Source: Elainellaceae cyanobacterium
Lineage (GTDB): Bacteria > Cyanobacteriota > Cyanobacteriia > CAZCXK01
DNA: 63,002 nucleotides
Assembly: GCA_051117555.1 (NCBI GenBank)
Contig: JBNPEG010000028.1
Coordinates: 1-63,002, forward strand
Direction of reading: 5' to 3'
The notes beneath the pieces are model-generated. The model worked only from the letters and a program-made list of their open reading frames with translations, had not been told where the DNA came from and did no database searches. A program made the position numbers and the translations under genes. Position 1 is the stretch's first letter, and each line of letters starts with the position of its first letter. Shown piece by piece: positions 1 to 63,002 of this stretch.

Positions 1-68
1 TTCTCGCTGAGATGCGAAAACATAAGCAAGCGGATGATGGCAACAAGTTTGAAGAAATTATTGAATAG
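1..68 (+). CDS. 3' end of an upstream CDS (partial, product unknown)
   Basis: Frame from base 3 reads LAEMRKHKQADDGNKFEEIIE to TAG at 66-68; runs off the window edge. Confidence 0.35.
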   Translation, partial: LAEMRKHKQADDGNKFEEIIE

Positions 69-173
69 CTAATAGAAATATTCAGGATGATGACTCCAGT
101 TGAACTAAGTCGTCAGTTTTCAGGCAAATCAACCTCTCAGTCCTGTCCATTTCCAGCCTATAGGAGTCCCCTA

Positions 174-392
174 GTGGAAGTAGAATCCTTCGATCAACTC
201 ATTCAGGAAATTGGCAAAACTCCAGCCTATCGGTTGCGAGAAGTGTTGGACTTTTTGCAGTTTCTCAATGCTAAAATCACCCGCGGCGTGCCAGCTCACG
301 AAGCTAATCCCTATCCCGTGCGGGGTTTGCCCATTCAGTACATCGACCCGACCGAACCCGTCGCCCTAGAAGATTGGGAAGCATTGCAATGA
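174..392 (+). CDS. DUF2281-like putative antitoxin
   Basis: EVLDFLQFL helix and C-terminal YPVRGLPIQYIDPTEPVALEDWEAL, typical of small proteins upstream of cyanobacterial PIN toxins. AGGAG at 162-166 precedes GTG 174 (ORF track starts at 87). Stop overlaps the next ATG (ATGA). Confidence 0.6.
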   Translation: MEVESFDQLIQEIGKTPAYRLREVLDFLQFLNAKITRGVPAHEANPYPVRGLPIQYIDPTEPVALEDWEALQ

Positions 393-629
393 TTGTGCTC
401 AATACCCATATTTGGATTTGGTGGGTGCAAGACGAGGCGAAGCTCAGCCCCAACGCTTATCAAACCATCCAAGACCATGAAGATATCGGCATCGGCATCA
501 GCGTTTTTTCCTGCTGGACAGTTCGGTCAGTTTCATCGCAGCGATCGCCAAGTCACTCAAGATCTCAATCTGTACCGGGTGCCTGCCGACCTAGAAGACC
601 TGCTCCGCATTCTGGTGCATCGATTATAG
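389..629 (+). pseudogene. vapC: Truncated PIN/VapC toxin fused to an out-of-frame gene remnant
   Basis: MIVLNTHIWIWW...ISVFSCW matches the PIN N-terminus but with catalytic D replaced by N. Similarity stops at ~518. Another frame then reads QFGQFHRSDRQVTQDLNLYRVPADLEDLLRILVHRL* to 629. Confidence 0.65.
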
Positions 630-696
630 CCGTAAGCCTTTTTCCTGACGGTACCGACATGAAAGTGTGGTTCGACTCTGATTTGAGGATAGCGCT

Positions 697-1029
697 ATGA
701 AGCCAGCCTTATCCAATACCCTCAGCCCCGTGCTCAATACCCTCAAGCAATACCTGCAAGCCCAGTACCAGACCCGACTTCGTCAGGTGGTGCTGTTTGG
801 CTCCCACGCTCGCCAACAGGCCACAACCGATTCCGATGTGGATGTCCTGATCGTGCTCGATGACCCCGTCGATGCCAGCGCAGAAGGGCAGTGCACCAGT
901 GAATTCATCGCCCAACTGTGCCTAGAACATGACTTACTAATCTCGTGTTTTTTTCTACCCTCATCCCGCTACCAAACCGAAAACTCGCCCCTGCTGCGCA
1001 ATATCCGCCGCGAGGGCATCGTGCTATGA
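697..1029 (+). CDS. Minimal nucleotidyltransferase (MNT) antitoxin
   Basis: LFGSHAR...DSDVDVLIV motif; C-terminal SPLLRNIRREGI. Confidence 0.85.
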   Translation: MKPALSNTLSPVLNTLKQYLQAQYQTRLRQVVLFGSHARQQATTDSDVDVLIVLDDPVDASAEGQCTSEFIAQLCLEHDLLISCFFLPSSRYQTENSPLLRNIRREGIVL

Positions 1030-1406
1030 CCCCAGAACAGCAGTTGCTTGTGGCGAAAGCTCAAAACAGCTTAGATGCTGCCAATCAGCTTGTCCAGCAA
1101 GGGTTTTATGACATTGCGGTTTCCCGTGCCTACTACAGCATGTTCTACATTGCCGAGGCGTTGCTGGATCGGGAGGGACTTTCTTTTTCTAGCCATGCTG
1201 GAGTGATTAGCGCCTTTGGGCGATCGCTGGCTCGCCCCGGCAAAGTCCCAGTCGAATTTCACCGTTACCTAATCGATGCTCAACGCCTGCGCACCCGGGC
1301 CGATTACGACCTGAAACCGAACCTATCGTCACAAGACGCCCAAACCCTAATCACCCAAGCCCAGACATTGATCGAGTTAGCCCACCAATATCTCGACAAC
1401 GCCTAG
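1026..1406 (+). CDS. HEPN-domain protein (MNT-HEPN toxin partner)
   Basis: AVSRAYYSMF, SSHAGVISAFG and RLRTRADY motifs; ATG 1026 overlaps the MNT stop (ATGA). Confidence 0.85.
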   Translation: MTPEQQLLVAKAQNSLDAANQLVQQGFYDIAVSRAYYSMFYIAEALLDREGLSFSSHAGVISAFGRSLARPGKVPVEFHRYLIDAQRLRTRADYDLKPNLSSQDAQTLITQAQTLIELAHQYLDNA

Positions 1407-1440
1407 CCACCATTCGTGAGGTCTCAACGGCAAACCCACC

Positions 1441-4400
1441 ATGCTAGACACCGTCATCCAAACCCTAGAGCGTCAGCAGCGCCCCTACTACTTGCCCCAA
1501 GGCAACCCTATCAAAGGGGTTGATAAGCAGTATTGGCTCATCTTTCGCCATCGCGACCTCGATAAGCCCGGCAGCCTGCTGAGCGGCATTGCGTCTTTAT
1601 TGGGCTTCAAAGAAACCAACAAGCCCCCTAGCCACCGCATCCTGCGGATCGACCTCGACAGCGCCAAAGTCTACTCCTACATTCCCCGACAGGATGGCGA
1701 CATCCCTACCACTGCTCTGCTGCGCACCGCCATTCCCACAGTCATCGAGCGCTTCCTGAAGTTAGAGGGCAGCCGCAAAGAATCCGCCCTGCTAGAAGGC
1801 AGTTTTCGAGAAGTACGGGGCATCAAGCGCCGCTACAGCCTGCCGGAAAATATCGCCCCCTACGACAAGGTAATTAGCCAACTGCTAGAACGCAGCGTCA
1901 CCTATCGCCGCTCTACCGCCTACTTCGACAGCGGGGTACTGAAGCTCTACGAAGAACCCCTGCAAAAAATCATCCAGACCGATGGTCGCATTCGCCTGCT
2001 GATGGACTGGCAGGGCTTCACCAAACGGGCCGATATTGCCGAGCTAGAGCGCCTGCACGACCCGGACTATCGCGCCCAGTTTGCCCAGCGCACCCTGCAA
2101 GAATTCCTGCAAGGGTTGGATGAAGCCGCTTTTACCAGTACCCAGGTGCTGGCCGAGCTGGTGCGGTTGGAGTTCCTGCAAATTCGCCTCGTGAAAATGC
2201 AGCAAGGCCGCGCCATTTATCACAAGAAGACGGGCATCTTCAGCGATCGCATGGAAAACCATGTGCAGCACGAAGGGTCTGATAACTTCACCCGTGCCGC
2301 CCACTCCCGCAATGCCGAAAGCGTCACCTTCCTGTTCTCCTGGGACAAGCTCGACCGGGAAGCGATCGCTGAGAGCATCCAGGAATTCGATGCCGAATGG
2401 GAACGGGAAGACCTTACCTTTGACCTCAGCCAAGAGTTTCTGCATCAGGTGTTAGAGGAGCGCGATCGCCGTGCCAAACTCAAGCAGCCCACCATCGACA
2501 CCATCACCCCTGACACCCTGCCCCCCGGCGAGACCACCAAAGTCACCGTCACCGGCGACAACCTGGACCAGGTCAATGACATCCAGGTCGAGGGGGACGA
2601 TTTGGTCGAGGTTGAGGTGAAAAAGAAGACCCCAAAAGAACTGAAGGCCGACGTCACCGTCTCCCCCGATCATCCCCCTCGCGATGTCGGCGATTTTATC
2701 GTCAGCACCACCACGGGCACCTACACCGTGCCCCCCGCCAAAACGCCCCAGGTGCCCCCAGCAGAACCCCTGCCGGAGTACGCCGAGATTGAAGGCTTTA
2801 AGCAGGCGATCGAGCTGATTCAGTCCGGGCTACACGGCATCCCCAACGACTTCCTCTACTGGTGCGCCCAGCAACGTCGCCGTCAGTTCCGGGTGGAGTC
2901 AAGCGACCTGCTAGACCAGCTCGTCAACGAAGGCATCCTGTTTGAACACCAAAAATCGGGTGCTCAGCACTGCCTGCGGGTCATGGAAGACTTTGGCGTC
3001 GCGGTCTGTGCCGATGCTGTCGGTCTGGGCAAAACCCGTCTCGCCGCCGCCGTCACCCGCCTCTATCACCAAAGCGAAGGACAGGCCAAAGTCGCCATCA
3101 TCGCCGCCCGTAAACTGCATCCCAACTGGGTACGCGAAATGGCCGAACTCGGTTTCCGCAACAACGAGTATGAGCTGTACAACAAGAACCTGATGAGCCG
3201 CAAAGGCAACGGCTTTGTGGACGACTTCAACCGCTACGGTGGCCCCGATCTGGTAATCATCGACGAGGCCCATGAAGGCATTCGCAATTATAAGAACCGC
3301 ATCCACAAGATGTGTCTGCAAATCCGTGAGCAGGATCGACAGAACAACCGCCAGCGTCATTTCCTGCTACTAACCGCCACCCCTTGGAACAACCGCCGCG
3401 AAGACATCTACAACATCCTCTCCCCGTTCATCACCCGTCCCGAAGGCTTCACCGAACTCAACTTTCCGCCTGAAGTTGCCCAATGGTTCCAGTCCCGCGA
3501 GGGCGGTGTCGAGAGCTTCACCGACGACGACAAGTGGTTCCGCCGCACCTACCGCGAACTGTTCCTTCAGCGCACCCGCCAAATGCTGCGGGAGGCCATG
3601 CCCAACCTGGCCGTCTATGCCAAGCGTCAGGCCGAATGGCTCCCCGTCGAGTTTGAGGACGCCACTGAGCAGGCCCTAGAGCAAATCTTTACCCAGTTTG
3701 AAACCCAGCTCTACATTCCCTTTGCTGACCCTGTGCGCTACCTGCGCGGCGATGAAGAACAGCGATCGCTGCTGCAAAACCAGCGTCGCTTCTTCTTGCA
3801 ACGGGCCGAGTCCAGCATGTACGCTCTAAAGCGTACCATTGAGAACTTCCGAGGCCGCATTTTGCAAATGCAGGAGCGGCTCTCGAAGGTGGAACCCACT
3901 GCCGATGGGTTGCAAGCCTTCCTGTTTGAACACTACGGCTTCTTGACTGAGGAACCAGAGCAGGGCGACCTGTTCGATTTCAGTGATCGCGAAGCCTGGG
4001 ATGATGACTGGATGGAACCGGAAGAGGACGAAGACGAAGAGTCGGATGCGGACAAGGAAGCCAAACGTCAGCAGCTCCGCCGCACCATTGAGCTAGCGGT
4101 TGAACGTCTTCAGGGCAACCCCACTGAAGCCCGTCGCGTCTATGACCATATGTGGTCCGCCTGCGATTGTGACTTAATGCAGCTCAATGAGATTCAAAGC
4201 CTGCTGGCAGAAGAATTCGTTAAAGATCATAAGCGGGAGAAGGTCACTACCCAGGTACAGGAACTGGTCGCCCAAGGCCATAAGGTGCTGCTGATTTCCA
4301 CCTTCTCTGACACCGTCATCGACTATTACCGCTACATGGGGCAAGATCCCATCATTCAGCAAAAAGGTATTGGTATGGCGACGGGTTCCACCAAAGCTTA

Positions 4401-5697
4401 CTTCCCCGCCGATAGCGACAGCTACGTGCGCGTCTTGCCCCACAACCTGCTGCGGGGCAAGCAAGAACTGAAGGGGCTAAAACGCCAGCAGCTATTCCGG
4501 CTGTTTGCGCCGGTGGCTACCTGCCGGGAGGAGAGCGATCGCCCCCGTCCGGAAGAAGAAATCAGCGTCCTTATCGGGTCAGAAACCGTCTCCGTTGGGC
4601 AAAACCTTCAGGATGCCGACTACCTCATCAACATCGACTTGCCCTGGAACCCCATGATTCTAGAGCAGCGCATTGGCCGCATCGACCGTCCCAAGCAGCG
4701 CCCCGTCGAATACATCCACATCTACTACGCCAATAGCCAGAGCCAACTGCTCCGCCAAGCCAGCCGTCTCAAAAACCTCAACAAAAAGCTGGTCGGGGAC
4801 GACCTAGTCAAAGATGATCAGAACATCGACCGCCTTACCGACATCAGCAAGCTCGGTGCTTCTATTTACGGTGATACTCTATTCGATGACACCATCCTGC
4901 CGGGATACATCGAGTTCCTCGACACCCTCACCAAAGCCCGCCGTATGGAGCAAGAGAGCTTTCAGGAGAAGGTCTATCAGCAGCAGGAAACCTGCCAAGA
5001 CCTCTACTCTCAACAAGAACTGCTCTTTACCGAAGACATCAGCCAGCGACTCAAAGAAATGGGGGACGATTACCTACCCAACCCTATTGCCCTCGGCTCG
5101 CGCACCAACGACGACCAAGATCCTGCCAGCCTAGCCGCTCTCACCATCGAATACTTTGGCCCCAACGGTGAAACCATCCCCAGCCGTCAGGAGCAAGTCT
5201 TTTGGAACGACCAAACCGGAGAAAGGGATGGCTTCGGCATGGCGATCGCCACAGCGTTCAGGACTCCCAAAATCCTATCGGTTCTACCGACCAGCAAGTT
5301 GCTAATCCATACCGATGGTCTCTACCGGCAGCTTGTTGCCCTCAAGAACCAGCTATCCAGTCAGCTAGAGGGTGAGGAAACCCTGGAAAACGTGACCATT
5401 ACCTCATCTCGACTAAACCGGATTCAGCAGCGTATCAGTACGCTCGACAAGTTGCCAGATGGCCTAGAGCCAAAGGTAGTAAGGGGCATCCTCAAGAAGC
5501 TCAATTCCTGGAAGAACCTGAAAGCCGTTCAAAAACTTCTGCGAAACTATACAGACGGAACCAATGCGGATTTGGAAGACGTGGTATTTGTTCAACAACT
5601 TGTTACGGACGCAGATGCTTTAAGCCTCTTAGGCTCCGAGGAAATCAAGGCTGTTAACCTACGGGTGGAATTGTCGGCACTGCTCCTGAGAACGTAA
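1441..5697 (+). CDS. PLD-like nuclease + Ig-like (IPT/TIG) insert + SNF2-type SF2 helicase
   Basis: HKKTGIFSD...GSDN (HKD motif); ADAVGLGKT Walker A; DEAH; LLLTATPWNN; GQNLQDADYLINIDLPWNPMILEQRIGRIDR (motifs V-VI). Confidence 0.85.
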   Translation: MLDTVIQTLERQQRPYYLPQGNPIKGVDKQYWLIFRHRDLDKPGSLLSGIASLLGFKETNKPPSHRILRIDLDSAKVYSYIPRQDGDIPTTALLRTAIPTVIERFLKLEGSRKESALLEGSFREVRGIKRRYSLPENIAPYDKVISQLLERSVTYRRSTAYFDSGVLKLYEEPLQKIIQTDGRIRLLMDWQGFTKRADIAELERLHDPDYRAQFAQRTLQEFLQGLDEAAFTSTQVLAELVRLEFLQIRLVKMQQGRAIYHKKTGIFSDRMENHVQHEGSDNFTRAAHSRNAESVTFLFSWDKLDREAIAESIQEFDAEWEREDLTFDLSQEFLHQVLEERDRRAKLKQPTIDTITPDTLPPGETTKVTVTGDNLDQVNDIQVEGDDLVEVEVKKKTPKELKADVTVSPDHPPRDVGDFIVSTTTGTYTVPPAKTPQVPPAEPLPEYAEIEGFKQAIELIQSGLHGIPNDFLYWCAQQRRRQFRVESSDLLDQLVNEGILFEHQKSGAQHCLRVMEDFGVAVCADAVGLGKTRLAAAVTRLYHQSEGQAKVAIIAARKLHPNWVREMAELGFRNNEYELYNKNLMSRKGNGFVDDFNRYGGPDLVIIDEAHEGIRNYKNRIHKMCLQIREQDRQNNRQRHFLLLTATPWNNRREDIYNILSPFITRPEGFTELNFPPEVAQWFQSREGGVESFTDDDKWFRRTYRELFLQRTRQMLREAMPNLAVYAKRQAEWLPVEFEDATEQALEQIFTQFETQLYIPFADPVRYLRGDEEQRSLLQNQRRFFLQRAESSMYALKRTIENFRGRILQMQERLSKVEPTADGLQAFLFEHYGFLTEEPEQGDLFDFSDREAWDDDWMEPEEDEDEESDADKEAKRQQLRRTIELAVERLQGNPTEARRVYDHMWSACDCDLMQLNEIQSLLAEEFVKDHKREKVTTQVQELVAQGHKVLLISTFSDTVIDYYRYMGQDPIIQQKGIGMATGSTKAYFPADSDSYVRVLPHNLLRGKQELKGLKRQQLFRLFAPVATCREESDRPRPEEEISVLIGSETVSVGQNLQDADYLINIDLPWNPMILEQRIGRIDRPKQRPVEYIHIYYANSQSQLLRQASRLKNLNKKLVGDDLVKDDQNIDRLTDISKLGASIYGDTLFDDTILPGYIEFLDTLTKARRMEQESFQEKVYQQQETCQDLYSQQELLFTEDISQRLKEMGDDYLPNPIALGSRTNDDQDPASLAALTIEYFGPNGETIPSRQEQVFWNDQTGERDGFGMAIATAFRTPKILSVLPTSKLLIHTDGLYRQLVALKNQLSSQLEGEETLENVTITSSRLNRIQQRISTLDKLPDGLEPKVVRGILKKLNSWKNLKAVQKLLRNYTDGTNADLEDVVFVQQLVTDADALSLLGSEEIKAVNLRVELSALLLRT

Positions 5698-5991
5698 GTA
5701 AAATAAGGGCGGTTTGGTCCACATCCCGCCCTTCCAACTGGCACATCGAATATTTCAACGCAGTAATCAGACATGTAGAGACTCTAGCCAGGAAATTATG
5801 TTAACGAGTCAGCGCTGTTCTCAATTGTTATCACACGGGCTCAGATTTATATGTAGACCTCCACGGCGGGCAAGTTCCACATGTGTCAACATCCTAATTA
5901 GATGCGTCAGCAGCGTGAATTGCTTGTTCTCCAGTAAAGCCGCGATCGCCACTACCAGTAACTTGCCCATTCTTTTCAGAAATGTGGGAAG

Positions 5992-7650
5992 TCATCCCGC
6001 TGTAATCGAGACAGGCTCTAGAACCGGCACAAGTGTAGCGTCAAATTCTGACTCAAAGCACTCTTTTTTGTAGTTGAGGCTCCAAAGCTCTAAGCTACAG
6101 TCGTCGTTGGGCGTGATGCCATGCAAATAGAGATAGAGTTCGCGATCGCCCGCGCGATAATCACACCGAATACTTTGGATTGCGCCAATCTGTCTGCGAT
6201 CAAGCGCAACGGCTAACCGCAAAAGTGCGCTCAGTTGGTCGACGATATGACGATGAATTTTGCTGCCCAAATTGCGATAGTTCTCATGCTTTTTCTTAGG
6301 AGCACTCTTGCGATGGTATCGAGCTAAATTCGCAATGGTTTCAATCTGCACCTCGGTATAGCCCAATAATTCTCCATTGCGGATGAGATAGTAAGAATGT
6401 TTGTGATGAGAGGCGTGGCTGACGAAGTGTCCGCAATTGTGGAGAATAGCAGCAGCCCACAACAATCCCCGTTCTTCAGTGCCCCAGTCATGCAGTGTGC
6501 CCTGAGTCTGGTCAAATAGGCTGAGGGCAAAGTCAGCCACTCGTTCCGCGTGAGCAAGATTGATGTGATATTTGTGAGCGAGTTTCAAGACACTCCGCTG
6601 ACGAATCGAGCTTTGGTACCGCAAGCGGTCTTCAATCAACCCGTGGGCAAGCATCCAGTCAACAACCACCCCTTCTCGGAGCGATCGCTCACAGATCCTG
6701 ATAGAGTCCAGGTTCAAAAGCGTCATTGCCTCCTGAAGAATTACAGCACCGGCTAAAATAATTTCTGCCCGCCGTGCTGACATACCCGGAACGTTAAGCC
6801 GTTCCTCAAAATCGAGCTTGCGCAACCGATTAACAATGTCTCGCAAGTCTTCGAGGCTAAATTCGTAACCATTCAACGTGCTCGGAGCTTCTCCGTACTT
6901 GTCAGACGCATGGATTGCGGCTAATGCCTCGATCGTGCCCGATGTACCGACGAGCCGAGGTGTTTCTTGAGGAGATAGCTGAGACTGTAATTCTTCGATG
7001 GGGCGTTCTAGCATGCCCCGCACAAATGCTTGTAAATATTGAAACTCGGTGTTGCTGATTGGGTCGGTGGTGACAAATTCGGATGTCAGCCGCACCGCTC
7101 CTATTTTAGTGCTGCTGAGTGAACGGGGATCGTCGCCGTCTCCAAGAATTAGCTCCGTCGAACCGCCTCCAATATCAATAATGGCATGGGGTTGGTGATG
7201 AAACTCCATGCCCGACATCACGCCTAAATAGATGCGTCGAGCCTCTTCCTCCCCGGAAATGAGATCAATCGAGAGCCCCAGCTTAACCTCAACCTCGTGG
7301 AGAAAATCCCGCCCGTTAGGGGCTTCTCGGACTGCACTAGTTGCGACAGCGACAATGTCTTCGGCATTCATACTCCTAGCCATTTCGCGGCATCGCTTGA
7401 GGGCGCCCATCGCGCGTTCTATGGCACTGGCAGTAAGCCGACCTGTGTGTTTATCGCGATCGCCCAATCGAACCGTATTTTTTTCACGCGCGATGATTGT
7501 GAACGACGGCAAATCTGGTTGAATCTTGACAACCACTAAGTGAATTGAATTCGTACCGACATCGATAGCAGCTAAGATGCGATCTTGATTGAGAGATGAC
7601 AGAGGAAGATGGAGCAAATCATCTTTGCTCTGAGACATTGAATAAACCAT
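5992..7650 (-). CDS. ppx: Exopolyphosphatase Ppx/GppA
   Basis: AAIDVGTNS, ATSAVREAPN, IDIGGGSTE, SLREG motifs; C-terminal HD-like domain. Confidence 0.95.
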   Translation of the reverse strand: MVYSMSQSKDDLLHLPLSSLNQDRILAAIDVGTNSIHLVVVKIQPDLPSFTIIAREKNTVRLGDRDKHTGRLTASAIERAMGALKRCREMARSMNAEDIVAVATSAVREAPNGRDFLHEVEVKLGLSIDLISGEEEARRIYLGVMSGMEFHHQPHAIIDIGGGSTELILGDGDDPRSLSSTKIGAVRLTSEFVTTDPISNTEFQYLQAFVRGMLERPIEELQSQLSPQETPRLVGTSGTIEALAAIHASDKYGEAPSTLNGYEFSLEDLRDIVNRLRKLDFEERLNVPGMSARRAEIILAGAVILQEAMTLLNLDSIRICERSLREGVVVDWMLAHGLIEDRLRYQSSIRQRSVLKLAHKYHINLAHAERVADFALSLFDQTQGTLHDWGTEERGLLWAAAILHNCGHFVSHASHHKHSYYLIRNGELLGYTEVQIETIANLARYHRKSAPKKKHENYRNLGSKIHRHIVDQLSALLRLAVALDRRQIGAIQSIRCDYRAGDRELYLYLHGITPNDDCSLELWSLNYKKECFESEFDATLVPVLEPVSITAG

Positions 7651-8048
7651 CTGACCGAGTCCAAAGGCACAAAAAGGGGACTGATTTTCGAATACTACTG
7701 GCTTTCGAATACTTTCGAATATTACGGATGGTAGTAGAATTTATCGGGATAAATTCATCCGGATTAAACCGAGTGAATTAAATCCATATTGATGAATTCG
7801 ACTCAATTTATAAGGATTGCCCTGATTTTATCGTGACCCGTTACAAATTCTGATGGATTCCATATGAAAATTGCATAGTAGGGATGAATGCTTTATCCCA
7901 TATTCATAAAGCACTATTCATAAACCCGCAATCTAGCAATGGGGGTATTTGCTGATTGAACTCGATCAGGCCCTACTTCCTAAAGAAAGACGATATTCTT
8001 AAAGTTGAGCTCATCCGGTCATCTACCCGCAATCCGACTATTCAGACT

Positions 8049-8960
8049 ATGCTGACGCATTCTCAATCTGAATCTGAATCAACGTGGCGCGCTATTGTAA
8101 GGCTTTTGCGCTGGCATAAGCCAACTGGACGACTCATTTTGATGGTGCCTGCCCTCTGGGCCGTATTTCTTGGCGCACATAGTGTCAACCCGGGCGAGTT
8201 GCCCCCCTTGCTACTTGTGTTAGTCATTATTTTAGGGAGTTTAGCCACAAGCGCAGCCGGGTGCGTAATCAATGACCTCTGGGATCGGGACATTGATCCA
8301 AATGTAGAGCGAACGCGCGATCGCCCCCTTGCATCTCGCCGTTTGACAGTCAGAACGGGGATTGGCGTTTTAATGGTTGCCTCTGCCTGCGCGGCAGGGT
8401 TGGCGTTTTATCTGCTATCAACTTCAAATGCGCTGACGTTTTGGCTATGCGTTGCAGCCGTGCCAATCATCGTGCTATATCCGCTGGCAAAACGAGTCTT
8501 TCCCATACCGCAGCTCGTATTATCGATTGCCTGGGGGTTTACCGTCCTCATTAGCTGGACAGCCGTTACGCAGAGCCTCAACTTCCCAATCTGGTTACTC
8601 TGGGGAGCAACCGTCTCATGGACACTCGGATTTGACACGGTATATGCCATGTCTGACCGAGAAGACGATCGCAAGCTCGGCGTAAATTCCAGCGCCCTCT
8701 TTTTTGGAGACAATGCTTCCGAAGCCGTTGGAGCCTTTTTTGCTGGGACAGCATTCTTGCTAGCCAGCATCGGGGTTGCCCTCAGCCTCAACGCTTGGTT
8801 TTGGGTGTCGTGGCTGGTGGCGATCGCCGGTTGGGTTTGGCATTATGCTGAGCTGCGCCCGCGTCATCCTCATCCATCAGTCTATGGACGGATATTCGGC
8901 CAAAACGTCTGGATTGGGTTCATTCTCCTACTCGGAATGATGTTAGGTGCTGTGATGTGA
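8049..8960 (+). CDS. ubiA: 4-hydroxybenzoate solanesyltransferase (UbiA family)
   Basis: NDLWDRDIDPNVERTRDRPLAS and DTVYAMSDREDD Asp-rich motifs; multiple TM helices; ATG 8049 chosen as start. Confidence 0.92.
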   Translation: MLTHSQSESESTWRAIVRLLRWHKPTGRLILMVPALWAVFLGAHSVNPGELPPLLLVLVIILGSLATSAAGCVINDLWDRDIDPNVERTRDRPLASRRLTVRTGIGVLMVASACAAGLAFYLLSTSNALTFWLCVAAVPIIVLYPLAKRVFPIPQLVLSIAWGFTVLISWTAVTQSLNFPIWLLWGATVSWTLGFDTVYAMSDREDDRKLGVNSSALFFGDNASEAVGAFFAGTAFLLASIGVALSLNAWFWVSWLVAIAGWVWHYAELRPRHPHPSVYGRIFGQNVWIGFILLLGMMLGAVM

Positions 8961-10907
8961 ATGGCACGCACCATTTTTATGAGCCGACGGAGGCACATCT
9001 AGGGCAGGATTTTGGTTAAAGAAACCAACGGGTTTGAGCATAAAGCTCGCATAAGAAACAGGCATGACAGGCCAGTCCTCGGGACGTGGAATATGATGTT
9101 GCCCGAAGGTATACCATACAACGACATCCGTGTTTTCAATGGAGCGGTTGGCTTGGGTCCATTTGGGTAGCCCGTCTCCCCCTGGATGCTGGTTGGGATA
9201 GTCACCTGCCGGATATTTTTCATCCGAGCTGTATGGAGTTGCCCAAACGTTTTTCGTGATGAAGGTTGCTCGCTTCGTAACGCTGGCTTCAGGATGGGCA
9301 AAAGAGAGGACAGTATCGCCGGGGATGAGCTTATACCCCACCGGATTTCCGACGCTGTTAAGTTTTGACGGGTTTATGACCTTCCAATAGCGCCCCTTAA
9401 ATGGGTCAATGGTGCGCTGAGCTTCTTGCTCGGTCGCTAGCAGCGTTGACTTGGCAACACACGCATTGCCGTGAGGATTCTCAGGCCCTAGAGGCAACGG
9501 TTCAGTATTGACTTCATAAATAGAGTTGGTTTGCCCATCAACGGCCATATCCATCCGCACGTTGAAGAAGTGTTGATGAATGTGTCCGACTAATTGAGGC
9601 GCTAATAATTCGCCGTGCTGAGGCGTCTCACCGGGGGCGATCGCCGATGTATTCACAATTCCAGTGAGCTTAACCTCAAACTGAATCGTACCGTCTTGGT
9701 AGAAATACCAGTAAAACCCGTACTCGTAGTTGCCTACCGTGGCAATAAATGAGACAACGAGGCGCCGCGATCGCCTGACCTCTGTATGCTCAGTCCGCCA
9801 ATCCATATGCTTCCAAAGAATGCCGAAGTCTTCTTCATGCATACAGATAGCGTTCTCAATGGTGGCAACGTCTCCCTGACTATTAGACAAAAAGGCGTCA
9901 AAATACCGAATCTCACCCAAACAATCACAGCCCAGTTTCAAGGAATTTGCCAACATGCCGATACCATACTCGCCGACATCGAAGGCATTTTTTCGGTAGT
10001 GATTTGAGTCGGGCACACCCGGATCGTTGTATGGCACCACCATTTCTGCCAGCGACGCCCGATAGATAATAGAACGAATGCGCCCTTGATCTTCATAGCC
10101 GACGTCATAAAGCACCAGCCCCTCGCGAGGCGTGAATCCAATGCGGAAGTGCCATTTTTGCCAATAGACCTTATACCCTTCAACGTGAAAACTCGGCCCC
10201 TCTGGCTGAATGATGTCTAAGGGTTTCAAATCAGTTCGAAATTGGGGAATGTAGTCGCTGGCATAGTTCCCTGGCTCAGGGGGTAAAGGCACAATTCCAT
10301 AGTCTTCAACCTTGATAACGGTCATGGTGTTGAGGTCAACCACGGGCACGACGCCCTCGATGGGTCGGGCGTAGCCGTTATCATTGGGTTCTGACCGAAT
10401 CCAGCAAAATGCCCGTGAGAGCCTTAGTCCCTTCTCATTTTCGAGACCAAAGTTACCGGCTGACCACGGGTCGACCATGACTAAATCAAAGTCAGTGATA
10501 CCGCGCTTTTTTAGAGCCTGTTGAAAGTCAGGATTGGCTTTAACGGCTGCTTCGCATTCTAAAAATTCATCGAGCATGATTGACGGCTGCACGTCTGGGA
10601 TATGAGTCCAAGACATGATTCGCTGTTCGGGAATCGAGGCGATCGCCTCGTATGTGTTTCCTGTAGCGTTATCGAGCAAGATTACAAATGCTTCTCGATT
10701 GATGGAATCACCTGGCTTAAATGCGCGAATCACCGATTTAGGAGGTTCATGAAGAACCACAGTGGCAAACCGAACGCGATCGCCAAATTGGGGATGAGCT
10801 GACACGATCGCAACAGTTGCCGCAATTTCCTCAGGTGAAAGTGGATCAAGCGGATGTTGCCCCACGATAGTCTGACTCAAATGGTCGGGTAGCGGCGTGG
10901 TCGTCAT
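8943..10907 (-). CDS. tynA: Copper/topaquinone primary amine oxidase
   Basis: HPLDPLS N-terminus; TVGNYEY (TPQ precursor Tyr); HQH and HHIPRPEDWPVMP copper ligands; no signal peptide from ATG 10907. Confidence 0.92.
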   Translation of the reverse strand: MTTTPLPDHLSQTIVGQHPLDPLSPEEIAATVAIVSAHPQFGDRVRFATVVLHEPPKSVIRAFKPGDSINREAFVILLDNATGNTYEAIASIPEQRIMSWTHIPDVQPSIMLDEFLECEAAVKANPDFQQALKKRGITDFDLVMVDPWSAGNFGLENEKGLRLSRAFCWIRSEPNDNGYARPIEGVVPVVDLNTMTVIKVEDYGIVPLPPEPGNYASDYIPQFRTDLKPLDIIQPEGPSFHVEGYKVYWQKWHFRIGFTPREGLVLYDVGYEDQGRIRSIIYRASLAEMVVPYNDPGVPDSNHYRKNAFDVGEYGIGMLANSLKLGCDCLGEIRYFDAFLSNSQGDVATIENAICMHEEDFGILWKHMDWRTEHTEVRRSRRLVVSFIATVGNYEYGFYWYFYQDGTIQFEVKLTGIVNTSAIAPGETPQHGELLAPQLVGHIHQHFFNVRMDMAVDGQTNSIYEVNTEPLPLGPENPHGNACVAKSTLLATEQEAQRTIDPFKGRYWKVINPSKLNSVGNPVGYKLIPGDTVLSFAHPEASVTKRATFITKNVWATPYSSDEKYPAGDYPNQHPGGDGLPKWTQANRSIENTDVVVWYTFGQHHIPRPEDWPVMPVSYASFMLKPVGFFNQNPALDVPPSAHKNGACHSHHST

Positions 10908-10996
10908 GGTCGTTCTCTCAATCAAAATAACGAGCAAAATAACGAGGACTATCAATAAACCGCAGCGCACGATGGCATAACGGCATGACTCTGACT

Positions 10997-11038
10997 ACGC
11001 TAATGTGCTTGTTGCTCAGTGTTTGTGTGACACGATAC
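10997..11038 (-). promoter_or_regulatory. Putative NtcA-activated promoter of the amine oxidase
   Basis: Minus strand GTATCGTGTCACAC (GTA-N8-CAC, 11038-11025), 22-nt spacer, then TAGCGT (TAN3T, 11002-10997). Confidence 0.6.
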
Positions 11039-11177
11039 CAACGCCCCCAAACTCAAGAAACCCGATGTGGCAAACCATCGGGGACGCTGCTCTATTAGTC
11101 TTTAGCTTACTAACCTTCCTTTAGCCTGATTTTAAAGTCACAGTTGGGCTGAGTTGGTCTGATGCGATCGCGCGGCA

Positions 11178-11570
11178 TTAGCTGCCGAGCCCGACTTCAG
11201 TCTTACTCAAATCGGGGCGAAGCTCTTTAGCTTGCCGGAGATAGGAGTGATGAACCGGTGCTAAAGGTTCGGGCACATTAACATGAATCAATACGCGGAT
11301 GCAGCGCTCAAGACTGCCCTCTACGTGCATCTGCTGCACGTCTAGCAGAGGCACATGTTGCCAGTGGGGACGTTCACGGGCGATCGCCGCTGGAAACACC
11401 GCATCCAGATCGCGCGTAACCGAGAAGGTAGCGCTAATCATATGGTCTGGGTTGAGATGGTTCAGATGTTCGAGCGCATCAAGTAACTCTAGTACAGCAT
11501 CTCGGATGGCTTCGATTGAATTTTCTGAGGCAGTTGTTGCACCCCGAATTGCCTGAACTCTCCACTCCAC
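11178..11570 (-). CDS. aroH: Chorismate mutase AroH
   Basis: AIRGATT, FSVTRDLDAVFPA, CIRVLIH, YLRQAKELRPDL; GTG start at 11570. Confidence 0.92.
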   Translation of the reverse strand: MEWRVQAIRGATTASENSIEAIRDAVLELLDALEHLNHLNPDHMISATFSVTRDLDAVFPAAIARERPHWQHVPLLDVQQMHVEGSLERCIRVLIHVNVPEPLAPVHHSYLRQAKELRPDLSKTEVGLGS

Positions 11571-11819
11571 GCCAAATTCCTCCAATAAAAGCAACGAGCT
11601 GTTCGCCGCTGATACCCGCCAAATCACCCTCCACTCATTACAAATTTGCAGTAGAGTCGCTGGCCGATTCACAACGAGCGTCTGTGTCTATTAAACCCTA
11701 CTTAGAAATTGTTACCAGAGGGTCAACAGCGCGTTTTCATAGACATATCCATTGGGAGCATCCCGAATGAGTCATTCACAGGACTTACGCAAATTCCCAT
11801 TCTTGAACCTAGGTTTAGC

Positions 11820-11985
11820 GTAGGGTGGGCACGTATGTGTTTAGCGCATATGTTAAGATTCCTCGCTGTCGCTGCCACCTTTTCAAGGGGGCTATCTACA
11901 GGTTGCTGAAGTCCCCCTTTTTAGGGATTTAGGGAGATCTATAGGACGTTACGCTAAACACATACGTGAGCACTGCCCACCCTAC
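11820..11985. repeat. Nested palindromic dispersed repeats (REP/SDR-like element containing a MITE-like insert)
   Basis: GTAGGGTGGGCA (11820) / TGCCCACCCTAC (11974-11985) enclose a perfect 17-bp IR, CACGTATGTGTTTAGCG (11830-11846) / CGCTAAACACATACGTG (11952-11968). Confidence 0.75.
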
Positions 11986-12006
11986 TGTTTTGACACGCCT
12001 AAAATA

Positions 12007-12105
12007 GTAGGTTGGATTAGCGATAGCGAAACCCAACGAAAGGATTTCTGCTGTTGGTTTTCTCCTTTGGAGACGCTACGCGAACGTAACCTCAACCTAA
12101 CCTAC
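12007..12105. repeat. Cyanobacterial palindromic dispersed repeat with nested insert
   Basis: GTAGGTTGG...AACCTAAC CTAC inverted ends; internal TCTCCTTTGGAGACGCTACGCGAACG. Confidence 0.6.
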
Positions 12106-12149
12106 TTTAATCCACCAAATTAGCTGTGCCACGCCACTACTGGTGCTCA

Positions 12150-12420
12150 AAATGCGTTCGCATTCATTCGAAATGCACTCACATTTGTTAGAAATGCGTT
12201 CGCATTTGTTAGAAATGCGTTCGCAATTGCTCAAAATGCATTCACATTTGCTCGAAATGCGTTCATATTTGCTCGAAATGCATTCACATTTGCTCGAAAT
12301 GCACTCACATTTGTTAGAAATGCGTTCACATTTGTTAGAAATGCGTTCACATTTGCTCGAAATGCATTCACATTTGTTAGAAATGCGTTCATATTTGCTC
12401 GAAATGCGTTCACATTTGCG
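12150..12420. repeat. 21-bp tandem array, about 13 copies
   Basis: Consensus AAATGCGTTCACATTTG(TTAG/CTCG) repeated head-to-tail with no spacers. Confidence 0.95.
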
Positions 12421-12550
12421 AGAGCGTTTAGGTTTTCGTATGAGTGCGACCGTCCTCGGTCGCGTGTTCCTTAACGGTAAGGTCGCCGAGACATTATGCT
12501 CCGCATTGCCAGGGCAAATACACTTGACTATACAAAATTCGGAACACTCT
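12421..12550. mobile_element. 130-bp MITE-like element, copy A
   Basis: 118/130 identical to 14771-14900 by manual alignment; imperfect terminal IRs AGAGCGTTT.../...GAACACTCT. Confidence 0.7.
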
Positions 12551-12601
12551 CCAAAGACGATTCAAATGATGTCAGAGCACGCAGACGCAGGATGCGAGAC
12601 A

Positions 12602-13420
12602 TTAGGGACGATAGAGCCAAAGCGGCAACCCACTCGTCAAAAGCTCGAACTCGAGCCAATCTGCTCCCGTTGACAGGCTAGATGACATCCGATTACCCGG
12701 CAAAAGCCGACTCAAAAATCGCTTAGGTTCTTCGATGGTAAAGCACTCGGCTTTTTCTGGATCAAGCCCTGCTAATTCTGCCGCCCAGCGACGAGCATCT
12801 TCTTCAGTGCCTAGTCGATCAACCACTCCATGCTCCAAGGCTTGCTGTCCGGTAAAAATTCGCCCATCTGCAAAGCTTTTAACCGTATCAACAGCTAGGT
12901 TTCTCGCGTCAGCCACTGTTTGCACAAATTGGTCATAACTTGTGTCAATGAGTTCTTGAAGAATGCTCTGCTCGGGCTCGGTTAGCTCTCGATCAAACGC
13001 CAGAATATCTTTGTACGGTCCTGACTTGACCACTTTGAATGAGATGCCAATTTTATCGAGCAGTCGTTCGAGGTTATTGCCGCGCAAGATGACACCGATA
13101 CTGCCTGTGATGGTTCCAGGATTCGCCACGATGTGCTGGGCGCCCATGCCAATGTAAACGCCCCCCGAGGCAGAAATATTGCCGAAGCTGGCAACAATCT
13201 TGACTTTTTCTCGTAGACGCTTCAATGCACTATAAATCTCTTGGGAATCGCCCACCGTTCCACCAGGGCTATCAATCCGCAGCAAAAGAGCCGGGAATTT
13301 TCGTTCTTCGACGGTGTCTAATGCATCTAAAACTCGCCGACGAGTCGATCCGGTAATCGCTCCGCTGATCTCAATTCGTGCAATTTGTTTCTGAAAGGGT
13401 GGCTTAAAGGGCCAAATCAT
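12602..13420 (-). CDS. sppA: Signal peptide peptidase SppA (short form)
   Basis: RIDSPGG, SASGGVYI, TITGSIGV, KSGPYKD, DGRIFTGQQA. Confidence 0.93.
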   Translation of the reverse strand: MIWPFKPPFQKQIARIEISGAITGSTRRRVLDALDTVEERKFPALLLRIDSPGGTVGDSQEIYSALKRLREKVKIVASFGNISASGGVYIGMGAQHIVANPGTITGSIGVILRGNNLERLLDKIGISFKVVKSGPYKDILAFDRELTEPEQSILQELIDTSYDQFVQTVADARNLAVDTVKSFADGRIFTGQQALEHGVVDRLGTEEDARRWAAELAGLDPEKAECFTIEEPKRFLSRLLPGNRMSSSLSTGADWLEFELLTSGLPLWLYRP

Positions 13421-13727
13421 AGGTAGCTAACAACGTGAATAATTCTAATTTTGCGATCGTCACTGCTTAATCCAGTGTGTCTCATTTATAGCGCTCATAG
13501 AGATTCATCCTGGAAGGCTAGACTGTGGTGATATCCGAACGAATCGTCGAATAGTCCATGCCAAAATCTATGCCCATTTGAATGAAACCCCTCAAAGCAG
13601 ATGATCGATTGTACCGATAACGGCTGTAAATTGTGACACACTATGAAATTAGAATCTTAACATAATGAAATATAGGGCCATAATGAAATACAGGTTTTAA
13701 AGAAATTCATTCCAAACGCCCATATTC

Positions 13728-14768
13728 ATGCAGTTAAAACTTACTGACTCTAAAATCCCCTTTGCATCTCTGCTACTCATTGCGCCCTTTTTCTTGTGGG
13801 GAACCGCAATGGTAGCGATGAAGGGCACTATTTCCCACACGACTCCGCTATTTATGGCTGGGGTGCGCACGCTGCCAGCCGGAGTCTTGGTAATTGGAGG
13901 GGCAGCTTGGCTGGGGCGATCGCAGCCGAGAGGATGGTCAGCGTGGCTCTGGATTGGGGGATTCGCCCTAATCGATGCGGTGATGTTTCAGGGATTTCTG
14001 GCAGAAGGATTGGTAAAAACAGGCGCTGGATTAGGGTCAGTGATGATTGACTCTCAGCCAATCGCTGTCGCTCTGATGGCTCGGTTTTTGTTTGCTGAAT
14101 GGGTCGGTTTGTGGGGTTGGCTGGGGCTATCGTTAGGCATCGCAGGAATTAGCTTGTTGGGATTGCCTGACGCGTGGATTGTTAGCCTACTCCGGGGTGA
14201 TAGTAGCTTCTTGACCTGGCAGTTTGGCATCGATGTGGTCGAGGCACTATTCCAGAATGGCGAGTGGCTGATGCTTTTAGCCGCCTTATCAATGGCCGCT
14301 GGAACAGTCATGATTCGGTATGTAATTCGCTACGCTGATCCGATTATGGCCACTGGATGGCATATGTTGATTGGAGGTGCAGTTCTATTTGGGTTCTCAG
14401 CACAATGGGAATCACAGCAATGGATAAATTTAACAGCGTCAGACGGCCTGGCACTAAGCTATTCAGCGATTTTTGGAAGCGCGATCGCCTATGGATTGTT
14501 TTTCTACTTTGCCTCTACAGGAAGCTTAACAAGCATCAGCTCTCTGACATTTCTAACTCCTGTGTTTGCACTGCTCTTTGGCAACCTGTTTTTAGGTGAA
14601 ACCTTGAGTCTCATTCAATGGATCGGGGTTTTGTTGACTTTAATTAGTATTTATTTAATTAATCAGCGAGATGCATTATCGATAATGTTTGGCGGGCATC
14701 AGACAGAATGGATAGACCCTGATGATTCCTCTGTGTCTGTCGACGATGAAGCGGGCGTTTCGTTATAG
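13728..14768 (+). CDS. DMT/EamA family transporter
   Basis: About 10 TM helices; LWGTAMVAMK and duplicated EamA pattern. Confidence 0.88.
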   Translation: MQLKLTDSKIPFASLLLIAPFFLWGTAMVAMKGTISHTTPLFMAGVRTLPAGVLVIGGAAWLGRSQPRGWSAWLWIGGFALIDAVMFQGFLAEGLVKTGAGLGSVMIDSQPIAVALMARFLFAEWVGLWGWLGLSLGIAGISLLGLPDAWIVSLLRGDSSFLTWQFGIDVVEALFQNGEWLMLLAALSMAAGTVMIRYVIRYADPIMATGWHMLIGGAVLFGFSAQWESQQWINLTASDGLALSYSAIFGSAIAYGLFFYFASTGSLTSISSLTFLTPVFALLFGNLFLGETLSLIQWIGVLLTLISIYLINQRDALSIMFGGHQTEWIDPDDSSVSVDDEAGVSL

Positions 14769-14770
14769 GG

Positions 14771-14900
14771 AGAGCGTTTAGGTTTGCGTGTAAGTGCGAC
14801 CGTCCTCGGTCGCGTGTTCTTTAACGGTAGGGTCGCCGAGACGCTATGCTCCGCATTGCCAGGGCAAACACACTTAATTCCACAAAATTCGGAACACTCT
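14771..14900. mobile_element. 130-bp MITE-like element, copy B
   Basis: Direct-orientation copy of 12421-12550, starting 2 bp after the DMT stop codon. Confidence 0.7.
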
Positions 14901-15230
14901 TTTACAGGTTACGTTCTCGCGCTCCTTGTTCTCGTGATTCTTTGAGCCTACTGCATGGCGTCAAAGCGATGATAATACCCTCACTAAGTTCATGCGCGGT
15001 CTTGTAGAGTATAGATGAGAATCATTGACTCGCATCTCAATAGTGAATCTAGATCGCTTCTAGATCACTTCTAAATCGATACCGAATCTAAATTAGTGTT
15101 GAGCAAATCAACCCAAATCAGGTTAAAAAAGATCCAACAGGGTATGGTTATCGTAAAACGGAGTCTTAGCCAACGATTATAATCGGGAGTCACAGGTACA
15201 AACCTGACGAGCACTGTTGGCGGCTCGTGC

Positions 15231-16928
15231 ATGAATCAGGATGCATCTCAACTCAAAGTTCACGATGTTGACGCTTGGTCGTCGTCTTCAATGTCCAACT
15301 GCTCATCTTTGCTGCTACTTGCTTGTCTGAGTTATTTTGATGTTTCCCCTGGTTTAGCCATTAGCGTGTCTGATGGTGGCGATATTGAGTGGAAACAGCG
15401 TCAGTTTGCCGTGGCTACGGTCAATTTGGCGCCAGAATCTGACTCGGCAACGGAAGATCTAAGCCTACGTACGCAGCCATATCGGCTAGCTCAATCCTCC
15501 CCCTCCTCTGCTGACTATCCAGATTCAGTATTGAGATTAGGCGTTTATGGCAGAGACGTTGCTGAAGCTCAGGCTCTTCTCTCGGAATTAGGGTATTACG
15601 ACGCAAATATAGACGGAATCTACGGCGAACAAACCCAGATTGCTGTGTCCGAGTTTCAAAGCAATGTTGGCTTGCCGCCAGATGGTCAAATCGACCAGCA
15701 AACTTGGCAACAATTACAAGCGACTCGCAATCTGGCACAGTCTGATTCGTCAGGTGTTTCTGAGGCTGTATTGGAACCGGAGTCATCAGCCTCAAATGGG
15801 GTTGAGGGCGAGCAAAACTCAGAGGCGAATAATGCTAACGGAACGGAGACTGAGGAGACGTCTGACGGCATCGAAGCTAGCGCACTGGCTAATCCTGAAG
15901 AAGAAAATACGGCTGACGTTAATCCCGATACGGATACTAATACAATTGCTAATACAGTAGATGCTTCCCAAAGTTCTGGAGAGAGCTCCTTAACAGATAA
16001 GGGGGAAACAACTCCGTCTTCAAATGTATCGTCTCAATTCTCCTGGCTACAGTGGCTGTTGCTGCTCGTTGTCATCGGTATTGCAAGTGGTGGGTTGTAT
16101 CAGATAGGGCGCTGGCGCGGGAAGCAAGAAAGACAACAAGGAGGCTTGTCTCACGGGCGATCGCCCACACCGCACTCCTCGTCTCACCCTTCATCTGCAA
16201 AATCTGAACCAAAATCTACGAATTCACAGTTAGCAACGGTATCCCAAGAAACCTCCAATGGCATCACCGACTCACCAACTCATCCGTCTGGAAATGGAGA
16301 GGGCGATCGTCAGGCAGAGCCAGTCACGCTTAGCGATACATCCATTGTTGAGAGTCACAATGGTGCAGGCGAGGTTGCAAAATCGCCCCTCGCAGCGGAC
16401 ACCATTCCCATAGAAGCAACAACGCGACTAGCCAAAGTTAATATTGTCCAAGAATTAGTCAACGACTTGCACACTCCAGATCCAAGCAAGCGGCGCAAAG
16501 CAATTTGGGAACTAGGGCAGAGAGGTTCGTCAGAGGCCATCCAGCCATTGTCGGACTTACTTATTGATTCTGACTCCAGCCAGCGTAGTTTGATCTTGGC
16601 GGCCATGTCAGAAATTGGGATGCGATCGCTCAAACCATTGAACCGAGCACTTATTATCTCGATGCAAGACGAAAACCCTGACGTCCGTAAGAATGCTATT
16701 CGAGATGTTACCCGCGTCTGTGATTTGGTCGCTCAAATTAGCCAGGTCTTACACCACGCCGCGTACGATGAAAATCAAGAAGTCCAAGAGACAGCTCAGT
16801 GGGCATTGAAGCAAATTGACCGCATTCGAGGAAACTCTGATTTAGGTCACCTTCCCCCATCTGATGTATCTCAATCAACCTCTGAGAGCCTACCGAGTGC
16901 ATCATCAGATCCTCCTGAAACGCACTAA
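15231..16928 (+). CDS. Peptidoglycan-binding domain / TM / HEAT-repeat protein
   Basis: LRLG...GYYDANIDGIYGEQT...FQSNVGLPPDG (PG_binding_1); one TM (WLQWLLLLVVIGIASGGLY); C-terminal HEAT-like repeats. Confidence 0.75.
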   Translation: MNQDASQLKVHDVDAWSSSSMSNCSSLLLLACLSYFDVSPGLAISVSDGGDIEWKQRQFAVATVNLAPESDSATEDLSLRTQPYRLAQSSPSSADYPDSVLRLGVYGRDVAEAQALLSELGYYDANIDGIYGEQTQIAVSEFQSNVGLPPDGQIDQQTWQQLQATRNLAQSDSSGVSEAVLEPESSASNGVEGEQNSEANNANGTETEETSDGIEASALANPEEENTADVNPDTDTNTIANTVDASQSSGESSLTDKGETTPSSNVSSQFSWLQWLLLLVVIGIASGGLYQIGRWRGKQERQQGGLSHGRSPTPHSSSHPSSAKSEPKSTNSQLATVSQETSNGITDSPTHPSGNGEGDRQAEPVTLSDTSIVESHNGAGEVAKSPLAADTIPIEATTRLAKVNIVQELVNDLHTPDPSKRRKAIWELGQRGSSEAIQPLSDLLIDSDSSQRSLILAAMSEIGMRSLKPLNRALIISMQDENPDVRKNAIRDVTRVCDLVAQISQVLHHAAYDENQEVQETAQWALKQIDRIRGNSDLGHLPPSDVSQSTSESLPSASSDPPETH

Positions 16929-17290
16929 GTGGCCGTAAAGAAACAACTTCACAGTTTGATTGAGCCTTAGGATGCTGTATAGCCTTTCAGGCATGGCTAC
17001 GCTAAAGCGTTAGCGTAACGCACCACCATGAGGTTATTTTTTAACGAACCCTGGATCAACCCAATTAAGCTAACTTGATTGGGTGTGATAGCATCCGCAG
17101 TCGACGTGATCTCAATCGAGGTCTTTAAGAATCCGAAGCGAGTTTCTATAGTTCACCTAAAGTTCGTCCCTGTTTTGAACATGTCTCCCTAAGATAGAAA
17201 GAGTGAGCAAGTTTACGATATGTTGCTACAAAGCCCCAAACGCTTTGCAGCAGCTACGGGAGTATATCCTCAGCAGGAGGGAAGGGACAT

Positions 17291-18367
17291 ATGGCTGATG
17301 TTGAACAGCTAGGTTTAAGTCACGAGTATTTATTAGATCGTGATTGCACCACACTATCCCGTCACGTGCTTCAACAGCTTCAGAGTTTTTCGCCAGAAGC
17401 TCAAGATCTGAGTGCTCTTATGAATCGAATCGCATTGGCGGCTAAGCTAATTGCTCGTCGCCTAAGTAGAGCAGGGCTTGTCGAAAATGCGCTCGGATTT
17501 ACAGGAAACACCAATGTACAAGGCGAATCCGTCAAAAAGATGGACGTTTATGCCAATCAAGTCTTTATCTCAGTGTTTGAGCAGAGCGGGTTAGTTTGTC
17601 GTCTCGCTTCCGAGGAGATGGAGAAGCCATACTACATTCCAGAAAATTGTCCGGTCGGGCGATATACTCTACTTTATGACCCAATCGATGGATCCTCAAA
17701 CGTTGATATCAACCTAAACGTCGGCTCAATTTTTGCAATTCGCAGACAAGAAGGAGACGACTTGGATGGAGATGCAAAAGACCTTCTTCGAAGTGGTCAA
17801 GCCCAAATCGCAGCAGGATACGTTCTTTACGGTCCGAGCACGATGTTGGTGTATTCCATCGGGAAAGGGGTTCACGCATTCAACTTAGACCCTAGCTTGG
17901 GCGAGTTCATTCTCTCCCATGAAAATATTCAAATTCCAGAGCATGGCCCTATCTATAGCGTCAACGAAGGTAATTTCTGGCAGTGGGATGAATCCATACG
18001 CGACTATATCCGCTATGTTCATCGGCATGAAGGATATTCTGCTCGCTATAGTGGCGCATTAGTGGGTGATTTCCATCGCACACTGTTTCAAGGTGGCGTA
18101 TTTATTTATCCCGGTACGGTTAAGAAACCAGAAGGAAAACTACGACTGCTCTATGAATCTGCTCCCTTAGCCTATCTTGTCGAACAGGCAGGTGGGCGGG
18201 CTAGTACTGGCCTGCAAGATATTATGGATGTTATTCCCGAACAACTCCACGATCGCACGCCTCTAGTCATTGGTAGTAAAGAGGATGTTGCCTTAGTCGA
18301 ATCATTTATTCAAGAACGTGCTCGTCAGAATCGAGAAAAGCCTGGGCTTTCTCTCCCATCCAATTAG
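17291..18367 (+). CDS. fbp: Fructose-1,6-bisphosphatase class 1
   Basis: [30 protein letters not shown]. Confidence 0.96.
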
Positions 18368-18459
18368 GTTAGAAAACATGTGTCAGACCGATTCGGATCT
18401 GGTGATGCGGTTCTCAATCTCCTGAGCCTTTGTTCTCTTAACGTTTATTCTCAACGCCC

Positions 18460-19989
18460 ATGGTGACTCTTCTTGAAAACCCCCTTCGAGTTGGACTACA
18501 GCAAGATCGCATTCCGGAACCTCAAATTCTAGTAATCTTTGGGGCATCCGGCGATCTCACCCAACGAAAATTAGTTCCGGCTTTATATCAAATGCGCCGC
18601 GAGCGTCGTCTTCCTCCAGAGTTGACCATCGTCGGCGTCTCTCGCCGAGATTGGAGCCATGACTATTTTCGTGAACATATGCGAGAAGGGGTCGAAGAAT
18701 TTGGGGGTGGGCTCGGGTCTGAAGAGCTCTGGAAAGATTTTGCTAAGGGCTTATTTTACTGTTCTGGTGATATTGATAAGTCCGAAAGCTATCAGAAGCT
18801 CAAGACATTTTTAAGCGAATTAGACGACCAGCGAGGAACTCGCGGCAATCGCGTCTTTTATTTGTCAGTAGCACCTCGTTTTTTTGCAGAAGCAGCCCAG
18901 CAACTGGGTGATGCAGATATGCTAACTGACTCAAGCAAACAGCGCCTTGTCATCGAAAAGCCATTTGGGCGTGACTTAAGCTCTGCTCAGATTCTTAATC
19001 GAGTGGTTCAACGCGTCTGCCCTGAAGAACAGGTTTATCGTATCGACCACTATCTAGGCAAAGAGACCGTTCAAAATCTTCTGGTCTTTCGCTTCGCAAA
19101 TGCAATTTTTGAACCCCTCTGGAATCGACAATTTGTAGATCATGTGCAAATTACTGTTGCCGAGACAGTTGGTTTAGAAGGGAGAGCCGGGTATTACGAA
19201 ACGGCTGGCGCACTGCGCGATATGGTGCAAAATCACTTAATGCAGCTATTTTGCTTAGTCGCAATGGAGCCGCCTAACTCCCTGGGCGCAGACAGTATCC
19301 GCAATGAGAAGGTCAAAGTTCTTCAGGCAACTCACCTGGCTGATTTAGAAGACTTATACTTATCGGCAGTTCGAGGTCAATATACCCAAGGCTGGATGAG
19401 AGGAAAATCAGTTCCACCCTATCGAGAGGAAAAAGGCGCTGAGGAAGGATCGACAACTCCGACGTATGCGGCACTGAAATTATTCATCGATAATTGGCGA
19501 TGGAAAGGGGTTCCTTTTTATCTCCGAACGGGTAAGCGGATGCCTAAGAAAGTCACAGAAATTTCAATTCACTTTCACGAAGTGCCTTATATCATGTTTC
19601 AATCTGCCGCAAAACAGGTTAACCAAAACGTGCTTGCAATGCGGATTCAGCCAGATGAAGGCATTTCCTTGCGCTTTGAAGTCAAGACGCCTGGCAATTC
19701 GCTTCGAACCCGCTCAGTTGACATGGATTTTCGATACGATACAGCGTTTGGTCAAGCGAATACAGATGCGTACAGTCGTTTACTTGTAGATTGTATGCTA
19801 GGAGATCAAACTCTCTTTACTCGCGGAGATGAGGTTGAAGAGTCGTGGCGGCTTCTGACTCCTCTCCTGCAAGTATGGGACGCTCCAGCACCTCCAGAGT
19901 CCATTCCACTTTATGAGGCGGGAACGTGGGGACCTGTTGAGTCCGAACTGTTATTGAACCGTGACGATCGCCGTTGGCGTAGATTGTAA
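18460..19989 (+). CDS. zwf: Glucose-6-phosphate 1-dehydrogenase
   Basis: [21 protein letters not shown]. Confidence 0.98.
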
Positions 19990-20110
19990 GAACCTAGGAG
20001 TAGAGTTAGGGTGTAGAGGTGTTAAACCCTTGAGACATAGCTCTGTTCCAGATATTCCCCGACCGATTTGCCCGAGTCTCTGTTAACGATGATTGACTAG
20101 CGACTAACCT

Positions 20111-21436
20111 ATGACCACTCCACTTGTTACCCTCCAAAAACCCAAAGACATCTCACTCGATGAGATCGAAGCCGAATTAAGTAATATTTGGCATACCCAG
20201 AATGGCGGCAAGGCTGCACCGGCTGCAACCCGTGCGGCAACATTTAGTATGGTTGTCTATGAGCCAGAAGAATTTCAGCAGCTTTTGGCAACTCTCGGAT
20301 TTTATGATGGCCCAATTGACGGAGTTCATGGCCCTAAAACTAAGGCGGCGGTACGAGAAGCCCAGACTGCTTATGGGCTGCGGGTAACGGGTCGAGTTGA
20401 CTCACAAACCTTGGCAATTTTGCGGGAAGAGGTGAGTAAGCAACCGGTCGATCGGATTGAGGTTTCGAATGTAGATGGGCGGGGATTTAGCATCAGTGAT
20501 GCGATCGCCGCTCAAAATCCTTGCCGCATCATTACGCTTTGTCCGATTCTCGGTAAGGATACGGGTGTAACGGCTCAAGTCTCGGCATATTGCCCTATCC
20601 AAACTACTGGGGGCAGTAATCTTATCTGCTGCGAATATATTACCTTGAAAGGAACGAAAGAGGCATTAGAACGGGTGAGCGACCTTGTTGAGTCGCTGAT
20701 GATCCCAGATCTGCCTAGATTTGTGTGGTGGAAAGCCACTCCTAATCCTGAGCAAGAGCTGTTTAAGCAGCTTGCCAAATCATGTAATTGCATCATCGTT
20801 GACTCCAGCTTTTTTAGCGATGCAGAGTCTGAACTTGTCAAAATTCAGACTTTGCTCGATTCGGGAACGTTTGTAGCCGACTTAAACTGGCATCGCCTCT
20901 CGTCTTGGCAAGAGTTAACCGCCGCAGCGTTTGATCCACCCGAGCGGCGAGCCGCCCTAGTCGAAGTTGACCAAATTTCCATCGATTATGAGAAAGGCAA
21001 TTCTGCGCAGGCGTTGCTATTCCTCGGTTGGATTGCGAGTCGTTTAGGTTGGAAGCCAATCAGCTATAAGATGACAGGCGGTGACTACGACTTGAAGTAT
21101 GTGACCTTTGAGGGCCCGAATCAGCGCAAAGTGGAAGCTGAGTTGGCAGCCATTCCGACTGCCGATTGGGGGGAAATCTTAGGCGATTTAGTGGGTCTGC
21201 GGCTCTCGTCTACCAATCTTGACGCCAATTGTTGCACCATTTTATGTTCTGAAACAACGGGCTGTATGCGCATGGAAGCCGGTGGGACTGCCCAAGCATG
21301 CAGAACGGAACAGGTTACAGCTCTCTCTGACCAGCGAGCCGAAGCATTAATGAGTCAACAGCTTCAACGTTGGGGACGGGAAACGCTATATGAAGAAAGT
21401 CTCGCCGTTACCGCGCAGATTCTTGAACTCCGCTAA
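20111..21436 (+). CDS. opcA: G6PDH assembly/activator protein OpcA
   Basis: Follows zwf; NPCRIITL, ICCEYI, DLNWHRL; internal PG-binding-like segment. Confidence 0.93.
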   Translation: MTTPLVTLQKPKDISLDEIEAELSNIWHTQNGGKAAPAATRAATFSMVVYEPEEFQQLLATLGFYDGPIDGVHGPKTKAAVREAQTAYGLRVTGRVDSQTLAILREEVSKQPVDRIEVSNVDGRGFSISDAIAAQNPCRIITLCPILGKDTGVTAQVSAYCPIQTTGGSNLICCEYITLKGTKEALERVSDLVESLMIPDLPRFVWWKATPNPEQELFKQLAKSCNCIIVDSSFFSDAESELVKIQTLLDSGTFVADLNWHRLSSWQELTAAAFDPPERRAALVEVDQISIDYEKGNSAQALLFLGWIASRLGWKPISYKMTGGDYDLKYVTFEGPNQRKVEAELAAIPTADWGEILGDLVGLRLSSTNLDANCCTILCSETTGCMRMEAGGTAQACRTEQVTALSDQRAEALMSQQLQRWGRETLYEESLAVTAQILELR

Positions 21437-21656
21437 TTTAAGCTCCGCTACTATCCAAGGTTGATGTAATAGTTAATCGTGAGGAGAATCACGCTTGAAG
21501 CTTGGCTCTCCTTGCAGTTTTGTGCTTAGAAAGCATGCTTATTCTGATCTGAAAGAGAAAATACTCTTAATGATTGAGCGATTCGGGGGCGATCGCCCTG
21601 ATAATCGAGAGTGTTTTGCAATCTAAATAAGCATTAAATAGGAGCCTTTAATCATC

Positions 21657-22196
21657 ATGGGACTTTTTGATCAAGTGGTAGGAGCGCTCAGCAACCCTAA
21701 TCAACAAGCCAGTACTCAACAGCTTAGTGGCATCTTGGGGACCGTCCAACACCTTGCCAGCAGTCAAGGGGTAGATCCTTCAACGACTCAAACCGTTGTC
21801 TCTGTTGTGGGTCGATATGTCCGCTCTGCGTTGCAGCAGCAACAATCGACGGATGGTCGAGAAAAAGCTCAAGCCCTCGTAGATCAGTTTAGTGGCACAA
21901 GCCCAAACGCAGCCGCTATTCAAGCACTATTTACTCCTCAGCAACAGCAGCAACTCGCTGAAGACGCGTCTCAACAAACTGGACTCAACACTGGAACGAT
22001 TCAGTCGATGCTACCGATTCTTGTCCCTCTTGCGCTCAATTTGCTCAAAACGGGCGCCAGCAATCAGGGAAGTCAGGCTCAAGCCGGGCAATCAAACTCT
22101 GTCTTAAACGCATTTTTAGATTCGGATGGCGATGGCGATGTGGACCTAGGCGATACTATTTCTATGGCAAGTCGATTTTTGAACCAGCCCAAATGA
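21657..22196 (+). CDS. DUF937-like protein
   Basis: MGLFDQVVGAL start; C-terminal LDSDGDGDVDLGD. Confidence 0.7.
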   Translation: MGLFDQVVGALSNPNQQASTQQLSGILGTVQHLASSQGVDPSTTQTVVSVVGRYVRSALQQQQSTDGREKAQALVDQFSGTSPNAAAIQALFTPQQQQQLAEDASQQTGLNTGTIQSMLPILVPLALNLLKTGASNQGSQAQAGQSNSVLNAFLDSDGDGDVDLGDTISMASRFLNQPK

Positions 22197-22458
22197 AGCT
22201 ACATTGCTTATTTCGTGTCGCCCGGTGACTCATAAAACGTTATAAGATACACAATCTAAGATGCCTGCACTTGTTATAACGAGTTGAGACGTTCCACGTT
22301 TCTAGAGCATGTTGGTTGGGGGAGTGGCCGGCATCTAAGAACTAGATACTCATTACGCTAGATGAGTGGTCTGTCCATTCCCCTCTATCTCTCTAGAATT
22401 GTGTCGTCTTTAGTCTGTGTCGATTCATTGTTCAACTTAATCCATTGGGAGTCTAGCT

Positions 22459-23406
22459 TTGTGCGGCATTGCAGGAGTCATTTACCGTAATCCAGCCGAT
22501 TATCAGCATCTCGGCTCAGATTTGTTCTCGCTAATTCATCCCCTAGAAAGTCGAGGCCCTGACTCAAGTGGCATTGCTCTCTATGGTCGAGACGTTAATC
22601 CTGATCAACTTAAGATGATGCTTCACGGAAACGGGCAGTGGTCTAGCTTAACGCAGTGGTTGAGTCAGTATGCTCAATCATGCGTCTCCGAACCATTAGC
22701 CGAAGGGCAACGCATCGTCCTTGAGTTGGCAGACGGAGTGACCTTCGACCTCGGGGCATTCAAACACCAGCTTCGCCAGCATTTCCCTGATATTCACTTT
22801 ATGAGCATTGGTCAGAAGCTGGAAGTTTATAAGGGAATCAGCGGTGTCGAAGCATTGATGGTTCAGGATGACCTGAGGTCATTCGCGGGCAGTCATGGAA
22901 TTGCTCATACTCGCATGGCAACTGAGTCTGTTGTTGATTTAGACCACTGCCATCCGTTTACAGCAAGTTATGACCTTTCCATCGTTCATAATGGTCAAAT
23001 CTCAAATTACTATCGACTCCGATTTCAGCTAGAGCGAGCCGGGATCATGTTTGAAACTGACAATGACTCAGAAGCGATCGCCCATTATATTCACTATCAG
23101 TTGCTTCAGGGCAAATCGTTAGAAGACGCCCTGGAAAAGTTCTTGAACGACGTAGACGGCACGTTTACCTTCCTGGTGGCAACCCCCGATAAAGTAGGAC
23201 TCGTCCGTGATAAGTTTGCTGCAAAACCTGCGGTCATTTACGAAACCGACCATATGATGGCGATCGCCTCCGAATACCGAGCGTTAATGGCACTAAATCG
23301 GTTTGATAAGAACGCCAGCATTCGCGAACCCGATGCTGGAGAGATCAATGTTTGGTCGGTGTCAGCTAATCAGCGCGAACTCCAACTTTCAAACAGCAGG
23401 AGTTAG
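22459..23406 (+). CDS. glxB: Class II glutamine amidotransferase, GlxB/MgsA-like (N-methylglutamate synthase subunit A)
   Basis: N-terminal CGIAG (Ntn Cys), RGPDSSG, HTRMATES, HPF, HNGQISN, DSE. Confidence 0.8.
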   Translation: MCGIAGVIYRNPADYQHLGSDLFSLIHPLESRGPDSSGIALYGRDVNPDQLKMMLHGNGQWSSLTQWLSQYAQSCVSEPLAEGQRIVLELADGVTFDLGAFKHQLRQHFPDIHFMSIGQKLEVYKGISGVEALMVQDDLRSFAGSHGIAHTRMATESVVDLDHCHPFTASYDLSIVHNGQISNYYRLRFQLERAGIMFETDNDSEAIAHYIHYQLLQGKSLEDALEKFLNDVDGTFTFLVATPDKVGLVRDKFAAKPAVIYETDHMMAIASEYRALMALNRFDKNASIREPDAGEINVWSVSANQRELQLSNSRS

Positions 23407-23409
23407 TCT

Positions 23410-24123
23410 ATGGCAGACCTTATGCTTTCAAAAACAGTCGTTGACTGTTCTGAGTTGACGACTCGTCAAATTAATCAGCAGTTAAAAGCACTGGCTGCTG
23501 AAGGAATTAAGTTTGTCGATCTGATTAATCCTGCTGGACAGCATAATCTAGCAGTTGGTTTAGAGTATCCTATTCATCTCACGTTCCAGGGTCCTGTTGG
23601 ATATTACTGTGGTGGCTTGAGTGATGGTCCAATCATCCATATTGATGGCATGTGTGGATGGTCATTAGGGGAAAACCTAATGTCAGGTCAAATTATCGTT
23701 CACGGCAACGCATCGGCCAATGCAGCCGCATCGGCACATGGTGGCAAAATCTGCATCTTAGGAAATGCAGGTCCTCGCACCGCGATTTCTCTCAAGGGAG
23801 CAACCGTTGTCGTCAAAGGCAATGTTGGGCACAGCAGCGCATTCATGATGCAGCAGGGCCGGTTGATTATCTGCGGTGATAGTGGTTCAAATCTGGGCGA
23901 TTCCATTTATGATGGCGAAATTTTTGTTGGCGGAGTAGTCAGTTCATTAGGCGCTGATGCTCGGTATGAGCCAATGAGTAAGGCAGATTGGCAAATGCTT
24001 CATCAAGAACTCAGCCCATTTGGAATGAGTGCCCATGAGTATGACTTTAAGAAAATTGTCTGCGCTCAAGAGCTTTATCACTTCAAAGCGAAGGATTTTA
24101 GCAAATGGAAAGACGCTTACTAG
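23410..24123 (+). CDS. glxC: GXGXG beta-helix protein, GlxC/MgsB-like
   Basis: GPVGYYCGG, GENLMSG, NAAASAHGG, GDSIYDG. Confidence 0.82.
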   Translation: MADLMLSKTVVDCSELTTRQINQQLKALAAEGIKFVDLINPAGQHNLAVGLEYPIHLTFQGPVGYYCGGLSDGPIIHIDGMCGWSLGENLMSGQIIVHGNASANAAASAHGGKICILGNAGPRTAISLKGATVVVKGNVGHSSAFMMQQGRLIICGDSGSNLGDSIYDGEIFVGGVVSSLGADARYEPMSKADWQMLHQELSPFGMSAHEYDFKKIVCAQELYHFKAKDFSKWKDAY

Positions 24124-24304
24124 CGGCGTTTCCAAACCATTTTATTGGGCTGGTGATGGACAGCTAAGAGCCTTAAACAACATGGGTTACGCTGCGACCT
24201 ATCCTACAACTGCTGAGTGCTAATCGCTAAATAGCAAGGATCGCGATCGCCACCCTTACCTTCTGACCCCCAATCCTAACCCGTCAACGTTACCCTCTCT
24301 CCCT

Positions 24305-25615
24305 ATGGAAAATCGCACACTCAACACCAGCAATACTTTTACTCCTGATGTCATTCAAGCGATTCAGGAGAGAGCTAACCTCGGGCGCTACATGATTCGC
24401 GGATTTGGTGCCTTTCGCAATGTCCCCCGGTTTGATGATTTAGTATTTCTGACCGCATCCTTAACTCGCTTTCCCCTCGAAGGATACCGGGAGAAATGCA
24501 ATACTACAACCTATCTTGGAACGCGGTATGCAAAACGCCCGATCGAATTGGACATTCCCATCACGATCGCCGGAATGAGTTTTGGGGCACTCTCCCGCAA
24601 TGCAAAGATTGCTCTAGGTCGTGCCGCTACGTGGTTAGGAACATCGACCACCACAGGCGACGGTGGCATGCTCGATGACGAGCGAGTCGCCTCTCAGAAG
24701 CTAGTTTATCAGTGTCTGCCATCTCGCTATGGGTTTAATCCGAATGATGTAAAACGGGCTGATGCAATTGAGATTGTCGTTGGGCAAGGCGCAAAACCCG
24801 GCGGGGGCGGTCTATTGCTCGGACAAAAAGTCAACAAAGTTGTCGCCGGAATGCGGACCCTGCCCGAAGGAGTTGACCAGCGATCGCCCTCTCGCCACCC
24901 CGACTGGATTGGTCCTGACGATCTCCGCATCAAAATTGAAGAACTGCGAGAAGCGACCAACTGGGAAATCCCTATTTACATTAAAATGGGAGCCACTCGG
25001 GTTAAAGACGATGTAAAGCTAGCTGTTAAAGCAGGTGCTGATGTAATTGTTTTAGACGGAATGGAAGGGGGAACCGCTGCAACCCAGAGCATTTTTCAAG
25101 AACATTCTGGTATTCCAACCCTTCCCGCTGTCGTACAAGCCGTGGATGCGCTCAAAGAAATTGGAGTATATGGCGAGGTTCAACTTGTTATTTCGGGCGG
25201 AATCCGCTCCGGTCCAGATGTTGCCAAAGCCATCGCACTCGGCGCTGATGCAGTTAGTATTGGCACAGCTAGTCTGATTGCAATGGGCTGCAACAAGCCT
25301 ATTTATGTTGAAGACTATCACACGCTTGGGACTGAGCCATATCATTGCCATCACTGTCACACAGGCCGCTGTCCAGTAGGCATCGCAACTCAAGATGATG
25401 AGTTAATGGAGCGACTGCCTATCGAAGAAGCAGCCACGCAAGTCGCTAATTATATTCAGGCAATGGTGATGGAGGCACAAAGCCTGGCCCGAGCCTGCGG
25501 CAATTCTGATGTGCATAATCTCGAAAAGCAAGACCTAGTGGCGCTCACGCTCGAAGCATCCGCAATGGCACGAGTGCCTCTAGCTGGAACTGATTTTATT
25601 ATGGGGCAATCTTGA
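24305..25615 (+). CDS. glxD: FMN-binding glutamate synthase-like subunit, GlxD/MgsC-like
   Basis: PRFDDLVFL..RFPLEGYREKC, IPITIAGMSFGALS, GQGAKPGGGG, CHHCHTGRCPVGIATQD. Confidence 0.85.
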   Translation: MENRTLNTSNTFTPDVIQAIQERANLGRYMIRGFGAFRNVPRFDDLVFLTASLTRFPLEGYREKCNTTTYLGTRYAKRPIELDIPITIAGMSFGALSRNAKIALGRAATWLGTSTTTGDGGMLDDERVASQKLVYQCLPSRYGFNPNDVKRADAIEIVVGQGAKPGGGGLLLGQKVNKVVAGMRTLPEGVDQRSPSRHPDWIGPDDLRIKIEELREATNWEIPIYIKMGATRVKDDVKLAVKAGADVIVLDGMEGGTAATQSIFQEHSGIPTLPAVVQAVDALKEIGVYGEVQLVISGGIRSGPDVAKAIALGADAVSIGTASLIAMGCNKPIYVEDYHTLGTEPYHCHHCHTGRCPVGIATQDDELMERLPIEEAATQVANYIQAMVMEAQSLARACGNSDVHNLEKQDLVALTLEASAMARVPLAGTDFIMGQS

Positions 25616-25655
25616 AGAGGCCATTCGTACAGTGCTAGCTAATACGTTCACCCCC

Positions 25656-26225
25656 CTAGTAGCAATATCGACCATTCTGAGGTCTTGCTTGCTCATGAGC
25701 TTTACGCATTCCACCCAACAATGTTGAAACAACCACACATCGCTTTGATGCGCGATGCACGTCCGTCGTGAGCGTTAGGCGTCCAAGTTGCCCATTGACA
25801 TGCCCTTTGTGGCTGAATTGGACACGATAGACGCCACCCGAATGCGCGAGCGTCGTTTCACCCAAATCGATTCGAACTCCAGGAGGTAATGTGTTCCAGT
25901 GAATTTGGGTAGGTAGTATATCGGCCTTATGAGTCGACCACTGGACATTTCCAGCAATATCCTGAACGCTGACTTGCCAATCAGTGCTGTGCCGTTTTGC
26001 CTCGCTCTGAGCATCCCTCATCGCAAAATAGACACTGTCCTGAGCGACGTTGAGATTGCGAACATTCCAAAATGTTAACCAACTCGGAACGGCGATCGTT
26101 GCAAGAATTCCCATAACGGCCGTAACGAGCATCATTTCAAGAAGGGTGAATCCTGCGTTAGAACAGCTTTTGAACTGGAGACGATGATACTGCTCGTTTG
26201 TTTTAGACAAATCGGAGGTTTGCAT
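25656..26225 (-). CDS. Type IV pilin-like protein (prepilin N-terminal cleavage motif)
   Basis: GFTLLEMMLV hydrophobic helix; C-terminal Cys pair (RCVVVSTLLG...YCY). Confidence 0.85.
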   Translation of the reverse strand: MQTSDLSKTNEQYHRLQFKSCSNAGFTLLEMMLVTAVMGILATIAVPSWLTFWNVRNLNVAQDSVYFAMRDAQSEAKRHSTDWQVSVQDIAGNVQWSTHKADILPTQIHWNTLPPGVRIDLGETTLAHSGGVYRVQFSHKGHVNGQLGRLTLTTDVHRASKRCVVVSTLLGGMRKAHEQARPQNGRYCY

Positions 26226-26701
26226 AATGTATAACCCTGAAAATTCCTGCTTCGGCAAAAGTCCATGTCAAAATAAGCACCAATACGTACCCCAAACCTA
26301 GGACGCAAGCATGATCATCCCATGGTGGAGCTATTGAAATCAGTTATCGCAATCGCCACCTTCAGGCAATTGCTCGCCAGATGGTCTTCTCAGATTCAGG
26401 GGCTAATCAGGAGTCATAGTCTAGGGAATTAGCGTTAAAAGAATGTCCTGGTGGAGTTGGATAGGGGCAAACAGGCGTTTATCCGTACAGAGTCATTTCC
26501 ACTGAACGTTATTTACACGCAAGCCAGTCGGTTATCCAGTTAACGCTATAAATTAAAAAACGAATAGTCGATTACGTTAGCTATTCGTAGAATTCCCAAC
26601 GCTCGCGCAAGCGTAACAAATGATTCCTTCTTTCCAGACGATACGTAGGTTTCAATCGGATGCAAACTCAGATTTTGCTAACCAAAATCTCGCCAACCAA
26701 A

Positions 26702-27610
26702 TTATGGAATTGGAACCGAATGCAGTAAACGCTCAACAATAGTTTTAGAGCGCTGTCCGCCAGCAGGAATAATGCGATGAGCTAACACATAGGGCGCTAG
26801 AAATTTAACATCATCTGGAATAGCAAAGTCTCGCCCTTCGAGGAAAGCAAATGTTTGAGCGCTGCGATATAGTGTCACCGTACCGCGCGGACTGGCTCCT
26901 AGCAAGATGTCATCGACTTGGCGAGTTGCGCGCACCAAGTCGATGATGTAGCGCTGCAAATGATTTTCAACCTTAATTTGTCTGCAACGGTATCGAAGTT
27001 CGTTCACGTCCTCTATGGAAATACAAGGTTGGAGGTCGCCCAGCCCGTTTCCATCATGAAGACGCTGAAGCATCTGAAATTCATCTGTTTCAGTGGGATA
27101 TCCCAAACTGAGCGATATAGCAAATCGATCCATTTGGGCTTCAGGCAGAGGAAATGTGCCTTGATACTCGATCGGATTTTGCGTTGCGATGACAAAGAAC
27201 GGATCGGGGACGCGATGAGACAGTCGATCAATGGTGACTTGGTGTTCTTCCATGACTTCGAGCAACGCCGATTGAGTCCGGGGAGTTGCCCGATTAATTT
27301 CATCTGTTAAAAGCACATTGGCAAAAACAGGACCGGGAAGAAACTCAAATTCACCAGTTTGTGGATTCCAGATATTGGTTCCTGTAATGTCAGTTGGCAT
27401 CAAATCGGGCGTGCATTGAACTCGTTGAAACTGCCCATCTATTGAGCGGGCCAACGATTTTGCCAAAAGCGTTTTTCCGACTCCAGGCACATCTTCTAAC
27501 AAGGCGTGTCCCCCTGAAAATAGAGCCACTAACATAAGTCGAATTGCATCGGATTTACCGACAACTGTGTAGCCTAAATTTTCTATTAGTCGTTCGACAC
27601 GCTCTCTCAT
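26702..27610 (-). CDS. moxR: MoxR family AAA+ ATPase
   Basis: DVPGVGKT, DEINRATPRTQSALLE, ATQNPIE, FPLPEAQMDRF. Confidence 0.93.
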   Translation of the reverse strand: MRERVERLIENLGYTVVGKSDAIRLMLVALFSGGHALLEDVPGVGKTLLAKSLARSIDGQFQRVQCTPDLMPTDITGTNIWNPQTGEFEFLPGPVFANVLLTDEINRATPRTQSALLEVMEEHQVTIDRLSHRVPDPFFVIATQNPIEYQGTFPLPEAQMDRFAISLSLGYPTETDEFQMLQRLHDGNGLGDLQPCISIEDVNELRYRCRQIKVENHLQRYIIDLVRATRQVDDILLGASPRGTVTLYRSAQTFAFLEGRDFAIPDDVKFLAPYVLAHRIIPAGGQRSKTIVERLLHSVPIP

Positions 27611-27699
27611 AATAAATGGTTGTAATGTCTATTTGCTTTATGATGGCAGCGATAAGGGGGAATGAGAGCGAGTAATTTTACCGAAACAGACGAATGGGG

Positions 27700-28689
27700 C
27701 TACACATCAAATCTCGGTGCCGTCTTAGATGGTTCTTCATTAGGTGAGACGAGTGAGCGAGCCGCATCACAATCAGATTGAATTTGTTGCTTGAGATCGG
27801 TTAGGGACGCAAACTTCTGCTCGGGGCGTAAGAACTTTTCTAGGTAAACTGATAAGATTTCGTTATATAAGTCTCCTGACCAATCTAATAAATGAACTTC
27901 AATTGTTTGTTGAATACCATTAACGGTTGGGCGCAAGCCGATATTCATAACTCCTGATTGCAAGTACTCAGGATTTCCGTGAGGCGAGACAGCGACTCGA
28001 ACATAATAAACCCCATGTCGGGGTAAAAGCTTATCAGGCGGTAATTCTAGATTGGCGGTTGGAAAGCCTAATGTTCTGCCAAGGTGTTGCCCGTGAATGA
28101 CGCGTCCAATCAATCGATATGGTCTGCCCAAGAGCCGATTAGCATGAGTTGGATTTCCCTCTGCAAGAGCTTGACGAATCGCAGAACTGCTGACTCTAGC
28201 GCCCTGACAGGTTCGCAAGGGAGCTGTGTAGACATGAATTCCGAAGGGACTAGCGATCGCCCTCAAATCATCGGTCGTACCAGAACGATCGCGCCCAAAT
28301 CGAAAATTTTGTCCCACGCTCACACAATCTGCTTGCAGATGGCGCACCAGGATCGATTCAACAAACTCCTCAGGCGTTAAACTCGCCAGTTCTGAGGTGA
28401 AGGGAAGAAGGACAAGCTGTTGAACTCCAATCGAGCTGAGATACTCAATTTTTTCGCTTAGCGGCGTTAGTAATGCCCGCTTTTGACCAGTAAAAAACTC
28501 TTGTGGGTGAGGGTCAAATGTGACGACGGTAGCGTAATTATCACCAGGCTTCCTTACGTCATGCGGGCCCTTGCCCATAGACAAAATCGGATCAATGACG
28601 TGCCGGTGTCCTTTATGCACACCATCAAAGTTGCCCAGTGCGATCGCCGTCGGCACCCGAACTGATGTTAACGAAGAAGTAATCCACAC
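27700..28689 (-). CDS. ribF: Bifunctional riboflavin kinase/FAD synthetase
   Basis: GNFDGVHKGH, SSSAIR, GRTLGFPTAN, IEVHLLD. Confidence 0.96.
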   Translation of the reverse strand: MWITSSLTSVRVPTAIALGNFDGVHKGHRHVIDPILSMGKGPHDVRKPGDNYATVVTFDPHPQEFFTGQKRALLTPLSEKIEYLSSIGVQQLVLLPFTSELASLTPEEFVESILVRHLQADCVSVGQNFRFGRDRSGTTDDLRAIASPFGIHVYTAPLRTCQGARVSSSAIRQALAEGNPTHANRLLGRPYRLIGRVIHGQHLGRTLGFPTANLELPPDKLLPRHGVYYVRVAVSPHGNPEYLQSGVMNIGLRPTVNGIQQTIEVHLLDWSGDLYNEILSVYLEKFLRPEQKFASLTDLKQQIQSDCDAARSLVSPNEEPSKTAPRFDV

Positions 28690-28730
28690 ACTTCACATTT
28701 TTACATATCTTTAGAGCGGATTGAGCCTAA

Positions 28731-29630
28731 CTAAGCAGGAAGTTGCGCTCTCGGCATCTCTTTAGGACTAGCAGGTGCAGTTGCTTTTAAGTCAATCTCC
28801 AGACCTTCCCACGCCACTACGCTATTAGGGAATTGCTTAGCGGTATCATCCTTAATTTGATCCATGAAATCATCACTATGAAGCGGATCATGATGGAAAA
28901 TGACTAGCTTTTTGGCATTGGCAGCCTTTGCAACTTTTACAGCTTCTTGCCAGGTAGAATGCCCCCAGCCTACCTTGCTCGCCCTCTCTGAGTTATATTC
29001 TTGATCGGTGTAAGTAGCATCGTAAATAAACAAATCGGCGTCGCGCGCTAGCCAAATTACATTCTCATCTAAGCGATCGGGGAAATGCTCGGTATCAGTG
29101 ACGTAAGCCGCTGTCAGCCCATTCCAACTGACGCGATAGCCCACTGCCTCGCCAGGATGGTTAAGCAGAGCATTGTCGACGTGGATATCATCAATATCGA
29201 CTGATTCACCGACTTCCAAATCATAGAAGGACAAATCTGCACCCATAATTTGCAGCGGGACAGGAAAATTGGGATGCAACATTTGATCGTTGAGGCGTTG
29301 TTCGATCGTCGAACCATTCGGAGCGATCGCCCCATAAATATTAAACCGATTACCCGGAACAAATGCAGGAACGAAGAAAGGGAACCCTTGGATGTGATCC
29401 CAATGGGAATGAGTGAAAAACATGTGAGCACGCAATGGCATCTCAGATAGCAGAGCTTGCCCTAAAACTCGCAGCCCAGTGCCGCCATCGAAAATTAGCC
29501 GATGCCCTCCGATTTGCATTTCCACACATGATGTATTGCCGCCATAGCGAACAGTTTCGCCTCCAGGGCACGCAATACTTCCACGAACACCCCAAAACCG
29601 AACCTTAAACTGGTTTGTCGTATCAGCCAT
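28731..29630 (-). CDS. MBL-fold metallohydrolase
   Basis: FWGVRGS, THSHWDH, GWGHS, FHHDP. Confidence 0.9.
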   Translation of the reverse strand: MADTTNQFKVRFWGVRGSIACPGGETVRYGGNTSCVEMQIGGHRLIFDGGTGLRVLGQALLSEMPLRAHMFFTHSHWDHIQGFPFFVPAFVPGNRFNIYGAIAPNGSTIEQRLNDQMLHPNFPVPLQIMGADLSFYDLEVGESVDIDDIHVDNALLNHPGEAVGYRVSWNGLTAAYVTDTEHFPDRLDENVIWLARDADLFIYDATYTDQEYNSERASKVGWGHSTWQEAVKVAKAANAKKLVIFHHDPLHSDDFMDQIKDDTAKQFPNSVVAWEGLEIDLKATAPASPKEMPRAQLPA

Positions 29631-29999
29631 TAGCATTGTGCCAAATCCACCGACATCTCAATAGAAATCTTAACGCCGAGATCCTTATACTACAGTTCGA
29701 ACTAGCGTCAATCTGGTAAGCCTTGCTGTAAACGGAGAGCACTTTGGTAACAGTCTACCTTCTTGCTAACAGTCTACTAGATTCTTCACATGCACCCAGT
29801 TTAAAAGTAAGCAGCATTGATGACAATTTATAGCAATCAATGTCCGCTTCTAGCAATCAATGTCTGCTATTCAAATCTAGGCAGGTTTGAACAACCATCA
29901 TCAAAAGCTAATCCAGAGTACCCAGCCGAATCGACTCAGCACCATTTTGAAAGCGAAATACAGAATTAGTCGGATAAGCTGGATAGAATTTCCCACAAT

Positions 30000-30842
30000 C
30001 TAAAGCTTGTTAGAGAATTCTAGCTTCCAATCCCGTAAACTTGCCAATCCTGATCCAAAGGTCAGATCGTACTGAAGAGGCGTAATCGTGATGTAGTTGT
30101 GCTGAATCGCTTGCACATCAGTGTCCATATCTCGAAACCATTGAGCATCAGATCCGATCGCCTTGAATCCTGGAATATCGGTGAGCCCTGGCTCGTCGAT
30201 TTCTTCTAAAACCTCTCCAGCTAACCAATAATATGTTTTCCCCCGTGGGTCAGTTCGAGTTTCAAACCAATCATAATAGCGTCGAACACCTTGTCGCGTC
30301 AGGGCAGTCCCTGCAATTTCATCTTGCTTGGCGGCTGGGACATTGACATTTAAAAGCATAATCTTGGGAAGAGGACACTGGGAAATATGATTAATTAGAA
30401 CCTGAGCAAAGTTGGCAGCTGGTTGAAAATCTTGAGGAGTAAAACTGGCTAAGCTAAATGCGATTCCGGGAATACCCTCTAAGACACCTTCCATTGCAGC
30501 AGATACCGTCCCTGAGTAGAGAACATCAGTACCGAGATTCGATCCATGATTGATGCCTGAAAGAACAATATCAGGAGGACTGCTTAACAATGCTCCTAAT
30601 GCAAGCTTGACACAGTCGGACGGAGTGCCCGAACATGACCAAGCCTGAATAGACGAGTGAAACCCAGAGCTGACTTGGTCTGCGCGAATTGGCTTATGCA
30701 ATGTTAAGCCATGGCCGGTCGCCGACCGTTCTCGGTCAGGACACACAACTGTGATGTCGTGTCCTGATTGAGCTAGCGTGTTTGCTAATGTGCGAACCCC
30801 TAGAGCAGAGATCCCATCATCGTTACTGATCAAAAGCTTCAT
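30000..30842 (-). CDS. surE: 5'/3'-nucleotidase SurE
   Basis: [30 protein letters not shown]. Confidence 0.96.
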
Positions 30843-31209
30843 GGCTCTCAGACGTAAACCGTTTGATTAATGATTCAGATTAATGAGTCAGGCATTACAC
30901 GTGTGCCATCATCACATAGATGACATCCGACACAATACTTGACTGTAGATTGCAAAGGTTGTCTCTCTATTTTGACTGGGATCAAATCGTCTGACAGAGC
31001 TTTTCAGAAAGCTATAGATGTTTTGAGCGCTTATTTATAAACCCTATGGGATAATTGGTCTGCCTTTAGAGCAATGTGAGAGCAATGTGCTTAAGATTTA
31101 GACGGTTAACGATAAACTGATAAAGAAGAAGAAGAGCTGAGAAATGGCTTTTCTCGCTTACACAAACATATTCCCTAATGTTGACTACGATTGCATGGCA
31201 CCTACAAGC

Positions 31210-32214
31210 ATGACCAACTCGCCAAACGACTTGGAGGCTCAGTTAGACGCCTTACAGCGTGAAGCACATCAGGCGATCGCTTCTGCAACCACTCTGAGCG
31301 ACCTCGAATCCCTAAGAGTTCAGTATCTGGGAAAGAAGGGGCAACTATCCCGAATTTTAGGTGGCATGGGTAAGTTATCACCTGAGGAACGTCCCAAAAT
31401 CGGTGCGTTAGCAAATCAGGTTAAGGAAGCTCTACAGAGCAATTTGGAACAAAAGCTTGATGCCTTAAAATCTGCACAGATTGAGTCGCAACTGGCATCT
31501 GAGACATTGGATGTAACAATGCCAGGTGTTTATCGTCCTCAAGGGCGACTGCATCCATTAACCAGCACCACTGATCGAGTTCTGGATATTTTTGTGGGGC
31601 TTGGCTATACCGTTTCCCAAGGACCTGAGATGGAAACGGATTATTACAACTTTGAGGCTCTGAATACACCAGAAGACCATCCGGCCCGCGATATGGCAGA
31701 TACATTTTATCTCCCGGATGGGAACTTGCTGCGGACGCATACCTCGTCGGTTCAAATTCGATATATGGAAGAGAATGATCCACCGATTCGGATCGTGGCT
31801 CCAGGTCGCGTATATCGCCGAGACACGGCAGATGCCACTCACTCCGTCGTCTTTCATCAAGTCGAGATTTTAGCGGTTGATGAGGGGCTTACATTCACTG
31901 ACTTGAAAGGAACGATCAAGATTTTCCTACAAACCTTTTTTGGAGAGGAATTACCTATTCGTTTCAGACCCAGTTTCTTTCCGTTCACTGAGCCTTCTGC
32001 AGAAGTGGATATTCAATGGCGAGGGCGTTGGTTGGAGGTCATGGGCTGCGGCATGGTTGATCCCAATGTTTTAAAGGCAGTGGGATATGACCCTGAGGTT
32101 TATACCGGCTTTGCAGCTGGCTTTGGTGTTGAGCGATTTGCACTTAGACTCTATCAGATTGATGATATTCGCCGTCTTTACACCAGCGATATTCGGTTCT
32201 TGAGTCAGTTCTAA
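31210..32214 (+). CDS. pheS: Phenylalanine-tRNA ligase alpha subunit
   Basis: [30 protein letters not shown]. Confidence 0.97.
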
Positions 32215-32361
32215 GACGTCAGCAAATTTTACGGGATTTTGAATGGGGGCATCGAGGGGGTAATTAGACCGCTTTGCTGAGATCATTCGGCGAGAGTTCC
32301 AGATGAGGTAGAGGAATTAATTTCGTTGGCGATCGCACAATGCAGACATTATTCAAGCATT

Positions 32362-32982
32362 TTAGGACGATACGTCTTTCCGAGTTGAGCCTAAATATCT
32401 CTCTAAATAGGGCGAAAATACCTCATAGATCAGGGTTAAGGGTTGTCCATGATGCCAAAATAAATAGTGCCGTCCCCAAAAGGGGCCCGCTTCGCCAAAT
32501 GCATCTTCTAATGCATCCGAATGACCGTAATATAACCCTTGGACATCTCGGTATAGCTCTGTGCGAAGGCGAGCTAGGCTCGCCCAAATTGGGAGAGAAC
32601 GGTTTTGCAAATACTCATCGACGTGATTCGCTTCCCACCAGGATGTTGCATAGGCAAGCCGCTGACCTGAGGCAGTGCGGAGCCAGACCTGCCGTCTCAA
32701 GCGAGGGCCTGGCACTTTCGCGATTAGATTAGGCGCACCATCAAGGCCATCGCCAACCAATGACATATCGATCACGTCCACTTCAGTGGGTTCTCGAGTT
32801 AAAAGCTGGAGATGTCGAGTCGGAGAGCCATCTCCCAGCAAAAGAATTTGCCAACTCGGAGCAAGTTGTTCGTGAGGTAATCCTTGTTGGACAACTCGCG
32901 CGTCGCCATACCAAATCGGATGGAGAGCGTGCCAGGCTTTAGGTAAGGCAGCTAGATCGGTGTTTCTAAACGCTGGAGTCAA
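32362..32982 (-). CDS. ubiC: Chorismate lyase (cyanobacterial UbiC/DUF98)
   Basis: LLGDGSPTRHL, RRQVWL, LAYATSWW, LIYEVFSP. Confidence 0.85.
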   Translation of the reverse strand: MTPAFRNTDLAALPKAWHALHPIWYGDARVVQQGLPHEQLAPSWQILLLGDGSPTRHLQLLTREPTEVDVIDMSLVGDGLDGAPNLIAKVPGPRLRRQVWLRTASGQRLAYATSWWEANHVDEYLQNRSLPIWASLARLRTELYRDVQGLYYGHSDALEDAFGEAGPFWGRHYLFWHHGQPLTLIYEVFSPYLERYLGSTRKDVSS

Positions 32983-33132
32983 GGGTATTTACAAAACTTT
33001 ATCTTCGTATTTGCATCATAATACTGATTGCTGACTTAAGGGTACTTTTCCTTAAAAGCACTGAATCTATCCTACCGTTTGAAGACGACAGAGCTAGTCG
33101 TTTATCTAGCTCGCCATACCCGTTATCCGCCG

Positions 33133-34590
33133 ATGAATCAACTTACAGAATCTGGTATATCCCCTGAATCCGAAAAACTGTCTCTCAAAACTAAGCTCGC
33201 ATTTGGTGCTGGAGACATGGGAGCTGGCATGACCGCGAATTTGGTCGTGTTTTCTTTTCTCGTCTTTTTGACGAATGTTGCCGGATTGAGCCCCCGACTG
33301 GCTGGAACAATATTGCTGATTGGCAAAATTTGGGATGGATTTAATGATCCACTCATTGGTTTTTTGAGCGATCGCACTCGTTCTCGGTGGGGACGTCGCC
33401 ACTCTTGGATGCTCTATGGCTCTATTCCGTTCGGGATTAGTTTTGCCCTGATGTGGGTTGTCCCAGACTTTGGAGGCTCAACGATGGCCAAGTTTTGGTA
33501 TTACGTCGTAGTCTCCATCATATTTTTCACGACTTACACCTCCGTAAATTTGCCCTATGCCGCTCTGACTGCTGAATTGACTCAAGACTATGACGAACGG
33601 ACAAATCTGAGCAGTTTTCGGTTGGCGTTTTCATTGGCGGGTGCAGTATTAGGATTAGCCCTGGGCTTTATATTTGCAGCCAATATTCCCAATTTAGAAT
33701 CGCAGCATCTATTTCTGGGCATCACCTGCGCGGTGCTTTCCGTTCTTCCACTCTACTGGTGTATCTGGGGCACTCGGGGGCGGCTCCGATACAATGCGGA
33801 GCGAAAAGCCCAACAATCAGCTAATTCGGGCGATCGCCATCTATCCTCTCTTCCCATCCAATCTCAATTCAAAATCGTATTCAGCAATCGTCCATTTTTA
33901 TTTGTAATCGGCATCTACCTATTGTCTTGGCTGGCTCTGCAAATTACAGCCGCCATCATTCCCTACTTTGTGGTTAACTGGATGGGCTTAGACTCCTATT
34001 TTTCAGTGGCTCTAATCGTTCAGGGGTGCGCGATCCCGATGCTGTTTGTCTGTAGCGCAATCAGTCAGAAAGTCGGGAAGCGAGGCATTTATTTTATTGG
34101 TATGAGTTTTTGGATTGTTGTTCAGGCGGGGCTAGTATTTCTTCAACCTGACCAAGTCGGACTAATGTATGTATTGGCGTTGGCTGCAAGTTTTGGAGTG
34201 GCAACAGCCTATGTAGTCCCGTGGTCGATGCTGCCCGATGTGATCGAGCTTGATGAACTGCAAACTGGACAACGCCGTGAAGGAGTGTTTTATTCTTTTA
34301 TGACGCTGCTTCAAAAAATGGGGCTTGCTATCGGCATCTTTCTAGTCGGTTATGCGTTAGAGTTTGCAGGCTTCGTTTCTCGAACCCCTGGTCAACCTAT
34401 TCCCGAGCAACCCGAATCAGCGCTCCTTGCCATTCGTCTTGCCATCGGCCCCCTGCCAACACTCTGCCTAATCCTAGGTCTGGTCCTGGTGTATTTTTAT
34501 CCGCTGACCCGAGAAATCCATGACGATATTCTCTTAAAGCTTCGGCAGAAGCACCAATCGTCCCCCCGAGATAATCTTCCATCGAATTAG
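33133..34590 (+). CDS. MFS glycoside-pentoside-hexuronide:cation symporter
   Basis: DGFNDPLIG..SDRTRSRWGRR, YDERTNLSSFR, DVIELDELQTGQRREG. Confidence 0.9.
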   Translation: MNQLTESGISPESEKLSLKTKLAFGAGDMGAGMTANLVVFSFLVFLTNVAGLSPRLAGTILLIGKIWDGFNDPLIGFLSDRTRSRWGRRHSWMLYGSIPFGISFALMWVVPDFGGSTMAKFWYYVVVSIIFFTTYTSVNLPYAALTAELTQDYDERTNLSSFRLAFSLAGAVLGLALGFIFAANIPNLESQHLFLGITCAVLSVLPLYWCIWGTRGRLRYNAERKAQQSANSGDRHLSSLPIQSQFKIVFSNRPFLFVIGIYLLSWLALQITAAIIPYFVVNWMGLDSYFSVALIVQGCAIPMLFVCSAISQKVGKRGIYFIGMSFWIVVQAGLVFLQPDQVGLMYVLALAASFGVATAYVVPWSMLPDVIELDELQTGQRREGVFYSFMTLLQKMGLAIGIFLVGYALEFAGFVSRTPGQPIPEQPESALLAIRLAIGPLPTLCLILGLVLVYFYPLTREIHDDILLKLRQKHQSSPRDNLPSN

Positions 34591-34706
34591 CAAAATACAT
34601 CCGGTGGGATGCCCCATATCGAGATAGGATTATAAACAAATGTTTGTGATCCCCATTCATGACTCTGGTTAATTTGCCGTTTTGCTTCCTTGACTGCTGA
34701 GGTTAT

Positions 34707-35111
34707 ATGAAACGATTTTTCTCCTGCGTCTTTGCCTTACTGCTTGTTTTCTCGATCGGTTTAACAGGATGCTCATCTCCGGCATCTTCATCTGGATTGA
34801 CCGGAAATTATCGACAAGACACATTGACGGTGATTGAAACTCTGAGGACGGCACTTAATCTACCCGAAGAATCTCCTGAAAAGCCAGAAGCGCAGCAGAT
34901 AGCACGCCAGAGTATTAATGAATTTGCGTCTCGCTATCGCCGCGACTCATCAATAACCCGACTCAGTTCCTTTACTACAATGCGGACAGCGCTGAATTCT
35001 CTAGCGGGTCACTACAGTTCTTATCCGAATCGGCCCGTTCCTGAAAAGCTCAAAAGTCGCCTTGAGCAAGAGTTTAGGCGCGTCGAGGCTGCCTTGAGGC
35101 GAGGTTCGTAG
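34707..35111 (+). CDS. psb27: Photosystem II assembly lipoprotein Psb27
   Basis: Lipobox LTGC; SFTTMRTALNSLAGHYSSYPNRPVP. Confidence 0.96.
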   Translation: MKRFFSCVFALLLVFSIGLTGCSSPASSSGLTGNYRQDTLTVIETLRTALNLPEESPEKPEAQQIARQSINEFASRYRRDSSITRLSSFTTMRTALNSLAGHYSSYPNRPVPEKLKSRLEQEFRRVEAALRRGS

Positions 35112-35241
35112 CTAGAACTTAAACACAATATTCCGCCTCGAATTTGAATTCCCTCTAGATAAAGCCAAATTGGGGTTGCGATTTTTGACGACACCCAGGA
35201 AGGATAGAGTCTACCTATCTCTATCCCGGGTGTTGTTTGAA

Positions 35242-36324
35242 TTAGTGGCTCAGTTCTAGCGTTTGCTGACCTAACTGCTCGGAGGACGCGTTAGACATTT
35301 CGCTGTCGAGTTGAGACTGCAAGACTCTAGTGAGAATAGACGTTGGACGTTGGCGATGGGGCCATGCAAAGGCATGACGGAATGCTGCATCTTGGCAGGC
35401 GCGGAGTTCATCAAAGCCAATCACATCTTGGGTGAGTAGGCTCTCATACTCAAACGGTAATCGAACATTATGAAGCCCCGCATTATCGGTGCAAATGGCA
35501 ATTTCAACTCCAGCATCAAAACATCGTTCAAAGACAACCTTGAGTTCTTGGATACTGTCTAGCGTACCGGTTTTGAGATAAGTCGTTGGGCATACTTCTA
35601 AGCATTGCTGCCGGTCTGCTAGTTCCTCCAGGAGATCGGGATAGCGCAGTGGGATTTGGATACCATGCCCAATTCGCATCAGGTAGGGCAGCAGTTCTGG
35701 ATAGCATCCGTCTCGAGTTTCATAAACGTGCCCGGTGGTATTAAGCCCCAGCGATCGCGCATAGCGATAGAGATCGATAAATTCTTCAAGGCGATCGCCA
35801 TAGTGAGCATCACCTCCCGCCAAATCAACTCCACATATATAGCGGGGAGTTTTAGCGGCCAACTCTACAATTGCCCGATTCACCTCATAGGGTAACCGAG
35901 AGTGCATACACAAAATTTGGCTAGTCACGATGGGATATTCACCCACTTGGCTAGCTTTGCCCACGACATCAACAATATGAGCCATATATTCGATGCGATC
36001 AGCTTGACTCAAATGCTCCGGTGTCCGCAGGTATGGAGTATAGCGCAACTCTAGATATGCCAGATTCTCGAAAATATATGCACCCCGCATCAATCGATAA
36101 ATAAAATAGGGCAACGCGTCTGCCGTCTGCACACTCTCAACTAGAGTATGCAACTCTAAATATTCATCTAGGGTATTGCGAGGCTGCGTGTAAAAATGCT
36201 CGAATGAAGCATAGTCTGAGAATTGTTGCGCCAAATCAGTGTGATTGCGCTGAAAATAGCGCCAAAGGATACGAGGGACAACGGACCCTCCGAGATGTCG
36301 ATGTAATTCGGCATATAACGTCAC
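35242..36324 (-). CDS. add: Adenosine deaminase family protein
   Basis: AELHRHLGGS, RIGHGI, EVCPT, TDN. Confidence 0.88.
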   Translation of the reverse strand: MTLYAELHRHLGGSVVPRILWRYFQRNHTDLAQQFSDYASFEHFYTQPRNTLDEYLELHTLVESVQTADALPYFIYRLMRGAYIFENLAYLELRYTPYLRTPEHLSQADRIEYMAHIVDVVGKASQVGEYPIVTSQILCMHSRLPYEVNRAIVELAAKTPRYICGVDLAGGDAHYGDRLEEFIDLYRYARSLGLNTTGHVYETRDGCYPELLPYLMRIGHGIQIPLRYPDLLEELADRQQCLEVCPTTYLKTGTLDSIQELKVVFERCFDAGVEIAICTDNAGLHNVRLPFEYESLLTQDVIGFDELRACQDAAFRHAFAWPHRQRPTSILTRVLQSQLDSEMSNASSEQLGQQTLELSH

Positions 36325-36619
36325 AAGAAGAACCTCTCTACGTTGAATAATCAGGATTTAGAATTTCACTGACAGCGACTTAAATATACGGACTTAAGTC
36401 AGTTTGACCTGACTGATGTCAACATTCCGGTGATTTCGACAAACCTGTTTAGTCGTTTAAAGCACCTAGCTGGGCGTGCTTACATAAAATGATAGATAAT
36501 CAAACCTAGTTTTTTCTGAAATTTGAGATATTCGCTTCGGATTTCACCCGTCTTGGTGATATGACACTCAAAATCAAAAATATGGGTTGACATTTAAGCG
36601 GTCAGATTAAGATAATTAG

Positions 36620-37993
<1,374 letters not shown>

Positions 37994-38093
37994 ACGTTTG
38001 ATAAGACTCAGCGGGCTGGTCTTCAATTGTCTCGGCTTGCCATGCTGTGAATGGGTTCGATAACTGTTTGAATGATTTAGATGGACAACACCT

Positions 38094-38744
38094 ATGGAAC
38101 TCACTGTTGAATGTAAAACGCGAGATGCAAAAGCGAAACCAAAATCACTTCGTCGGCAAGGTTTGATTCCAGCCGTTTTGTACGGACATAAAGGGGCAGA
38201 GTCCGTCTCTTTGACATTAGACGCCAAAGCAGCCGATTTTTTGGTTAGAAATGCATCCATTAATAATACCCTCGTCCGGGTTCAGGTTGCTGATTTACCT
38301 TGGAGTGGAAGAGCTCTACTTCGTGATGTCCATGCTCACCCCGCTAAGGGCTATCTTTATCACTTGAGTTTCTTCTCGGTTGCGGCTCAAGACACTATCG
38401 AAGTGACCGTTCCCATCCACTTTGTTGGGGACGCCGTCGGTGTAGTGGAGGAGCGAGGAGCTATGGATACAGTCTTGACTGAGCTTCAGGTGCAGTGCGA
38501 TCCTGACCATATTCCAGAAAGTATCGAGGTTGATGTTTCAGCACTCAATATTGGAGATGCTCTACATGTCAGGGAACTCGCGCTTCCTAGCAAGGTGAGT
38601 GCGGTTGGTGAACCAGAGCGTGTAGTCGTGTCGGTTCTGCCTCCTAGATTGGCTCCAGAGCCTGAAGAGGCTGAACCTGTTAACCCCGCCGTGGCAGAAG
38701 CGCTGGCTATCATGGATGCCGATGAGGATGCTGAAGAATCATGA
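38094..38744 (+). CDS. rplY: 50S ribosomal protein L25/Ctc
   Basis: LRRQGLIPAVLYG; C-terminal IPESIEVDVSAL beta domain. Confidence 0.95.
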   Translation: MELTVECKTRDAKAKPKSLRRQGLIPAVLYGHKGAESVSLTLDAKAADFLVRNASINNTLVRVQVADLPWSGRALLRDVHAHPAKGYLYHLSFFSVAAQDTIEVTVPIHFVGDAVGVVEERGAMDTVLTELQVQCDPDHIPESIEVDVSALNIGDALHVRELALPSKVSAVGEPERVVVSVLPPRLAPEPEEAEPVNPAVAEALAIMDADEDAEES

Positions 38745-38848
38745 TTGGCCAGTTTGATGACTCGTTTTAGATTGAATGGCGATCGCCCAGCCATTGCATT
38801 CTCAGCTGAATTTTTATTTCAACTGAATTTTCAATAGCTGATTCAGCG

Positions 38849-38876
38849 TTTAGCCAGGGAATACTCCCTGGCTAAA
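38849..38876. terminator. Stem-loop after rplY
   Basis: Perfect 12-bp stem TTTAGCCAGGGA / TCCCTGGCTAAA with 4-nt loop. Confidence 0.6.
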
Positions 38877-38922
38877 ATTATTTATAAGTTTAACCCGCGT
38901 TTGATGATCTAAAAAACACACT

Positions 38923-40458
38923 ATGACGAATACTGCGCTCCCTCTGCTAATTCAGCAGATGTTAGATTCCAACTTTTATCCTCATCCTGTTCAGGAGCCG
39001 ATTCGGCTCGTTCAAACTCACATTTCTTATGTGCTACTGACCGGCGACTATGCCTACAAAATTAAGAAACCCCTCAACTTCGGTTTTTTAGACTATTCAA
39101 CACTTGATAAGCGCCATTATTTTTGTAAAGAAGAGTTGCGCCTCAATCAGCGAGGTGCAGCCAAACTCTATCTCGATGTTGTTGCAATCGTGCAGCAGGG
39201 AGAGACGTTTCAGTTTGCTGAGCAAGGAACACCCGTCGAATATGCAGTCAAGATGCGGCAGTTTCCTCAAGACGCGCTGCTTAGTCATAAGTTTCGTCAG
39301 GGCAAACTCACGCTGGAGCTGATTGAATGGCTTGCAAATGTCGTTGCAGACTTTCATAACCAATCGGAAACGAATGATTACATTCGTTCATTTGGCGAAA
39401 TTTCTCAAATTCGAGCTGCCTTCGACGAAAATTATGAGCAGACCCAAAAATATATTGGAGGTCCTCAAACTCAAGCTCAGTTTGAGGAGACGCGGGCATA
39501 CACCAATCAGTTTTTCTCTAATCGAACCGAGCTGTTTGCCAGCCGAATTCATAACGATCGGATTCGAGAGTGTCACGGAGACTTGCACCTAGGTAATATC
39601 TGTCTATGGAACGATACGTTATATCTATTTGACTGTATCGAATTCAACGAACCATTTCGATTTGTCGATGTGATGTTTGACATCGCGTATATCGTCATGG
39701 ATTTGGAGGCCGGAAAGCGTCCTGATTTGAGTAACGCATTTCTTAATGCCTACATCGAGCAAACCGGAGATTGGGAAGGGTTGCAAGTTTTGCCAATTTA
39801 TGTGAATCGTCAGACCTATGTGCGAGCCAAAGTCACATCCTTTATGCTCGACGATGCATCGGTTTCTGATGAAGACAAGCAGCAGGCATTCCAAACTGCA
39901 TCCCTGTATTATCAGCTCGCGTGGGAATATAGCCAGCCTCGACAAGGACAATTAATTGTGATGAGCGGTTTGTCAGGTTCAGGCAAAACAACCGTTGCGC
40001 GACACCTTGCGCGACAAATTAACGCAATTCATATTCGATCGGATGCAGTTCGTAAACATCTTGGCAAAATTCCGCTGCATCAACGAGGGGGCAATGATTT
40101 GTACACTCCAGAGATGACTCAAAAAACCTACAATCGCTTACTCGATTTGGGCACCATGCTGGCGAATCAGGGATATTCGGTAATTTTAGACGCAAAATAT
40201 GATCGGGCATCCCTTCGAAAAAAGGTAATTGCTCAGGCGGATACTCATGAGCTACCCCTTACAATTTTGCACTGCACCGCACCCATGGAGGTGTTAAAAG
40301 AGCGTCTTCAAAATCGCTCTGACGATATTGCTGACGCGACAACCGATATCTTGGCTGGGCAGCATCTAGAGCCTTTTCAAGACGCGGAACGCACGTATGT
40401 GAGACCACTCGATACAACTCAAGATATTTCATCTCAGCTAGCAGTATTATTAAAATGA
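38923..40458 (+). CDS. Aminoglycoside phosphotransferase-like kinase / AAA_33 P-loop fusion
   Basis: QTHIS, ECHGDLHLGN, FDCIEFN; GLSGSGKT. Confidence 0.88.
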   Translation: MTNTALPLLIQQMLDSNFYPHPVQEPIRLVQTHISYVLLTGDYAYKIKKPLNFGFLDYSTLDKRHYFCKEELRLNQRGAAKLYLDVVAIVQQGETFQFAEQGTPVEYAVKMRQFPQDALLSHKFRQGKLTLELIEWLANVVADFHNQSETNDYIRSFGEISQIRAAFDENYEQTQKYIGGPQTQAQFEETRAYTNQFFSNRTELFASRIHNDRIRECHGDLHLGNICLWNDTLYLFDCIEFNEPFRFVDVMFDIAYIVMDLEAGKRPDLSNAFLNAYIEQTGDWEGLQVLPIYVNRQTYVRAKVTSFMLDDASVSDEDKQQAFQTASLYYQLAWEYSQPRQGQLIVMSGLSGSGKTTVARHLARQINAIHIRSDAVRKHLGKIPLHQRGGNDLYTPEMTQKTYNRLLDLGTMLANQGYSVILDAKYDRASLRKKVIAQADTHELPLTILHCTAPMEVLKERLQNRSDDIADATTDILAGQHLEPFQDAERTYVRPLDTTQDISSQLAVLLK

Positions 40459-40564
40459 AGAATACAGAAATAGGCAAGGGTGTGCTTCCATAAATTTGTG
40501 CGAAAGCCTTGCCGTAAAAGACTGAATAGCATCAAATCATTGCTCTCTTAATTTGTGTTAGCCA

Positions 40565-40867
40565 ATGAAAAGCTCTGTCAAAGTCGGATTACAGCTTTGG
40601 CTTATTTTTGTTGTTAGTTTTGTTTTGCTTGGCTATCCTGCCCCGTTTAGCCTAATAATTGCTGCGATCGCCGGATTAGCTGGTAGTTTCATCACCACCT
40701 GGATGAACAACCAGGGCCATGCGTCCCCCAAACAAAACAAGGCTTTGACGCAACTTCGCAAGCAGTTAGGACTAACCGGAGAAGGCAAAGATAACAAAGT
40801 TCGGCGTCGGTCGAAACGAACTTATCCGGGTCTATTCGGGCTAGGTCCCCGGCAGACAAAGCGCTGA
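40565..40867 (+). CDS. Small membrane protein, hypothetical
   Basis: Two N-terminal hydrophobic helices; basic tail. Confidence 0.6.
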   Translation: MKSSVKVGLQLWLIFVVSFVLLGYPAPFSLIIAAIAGLAGSFITTWMNNQGHASPKQNKALTQLRKQLGLTGEGKDNKVRRRSKRTYPGLFGLGPRQTKR

Positions 40868-40903
40868 GACAATCCCGCTCTTTATTCAGCAATGCCAGGA
40901 AAA

Positions 40904-42400
40904 TCACTTCGACGAAGCTGAAGGCGCTTCTGTTGAAACGTGATCAGACTCAGGGAACGTCAGTGACTGGGTTGGCAAATCACCTAAGTTTGCCGAATTT
41001 GCCTCTGAAATATGATTCGGTATAGGCTCAGGAGTGCCGGTTGCCACCGTTGAAGATGTCGCGGATGAAGATGTCGCGGAACGGTGTTCAACTGCTGAAA
41101 CATCCTGAACTCGTTGAGTTAGCAGTGCTGCAAGAAGCATAAAGCCTCCCCCTGTAACAACTGCCAAGAGACGGTTTTCGTGAAGCAAGTTTGCCATTAC
41201 CCATCCAAAACCTAGCGATGCCACTACTTCTGGCAAAACAATGAAGAAATTAAAGATTCCCATGTAAATGCCGCTTTTTTTGGGAGGAAGAGAACCAACT
41301 AACATCGCGTAGGGCATCGACAATAAACTTGCCCAAGCAATTCCCAATCCGACCATGGCCACCAGCAACAAATAGCGGTTGTGGATAAACAGAAGCGATA
41401 TTAGCCCCACCCCACCACATATTAAACAAATCATATGGGCTGTCTTGCGACTCGTAAGCCTTACGACTTTAGGCAAGATAAACGAGAAAAGAACACAGAC
41501 AGCGTTATACATTGCCATGCAAAGCCCTGCCCATTCGATGCCTTCTGCATAGAGTAAAGAGTCTTCTCTAACAGCACCAAAAACATTATGAGCAACAGCA
41601 GGCGGAAAATACAGAAATACACAGTACATGCCTAACCAGCTAAAGCATTGCACCCACGCCAATTGACGCATCGTAGGAGGCATTTCCTTCATTGCCGTCG
41701 TAATCTCACGGATTGTGCTGGATAAACCAAGCCGTTCAGATTGCTGACGTTGGAACGCCTTCATATCTTTGGGTGGATGCTCCTTAGTGGTAACGACCGT
41801 CCACAAGACAGTACTAAAGAAAGCAGCTGCGCCAATGTAGAAAGATAACTCAACTGCAACTGGGATAGCGCGTTCATCAGCACTGACAATGCCAAATAGA
41901 TTTGTTAAAGTCCACGGCATTGCTGAGGCAACGACGGCACCTAAGCCGATAAACAAACTTTGCATGGCAAAGCCCCGAGTGCGTTGGTCCTCAGGCAGCA
42001 GATCACCCACAAATGCCCGAAATGGCTCCATGCTAATGTTTGCAGATGTATCCAGCATCCACAGTAGTCCTGCTGCCATCCACAAGCTAGATGAATTCGG
42101 CATTAGGATTAAGGCGACTGAGCTTAGGATTGCGCCGACTAAGAAGTAGGGACGTCTTCGTCCGAGAGGTCCCCAGGTATTGTCACTCAAATTGCCAATA
42201 ATGGGCTGCACAAATAAGCCAGTTAGGGGCGCAGCAAGCCACAGAATTGGGATTTCATGAGCATCTGCTCCCAGATATTCAAAGATTGCGCTGGTATTTG
42301 CCATCTGCAGTCCCCAGCCAAACTGAATACCAAAAAAACCAATGCTCATATTCCAGAGCTGCCAAAAGTCTAGACGGGATTTAGATTTTGTCATCTGCAT
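40904..42400 (-). CDS. MFS sugar transporter (sucrose/maltose SUC-MalY-like)
   Basis: GFFGIQFGWGLQ, QPIIG..SD.TW..LGRRRPY, MEPFRAFVGD, GIYMGIFNFFIVLP. Confidence 0.88.
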   Translation of the reverse strand: MQMTKSKSRLDFWQLWNMSIGFFGIQFGWGLQMANTSAIFEYLGADAHEIPILWLAAPLTGLFVQPIIGNLSDNTWGPLGRRRPYFLVGAILSSVALILMPNSSSLWMAAGLLWMLDTSANISMEPFRAFVGDLLPEDQRTRGFAMQSLFIGLGAVVASAMPWTLTNLFGIVSADERAIPVAVELSFYIGAAAFFSTVLWTVVTTKEHPPKDMKAFQRQQSERLGLSSTIREITTAMKEMPPTMRQLAWVQCFSWLGMYCVFLYFPPAVAHNVFGAVREDSLLYAEGIEWAGLCMAMYNAVCVLFSFILPKVVRLTSRKTAHMICLICGGVGLISLLFIHNRYLLLVAMVGLGIAWASLLSMPYAMLVGSLPPKKSGIYMGIFNFFIVLPEVVASLGFGWVMANLLHENRLLAVVTGGGFMLLAALLTQRVQDVSAVEHRSATSSSATSSTVATGTPEPIPNHISEANSANLGDLPTQSLTFPESDHVSTEAPSASSK

Positions 42401-42858
42401 CCTAAAGTTGCCTCTTAAGCTGCCATCAGATTGTGTATCAGAAAAGGCTGCCTTAGGAAACCGAATATTCAGCTATGCAGTTCAAAATTTTCAAGCCAAA
42501 TTTTCCGCAGAGCGGCAAGAATACGCCCTGAATAGAACTATGATTCAGTTCTTGAATTCCCAAGGTACACTCCTTAAACGGTGAGTCGCTAACAGACTCA
42601 TTGCCCACAAAGTTATGTAACAGTATATCTCTACATTTTAGGATAACGAGTCTGGAGCTGATAAATCGTTTGCCCCCAACGCTCTTAGCCGAAATCTGAT
42701 TTAGTTGCAATCTGACTCGTAGGAGAACCTCTGCAACTTATCGGGTGCAGAGTATAAATAAATTCTTTGTTATCCTAGCGTGTCGACCGAACATGCCTTC
42801 TTTATGAAAATTGTTCATCTTCAAACGAGTTACCTAAATTTAATAGTTGGAAAACTTA

Positions 42859-42949
42859 TATAGCGATCCTAAATCGCTTGTAAATTGTGTGTGAGCGATG
42901 GGGCGGCGACGCTCGCCCCATCGCTCACAACCCATCTGGGATTGCTATA
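42859..42949. mobile_element. ~90-bp MITE-like element, copy 1
   Basis: TIR TATAGCGATCCTAAAT / ATCTGGGATTGCTATA; internal hairpin GTGAGCGATGGGGCG..CGCCCCATCGCTCAC; inverted copy at 60835-60925. Confidence 0.7.
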
Positions 42950-43190
42950 TTTCGTGAGTTCTAAACCGAGGCTAATGATGAAGGGAGTATTTAATAGCAC
43001 ATTACGCTATCGCGTTAGGACGTCTAACGTGCGTAGAATTTACGTAGCGCGGAAAGTCTGCACTCAACTCTGAAACCATAGGGCTATATTTCAAAGACAG
43101 AAAGATTAAACGCAACATAACCTTGCTGGCATCTCCACCGGCCCTAAAGATGTGGCGAGTTGACGCCTCATAAACAGAACAAACTCAAAC

Positions 43191-43225
43191 GAAACAAACG
43201 GAGTAAAATCCACCCCGTTTGTTTC
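43191..43225 (-). terminator. Intrinsic terminator downstream of gpsA
   Basis: 11-bp stem GAAACAAACGG / CCGTTTGTTTC followed on the minus strand by T-rich sequence. Confidence 0.55.
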
Positions 43226-43273
43226 AACGCCTATTCACGCACAAGCGCATGTGGCTCAACGTCGGATAGCTTC

Positions 43274-44293
43274 CTAAAAGATGTCGCAGGCTTCCGGTTT
43301 AAGATCTCGTTCCATTAGCGATTCGACTGCTTGCTGAGGTGTAATTTTACCATTCAGGAGTCGATACACCTGCCGAGAGACGGGAACGGGGATACCCTCC
43401 CGATTTGCGATGTCGACCAAAACGTTGGCTGTGTTAACGCCTTCAGCTGTGCTTTGCAATTCATCTAGGATACATTCCAAGGATTTACCTTCAGCAAGCC
43501 CGTAGCCGACTCGATAGTTGCGGCTTAACACACTGCTGCAGGTTGCAAGGAGATCACCCAATCCCGATAGCCCGAAGAAAGTTTCGGGCTGAGCACCAAA
43601 GTGAGTGCCTACTCGAATCACTTCAGTAATGGCACGAGTAATCAGTGCAGACTTTGCATTAGTGCCCAACTTTAGACCATCGCAGACGCCAACTGCGATC
43701 GCCACGACATTCTTTAGGGTGCCACCCAATTCAGTACCAACCGGATCAGTATTGGTGTAAACACGGAATCGCTCAGAGGCAAATACGCTCTGTACCATTT
43801 CGGCGGCGGCGTGATCACGACTCGACACAACCGTAGCAGCGGGTAAGCCCTGATCAATTTCTTTCGATAAGTTCGGCCCAGACAAAACAACTACGGAATG
43901 ATTGGGAAATGTGTCTTGCCAAATCTGAGAGGGAGTGCGTGTTGTAGCCGGATCTAGCCCTTTGGTTGCCGTCACAAGAATGACATGAGCAGGCAGTTGA
44001 ATTTTGCGCAGACGCTCAGCCATTTCAGTCACACCTTTCATCGAGATGGCAGACAATACAACGTCTGCACCTGCGAGAGTTTCCTCTAGGCTAGTTTCAC
44101 TTCGACGCGACCATGTTTTGACGGTATGCCCCGCGTCGGATGCTAGTTTTGCTAGAGCGCTGCCCCAGGCGCCTGCGCCTAATACTGCGAGTGTTGCCAC
44201 TTGATTTCTCTTAAAAGCTTCGATAGTTTGGCTCGCCTCGGTTGTAAGAGATTGAGGTGATACCGTCCAAGCGTTGTTGAGTTCGCCTACCAT
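43274..44293 (-). CDS. gpsA: NAD(P)H-dependent glycerol-3-phosphate dehydrogenase
   Basis: GAGAWGSALA, ATKGL, LSGPN, GGTLKNV, GLGDLLATC, SRN. Confidence 0.95.
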   Translation of the reverse strand: MVGELNNAWTVSPQSLTTEASQTIEAFKRNQVATLAVLGAGAWGSALAKLASDAGHTVKTWSRRSETSLEETLAGADVVLSAISMKGVTEMAERLRKIQLPAHVILVTATKGLDPATTRTPSQIWQDTFPNHSVVVLSGPNLSKEIDQGLPAATVVSSRDHAAAEMVQSVFASERFRVYTNTDPVGTELGGTLKNVVAIAVGVCDGLKLGTNAKSALITRAITEVIRVGTHFGAQPETFFGLSGLGDLLATCSSVLSRNYRVGYGLAEGKSLECILDELQSTAEGVNTANVLVDIANREGIPVPVSRQVYRLLNGKITPQQAVESLMERDLKPEACDIF

Positions 44294-44658
44294 AATCCTC
44301 TCTAGAGTGTACAACAACGGATAGTTAATGAAATTTCGAAATGCTTATGCGGTTGGATTTAGATGGACACTAGTGGGTTTAGTGAGGTCACTCCTCTCGA
44401 TCACATGTCAAGTTAATGTTACACAAACTTTATCTAAATCGACAGCAAAATACTCAGATGGGGCGATCGCAACGTAGGTTAACGCTCCTAATTGAAAGGC
44501 TTACCGGAATTTGAATTTAATTTGAATTTAACCGCGGCGATCGCCCTCATCCACATCTCAGCTCAAATGCGATAAATATCAAACGGATAAAAGTCAAATA
44601 GCTAAATAATTATTCCGACCCAAGAGCTACACTTTTATCCGTCTCCACGCCACACTAT

Positions 44659-46170
44659 CTAGACGAGCGCAGGTTCCTGCTCCTTGCCGCGAACAGTTTC
44701 AGCCGCTCTGGCTTCGCGGAACAGATGATTTGCCCATTGCTGCACGTCGTACCGCTTAATCGCCTGATACATCCGGCTCATCCGCTGCTGCTTTTCTTCT
44801 GGAGACATAGAGAGTGCTAGGTCGATTGACTCATCCATCCGGGTTGACGAATACGGATTTGTCAAAATTGCATCGGGCAGCTCGACCGCAGACCCTGTGA
44901 ATTCCGAAAGAACCAGCATGCCATCCTTGCCCTCATGAGCGCAGACATATTCTTTCGCAACCAGATTCAAACCATCACGTAATGGCGTAATCCAAGCAAT
45001 ATCTGATGCCTTAAAGAAGGCGATCAACTCTTCAAAGGGGATAGGCTGCGTAAAGAGAATAATGGGAGTCCAGTTTAGCTTCGCAAAGCGACCATTAATC
45101 TTACCGACTAGCTGCTCAATTTGACTTTGAGCTGTTTTATACACGCGCATTCCAGATGCAGGCGTGACAGCCGTCGTTAGCATGTTGATTTTGCCATGTA
45201 GATCCGGACGACGCTCTAGCAATCGCTCATATGCCCAGAGCATTTCCCTTGCACCTTTGACGTAATCCACACGTCCAGCAGACACGATCAAGATATTGTC
45301 ACCCACGTCTTCCCGAATTCGAGCAACCCGCTGTTCTGTTTCTGGCTTTTGAATGATCGTGCGAATCAAATCTGGATTAGTGCCCACAGGAAACGCGTCG
45401 AGATTGACGATTCTTCCCTTATGACGAACCTGAGTTGTGAGCTCTGGCTCAGCAAGGGCCGTGCCGGTTGGAGTAAAGGCAGGATCGACTGGAACGCGAG
45501 TAACAATCTCTACTTCCCTATTGCTCCGCGCAGCCGCAACGAAGTTTTCAACATATCGAGGAATATGGAATCCACAAAGATCACAGCACAAAAGACTATC
45601 AATGATGTGCTCTCGCCAAGGCAAAATATTGAAAATATCAGATGACGGAAATGGAGTGTGATGGAAAAAGGCAATTTTTACATTGGGCATGCGCTGCCGA
45701 ATGTAGTAAGGCGTCAGCCACAAATTATAGTCGTGAATCCAGATGAGGGCGTCATCTGCGGCATCCTCACACGCCGCATCTGCGAAGAGCTTATTGATAT
45801 GTTGAAAATTTTCCCAATCGGAAGAATCGTAAGTAAACTGCCAAGGAAATGAGTGCAAAATGGGCCAAAAAGCTTCCTTAGACGTGATGTGGTAGAAGTT
45901 TTTAACCTGCTCAGCAGATAAAGGAATCCGACGAACGCCGGTGCTTCCTTTAGTTCCTTCCATCGTAATCCGCTCTTCAAAACCAGCCTGCTGCTTCGGA
46001 GAAATTTGCTTCCAAGCAACCCATGTCCCATGTTCAGCATTGGTGAAAAAGCTCTTTAAGGTCGGAACGATCCCATTAGGGCTTTTCTTTTCACGGTAAT
46101 AAACTTTGCCGTTCTCCTTTACCTCATCATAAGGTTCCCGATGGTACAAGATAACCAAAGAAGATTTCAT
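44659..46170 (-). CDS. ggpS: Glucosylglycerol-phosphate synthase (GT20)
   Basis: MKSSLVILYHREPY, SPNGIVPTL, WIHDYNLW, RVDYVKG, RDGLNLVAKE; adjacent to gpsA and gghA. Confidence 0.93.
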   Translation of the reverse strand: MKSSLVILYHREPYDEVKENGKVYYREKKSPNGIVPTLKSFFTNAEHGTWVAWKQISPKQQAGFEERITMEGTKGSTGVRRIPLSAEQVKNFYHITSKEAFWPILHSFPWQFTYDSSDWENFQHINKLFADAACEDAADDALIWIHDYNLWLTPYYIRQRMPNVKIAFFHHTPFPSSDIFNILPWREHIIDSLLCCDLCGFHIPRYVENFVAAARSNREVEIVTRVPVDPAFTPTGTALAEPELTTQVRHKGRIVNLDAFPVGTNPDLIRTIIQKPETEQRVARIREDVGDNILIVSAGRVDYVKGAREMLWAYERLLERRPDLHGKINMLTTAVTPASGMRVYKTAQSQIEQLVGKINGRFAKLNWTPIILFTQPIPFEELIAFFKASDIAWITPLRDGLNLVAKEYVCAHEGKDGMLVLSEFTGSAVELPDAILTNPYSSTRMDESIDLALSMSPEEKQQRMSRMYQAIKRYDVQQWANHLFREARAAETVRGKEQEPALV

Positions 46171-47140
46171 TAGGTTGCCTCCTGACGCGTTTCATCAATT
46201 CTTGAAAATTGTTCAGCATGACGTGAACATGCATCACAATCAATGTAAAGTTAAACCTGCAATGCAAAGCTCGCAACTGGAATCAACATTCTAGGCTCAT
46301 TAAGATAATCTGCCATTAACATATCGATTCATCACATTATCATTATTAATAAAGTTGCAAACCCAACATATCCAATCGCTAGAAACATTAGTACTCAGAT
46401 ATGAGGCTCAGAAATAACTTAAATAAACTTCACTTAAATAAACTTCACCCAAATCGACGGACTCGGAAAGACCCTATGCCTCACAGAGCCTTAGTCCCGA
46501 AGCTATCCAAGCCAGGCTCGTAACCCACAGATACGGTGCTAAATTATGCAAGTCTTAGCCTCTAAAATAACTAAGCTCAATCCAATGCGATCGCTTCTCA
46601 AACCCAGCAATTAAAACCACTAAAATCTGTACGCCAAATACATAAATTTAATCTCTCAAAAACTCGCTAAATCTGCGACTTATTGCAAATACTCTACAAA
46701 ATTAAGCGACTTTCAGGACTATTTCCATAAAGAAATCTGGTCAATATTAAAGATGTTTCTACCAAGGAATAGACTCGAAAAGCCCACAGGGCAAACATCC
46801 TACATGACTTCGATGACTCAAATTCATCATATCCTTGCATAACTATACCACAACTTAACATTTTCTAAAAGTTAGGTGTTGTAATAGAGATTACCTCAAG
46901 AATTTAGAATTTTGCTGCAGACTAAACCTGTCTAGCAAATTACTAATAGGGACTTCATGGCGGGGATTACCAACAAATTTCATCGAAATTAATTCGTGAC
47001 AATCGCCCTTTCAAACGAGCTTGCTATTGCATTGATTGCTATTTATTTAGATGAACAATAATTTGAAAAATTGCGTCAGACCCTGTGGATTTGAGAGGGT
47101 GCTGCGCTAAATTGGAAAGGCTGTTAACGCAGGCGGTGTC

Positions 47141-49711
47141 GTGAATACAGTGGAATCTTTATCTTCGAGTGTCTTGGCTGAGAAGGAAACTCAGGCGCTG
47201 TTGGGATGGGCAGCTACTATCACGGATTCGGACGAAACATATTTCTCAAAAGCTCAACAGCTTGCTCGTAAATTAGGAGCTCATTATCGTCCGGATGGCT
47301 TAACTGAAATTGGATTCTGGACACCTGAATTGGCAGGTGAAGTGATCCAATCTGAGCGAATGATTTACTTGGAAGTGTTTACTCCATTAGATCCTATTGA
47401 TTTTCGAGCCTCAGCGCAAACGCTGAATTTTCGGTGCGATCGCCTATCGTTACCCCAACAAGGTGAGTATATCTGGGGCGTAGTTTCCGGTATGAAAGCG
47501 GGTACTCGCAATCAGGCGGGATCGTTCTATTGGCTGAAATATCTTGATCCCCAAGGTCATCTTCATACCATTCGAGATGTTGTTCCATACTCGCTTCCCT
47601 ATGGCGTGTTTGCTCCAGCAGAACTCTATGATATCGATCGGCTACAGCACGAGCGGGCCGATCTAGACTATTTCCGTCGTACAGGGAGTCCGTCTGATTC
47701 TGAAGACGAAATCCCTAGATGTCCAACCCCAGTCAATTTGTTGCAAATTCATATCAGTACAGCCTCAAAACCGGGGACGCTCGAAGGTTTGACCCAGCTT
47801 TATCAAGAAATTTCTGACAAATTAGCATCGGGGCGATCGCTCACACCTGCCGAAGAAAACTATGTAGGCTACGACGGCATTCAACTTTTACCGATCGAGC
47901 CCACGATTGAATATCGTCATGAAACCGATAATTCAGAGCATGAATTTTTTGCAATTCATCCGCTTGTTCAATCTGATCAAGTATCTGAGGTCTCCGAAAC
48001 ACCTGAGATTTCTAATGCGCCTAAAGCAGATGCCTCAACCGATCCTGATCTAAATGCAAGCTATACGGTCGACATTACTCTCCGTAAACCCAATACCCTC
48101 AATTGGGGATACGACATTCCTATCTTGGGATCGTCTGCGACTAATCCAGCAATTTTGGGCAGCTTACGCCCCGATGAACTGATCGATTTTGTAGCAGTCC
48201 TGCATAATTTTTCGCAAGGTCCGATTCAAGTCATCTACGACCTTGTGTATGGTCATGCAGATAATCAATCTGAACAACTGCTCAGCCGCCAGTTTTTGAA
48301 GGGGCCTAATATGTATGGGCAAGATTTGAACCATCAGCTACCTGCGGTGCGTGCAAATTTGCTTGAGATGCAGCGCCGAAAACTCGATACGGGGGCAGAT
48401 GGCATCCGGGTTGATGGAGGACAAGATTTTCGATTCTTTAACCCAATTTCTGGGCGAGTCGAGCAAGACGATGCGTATTTGCTGGCGATGAGTGATGTCG
48501 TTCAAGAAATTGATGGCCACCGGCGATTGGTGTTCACCATTTTTGAGGATGGACGCCCGTGGCCCCAAGAAGGGTGGGAAGAAACCTCTACATATCGAGA
48601 CTTAATTGAGCTGAAGCCTGACTCGTTTCAATGGGGACCGCTTATTTTTGCCCATAACACTCCAGCCCTCGAAAAATTCTGGGATCAAAAATGGAGACGA
48701 GTCAGCGAGGTTATGATCCAGGGAAGTAACTGGATTACCGGCTGTGCGAATCATGATACGGTAAGGCGCGGTAACCAAATTGATCCAAATGGTCCAATCA
48801 ATTGGAATCTAGGTAAAACTCATCCAGAGGTATTAAATAACGCGTACGATAATCCGGCAGTAAAACTTTGGGTCTATGGATTTAGCCCTGGCCTGCCAAT
48901 GGACTTCATCAATGCGCTTATGCACGCTTCCTGGGGGTTCTTCAGAAATACCGATGAGCGATACGGCGTTAAAGTTGCGTCAGAGGAGATTGGCTTCCTT
49001 GACTGGCAAGTCGAACCTGAGCTGTATGAGAAGTCATGGGTATTCAGCCGCCTCAAGGCACTTGGGTTCTCAGATTATGATTTTTTGAGGGGATTTGTGG
49101 GCGCTCTGAGACTCGCCATGATGCAGACAGATTATGACTTAGAGGCCGTTGCAGTCGTTTGTCAAAATTGTTTGGGCGATAACTTGGAATATTGTGAACT
49201 CCCGTCCTTAATGGAATTAAATCATCCTGAAAAGAAAATTCCATTTCTCAATAATCTAGATGTGCCGTCTCTGAAAAAGTTTGCGATGGCATTTATGGAA
49301 GATATGCATGATTTGAGTAATGTATCTCATTATGTCGATCAGGTTAACCCTCTGCAGACTCGCTTTAGTTTCGATCTTCGGCAGTTTCGTTTGAACCATC
49401 CCTGGTTGAGAGAAAACTTAACTGGGAGCGATCGCTTTAATCGAGTCAGCAACGATCACCACACCTTGTTTTATGGGTTAAGAAGTCAACCCACTCACGA
49501 ATCGTCGCAACCGGCAGCACAACTGGCAATGGTGACTCATATGGGAGGTGATCCGGCCAAGGTGACGCTAGCCGACTGGCTCCAGCTTGATGTGAATGAG
49601 TGGCAGGTGGCGATCGCCACGCCGGGTTTAGAGATGCATGATAGTGCGTTTGACCTGCGTATGTTCGAGCTTAAGGATAGCCAAGGACTATTGCTTACGA
49701 AAAAGCAGTGA
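47141..49711 (+). CDS. gghA: Glucosylglycerol hydrolase (GH13-like, Slr1670 family)
   Basis: LGAHYRPDGLTEIGFWTP, DLVYGHAD, GIRVDGGQD, FEDGRPWP, NHDT; divergent from ggpS. Confidence 0.88.
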   Translation: MNTVESLSSSVLAEKETQALLGWAATITDSDETYFSKAQQLARKLGAHYRPDGLTEIGFWTPELAGEVIQSERMIYLEVFTPLDPIDFRASAQTLNFRCDRLSLPQQGEYIWGVVSGMKAGTRNQAGSFYWLKYLDPQGHLHTIRDVVPYSLPYGVFAPAELYDIDRLQHERADLDYFRRTGSPSDSEDEIPRCPTPVNLLQIHISTASKPGTLEGLTQLYQEISDKLASGRSLTPAEENYVGYDGIQLLPIEPTIEYRHETDNSEHEFFAIHPLVQSDQVSEVSETPEISNAPKADASTDPDLNASYTVDITLRKPNTLNWGYDIPILGSSATNPAILGSLRPDELIDFVAVLHNFSQGPIQVIYDLVYGHADNQSEQLLSRQFLKGPNMYGQDLNHQLPAVRANLLEMQRRKLDTGADGIRVDGGQDFRFFNPISGRVEQDDAYLLAMSDVVQEIDGHRRLVFTIFEDGRPWPQEGWEETSTYRDLIELKPDSFQWGPLIFAHNTPALEKFWDQKWRRVSEVMIQGSNWITGCANHDTVRRGNQIDPNGPINWNLGKTHPEVLNNAYDNPAVKLWVYGFSPGLPMDFINALMHASWGFFRNTDERYGVKVASEEIGFLDWQVEPELYEKSWVFSRLKALGFSDYDFLRGFVGALRLAMMQTDYDLEAVAVVCQNCLGDNLEYCELPSLMELNHPEKKIPFLNNLDVPSLKKFAMAFMEDMHDLSNVSHYVDQVNPLQTRFSFDLRQFRLNHPWLRENLTGSDRFNRVSNDHHTLFYGLRSQPTHESSQPAAQLAMVTHMGGDPAKVTLADWLQLDVNEWQVAIATPGLEMHDSAFDLRMFELKDSQGLLLTKKQ

Positions 49712-49736
49712 ACATGTGTAGTTAACTAAAAAATTA

Positions 49737-49762
49737 GCCGGGAGCCTATTGATGCTCCCGGC
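49737..49762. terminator. Probable bidirectional terminator
   Basis: GCCGGGAGC / GCTCCCGGC stem between converging genes. Confidence 0.6.
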
Positions 49763-49885
49763 AACATTGATCTAAAACATTGATCCAATAACTGATTGAA
49801 GTTTCCCGCATCGATCTGCGCGTTAAACTCAGTCACAATCAGTCTCACAACGCTATCAATACGCGATTCATTAGCGGTTCATTGC

Positions 49886-50044
49886 TTAGAAAAATTCTTG
49901 ATTATGCTCACGTTCGTCATAGGGATCACCGTCAAACGGCTGCGTCCCTGTGTTTGGATAAGCATCATCATTGGGTCTAAAAATACGTGAAATGCCTTCC
50001 CAGAGATATTGCAACGTGTCCTGAAAGCGATTTAGAACAGCCAT
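49886..50044 (-). CDS. 52-aa small protein (not in ORF track)
   Basis: MAVLNRFQDTLQYLWEGISRIFRPNDDAYPNTGTQPFDGDPYDEREHNQEFF*; AGGAG upstream; resembles a cyanobacterial family with a RIFxPxDDxYPxTGxQPFxGD motif. Confidence 0.75.
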   Translation of the reverse strand: MAVLNRFQDTLQYLWEGISRIFRPNDDAYPNTGTQPFDGDPYDEREHNQEFF

Positions 50045-50287
50045 ATCCACTCTCCTAATACCTAAAAATCTTTAACTAAAAATCTTTAAAAAGAGTGACA
50101 GAGTTTTTGAAGTTAAAGAAAGAATTTCGTCTCAATTTCATTCTAAGCTGGCTCTTACAGCGGGCTAACCCATTAATTACCAATCTTCACAGTCAAACGT
50201 CTTCATAGTCAACCATTGACTCCGTTTGACCTGTCAGTTTTGCCCGTTTGGCAGCCGTTCTCGTCAACATCGTGTTATCCTGTAGAT

Positions 50288-50381
50288 GACCTGGACCCAT
50301 GCAATTACAACGCCCAAACTTTGTCAGGACCGGAAGGTAGCAGCAATACGGGATGCTTGTAATAGGCGTGGACTCCGGGTC
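50288..50381 (+). ncRNA. ffs: Signal recognition particle RNA (4.5S, small type)
   Basis: Conserved domain IV GTCAGGACCGGAAGGTAGCAGC; complementary ends GACCTGGA/TCCGGGTC followed by a T-run. Confidence 0.93.
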
Positions 50382-50504
50382 TTTTAGTTTCCGGAGCTTT
50401 TAGTCTTGGCGATCGCAGTCGGTAACTAGTCAATTCTTATTATTTGTCTCTATCCTAGAAACACGCGGTATTTCCTTAATTGCATAACAGGAGCCAAAAT
50501 AACG

Positions 50505-50891
50505 ATGGCAGGTCTTGGCGATTTGGTTCAAAAGGCGTTTTATCTAGGGGTTGGCATAGCGTCATATGCGGGCGAAAAAGCGGGTCAAACCCTTGGAGAA
50601 GTTAGGCAACAAGCTCAAAAAATTGCAGATGAGATGGTTGCTCGTGGTGAATTGACGGCGGATGAAGCTCGGCGCATGGTTGATGAAATGGTAGGTCGCG
50701 CTCAGCAGACCTATACCTCCGAGGCGAAGTCGTCTGAGTCGTCGCCCCGTGAGCCTCGACGTATTGAGATTTTGTCCGATGATGATGAGGTATCTGAATC
50801 AAAGCCATCATCAGCAACCAACGATTTACGTCAGCAAGTCTCTGACCTCGAAGAGGAATTACGCAGGCTCAAGAATGAAGGACGAACATAG
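50505..50891 (+). CDS. Conserved cyanobacterial phasin-like coiled-coil protein
   Basis: LVQKAFYLGVG, MVARGELTADEAR, EPRRIEI. Confidence 0.75.
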   Translation: MAGLGDLVQKAFYLGVGIASYAGEKAGQTLGEVRQQAQKIADEMVARGELTADEARRMVDEMVGRAQQTYTSEAKSSESSPREPRRIEILSDDDEVSESKPSSATNDLRQQVSDLEEELRRLKNEGRT

Positions 50892-50903
50892 GGCATAAAG
50901 TGA

Positions 50904-51317
50904 ATGGAACGCTGGTCTCAAGATTGGTTTAAAGCATTTGACGAAATTTCTGAAACGATAGAACAGGCTTTCGTTGAAGCAACCGACGGCATCGTGGAAA
51001 TTGCTCAAGCGTTCGCAGACCTGTCGGATATCGTTGTCGAGCAAGCTCATGAAGCGATCGCCTCTGAATTAGAGGAGTTTGTTGACCAACTCGACGAATG
51101 GATTGATCCGTCTATTTATTTCTTCATTGGGATCGATATTTCAGAGGGTGATTTTGTTGAGTTTACAGGCTATCCGGTCGAACCTAGCCCTTCCCAAAAT
51201 CCTGCCTGTATTGGCTGCAAAAACTATCACGGGCACATATACAACGGCAATTTACTCGTATGTGCCATGCATCCCTTCGGTTGGGACTTAGGAGATTGCC
51301 CCGATTGGGAGTCATAA
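50904..51317 (+). CDS. Conserved hypothetical protein with C-terminal Cys/His cluster
   Basis: ACIGCKNYHG..YNGNLLVCAMHPFG...CPDW. Confidence 0.75.
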   Translation: MERWSQDWFKAFDEISETIEQAFVEATDGIVEIAQAFADLSDIVVEQAHEAIASELEEFVDQLDEWIDPSIYFFIGIDISEGDFVEFTGYPVEPSPSQNPACIGCKNYHGHIYNGNLLVCAMHPFGWDLGDCPDWES

Positions 51318-51344
51318 CGGCAGACCTACCAAGCACAGGTGGAT

Positions 51345-52169
51345 TTAGCGTAGCGATCGCCTGAGTGGAAAAAAGTGACCGACGGGGCCTTGTCCATGAC
51401 CGATCTGTAGTGAGTGCTGCAAAGCGGACGTCACGTAGTGCTTTGCATGGCGAATAGCACCTGATAAATCATGACCGATTGCCAGATTAGCTGCGATCGC
51501 AGCAGATAGAGTGCAACCCGTACCATGAGTGTTGGGAGTATGCACCGTTTCGGTTTGCAACGTTTCAAAGCGATCGCCATCGAAGAACACATCTACTCCT
51601 TGCAGTTCTCCAGACATCCCTCCTCCTTTTACTACAACAGCCGTTGGGCCAAGTTCAAAAATCCGCTGGGCGGCTGCTTGCATATCTTTGAAGGTTGTAA
51701 TGCCCAATTCACTCAGTATTTGAGCCTCGTAACGATTGGGAGTTAACACGGTTGCCAACGGCGCTAGGCGCGACTTGAGCGTTGAGATAGCGGCGTCGTC
51801 GATGAGTTGAGCGCCGGTGCGAGATACCATGACCGGATCAACTACTAAATTGGGGAGAGGGTTTTCGTGGAGATAATGGGCGATCGCATCAATGATGTCT
51901 TGGTTTAACAACATGCCTGTTTTAACAGCGTGTATCGCGATATCGTCAATGACCGTTTGAATCTGAGCAATAACGGCGTCAGGAGAAAGGGCATCCACCC
52001 GGGTTACGCCTTGTGTATTCTGTGCCGTAATACAGGTAATTGCGCTGGTGCCATGGACTTGATGAAATGCAAACGTTCGCAAGTCAGCCTGAATCCCGGC
52101 CCCACCTCCACTATCAGACCCCGCGATGGTCATTGCGGTTGGTATCACTGGGGGGGTGCTTGGTGTCAT
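51345..52169 (-). CDS. thiD: Hydroxymethylpyrimidine/phosphomethylpyrimidine kinase
   Basis: TIAGSDSGGGAGIQAD, KTGML, VVDPVM, THGTGC. Confidence 0.96.
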   Translation of the reverse strand: MTPSTPPVIPTAMTIAGSDSGGGAGIQADLRTFAFHQVHGTSAITCITAQNTQGVTRVDALSPDAVIAQIQTVIDDIAIHAVKTGMLLNQDIIDAIAHYLHENPLPNLVVDPVMVSRTGAQLIDDAAISTLKSRLAPLATVLTPNRYEAQILSELGITTFKDMQAAAQRIFELGPTAVVVKGGGMSGELQGVDVFFDGDRFETLQTETVHTPNTHGTGCTLSAAIAANLAIGHDLSGAIRHAKHYVTSALQHSLQIGHGQGPVGHFFPLRRSLR

Positions 52170-52375
52170 ATTCACTCCAAAATCCAACGAAAAGCTACAT
52201 TTACTACGGTAGCTTTTCTCTAGGGCTCATCTTTAGTATAAGAGTGCGCCTTGAGCCACGCTTCCACGGCTATTCGGATTAGCTCCTAGCTAACGTTTAT
52301 CGGGTGAATCTACGGCATAATCAATCATTCGTTACACATCTGGCAACTCCTGCCCCACTGACACGCCGATTCTCA

Positions 52376-54025
52376 ATGCTGAGTCTGCGGACTAAACTGT
52401 TGCTTACCTTTAGCATCGCCTTTAGCATCGTTTTTGCCGGAGCTTTTTATTGGTTTTACACGTTCACGACCCACCAAGTAATGTTTCGCTTGCGGGAAGA
52501 TATGCGCTCAACGCTACGTGGCGCAGCAACAGGTGTTGACGTGCAAGAACTGATGGCCCTTTATAAAACCGGTAAACCGAATGCACAAGGGTTCTCAGAT
52601 GATCCTCGCTATCAAAATCAGATGGAATGGTTTGAAACCGTGCATGACCTCGAACCCCGGGCATGGCTCTATTCATTTACCGTCGGCTATGCGGAGACGA
52701 ATCGACGAGTAGGAAACATGGTTGTAGAACCCGGAGAACCTGAAGTCATCTATTTGGTTGACGTGTGGTCACGCTACAATCCCGCAAAGGCTGCCAGATT
52801 TCTTCAGTCTGACTATATCAGTCCGGAGGTTCGAAAAGTCATTGAGCAGGGCAGATTGATCGAGAAGCCCGACATTTATACGGACGACTGGGGCAGTTGG
52901 ATTTCTGCATTTATTCCTCTCCGTAACAATCAAGGCAAAATTGTCGCGGTTCTAGGCTTGGACATCGAAGCAGGTTATGTTTTGCAAATTCAGCATGCCA
53001 TTCGAAGGCGCATTCTAGTGTCGTTCGGTCTAACCTATGCTGGGTTATTGGTTTTGATCGATTTGCTATCTGGGATGTTAACGCGGCGGTTGCACAGATT
53101 TACAGAATCTGCAAAACGCATTGCAGATGGCGATTATGACGAAGGATTAGCCCTTCTCGATAGTGGGGCATTAGCCGATGAAATCAGTGTGCTAGCTCAT
53201 GCCTTTGAAAATATGATCGAAGGCATTCGTGTCCGTGAATACCAAATCATTGAAGGGAAGCGTATTGAAGATGAAATGCGTCAAACCCTCCAAGTCGAGA
53301 AAGAATTAAATGAACTGCAATCGCGTTTTATCTCGATGGTGTCTCATGAGTTTCGCACGCCACTTACAGTAATCCGAACCTCAATCGAGATTTTAGAGCA
53401 TTACGGTCATCGAGCGACCCCCGAAAAGCGGCACGAATATTTTCGACGCATTTGCGTGGCGATCGCCACTATGAATGGGCTACTAGACGATATTTTTGCG
53501 ATTGAAACGTCTGATTCATCAACATTAGAGTTTCATCCACAACCAATCGATCTCGATCAGTTTTGTCATGACCTCATCGAGGAGATTAGGCTCGATGAAA
53601 CCAGCAAACGGCATACGATTGCGTTTGTTAGAGGAGGTGACTGTAGCTGCGTTTATGTTGATCCAACCCTGCTGCGCTCCATCGTGACGAATTTACTATC
53701 TAATGCAGTGAAGTACTCGCCCGCCGATAGCACGATTGATTTTGAACTGTCGTGTGATGAGCACATGGCTGTTTTGATAGTTCGCGATCGCGGCATTGGG
53801 ATTCCACCAGACGATCAGCCTCGACTTTTTGAGATATTTCATCGAGCCAAAAATGTTGACACGATTCGAGGCACCGGTCTTGGGCTAGCCATCGTCAAAC
53901 AATGCGTCACGCAACATCATGGGCACATTTCATTTGTGAGCCAAGAAGGGATCGGCACAACATTCCAGGTGAGTATCCCAATCCAGCCCTGTAAAGAGGG
54001 CAACGTTAGACACATTGACGGCTAA
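52376..54025 (+). CDS. Membrane sensor histidine kinase (periplasmic sensor, HAMP, HisKA, HATPase)
   Basis: Two TMs; SHEFRTPL, NLLSNAVKY, DRGIGI, GTGLGL. Confidence 0.92.
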   Translation: MLSLRTKLLLTFSIAFSIVFAGAFYWFYTFTTHQVMFRLREDMRSTLRGAATGVDVQELMALYKTGKPNAQGFSDDPRYQNQMEWFETVHDLEPRAWLYSFTVGYAETNRRVGNMVVEPGEPEVIYLVDVWSRYNPAKAARFLQSDYISPEVRKVIEQGRLIEKPDIYTDDWGSWISAFIPLRNNQGKIVAVLGLDIEAGYVLQIQHAIRRRILVSFGLTYAGLLVLIDLLSGMLTRRLHRFTESAKRIADGDYDEGLALLDSGALADEISVLAHAFENMIEGIRVREYQIIEGKRIEDEMRQTLQVEKELNELQSRFISMVSHEFRTPLTVIRTSIEILEHYGHRATPEKRHEYFRRICVAIATMNGLLDDIFAIETSDSSTLEFHPQPIDLDQFCHDLIEEIRLDETSKRHTIAFVRGGDCSCVYVDPTLLRSIVTNLLSNAVKYSPADSTIDFELSCDEHMAVLIVRDRGIGIPPDDQPRLFEIFHRAKNVDTIRGTGLGLAIVKQCVTQHHGHISFVSQEGIGTTFQVSIPIQPCKEGNVRHIDG

Positions 54026-54926
54026 CCCTTAAAGCTAATCAAATAAAGATTGATTTCCTCCGTATATTTACTGAACTTGCCAACTTAGTCACCCAAATAC
54101 GTTCGCAATACCAGTAATAATGCTGTGGAATTTATAAATTTATATGCGTATTACAGACTAGATTTATCCCCTTCCACTTCACCGCTTCTTGATAAAAGGG
54201 GCCCAATTCTGACTTAATTAAAAAATTCTCGCTTCAAATAATTTAGGGAAAAGGACAATTATTGTTCTAAAAAAATATTGAAATTCCCTGATACAGAGGA
54301 TTTCACTCTGTAATAAGAAATATGTCGTGCTCCGATTAATCGAGTTGTTTGGATTGCATTTGAGTGAAACTTTATCGAAGCTTAAATTCTCTCACAAGCT
54401 TCTATAAAGCTAATCACCGAAATCAGTCATGTAACATTTGATTCATTAGACTAAGAATGTATTACGCACAATGCCCCTAGTAATACGACCTGTTACACCT
54501 GTTCTCTAACGTGTGTGAAATCGTTCCCTGATTTAGGTCAACTAAGTCCTATTAAGGCTCAATTTTGAGAACCCTCCTCAATTCGCTAGAGACTAAAACA
54601 GAAGATCCTTGCCATGCATTTCAAGTCTTGGGTTGGATTAAACCAAAACACCAAGACGGCTATTTGAGCATGCAATATCTGAATCTGATTGCGGTGACGT
54701 AGATAAGGGTTCTAATCCCCACCTGCAATAGAGATTCTAAAAATCAGGTTTGAGTTATGACTTCGTTGTCCTTGTCTGACTGAATGTTTGCATCTACCCT
54801 TCAATCGCTGAATGGTTCAAGCAAGGGCAATAAGAAATGAATGAGCTGGATTAGTCACCTTTGGCACCGTATTTTACGGAGCTGAGCCCAGCGTGCTGTG
54901 AAATTTTACAACTGGTGGAGTGTTCG

Positions 54927-55097
54927 ATGGTTTGCTTTCGCATTCACAATTCCGCATGTCTTAAATTGTTTATTCTGATGGGTTTGAGTATATCGATTGC
55001 TGCAACTGCATCAGGAGCGATCGCCAGTAATGGAATTGGTTCTCAATCTCCGAAAAACCCTGGGTGCGATGGCACTGTTCACACGAATTGCCCCTAA
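54927..55097 (+). CDS. Putative small secreted peptide (56 aa)
   Basis: GGAG upstream; hydrophobic stretch and AIA cleavage-like site; tail PGCDGTVHTNCP. Confidence 0.3.
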   Translation: MVCFRIHNSACLKLFILMGLSISIAATASGAIASNGIGSQSPKNPGCDGTVHTNCP

Positions 55098-55238
55098 TTA
55101 CCCCTAATTGCCCTTAATGGGAACGGATAATAACGCATGACATCTAGTGAGTAAGACTGGCGATGTTCAAACAATGTTGCCTGCTGTAGCCCTCCCTCTC
55201 AGGTAGAACCGTGAGTCTTACTCACTGACGATTTGCAT

Positions 55239-55994
55239 CTATAAGCGCACTCCTCCAAACACCGCCAGTTCAAAGAACTTAAAATAGCAATCAACGTGCT
55301 GAAATCCAATCTCACGGAGCCATTGACACTGGTCTTCGACAGATGCAAGGACGTTAGCATTTTGATCGTCTCGATTCAAGAACTGGTCAGCGATGGTTTC
55401 ACGAGATTTATCATCTCCCTGTTTTCGATGCCACTGATAGAGGGCATCGATCAATGCATCGTTGAAAATTTCCTCTATCCAGGCAGTCCGAGAGGATACA
55501 TGTTCAATATTCAGGAAGCATCCGCCAGGTTTCAACTGGTGATAGATTTCCTGATAGAGCGATCGCTTACGAGTGTCGGAGAGATGATGGATGCAATAGC
55601 CTGATACGACTGCATCAACCTGATTCAGGGTGCTCTGCCAACTTGAATGCAAATCGGCATGACGAATGTCGACCCGATCGCCAAACGGCACAAGACGTTG
55701 TCTGGCTTGATGGAGCATGGGTTCTGAAAAGTCAATAGCTATGACCCGACTATCAGGGTAATGAGTCAATATGGCTTCTGAGATCACGCCGTCTCCGCAT
55801 CCCAAATCTGCTATCTGATAGGCCGTAGATGAGGATTTCTCATCCATGGATTGCACCCCAAATGCACTGAAGGCGCAATCTATCAGGCGTATAGCAATGC
55901 CAATCTGTTCGGACGCAAAGGGGATGCCGCCTCGAACGCCAGTCAAAAATTTCTCAACAATCGTGGAATCTTGCCAAATTTGATCGCGTCTCAT
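55239..55994 (-). CDS. Class I SAM-dependent methyltransferase
   Basis: ADLGCGDG, IDFSEPML, LKPGG. Confidence 0.9.
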   Translation of the reverse strand: MRRDQIWQDSTIVEKFLTGVRGGIPFASEQIGIAIRLIDCAFSAFGVQSMDEKSSSTAYQIADLGCGDGVISEAILTHYPDSRVIAIDFSEPMLHQARQRLVPFGDRVDIRHADLHSSWQSTLNQVDAVVSGYCIHHLSDTRKRSLYQEIYHQLKPGGCFLNIEHVSSRTAWIEEIFNDALIDALYQWHRKQGDDKSRETIADQFLNRDDQNANVLASVEDQCQWLREIGFQHVDCYFKFFELAVFGGVRL

Positions 55995-55997
55995 GGA

Positions 55998-57110
55998 TTA
56001 ATCTCCTTTAATCCAACCGTGTTGAAGATCGAGTCCTCGCTCGTGCATGGCGTTTGCAAATAAAGGAGTAGGCAGCACTGCCTCAACGGACCAAACCCCA
56101 GGCTTACTGATTTTTCCTGATAGAACCAACTGAGCAATACTACCTGTGCCGTAGCCTGCGGCAATAGCCGTATTGTTATGCACTACGGTTAACCCATAGT
56201 GACACTCTTGATTATCTTTATACCCACTAATTCGAGCTTGAATGCCGACCCCAATGCCGCTAAATCGATCGGTGATCGTGGTCATTCGATAACTGACCTG
56301 GGACAAAAATTCAATGCCCGACGGATTTTGAAGCCATGATTTTGGAAACCAATGGGCCGTAATCCAGGTGAGGTGATTATAAAAATCGGGAGCAGACCCA
56401 AACTTGGTGATGACGGTATCGACCGGAAATGACTCTGCCAGAGTGACGGTTTCTGGCATCTCATACCAGTAGACTCCGACTTTTCCGTAAGGTTTGGGGA
56501 GTTGAATGGTTTCGCGATCGCTGTAGGGTTTAATTGTCTGCCACTGTCCATTCACCCAGGCTCGAAACTGACGTACTAATCCTAAAAACGTGGTTCGCAT
56601 CACTGTCACGCCAGCCCCTCCCGATCCCCCGACGACATAGCCCAGATGAATAGTTTCAGGTTTATCAAACTGTTCAATGCCTTGCCGCACAATGCTATTT
56701 GAAATGCCTGGAAAAATTCCCGTATTAATCACAGCGGTGATCCCTGACTGCTGGGCAGCATCTTGATAGGTGAGTGCTCGTCGAGTAAACTCGACGCTGT
56801 CGCTGACATCTAAATAGTTGACTCCCAATTCAATGCACAGTTGTAAGACACGGGCATCTCGACGATGAAATGGACCTGCACAGTGAATCACTAGATCGGC
56901 ATCTGCGATCGCCCGTTTAAGAGCTTCCCAGTCTGCTAGCTCTAAGGGCAAAAATTCTGGAGATTTTTGCGGATGCGTGAGTCGTTTGGCTGTAGACCTT
57001 GGTTGACGACCTGTAATCGTCACGTGGGCGTGTGTATAGGTCAGGATATCTAGAGCAACGCTGCTCCCAATCCGCCCTTGCCCACCCAAAATTAAAACCC
57101 GTTGTGTCAT
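55998..57110 (-). CDS. Saccharopine dehydrogenase-like oxidoreductase
   Basis: LGGQGRIG, HCAGPF, NTGIFPGISN. Confidence 0.88.
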   Translation of the reverse strand: MTQRVLILGGQGRIGSSVALDILTYTHAHVTITGRQPRSTAKRLTHPQKSPEFLPLELADWEALKRAIADADLVIHCAGPFHRRDARVLQLCIELGVNYLDVSDSVEFTRRALTYQDAAQQSGITAVINTGIFPGISNSIVRQGIEQFDKPETIHLGYVVGGSGGAGVTVMRTTFLGLVRQFRAWVNGQWQTIKPYSDRETIQLPKPYGKVGVYWYEMPETVTLAESFPVDTVITKFGSAPDFYNHLTWITAHWFPKSWLQNPSGIEFLSQVSYRMTTITDRFSGIGVGIQARISGYKDNQECHYGLTVVHNNTAIAAGYGTGSIAQLVLSGKISKPGVWSVEAVLPTPLFANAMHERGLDLQHGWIKGD

Positions 57111-57321
57111 CAGGGACCCTTATACGATACCGCGGTTTTGCGATGATCCCATGATTTCATCGCACGCGAAAGGGCAATAAGACAGAAATGAGAGAAATCA
57201 GCTTGCAATGGATGGAGTTTGGAAAAAACCTGTTCGAATATGCTGAATCATTTGATAGCTTTTCAAAGGTTTTAGGGAGAAATTAGAGAAAAACTGCCGA
57301 CTATTGGGATGGTGAAACGGG

Positions 57322-58167
57322 ATGGTGAAGAAAAGTCATGCAATCGCCCTAATGACACCGATTTTGCTATCGCTGCCAGGGTTTTCCGCAGCGACACGGG
57401 CACAGACACAAATGAGCGATCTGGAAACGCTTCACCTCAATCTGCAAGCGGCAGTCTGTCAGAACGATTGGAATCGCGCACTCCAATACGTCAATCCGAT
57501 GATTAGTTCACCTGAATTAACAAATCGCTCGCGCGCCGAACTGATTCAGTTTCGCCAGCAATTGCAAACCTGGCAATCAACGGGAGCCCCGATTGATAAT
57601 GTGCCCAATTGTGACGAGGCGATCGCAGAGGTAGAGGCATCATCCAATGACAGTGAGCCAAGCCGCTCAATTGACTGGCAACGCGTCACGCAACCCTACC
57701 AACACAATGCGCGTTCATCTCCCGTGCAGCCGGGTATAAGCCCTGCGAATTCAACGGCTCAAGCGAGTGGCGATCGCCAACAGTGTATTCAATTGGGCAC
57801 CATCATTGGTCAAGCGGATCAACACGCATCAACTGCCTTTGAAGGAGCAAACTTTTCTGATATCAACTCGTTGCTAAGCACGATGTCTCAGCTTGCTGCC
57901 ATCTCGGATCGAGCCGCAGGAGATTTGCAAACTCTTTCGATTTCAGACAATCAGCTACGAGGATTGGTAACTAACTTTGTGTCGATGTATTCTAACTTTA
58001 GCCATAGCGCCCGTGAATTTATCACGGCTGCTAACTCTGGAAACATCTGGACATTAGAAGCATCGTTGGCCGAAATGGAAACTATGGCAAACCGAGGGGT
58101 TTCGCTTGCCAATCAGGTCAACTCGTACTGTGGTTGGCAAGTCGTCACTACCTATGATCGGCAATAG
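57322..58167 (+). CDS. Secreted hypothetical protein
   Basis: Signal-peptide-like N-terminus; AVCQNDWNRAL motif; helical C-terminal domain. Confidence 0.65.
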   Translation: MVKKSHAIALMTPILLSLPGFSAATRAQTQMSDLETLHLNLQAAVCQNDWNRALQYVNPMISSPELTNRSRAELIQFRQQLQTWQSTGAPIDNVPNCDEAIAEVEASSNDSEPSRSIDWQRVTQPYQHNARSSPVQPGISPANSTAQASGDRQQCIQLGTIIGQADQHASTAFEGANFSDINSLLSTMSQLAAISDRAAGDLQTLSISDNQLRGLVTNFVSMYSNFSHSAREFITAANSGNIWTLEASLAEMETMANRGVSLANQVNSYCGWQVVTTYDRQ

Positions 58168-58271
58168 GCATGTCCTTACATCCAAGACTCAGAGATGTGG
58201 CTATAGTGAAACGGGGCGATCGCCGCTCCCGTGGTAGAAGCGAACAGCGATTACGAACGGGTTAGCGAGAA

Positions 58272-59195
58272 TTATGCATCTTTGAGCAGACGAAATCCGA
58301 ACAAAATATGCCGAGAGTCAAGCGGGCGAGTATGTCGATAGGCGGCGCGGCAGAACCCAGGCAAATCGTCCCACGAACAGCCTTTCATAATCGATACGGT
58401 TTCTTCGCCTTCCTCGACAGGCGGAAACGTATATTCAAAGACGTTGCCTGCCATATCGTCTGCACCATAGGGACTGCGGCTTAGAGGATAAGCTCCAACC
58501 TCGGTAGTATGCAGCCCGCCCTGTTGTGCCCAGTTGGTGGCATCATTTTGCCACGTATCGCCCCACGGGAAATAGCGACCATCGGTGCTGCGAGCAGCCT
58601 TTTCCCATTCATCTGCTGTCGGTAGCCGATAGGACGTTCCGTCCTGCTCGTCCTTCCAGTCGGCATAGGCGATCGCATCTTCATAGGACACCAGCACCAC
58701 GGGATGCTGTCCCTCGCCGGTTGGATAGGTACCGTTTGTCCACAGAAACGGTCGCACATCTTCATAGGGATGCACGAGAAAACCTTGTTCTTGGTAGTCT
58801 GCTTCTGAAATGCCGGGTGGACGATGTCCAGTGGCGTCGATGAATGCCTGATAGTCTGCATTGGTGATGAGATTGCGGCTGATGCAAAATGCAGGGAGCG
58901 ATTTCGTCTGACGGGGAGGCTCAAATTCAAACCAGCGTCGTTCTCGCAGTCGCTGTTCTGCTTGAGAAATCTGGCTAGGACTTTGGGCGATCGCCTCTGC
59001 TGAGATTTGATAGGCGTAGTCTCGTTCTGCCTGATCGCTGCCGGCGATGTAGTCACCATCTGGAACAAACACAAAGGCGGCATCGACCTCGCAGCGATCG
59101 CGCGTCATGGAGCGATCGGGTAGAGAAGTCTGCCCACAACTGATTGCAATAGCAACCATGAGAAGCGCTGCGATCCATCTCAAACAATGATTCAT
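58272..59195 (-). CDS. Formylglycine-generating enzyme (FGE/SUMF1)-fold lipoprotein
   Basis: Lipobox AISC; HPVVLVS, RLPTADEWEKAAR, DMAGNVFE, GFR. Confidence 0.88.
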   Translation of the reverse strand: MNHCLRWIAALLMVAIAISCGQTSLPDRSMTRDRCEVDAAFVFVPDGDYIAGSDQAERDYAYQISAEAIAQSPSQISQAEQRLRERRWFEFEPPRQTKSLPAFCISRNLITNADYQAFIDATGHRPPGISEADYQEQGFLVHPYEDVRPFLWTNGTYPTGEGQHPVVLVSYEDAIAYADWKDEQDGTSYRLPTADEWEKAARSTDGRYFPWGDTWQNDATNWAQQGGLHTTEVGAYPLSRSPYGADDMAGNVFEYTFPPVEEGEETVSIMKGCSWDDLPGFCRAAYRHTRPLDSRHILFGFRLLKDA

Positions 59196-59367
59196 CGGGT
59201 TTGCATCAATGTCTATTAAACGTCTTACCCAAATCGTCGCTTGTTACACTCAGGAAAAGACTGTCTTTAGACTAGCAAGGCAGAGGAATCGCTGAACGTA
59301 TTTTTATCGACGGTTGACCACCTCCAATTAGCATCAAACAACCACTAACCGAAATACAGAAAATCTA

Positions 59368-60021
59368 ATGCAACAGATTCGTTCAGATACACTCATATCA
59401 GACGCACACGTATCAGACGCACAAGATTTTTGGGCCACAGCGGATGGGCAGTGCCATCCCTTTTTTCCTGATGAGTTTGTTTCACCCATAGCCCCCTATC
59501 GGCTCTATCGATTCCTAACTGATCTGGAAGACGTTTTGGCGGCTGAACCGGACGATGTTCAACGCATTCAAGCGATCGCGCCTTTAGTGCGAACCTTGCT
59601 GACGAGTTCTGATTGGCTGCAAATGGAATATCGTGAGCCTCATCCCGAAAAGGGCTGGTCGGTCAAGTTTCTCTATCGAGAACCCAAGTTTCCAATTACG
59701 GTGCAGATGGTGTCATGGTCGCCCCAGCAGCGATCGACGATCCACAATCATGCAACCTGGGGCATTGTGGCGCTTATTAATGGTCAGGAGAAAAATACCT
59801 TCTGGAGGCGATCGCCCACCCCCGAGCATCCCAATCGCATCGAGAAAGTCGGGGAGCAGATTCTCGTCCCTGGCGATATGATTGGATTCACCCCAGATGC
59901 GATTCACTGCGTTGAGGCATTAGGCGATGAACCGACGATTAGCTTTAATCTCTATGGCGTCACCGCCTACGATCAGCGCTACAAATTTGACCCCGACCGT
60001 CATACGGCTGAAAAATTCTAG
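59368..60021 (+). CDS. Cupin, cysteine dioxygenase-like
   Basis: STIHNHATWG...AIHCVE, SFNLYG. Confidence 0.8.
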   Translation: MQQIRSDTLISDAHVSDAQDFWATADGQCHPFFPDEFVSPIAPYRLYRFLTDLEDVLAAEPDDVQRIQAIAPLVRTLLTSSDWLQMEYREPHPEKGWSVKFLYREPKFPITVQMVSWSPQQRSTIHNHATWGIVALINGQEKNTFWRRSPTPEHPNRIEKVGEQILVPGDMIGFTPDAIHCVEALGDEPTISFNLYGVTAYDQRYKFDPDRHTAEKF

Positions 60022-60072
60022 TAGATCTTCATAAACGATCGTTTAAATAAAACCGAGTATGCAGGAGGCGAT

Positions 60073-60834
60073 ATGGTTTTGCCGACCCGTGCCCCCCAGG
60101 ACATCATCTACCCCGAGAGCGATGGTCGCCCCATGGCGGACAACACGAAGCAGTTTCGCTGGATCGTCACGATCAAAGAAAATTTAGAAATTTTATTCGC
60201 TGATCGAGACGATGTGTTTGTAGCAGGCGATCTACTGTGGTATCCCGTTGAGGGAGACAACAAGACACGACAAGCTCCTGATGCGATGGTGGTATTTGGA
60301 CGCCCCAAAGGCGATCGCGGGTCATATCAACAGTGGAAAGAAGACAACATCCCGCCTCAAGTGGTGTTTGAAATTCTGTCACCGGGTAACTCGCTCAAAG
60401 AGATGACCAAGAAGCTGAAGTTTTATGAGCGGTTTGGGGTTGACGAATACTACATCTATGATCCCGATGATATTGACCTGCATGGGCTTCAGCGCGTTGG
60501 GAATGAGTTAGTCGTTGTCGAAGACATGGCCGGATGGACGAGTCCCCGACTTGGGATTCGATTTGAACTCAGCCCTGAAACCTTAACTATTTACTATCCA
60601 GATGAACGCAAGTTTTTGACCGTTGTTGAACTCGATCGGCTCCGCGAGCAAGAACGGCAGCGAGCTGACCAAGAGCAGCAGCGAGCTGACCAAGAACGGC
60701 AGCGAGCCGACCGGGCTGAACAAGCTCAGCACGATGCAATTCCCCGTCTACTGGCAATGGGGCTCACGATTGAACAGGTTGCCGATGCGCTGAATGTCTC
60801 TGTCGATGAGGTCAGACGGCGATCGCCGTCTTAA
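60073..60834 (+). CDS. Uma2 family endonuclease-like protein
   Basis: YPESDGRPMADN, APDAMV, EILSPGN, GVDEYYIYDP; EQERQRAD repeats. Confidence 0.92.
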   Translation: MVLPTRAPQDIIYPESDGRPMADNTKQFRWIVTIKENLEILFADRDDVFVAGDLLWYPVEGDNKTRQAPDAMVVFGRPKGDRGSYQQWKEDNIPPQVVFEILSPGNSLKEMTKKLKFYERFGVDEYYIYDPDDIDLHGLQRVGNELVVVEDMAGWTSPRLGIRFELSPETLTIYYPDERKFLTVVELDRLREQERQRADQEQQRADQERQRADRAEQAQHDAIPRLLAMGLTIEQVADALNVSVDEVRRRSPS

Positions 60835-60925
60835 ATAGAGTCATCCCAGATGGGTTGAGCGGTGAGGTTGGCGGCGCCCGCCCCACCGCTCACACACAAT
60901 TTACAAGCGATTTAGGATCGCTATA
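60835..60925. mobile_element. ~90-bp MITE-like element, copy 2 (inverted)
   Basis: Ends CACACACAATTTACAAGCGATTTAGGATCGCTATA, the reverse complement of 42859-42893. Confidence 0.7.
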
Positions 60926-60930
60926 TCTTA

Positions 60931-60993
60931 AAGCAGAGGGCAGAAGGCAGAAGAAAAGGCAGAAAGGCAGAAAGGCAGAAAGCAAAAGGCAAA
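60931..60993. repeat. Short tandem (7-8 bp) GGCAGAA(A) repeats, STRR-like
   Basis: GGCAGAA/GGCAGAAA iterated several times. Confidence 0.65.
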
Positions 60994-61111
60994 ATAAACG
61001 CTGACCTCAGTTTCAATGCATTTCTTTGCGCTGAAATCGCTGATTTCATTCCCCAAACTGAACTAGCATAAAACATAGAAGAGCAATCCAATGAGAAGCT
61101 AGCCTAGTATC

Positions 61112-61840
61112 ATGACTCAACTTCCAAATGATTTGGATGAGGCGATCGCTCAAGCACGAGAGGCTACGACGGCAGCCGTCGAAGATGGCTATTCCCGCCT
61201 CCAGATTGAACTCGTGATTCCAGAACTAAAAGTGATGCCTGTCGCTGAGAAATTTTTGTTGGCCTTTGAAGAGTTGGGCTCTCAGCTCCGTGTCTTTTTC
61301 CCTGATCCGGGTGCCGCTGCGTTAGCCCGTCGAGACTGGGGTGAAAAACCCTATGCGATTCGAGGCATCGGGGAGCTTAAAGCCAAGATCCAGCCTGAAG
61401 AAACCCTATTTCTATTCATCGAACCGTCATCAGTCGAGGTTCAACAAGTAGAAGAGCTATGCAACGAAGCAGGCGAGCGTCCCGTCGTTTTTCTCAATCC
61501 TAAGCTAGAAGATATCGCCACGATTGGTATTGGATATGCGGGGCGACAGCTTCGAGAGAGATTTCTAAACACGTTTGATTCGTGCTATTACATTCGCCCC
61601 ATGGAGGGCGCAATGCTGTTTCGGTGCTATCCCTCACCCTGGCAAGTCTGGATAGAATCTGACGATACCTACGAACTCGTCGCAGAAGAACCTCAAAAAC
61701 CGATCGGAGAAAAGCTTGAGAGAATTTTGGTAGGTACATTGAATTCGGGTGATACTGAGTCTCAAGCTGTGCAGACGCAACCGCCCCGCAAAGGATTGCT
61801 ATCCGGGTTGCAGCAGTTTTTGAGAGCGCTGAGTCAATAA
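61112..61840 (+). CDS. DUF1995 family protein
   Basis: FFPDPGAAALARRDW, GIGYAGRQLRERF, LFRCYPSPWQ. Confidence 0.85.
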   Translation: MTQLPNDLDEAIAQAREATTAAVEDGYSRLQIELVIPELKVMPVAEKFLLAFEELGSQLRVFFPDPGAAALARRDWGEKPYAIRGIGELKAKIQPEETLFLFIEPSSVEVQQVEELCNEAGERPVVFLNPKLEDIATIGIGYAGRQLRERFLNTFDSCYYIRPMEGAMLFRCYPSPWQVWIESDDTYELVAEEPQKPIGEKLERILVGTLNSGDTESQAVQTQPPRKGLLSGLQQFLRALSQ

Positions 61841-62087
61841 CACAGAATGGTGAAATTTGAATTAAGTTGCGATGATATTAACTCAGAATGGTGCAGCTAC
61901 AAAGAGGTGTCAGGCATAATGGATAGAATAGCGTAACGACTTCTCGAATCAAGGGTTAATGCCAACGCGTAGCCGTCAACTCAACGAGTTAACAAACCAT
62001 CTTCAGCAAAAAAAATTGCATCCCGGATATTTACCAAACTGGTCCGCCATTAATATATGACTATCAAACGCGAGGTATAGAGCGAGG

Positions 62088-62843
62088 GTGACTGAGCAGA
62101 GAAGAATTTTCATCGGTGATGTTCATGGTCATTATGATGGACTGATGAAACTGATGGATGCGATCGCCCCCAAGCCAGACGACCATGTCTATTTTTTGGG
62201 TGATTTGATTGATCGAGGCCCTAAAAGTGCTCAAGTGATTAGCTTTGTTCGGCAGAGTGGTCACAATTGTTTGCTTGGCAATCATGAGCAACTTTTACTC
62301 GATGCTTTTCCCAATGGAAAAGTCCATCCACCCGCGTTGCAGGCGTGGCTGTATAGCGGTGGACAGACCACGGTCGCAAGCTACGATAACCCTGAATGCC
62401 TTCTAGAACAACTCGAATGGATACGTTCGTTGCCAACTCATCTGGATTTGGGCGACGTGTGGTTGGCTCATGCAGGCGTTCATCCCGGATTAGAACTCGA
62501 CGCTCAAACCGTTCAAGAATATTGCTGGATTCGAGAACCCTTTCATAGCTCGATGAAGCCCTACTTCCCGGACAAGCTGATCATTACCGGACACACCATC
62601 ACCTTCACGTTGCCCGGTGTCATGCCAGGGGCGATCGCCCGAGGGCGAGGATGGCTTGGCATCGACACAGGTGCATACCATCCTAAAAGCGGCTGGCTCA
62701 CTGCCTTAGATCTAGAAAATCGACACGTTCATCAAGTCAACGTGATTGATCTACAACTGCGCACTCTTCCCCTGGAGGAAGCCGTCACCGACGTTGACCC
62801 GGAAGCCGTCATGGCTCGCCGCCGCTATCTACTTCAGCTTTAG
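62088..62843 (+). CDS. Metallophosphoesterase (Ser/Thr protein phosphatase family)
   Basis: IGDVHG, LGDLIDRGP, GNHE, GHT, IDTGA. Confidence 0.92.
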   Translation: MTEQRRIFIGDVHGHYDGLMKLMDAIAPKPDDHVYFLGDLIDRGPKSAQVISFVRQSGHNCLLGNHEQLLLDAFPNGKVHPPALQAWLYSGGQTTVASYDNPECLLEQLEWIRSLPTHLDLGDVWLAHAGVHPGLELDAQTVQEYCWIREPFHSSMKPYFPDKLIITGHTITFTLPGVMPGAIARGRGWLGIDTGAYHPKSGWLTALDLENRHVHQVNVIDLQLRTLPLEEAVTDVDPEAVMARRRYLLQL

Positions 62844-63002
62844 CTTTCGGGAGTTCTCTAAAGCTAGGAACATCTCAGTAGATACTGTTTAGGCCACTGT
62901 AGGTCAAGTGTTGTGTGGGACTAATTTAGCCGAGTCAAATTTTTCCCCTGAAGACAAGACACCGTATATGATTCGGATGAGTTTGTGCATGACGGCACCG
63001 AC

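Follow-up and report, generated by a model that had tools for sequence, protein, structure and literature searches.

A cyanobacterial counterpart of N-methylglutamate synthase and its probable role in a scattered methylamine pathway

Three neighbouring genes in the window (the whole stretch of 63,002 nucleotides analysed here) raise the question of whether a cyanobacterium possesses N-methylglutamate synthase and can obtain nitrogen from methylamine directly. In the available parts of two studies, methylamine nitrogen is treated as reaching phototrophs via heterotrophs (PMC7574528; 10.1101/2021.03.10.434842): diatoms are described as unable to use it in the first, and Trichodesmium as being without 12 of 14 pathway genes in the second. 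The original prediction held that model cyanobacteria convert methylammonium through GS to gamma-glutamylmethylamide and largely accumulate it; the available part of a review describes only GS-linked trapping of methylamine uptake. We consider it likely that the MgsABC orthologue encoded by the three genes catalyses the central step of a methylamine pathway whose genes are complete but dispersed; these are predicted to be activated by NtcA and released from a GntR/UTRA repressor. The pathway itself is well known, and automatic JGI labels already call these homologues MgsC. Our literature searches, which covered open-access texts apart from supplements (where a table entry is possible), did not bring up any account of this pathway in a cyanobacterium.

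Identity of the mgsABC-like operon

22459..23406, + strand: mgsA (glxB), class II (Ntn) amidotransferase, 315 aa, TTG start, N-terminal Cys, HTRMATES motif
23410..24123, + strand: mgsB (glxC), GXGXG beta-helix subunit, 237 aa
24305..25615, + strand: mgsC (glxD), FMN-binding subunit with predicted Fe-S ligands, 436 aa

Judged from its sequence, the source genome is a cyanobacterium, as it has an NtcA profile match above the cut-off and psaA/psaB-like open reading frames (recognised from sequence on contig C75), and its nearest named relatives, at 98%, carry the Elainellaceae label. Contamination, misassembly or recent transfer of the mgs locus was ruled out, since its flanks (zwf-opcA-DUF937 / pilin) recur in two related genomes (L044 and L045) and its codon use (19th-87th percentile) and HIP1 content are ordinary for the genome.

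The three genes are co-oriented, intact and free of internal stops, with gaps of 3 bp (mgsA-mgsB) and 181 bp (mgsB-mgsC). A terminator scan, which like the sigma-70 scan performed at chance level, gave no plus-strand terminator-like site in the 181-bp gap, and an Rfam search (E up to 0.1) found no structured RNA in this gap or in the 262-bp leader. The original prediction had described an Ntn amidotransferase, a GXGXG protein and an FMN/Fe-S subunit, and the open reading frames, the Pfam domains (GATase_6, 69 bits, cut-off 27; GXGXG, 63, cut-off 32.5; Glu_synthase, 322, cut-off 20.4) and the motifs all confirmed this. In MgsA, Cys2 follows the initiator and HTRMATES occupies residues 150-157 (22906-22929); the trio also contains PRFDDL (residues 41-46) and RFPLEGYREKC (residues 55-65). 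None of the three proteins scored above the cut-off of any NCBIfam model, and the gltB model PRK11750 gave 150 bits against a cut-off of 1047.

MgsA was 37-38% identical to MgsA of Paracoccus aminophilus pAMI6, Rhizobium etli and Acidithiobacillus, MgsB 40-44% identical to reference MgsB, and MgsC 64% identical to the P. aminophilus protein and 62-67% to proteobacterial MgsC. The reference clusters are annotated from the literature rather than represented by purified enzymes; that of P. aminophilus pAMI6 is named mgsABC-gmaS in the part of PMC4543880 available. Among the 60 matches listed of 522 plasmid records, 28 fell at 62-67% identity and the remainder at or below 36.5%. In a careful tree of a hand-picked subset (LG+G4, long outgroup branches flagged), 11 cyanobacterial and 11 canonical MgsC proteins formed a single branch (100/100), which left the Fer4- or Rieske-bearing split GltB-like representatives outside; within it, the cyanobacterial clade stood beside the clade of characterised MgsC as its sister rather than inside it (100/100). 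In a larger, quick tree, from which 21 of the 29 near-identical loci L083-L111 and four duplicates were left out, 31 cyanobacterial MgsC sequences formed one group (SH-aLRT 98). HTRMATES, a marker derived from our own alignment rather than from a paper, was present in every canonical and cyanobacterial MgsA listed. A PDB search with MgsC returned no solved MgsC relative; the best matches were GltB proteins (E 1e-30), and MgsC was 27-30% identical to solved GltB and to the GltB of its own genome.

These data also bear on the possibility that the trio is an additional, glutamine-using glutamate synthase of the split type, like the archaeal-type GltB fragments. It has the same three Pfam domains as GltB, retains the Fe-S cluster cysteines (Cys329 and C348-x2-C351-x4-C356, predicted ligands) and has relatives at 40-50% among split GltB-like proteins. 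We nevertheless regard this explanation as close to negligible, as the tree excludes it at 100/100, MgsC is without an N-terminal ferredoxin (Fer4) domain, a separate full-length GltB is already encoded on contig C254, and mgsC strictly co-occurs with gmaS. The predicted likeness to MgsABC/GlxBCD rather than to ferredoxin-GOGAT was thus borne out by identity, motif and phylogeny, and the identification of the trio as an MgsABC/GlxBCD orthologue, the cyanobacterial counterpart of N-methylglutamate synthase, is supported.

Other pathway genes and their distribution

As the original prediction had noted, the open reading frames of the window include neither gmaS nor any mgd gene. It had also suggested that the pathway might be split across the genome, and the genome search indeed located the missing genes on other contigs:

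C86:58933-60258: gmaS, TIGR03105, 575 bits (cut-off 470)
C75:22039-25221: mgdB-mgdC, mgdB/C-like
C223:5005-5694: mgdD-like
C223:6679-7878: mgdA-like
C11:63255-64661: second amt, with a predicted NtcA box and operator

The best PDB match of GmaS was 7CQL (type III glutamate-ammonia ligase; E 3e-151), which we take to be Rhodovulum GmaS, compared with 7e-103 for the glutamate-methylamine ligase 9QUR and 7e-71 for GSI. With this dedicated orthologue present, the housekeeping GS proposed as an alternative entry step is unnecessary. A gmaS orthologue was found in 29 of 30 mgsC-bearing cyanobacteria and adjoins mgsABC in 6 of the 30 loci. In a tree of hand-picked sequences, GmaS mirrored MgsC, with a genome of the Gloeomargarita family first in both, and the linked GmaS grouped with alphaproteobacterial GmaS (support 99). 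Since GmaS-like genes without mgsC occur in 16 of 301 genomes, gmaS alone is no marker of the pathway.

All four MgdABCD/SoxBDAG subunit types are present. The Mgd proteins score below the sox family cut-offs, and in a tree of a hand-picked subset Mgd and Sox interleave without clean separation. The four genes were assigned to Mgd because of linkage, co-occurrence and the operator in relatives: gmaS-mgdB-mgdC-mgdD form one run in two genomes (G322 and G324), the nearest non-cyanobacterial beta subunits sit in mgs clusters, and a soxB-type gene occurs in 5 of 301 sampled genomes, all within the 6 that have mgsC. Genes for folD, purU and glutathione-dependent formaldehyde dehydrogenase are located on further contigs; a tblastn search with Rhizobium and Paracoccus queries detected no dmmABC or tmm in this genome.

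The trait is rare in the phylum, with 6 carriers among the 301 genomes sampled. The same mgs clade was found in about 30 other cyanobacterial species genomes, including the cultured Gloeocapsopsis crepidinum LEGE 06123, Oculatella sp. LEGE 06141, Leptolyngbya sp. JSC-1 and Iningainema tapete BLCC-T55. Eight of the 30 relatives have MgdABCD, as here, 22 a single DAO-family flavoprotein, and two neither. Relatives mostly carry one or the other, which points to the DAO-family protein as an alternative last enzyme, with the present genome as the contrast case: its best match to the DAO protein (25.5%) is the mgdA gene, and no DAO orthologue was found. A second cyanobacterial type, a compact proteobacterial-type cluster, occurs on plasmid pA of Kovacikia minuta and in three further genomes (G080, G231 and G285). 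On the sequences compared, this cluster is a separate acquisition, and the trait has two forms in the phylum, a clade specific to cyanobacteria and this proteobacterial-type one.

Predicted regulation and the amine used

22239..22252, + strand: predicted NtcA-like box GTT-N8-CAC, differing from GTA-N8-TAC at two positions and retaining GT-N10-AC
22271..22282, + strand: operator-like palindrome TTGTTATAACGA, one mismatch to TTGTYATRACAA, predicted GntR/UTRA site
C225:19879-20628: GntR regulator, best match of all 14 mgsA-linked GntR open reading frames
8943..10970 (likely start 10907), - strand: copper primary-amine oxidase, NF008559, 1012 bits (cut-off 651)
11025..11038, - strand: NtcA-like box GTA-N8-CAC in front of the amine oxidase, with AAAC and a decayed operator after the box

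The NtcA-like box of mgsA lies 22 nt ahead of a TATAAC hexamer, which is the spacing of class II promoters (GTA-N8-TAC, 22 nt, TAN3T, in the available part of PMC3898017). The box and the hexamer each deviate from consensus; GTA-N8-(T/C)AC stands at the same offset in several relatives, and the gmaS and amt promoters have a perfect GTA-N8-TAC. The palindrome overlaps the putative -10 hexamer (22275-22280). The general form of this site, TTGT(T/C)AT(A/G)ACAA, lies upstream of mgsA, gmaS, amt and mgdC, in many cases next to an NtcA box. Of 24 cyanobacterial loci, 20 have it in the 250 bp ahead of mgsA, and none has the reversed pattern there. In a comparison of 30 cyanobacterial with 50 other loci, it occurred in 23 of the former and none of the latter. 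At gmaS it was seen upstream in 16 of 26 loci, and in every one of the 16 an NtcA box stood 2-4 nt ahead of it. In this genome, nine exact palindromes were observed against 0.94 expected, of which two belong to one duplicated stretch and two precede unrelated genes; mgdA, mgdD and mgdB have none within 400 bp. Exact sites exceeded the reversed control in two of five other genomes (8:2 and 6:0) and not in three (2:4, 3:5 and 3:13), and the palindrome was not found at the Kovacikia-type clusters (K. minuta pA, G080, G231 and G285). In 14 of 30 cyanobacterial loci, mgsA has a GntR/UTRA gene as its neighbour, and the C225 regulator occurs at an identity of at least 69% only in the three sampled genomes with this mgs clade. 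We predict that the shared palindrome is the site of this regulator.

With an MgsABC counterpart, genes for the other steps and a predicted control site shared by most of them, this cyanobacterium likely draws nitrogen from methylamine. Methylammonium would enter via the co-regulated Amt and be coupled to glutamate by GmaS with ATP; MgsA would free methylamine from gamma-glutamylmethylamide, and MgsC would condense it with 2-oxoglutarate and reduce the product to N-methylglutamate, as in GS/GOGAT. MgdABCD would then demethylate this to glutamate, with the methyl group released as methylene-THF or formaldehyde and the nitrogen thereby assimilated. NtcA would activate the genes under nitrogen shortage, with the C225 regulator blocking the promoter until an amine-derived effector binds. 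More speculatively, ferredoxin may be the electron donor, given that the Fe-S cysteines are retained and that no reductase subunit accompanies the trio.

Other amine genes also lie behind the palindrome, namely a second TIGR03105 enzyme together with a gene of the acyl-CoA-dehydrogenase family, a third GS-like gene, PhyH/SBP and a Rieske/sarcosine-oxidase pair, so that induction may be by some other amine or by a wider range of amines. The same chemistry might then serve ethylamine, dimethylamine or some further small amine, or a set of gamma-glutamylamides produced by the three co-regulated GS-like enzymes. The operator sites before the two other GS-like genes and, in relatives, an amine oxidase favour this, as does the single MgsC of the genome; one of these GS-like genes shares 62-65% identity with an enzyme that marine Acidimicrobiales encode next to tdm, tmm and a divergent mgs-like trio, and a GMAS is called promiscuous, taking ethylamine and bulkier amines, in the available part of 10.1101/2025.05.29.656799. 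The sister position of the cyanobacterial clade fits too, methylamine as the substrate being an extrapolation across it. However, MgsA has the canonical HTRMATES and not the HVRMATES of the Acidimicrobiales trio, the linked gmaS groups with alphaproteobacterial GmaS, and one mgs cluster (L116) adjoins dimethylamine monooxygenase genes, whose product is methylamine; we therefore think a different or wider substrate unlikely.

Very unlikely, in our view, is a role confined mainly to recycling or detoxifying internal methylamine, or storing nitrogen as methylated glutamates, with no growth on external methylamine. This genome has genes for oxidation of the betaine/dimethylglycine/sarcosine type and one resembling a TMAO demethylase (836 bits, below the cut-off of 1100), and two relatives are without either terminal enzyme, all of which would accord with it. 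Against it stand the dedicated amt with the same NtcA and operator site (operator also in three other genomes), the terminal oxidase in 28 of 30 relatives, and the NtcA boxes, which mark nitrogen-scavenging genes in the available part of PMC3898017.

The copper amine oxidase is probably a peripheral member of the mgs regulon, outside the mgs operon. That it mainly frees the methylamine nitrogen, with MgsABC as an accessory, appears extremely unlikely. It passes its family cut-off, has a homologue in 21 of 30 mgs-bearing cyanobacteria, carries NtcA and operator sites in 5 of 28 homologous loci and lies directly behind gmaS in one genome (G325), but its nearest solved relatives are phenylethylamine oxidases (E 1e-158) and not yeast methylamine oxidase (4e-126), its operator is decayed here, and no homologue was found in 9 of the 30. 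Direct methylamine use, our preferred reading, becomes testable with a complete pathway, predicted to be regulated, in cultured cyanobacteria.

Comparison with known systems

The trio shares its three subunits, their order and HTRMATES with MgsABC/GlxBCD (EC 2.1.1.21) of P. aminophilus pAMI6 and Methylobacterium extorquens DM4 (PMC6237917, in part), with identities of 37, 40 and 64% to the P. aminophilus proteins. The cyanobacterial proteins form their own clade, 81-98% identical inside, and, unlike in proteobacterial clusters, gmaS and mgd are unlinked here. XRE or GlxA regulators adjoin the proteobacterial clusters, whereas control by NtcA and GntR/UTRA is predicted here. The predicted operator has the GT-N4-AC spacing of the HutC consensus (GTMTAKAC, in the available part of PMC4494728), with AT instead of TA at its centre. 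In addition to GmaS of the 7CQL/9QUR type, this genome has two further GS-like paralogues, predicted to be co-regulated. The genes corresponding to MgdABCD or the heterotetrameric sarcosine oxidase SoxBDAG are split over two contigs and three places, and most relatives have the lone flavoprotein instead. The Kovacikia-type cluster contains the same pathway genes as an XRE-mgdABCD-(gmaS)-mgsABC block, and its MgsC, 66-68% identical to the present one, is nested with Acidithiobacillus/Paraburkholderia.

The domains of GltB/GlsF and of the split archaeal-type GltB are homologous to those of the trio, and the amide-transfer and FMN chemistry is probably shared; Fer4, Rieske or rubredoxin domains are found in the split proteins. 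The Fe-S cysteines kept in the cyanobacterial MgsC are lost in the alphaproteobacterial MgsC aligned. The available part of PMC6237917 describes the redox donor of N-methylglutamate synthase as unknown; the cyanobacterial enzyme, with these cysteines retained, offers a clean test case for ferredoxin in this role.

Identity of the mgsABC genes

22459-23406, forward strand: mgsA
23410-24123, forward strand: mgsB
24305-25615, forward strand: mgsC

These three open reading frames, proposed from the sequence to be MgsABC/GlxBCD, are intact, contain the motifs quoted for them and carry the Pfam domains GATase_6, GXGXG and Glu_synthase. They are flanked by zwf-opcA-DUF937 on one side and a pilin gene on the other, an arrangement retained in two related genomes. 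The source genome (G000) is 100% complete by markers with 0.36% contamination, and its nearest named relatives bear the Elainellaceae label. We compared the proteins with those of the Paracoccus aminophilus pAMI6 cluster, designated mgsABC-gmaS (PMC4543880): the window gene was the best match in G000 for each subunit, with identities of 37% (MgsA), 40% (MgsB) and 64% (MgsC). Among 60 plasmid records spread over a total of 522, homologues of the large subunit fell into two classes, at 62-67% and at ≤36.5% identity.

For the phylogeny against split glutamate synthases (GOGAT), the nearer outgroups were drawn from 50%-cluster representatives, several of which carry Fer4, Rieske or rubredoxin domains. 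In the careful MgsC tree of 51 rows, the 11 proteins from cyanobacteria and the 11 canonical ones united with 100/100 support, each group having at least 100/99, and a quick tree of 76 rows gave the same grouping. The joint branch makes a split GOGAT very unlikely. The MgsABC/GlxBCD assignment is borne out by the identities, the placement of MgsC and the HTRMATES motif, which cyanobacterial MgsA has in common with the canonical proteins; the MgsA of a divergent marine trio shows HVRMATES. G000 encodes a separate full-length GltB.

Elsewhere in the window, a GC-rich stretch (55-59%) at 1441-5697 (forward strand) encodes a 1418-aa SNF2-like helicase protein whose matches to anti-phage families are weak, none of them reaching the cut-off. 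At 44659-49711, a glucosylglycerol-phosphate synthase gene (TIGR02398, over cut-off) is divergent from an 856-aa ORF without a match in NCBIfam.

Pathway genes, last step and distribution

The pathway had been suspected to be split across the genome. Indeed, the genome search recovered gmaS on contig C86, two amt genes and sox/mgd-type genes on two further contigs:

C75: soxD- and soxA-like genes (mgdB and mgdC types)
C223: soxG- and soxB-like genes (mgdD and mgdA types)

Two GS-like genes passed the TIGR03105 cut-off; the C86 protein matched PDB 7CQL (E 3e-151) far better than GSI and branched beside alphaproteobacterial GmaS. Genes for folD, purU and glutathione-dependent formaldehyde dehydrogenase were found in G000, and searches there for dmm and tmm found none.

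With the scheme of PMC6237917 as a model, GmaS would form gamma-glutamylmethylamide from methylamine, glutamate and ATP, MgsABC would move its methylamine to 2-oxoglutarate, yielding N-methylglutamate and glutamate, and Mgd would release glutamate and a C1 unit, with a net gain of one amino nitrogen. The same paper states the redox cofactor of N-methylglutamate synthase as unknown; we infer ferredoxin as the electron donor of the cyanobacterial enzyme. Substrate, activity and regulation of this route are all predicted.

mgsC was present in 6 of 301 genomes of an even phylum sample (G000 included) and in 3/3 genomes of the order. A species-level scan gave 30 cyanobacterial loci (81-98% identity) among the best 80 matches, two of them shared with the sample (G302 = G141 and G318 = G011, identical coordinates). 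Their labels cover Gloeomargaritaceae, Gloeobacterales, Thermosynechococcaceae, Oculatellaceae and Nostocales, a spread that would fit an ancient trait lost numerous times or one passed between lineages within the phylum. A gmaS orthologue, in some cases partial or fragmented, was found in 29/30; the exception, G311, also lacks mgsA. As a GmaS-like gene (~50% identity) occurs without mgsC in 16/301 genomes, gmaS alone is unsuited as a pathway marker. This orphan clade is closer to alphaproteobacterial GmaS, and no operator of the kind described below adjoined it at six loci viewed.

A second, compact proteobacterial-type cluster occurs in three genomes of the 301 sample and on a Kovacikia plasmid. 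On that plasmid (Kovacikia minuta pA), mgdA is split in two ORFs, an unrelated ORF separates mgsB and mgsC, and gmaS is absent from the stretch; the cluster is possibly decaying. In Pleurocapsales LEGE 10410, mgsABC-gmaS is followed by dmmABC-like (dimethylamine monooxygenase) genes, with the operator upstream.

Among the 30 genomes, 8 have mgdC, 22 a single DAO-family flavoprotein, 2 both and 2 neither; the Fisher p of 0.001 for this exclusion is overstated, because kin are non-independent and many genomes are incomplete MAGs. A soxB-type gene was detected in 6 of the 30. The DAO gene adjoins mgsABC in 8 loci and is divergent from gmaS in others, and G322 and G324 have their sox-type genes in gmaS-mgdB-mgdC-mgdD runs. 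Across the 301 sampled genomes, soxB-type genes are confined to those with mgsC (5/6). The remaining mgsC genome, G011, supplied the DAO query; within the class, DAO matches were limited to G011 itself, and nine genomes of other classes had homologues at 31-35% identity. These patterns of occurrence and linkage suggest that the last step in G000 is most likely catalyzed by MgdABCD, and they make the DAO protein the leading candidate for this step elsewhere.

Predicted regulation and the range of amines

A GntR/UTRA regulator gene adjoins mgsA in 14/30 loci, and the best match of all 14 in G000 is C225:19879-20628, a gene with close matches in only three genomes of the 301 sample, those with this mgs clade. 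The palindrome TTGTYATRACAA (≤1 mismatch), its predicted operator, was found at 23/30 cyanobacterial versus 0/50 other loci, and within 250 bp of mgsA in 20/24 (reversed control, 0). It precedes gmaS in 16/26 loci, each time 2-4 nt behind an NtcA box; G000 encodes NtcA and has five such composites, located at gmaS, at amt, at a Rieske/sarcosine-oxidase pair and at the third GS-like gene, which is duplicated. By itself, the palindrome lies ahead of mgdC in G000, G304, G306 and G307 and of mgdA in G322 and G304; in G000 there was none ahead of mgdA, mgdB or mgdD. Exact sites showed no genome-wide excess in 3/5 other genomes. In the mgsA promoter region, the palindrome covers the putative -10, TATAAC, and an imperfect NtcA box is placed 22 nt ahead of this hexamer, a class II geometry (cf. 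PMC3898017).

The main rival explanation is that the pathway handles a different or broader amine than methylamine, because the regulon includes further GS-like enzymes and, in relatives, a copper amine oxidase, whose orthologue lies in the window:

8943-10970, reverse strand: copper primary-amine oxidase gene, with an NtcA-like box and a decayed operator

The full NtcA box and operator were present at 5/28 homologous loci.

Several other G000 loci were recorded. In C86:16534-21999, the third GS-like gene, with NtcA box and operator, lies beside genes for an amino-acid binding protein, a PhyH dioxygenase and an Fe-ADH; it is 62-65% identical to a marine Acidimicrobiales gene heading a divergent mgsABC-like trio that adjoins tdm and tmm and is absent from G000. 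Its second copy is on C76, identical to C86 over ~6.7 kb, possibly an assembly duplication. At C66:4769-7753, an acyl-CoA-dehydrogenase-family gene, which adjoins mgsABC in loci L060 and L065, and the second TIGR03105 enzyme share the same operator. In G253, the GS paralogue is clustered with genes matching G000 C248:52062-59810, which we take to be a guanidine hydrolase with hypAB-like genes. C117:27691-29559 encodes a TMAO-demethylase-like protein (836 bits, cut-off 1100; ~150 N-terminal residues missing), linked to mgsABC in Leptolyngbya JSC-1. C160:1408-8159, with Rieske oxygenase, dimethylglycine-dehydrogenase-like and monomeric sarcosine-oxidase-like genes and an NtcA box with operator between, may be a branch of the regulon for betaine.

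Relation to known systems

The N-methylglutamate pathway is established in Proteobacteria (PMC5023228; PMC3160333) and proposed in Mycobacterium (PMC5023230); our search of the open-access literature found no report in cyanobacteria. Many cyanobacterial homologues carry the JGI label 'methylamine---glutamate N-methyltransferase subunit C'; at the level of the gene, automatic annotation thus already makes this identification. The palindrome differs at its centre from the HutC consensus as given in PMC4494728. Cyanobacterial MgsC, like that of Acidithiobacillus, retains Cys329 and C-x2-C-x4-C, whereas these cysteines are absent from the three alphaproteobacterial MgsC aligned.
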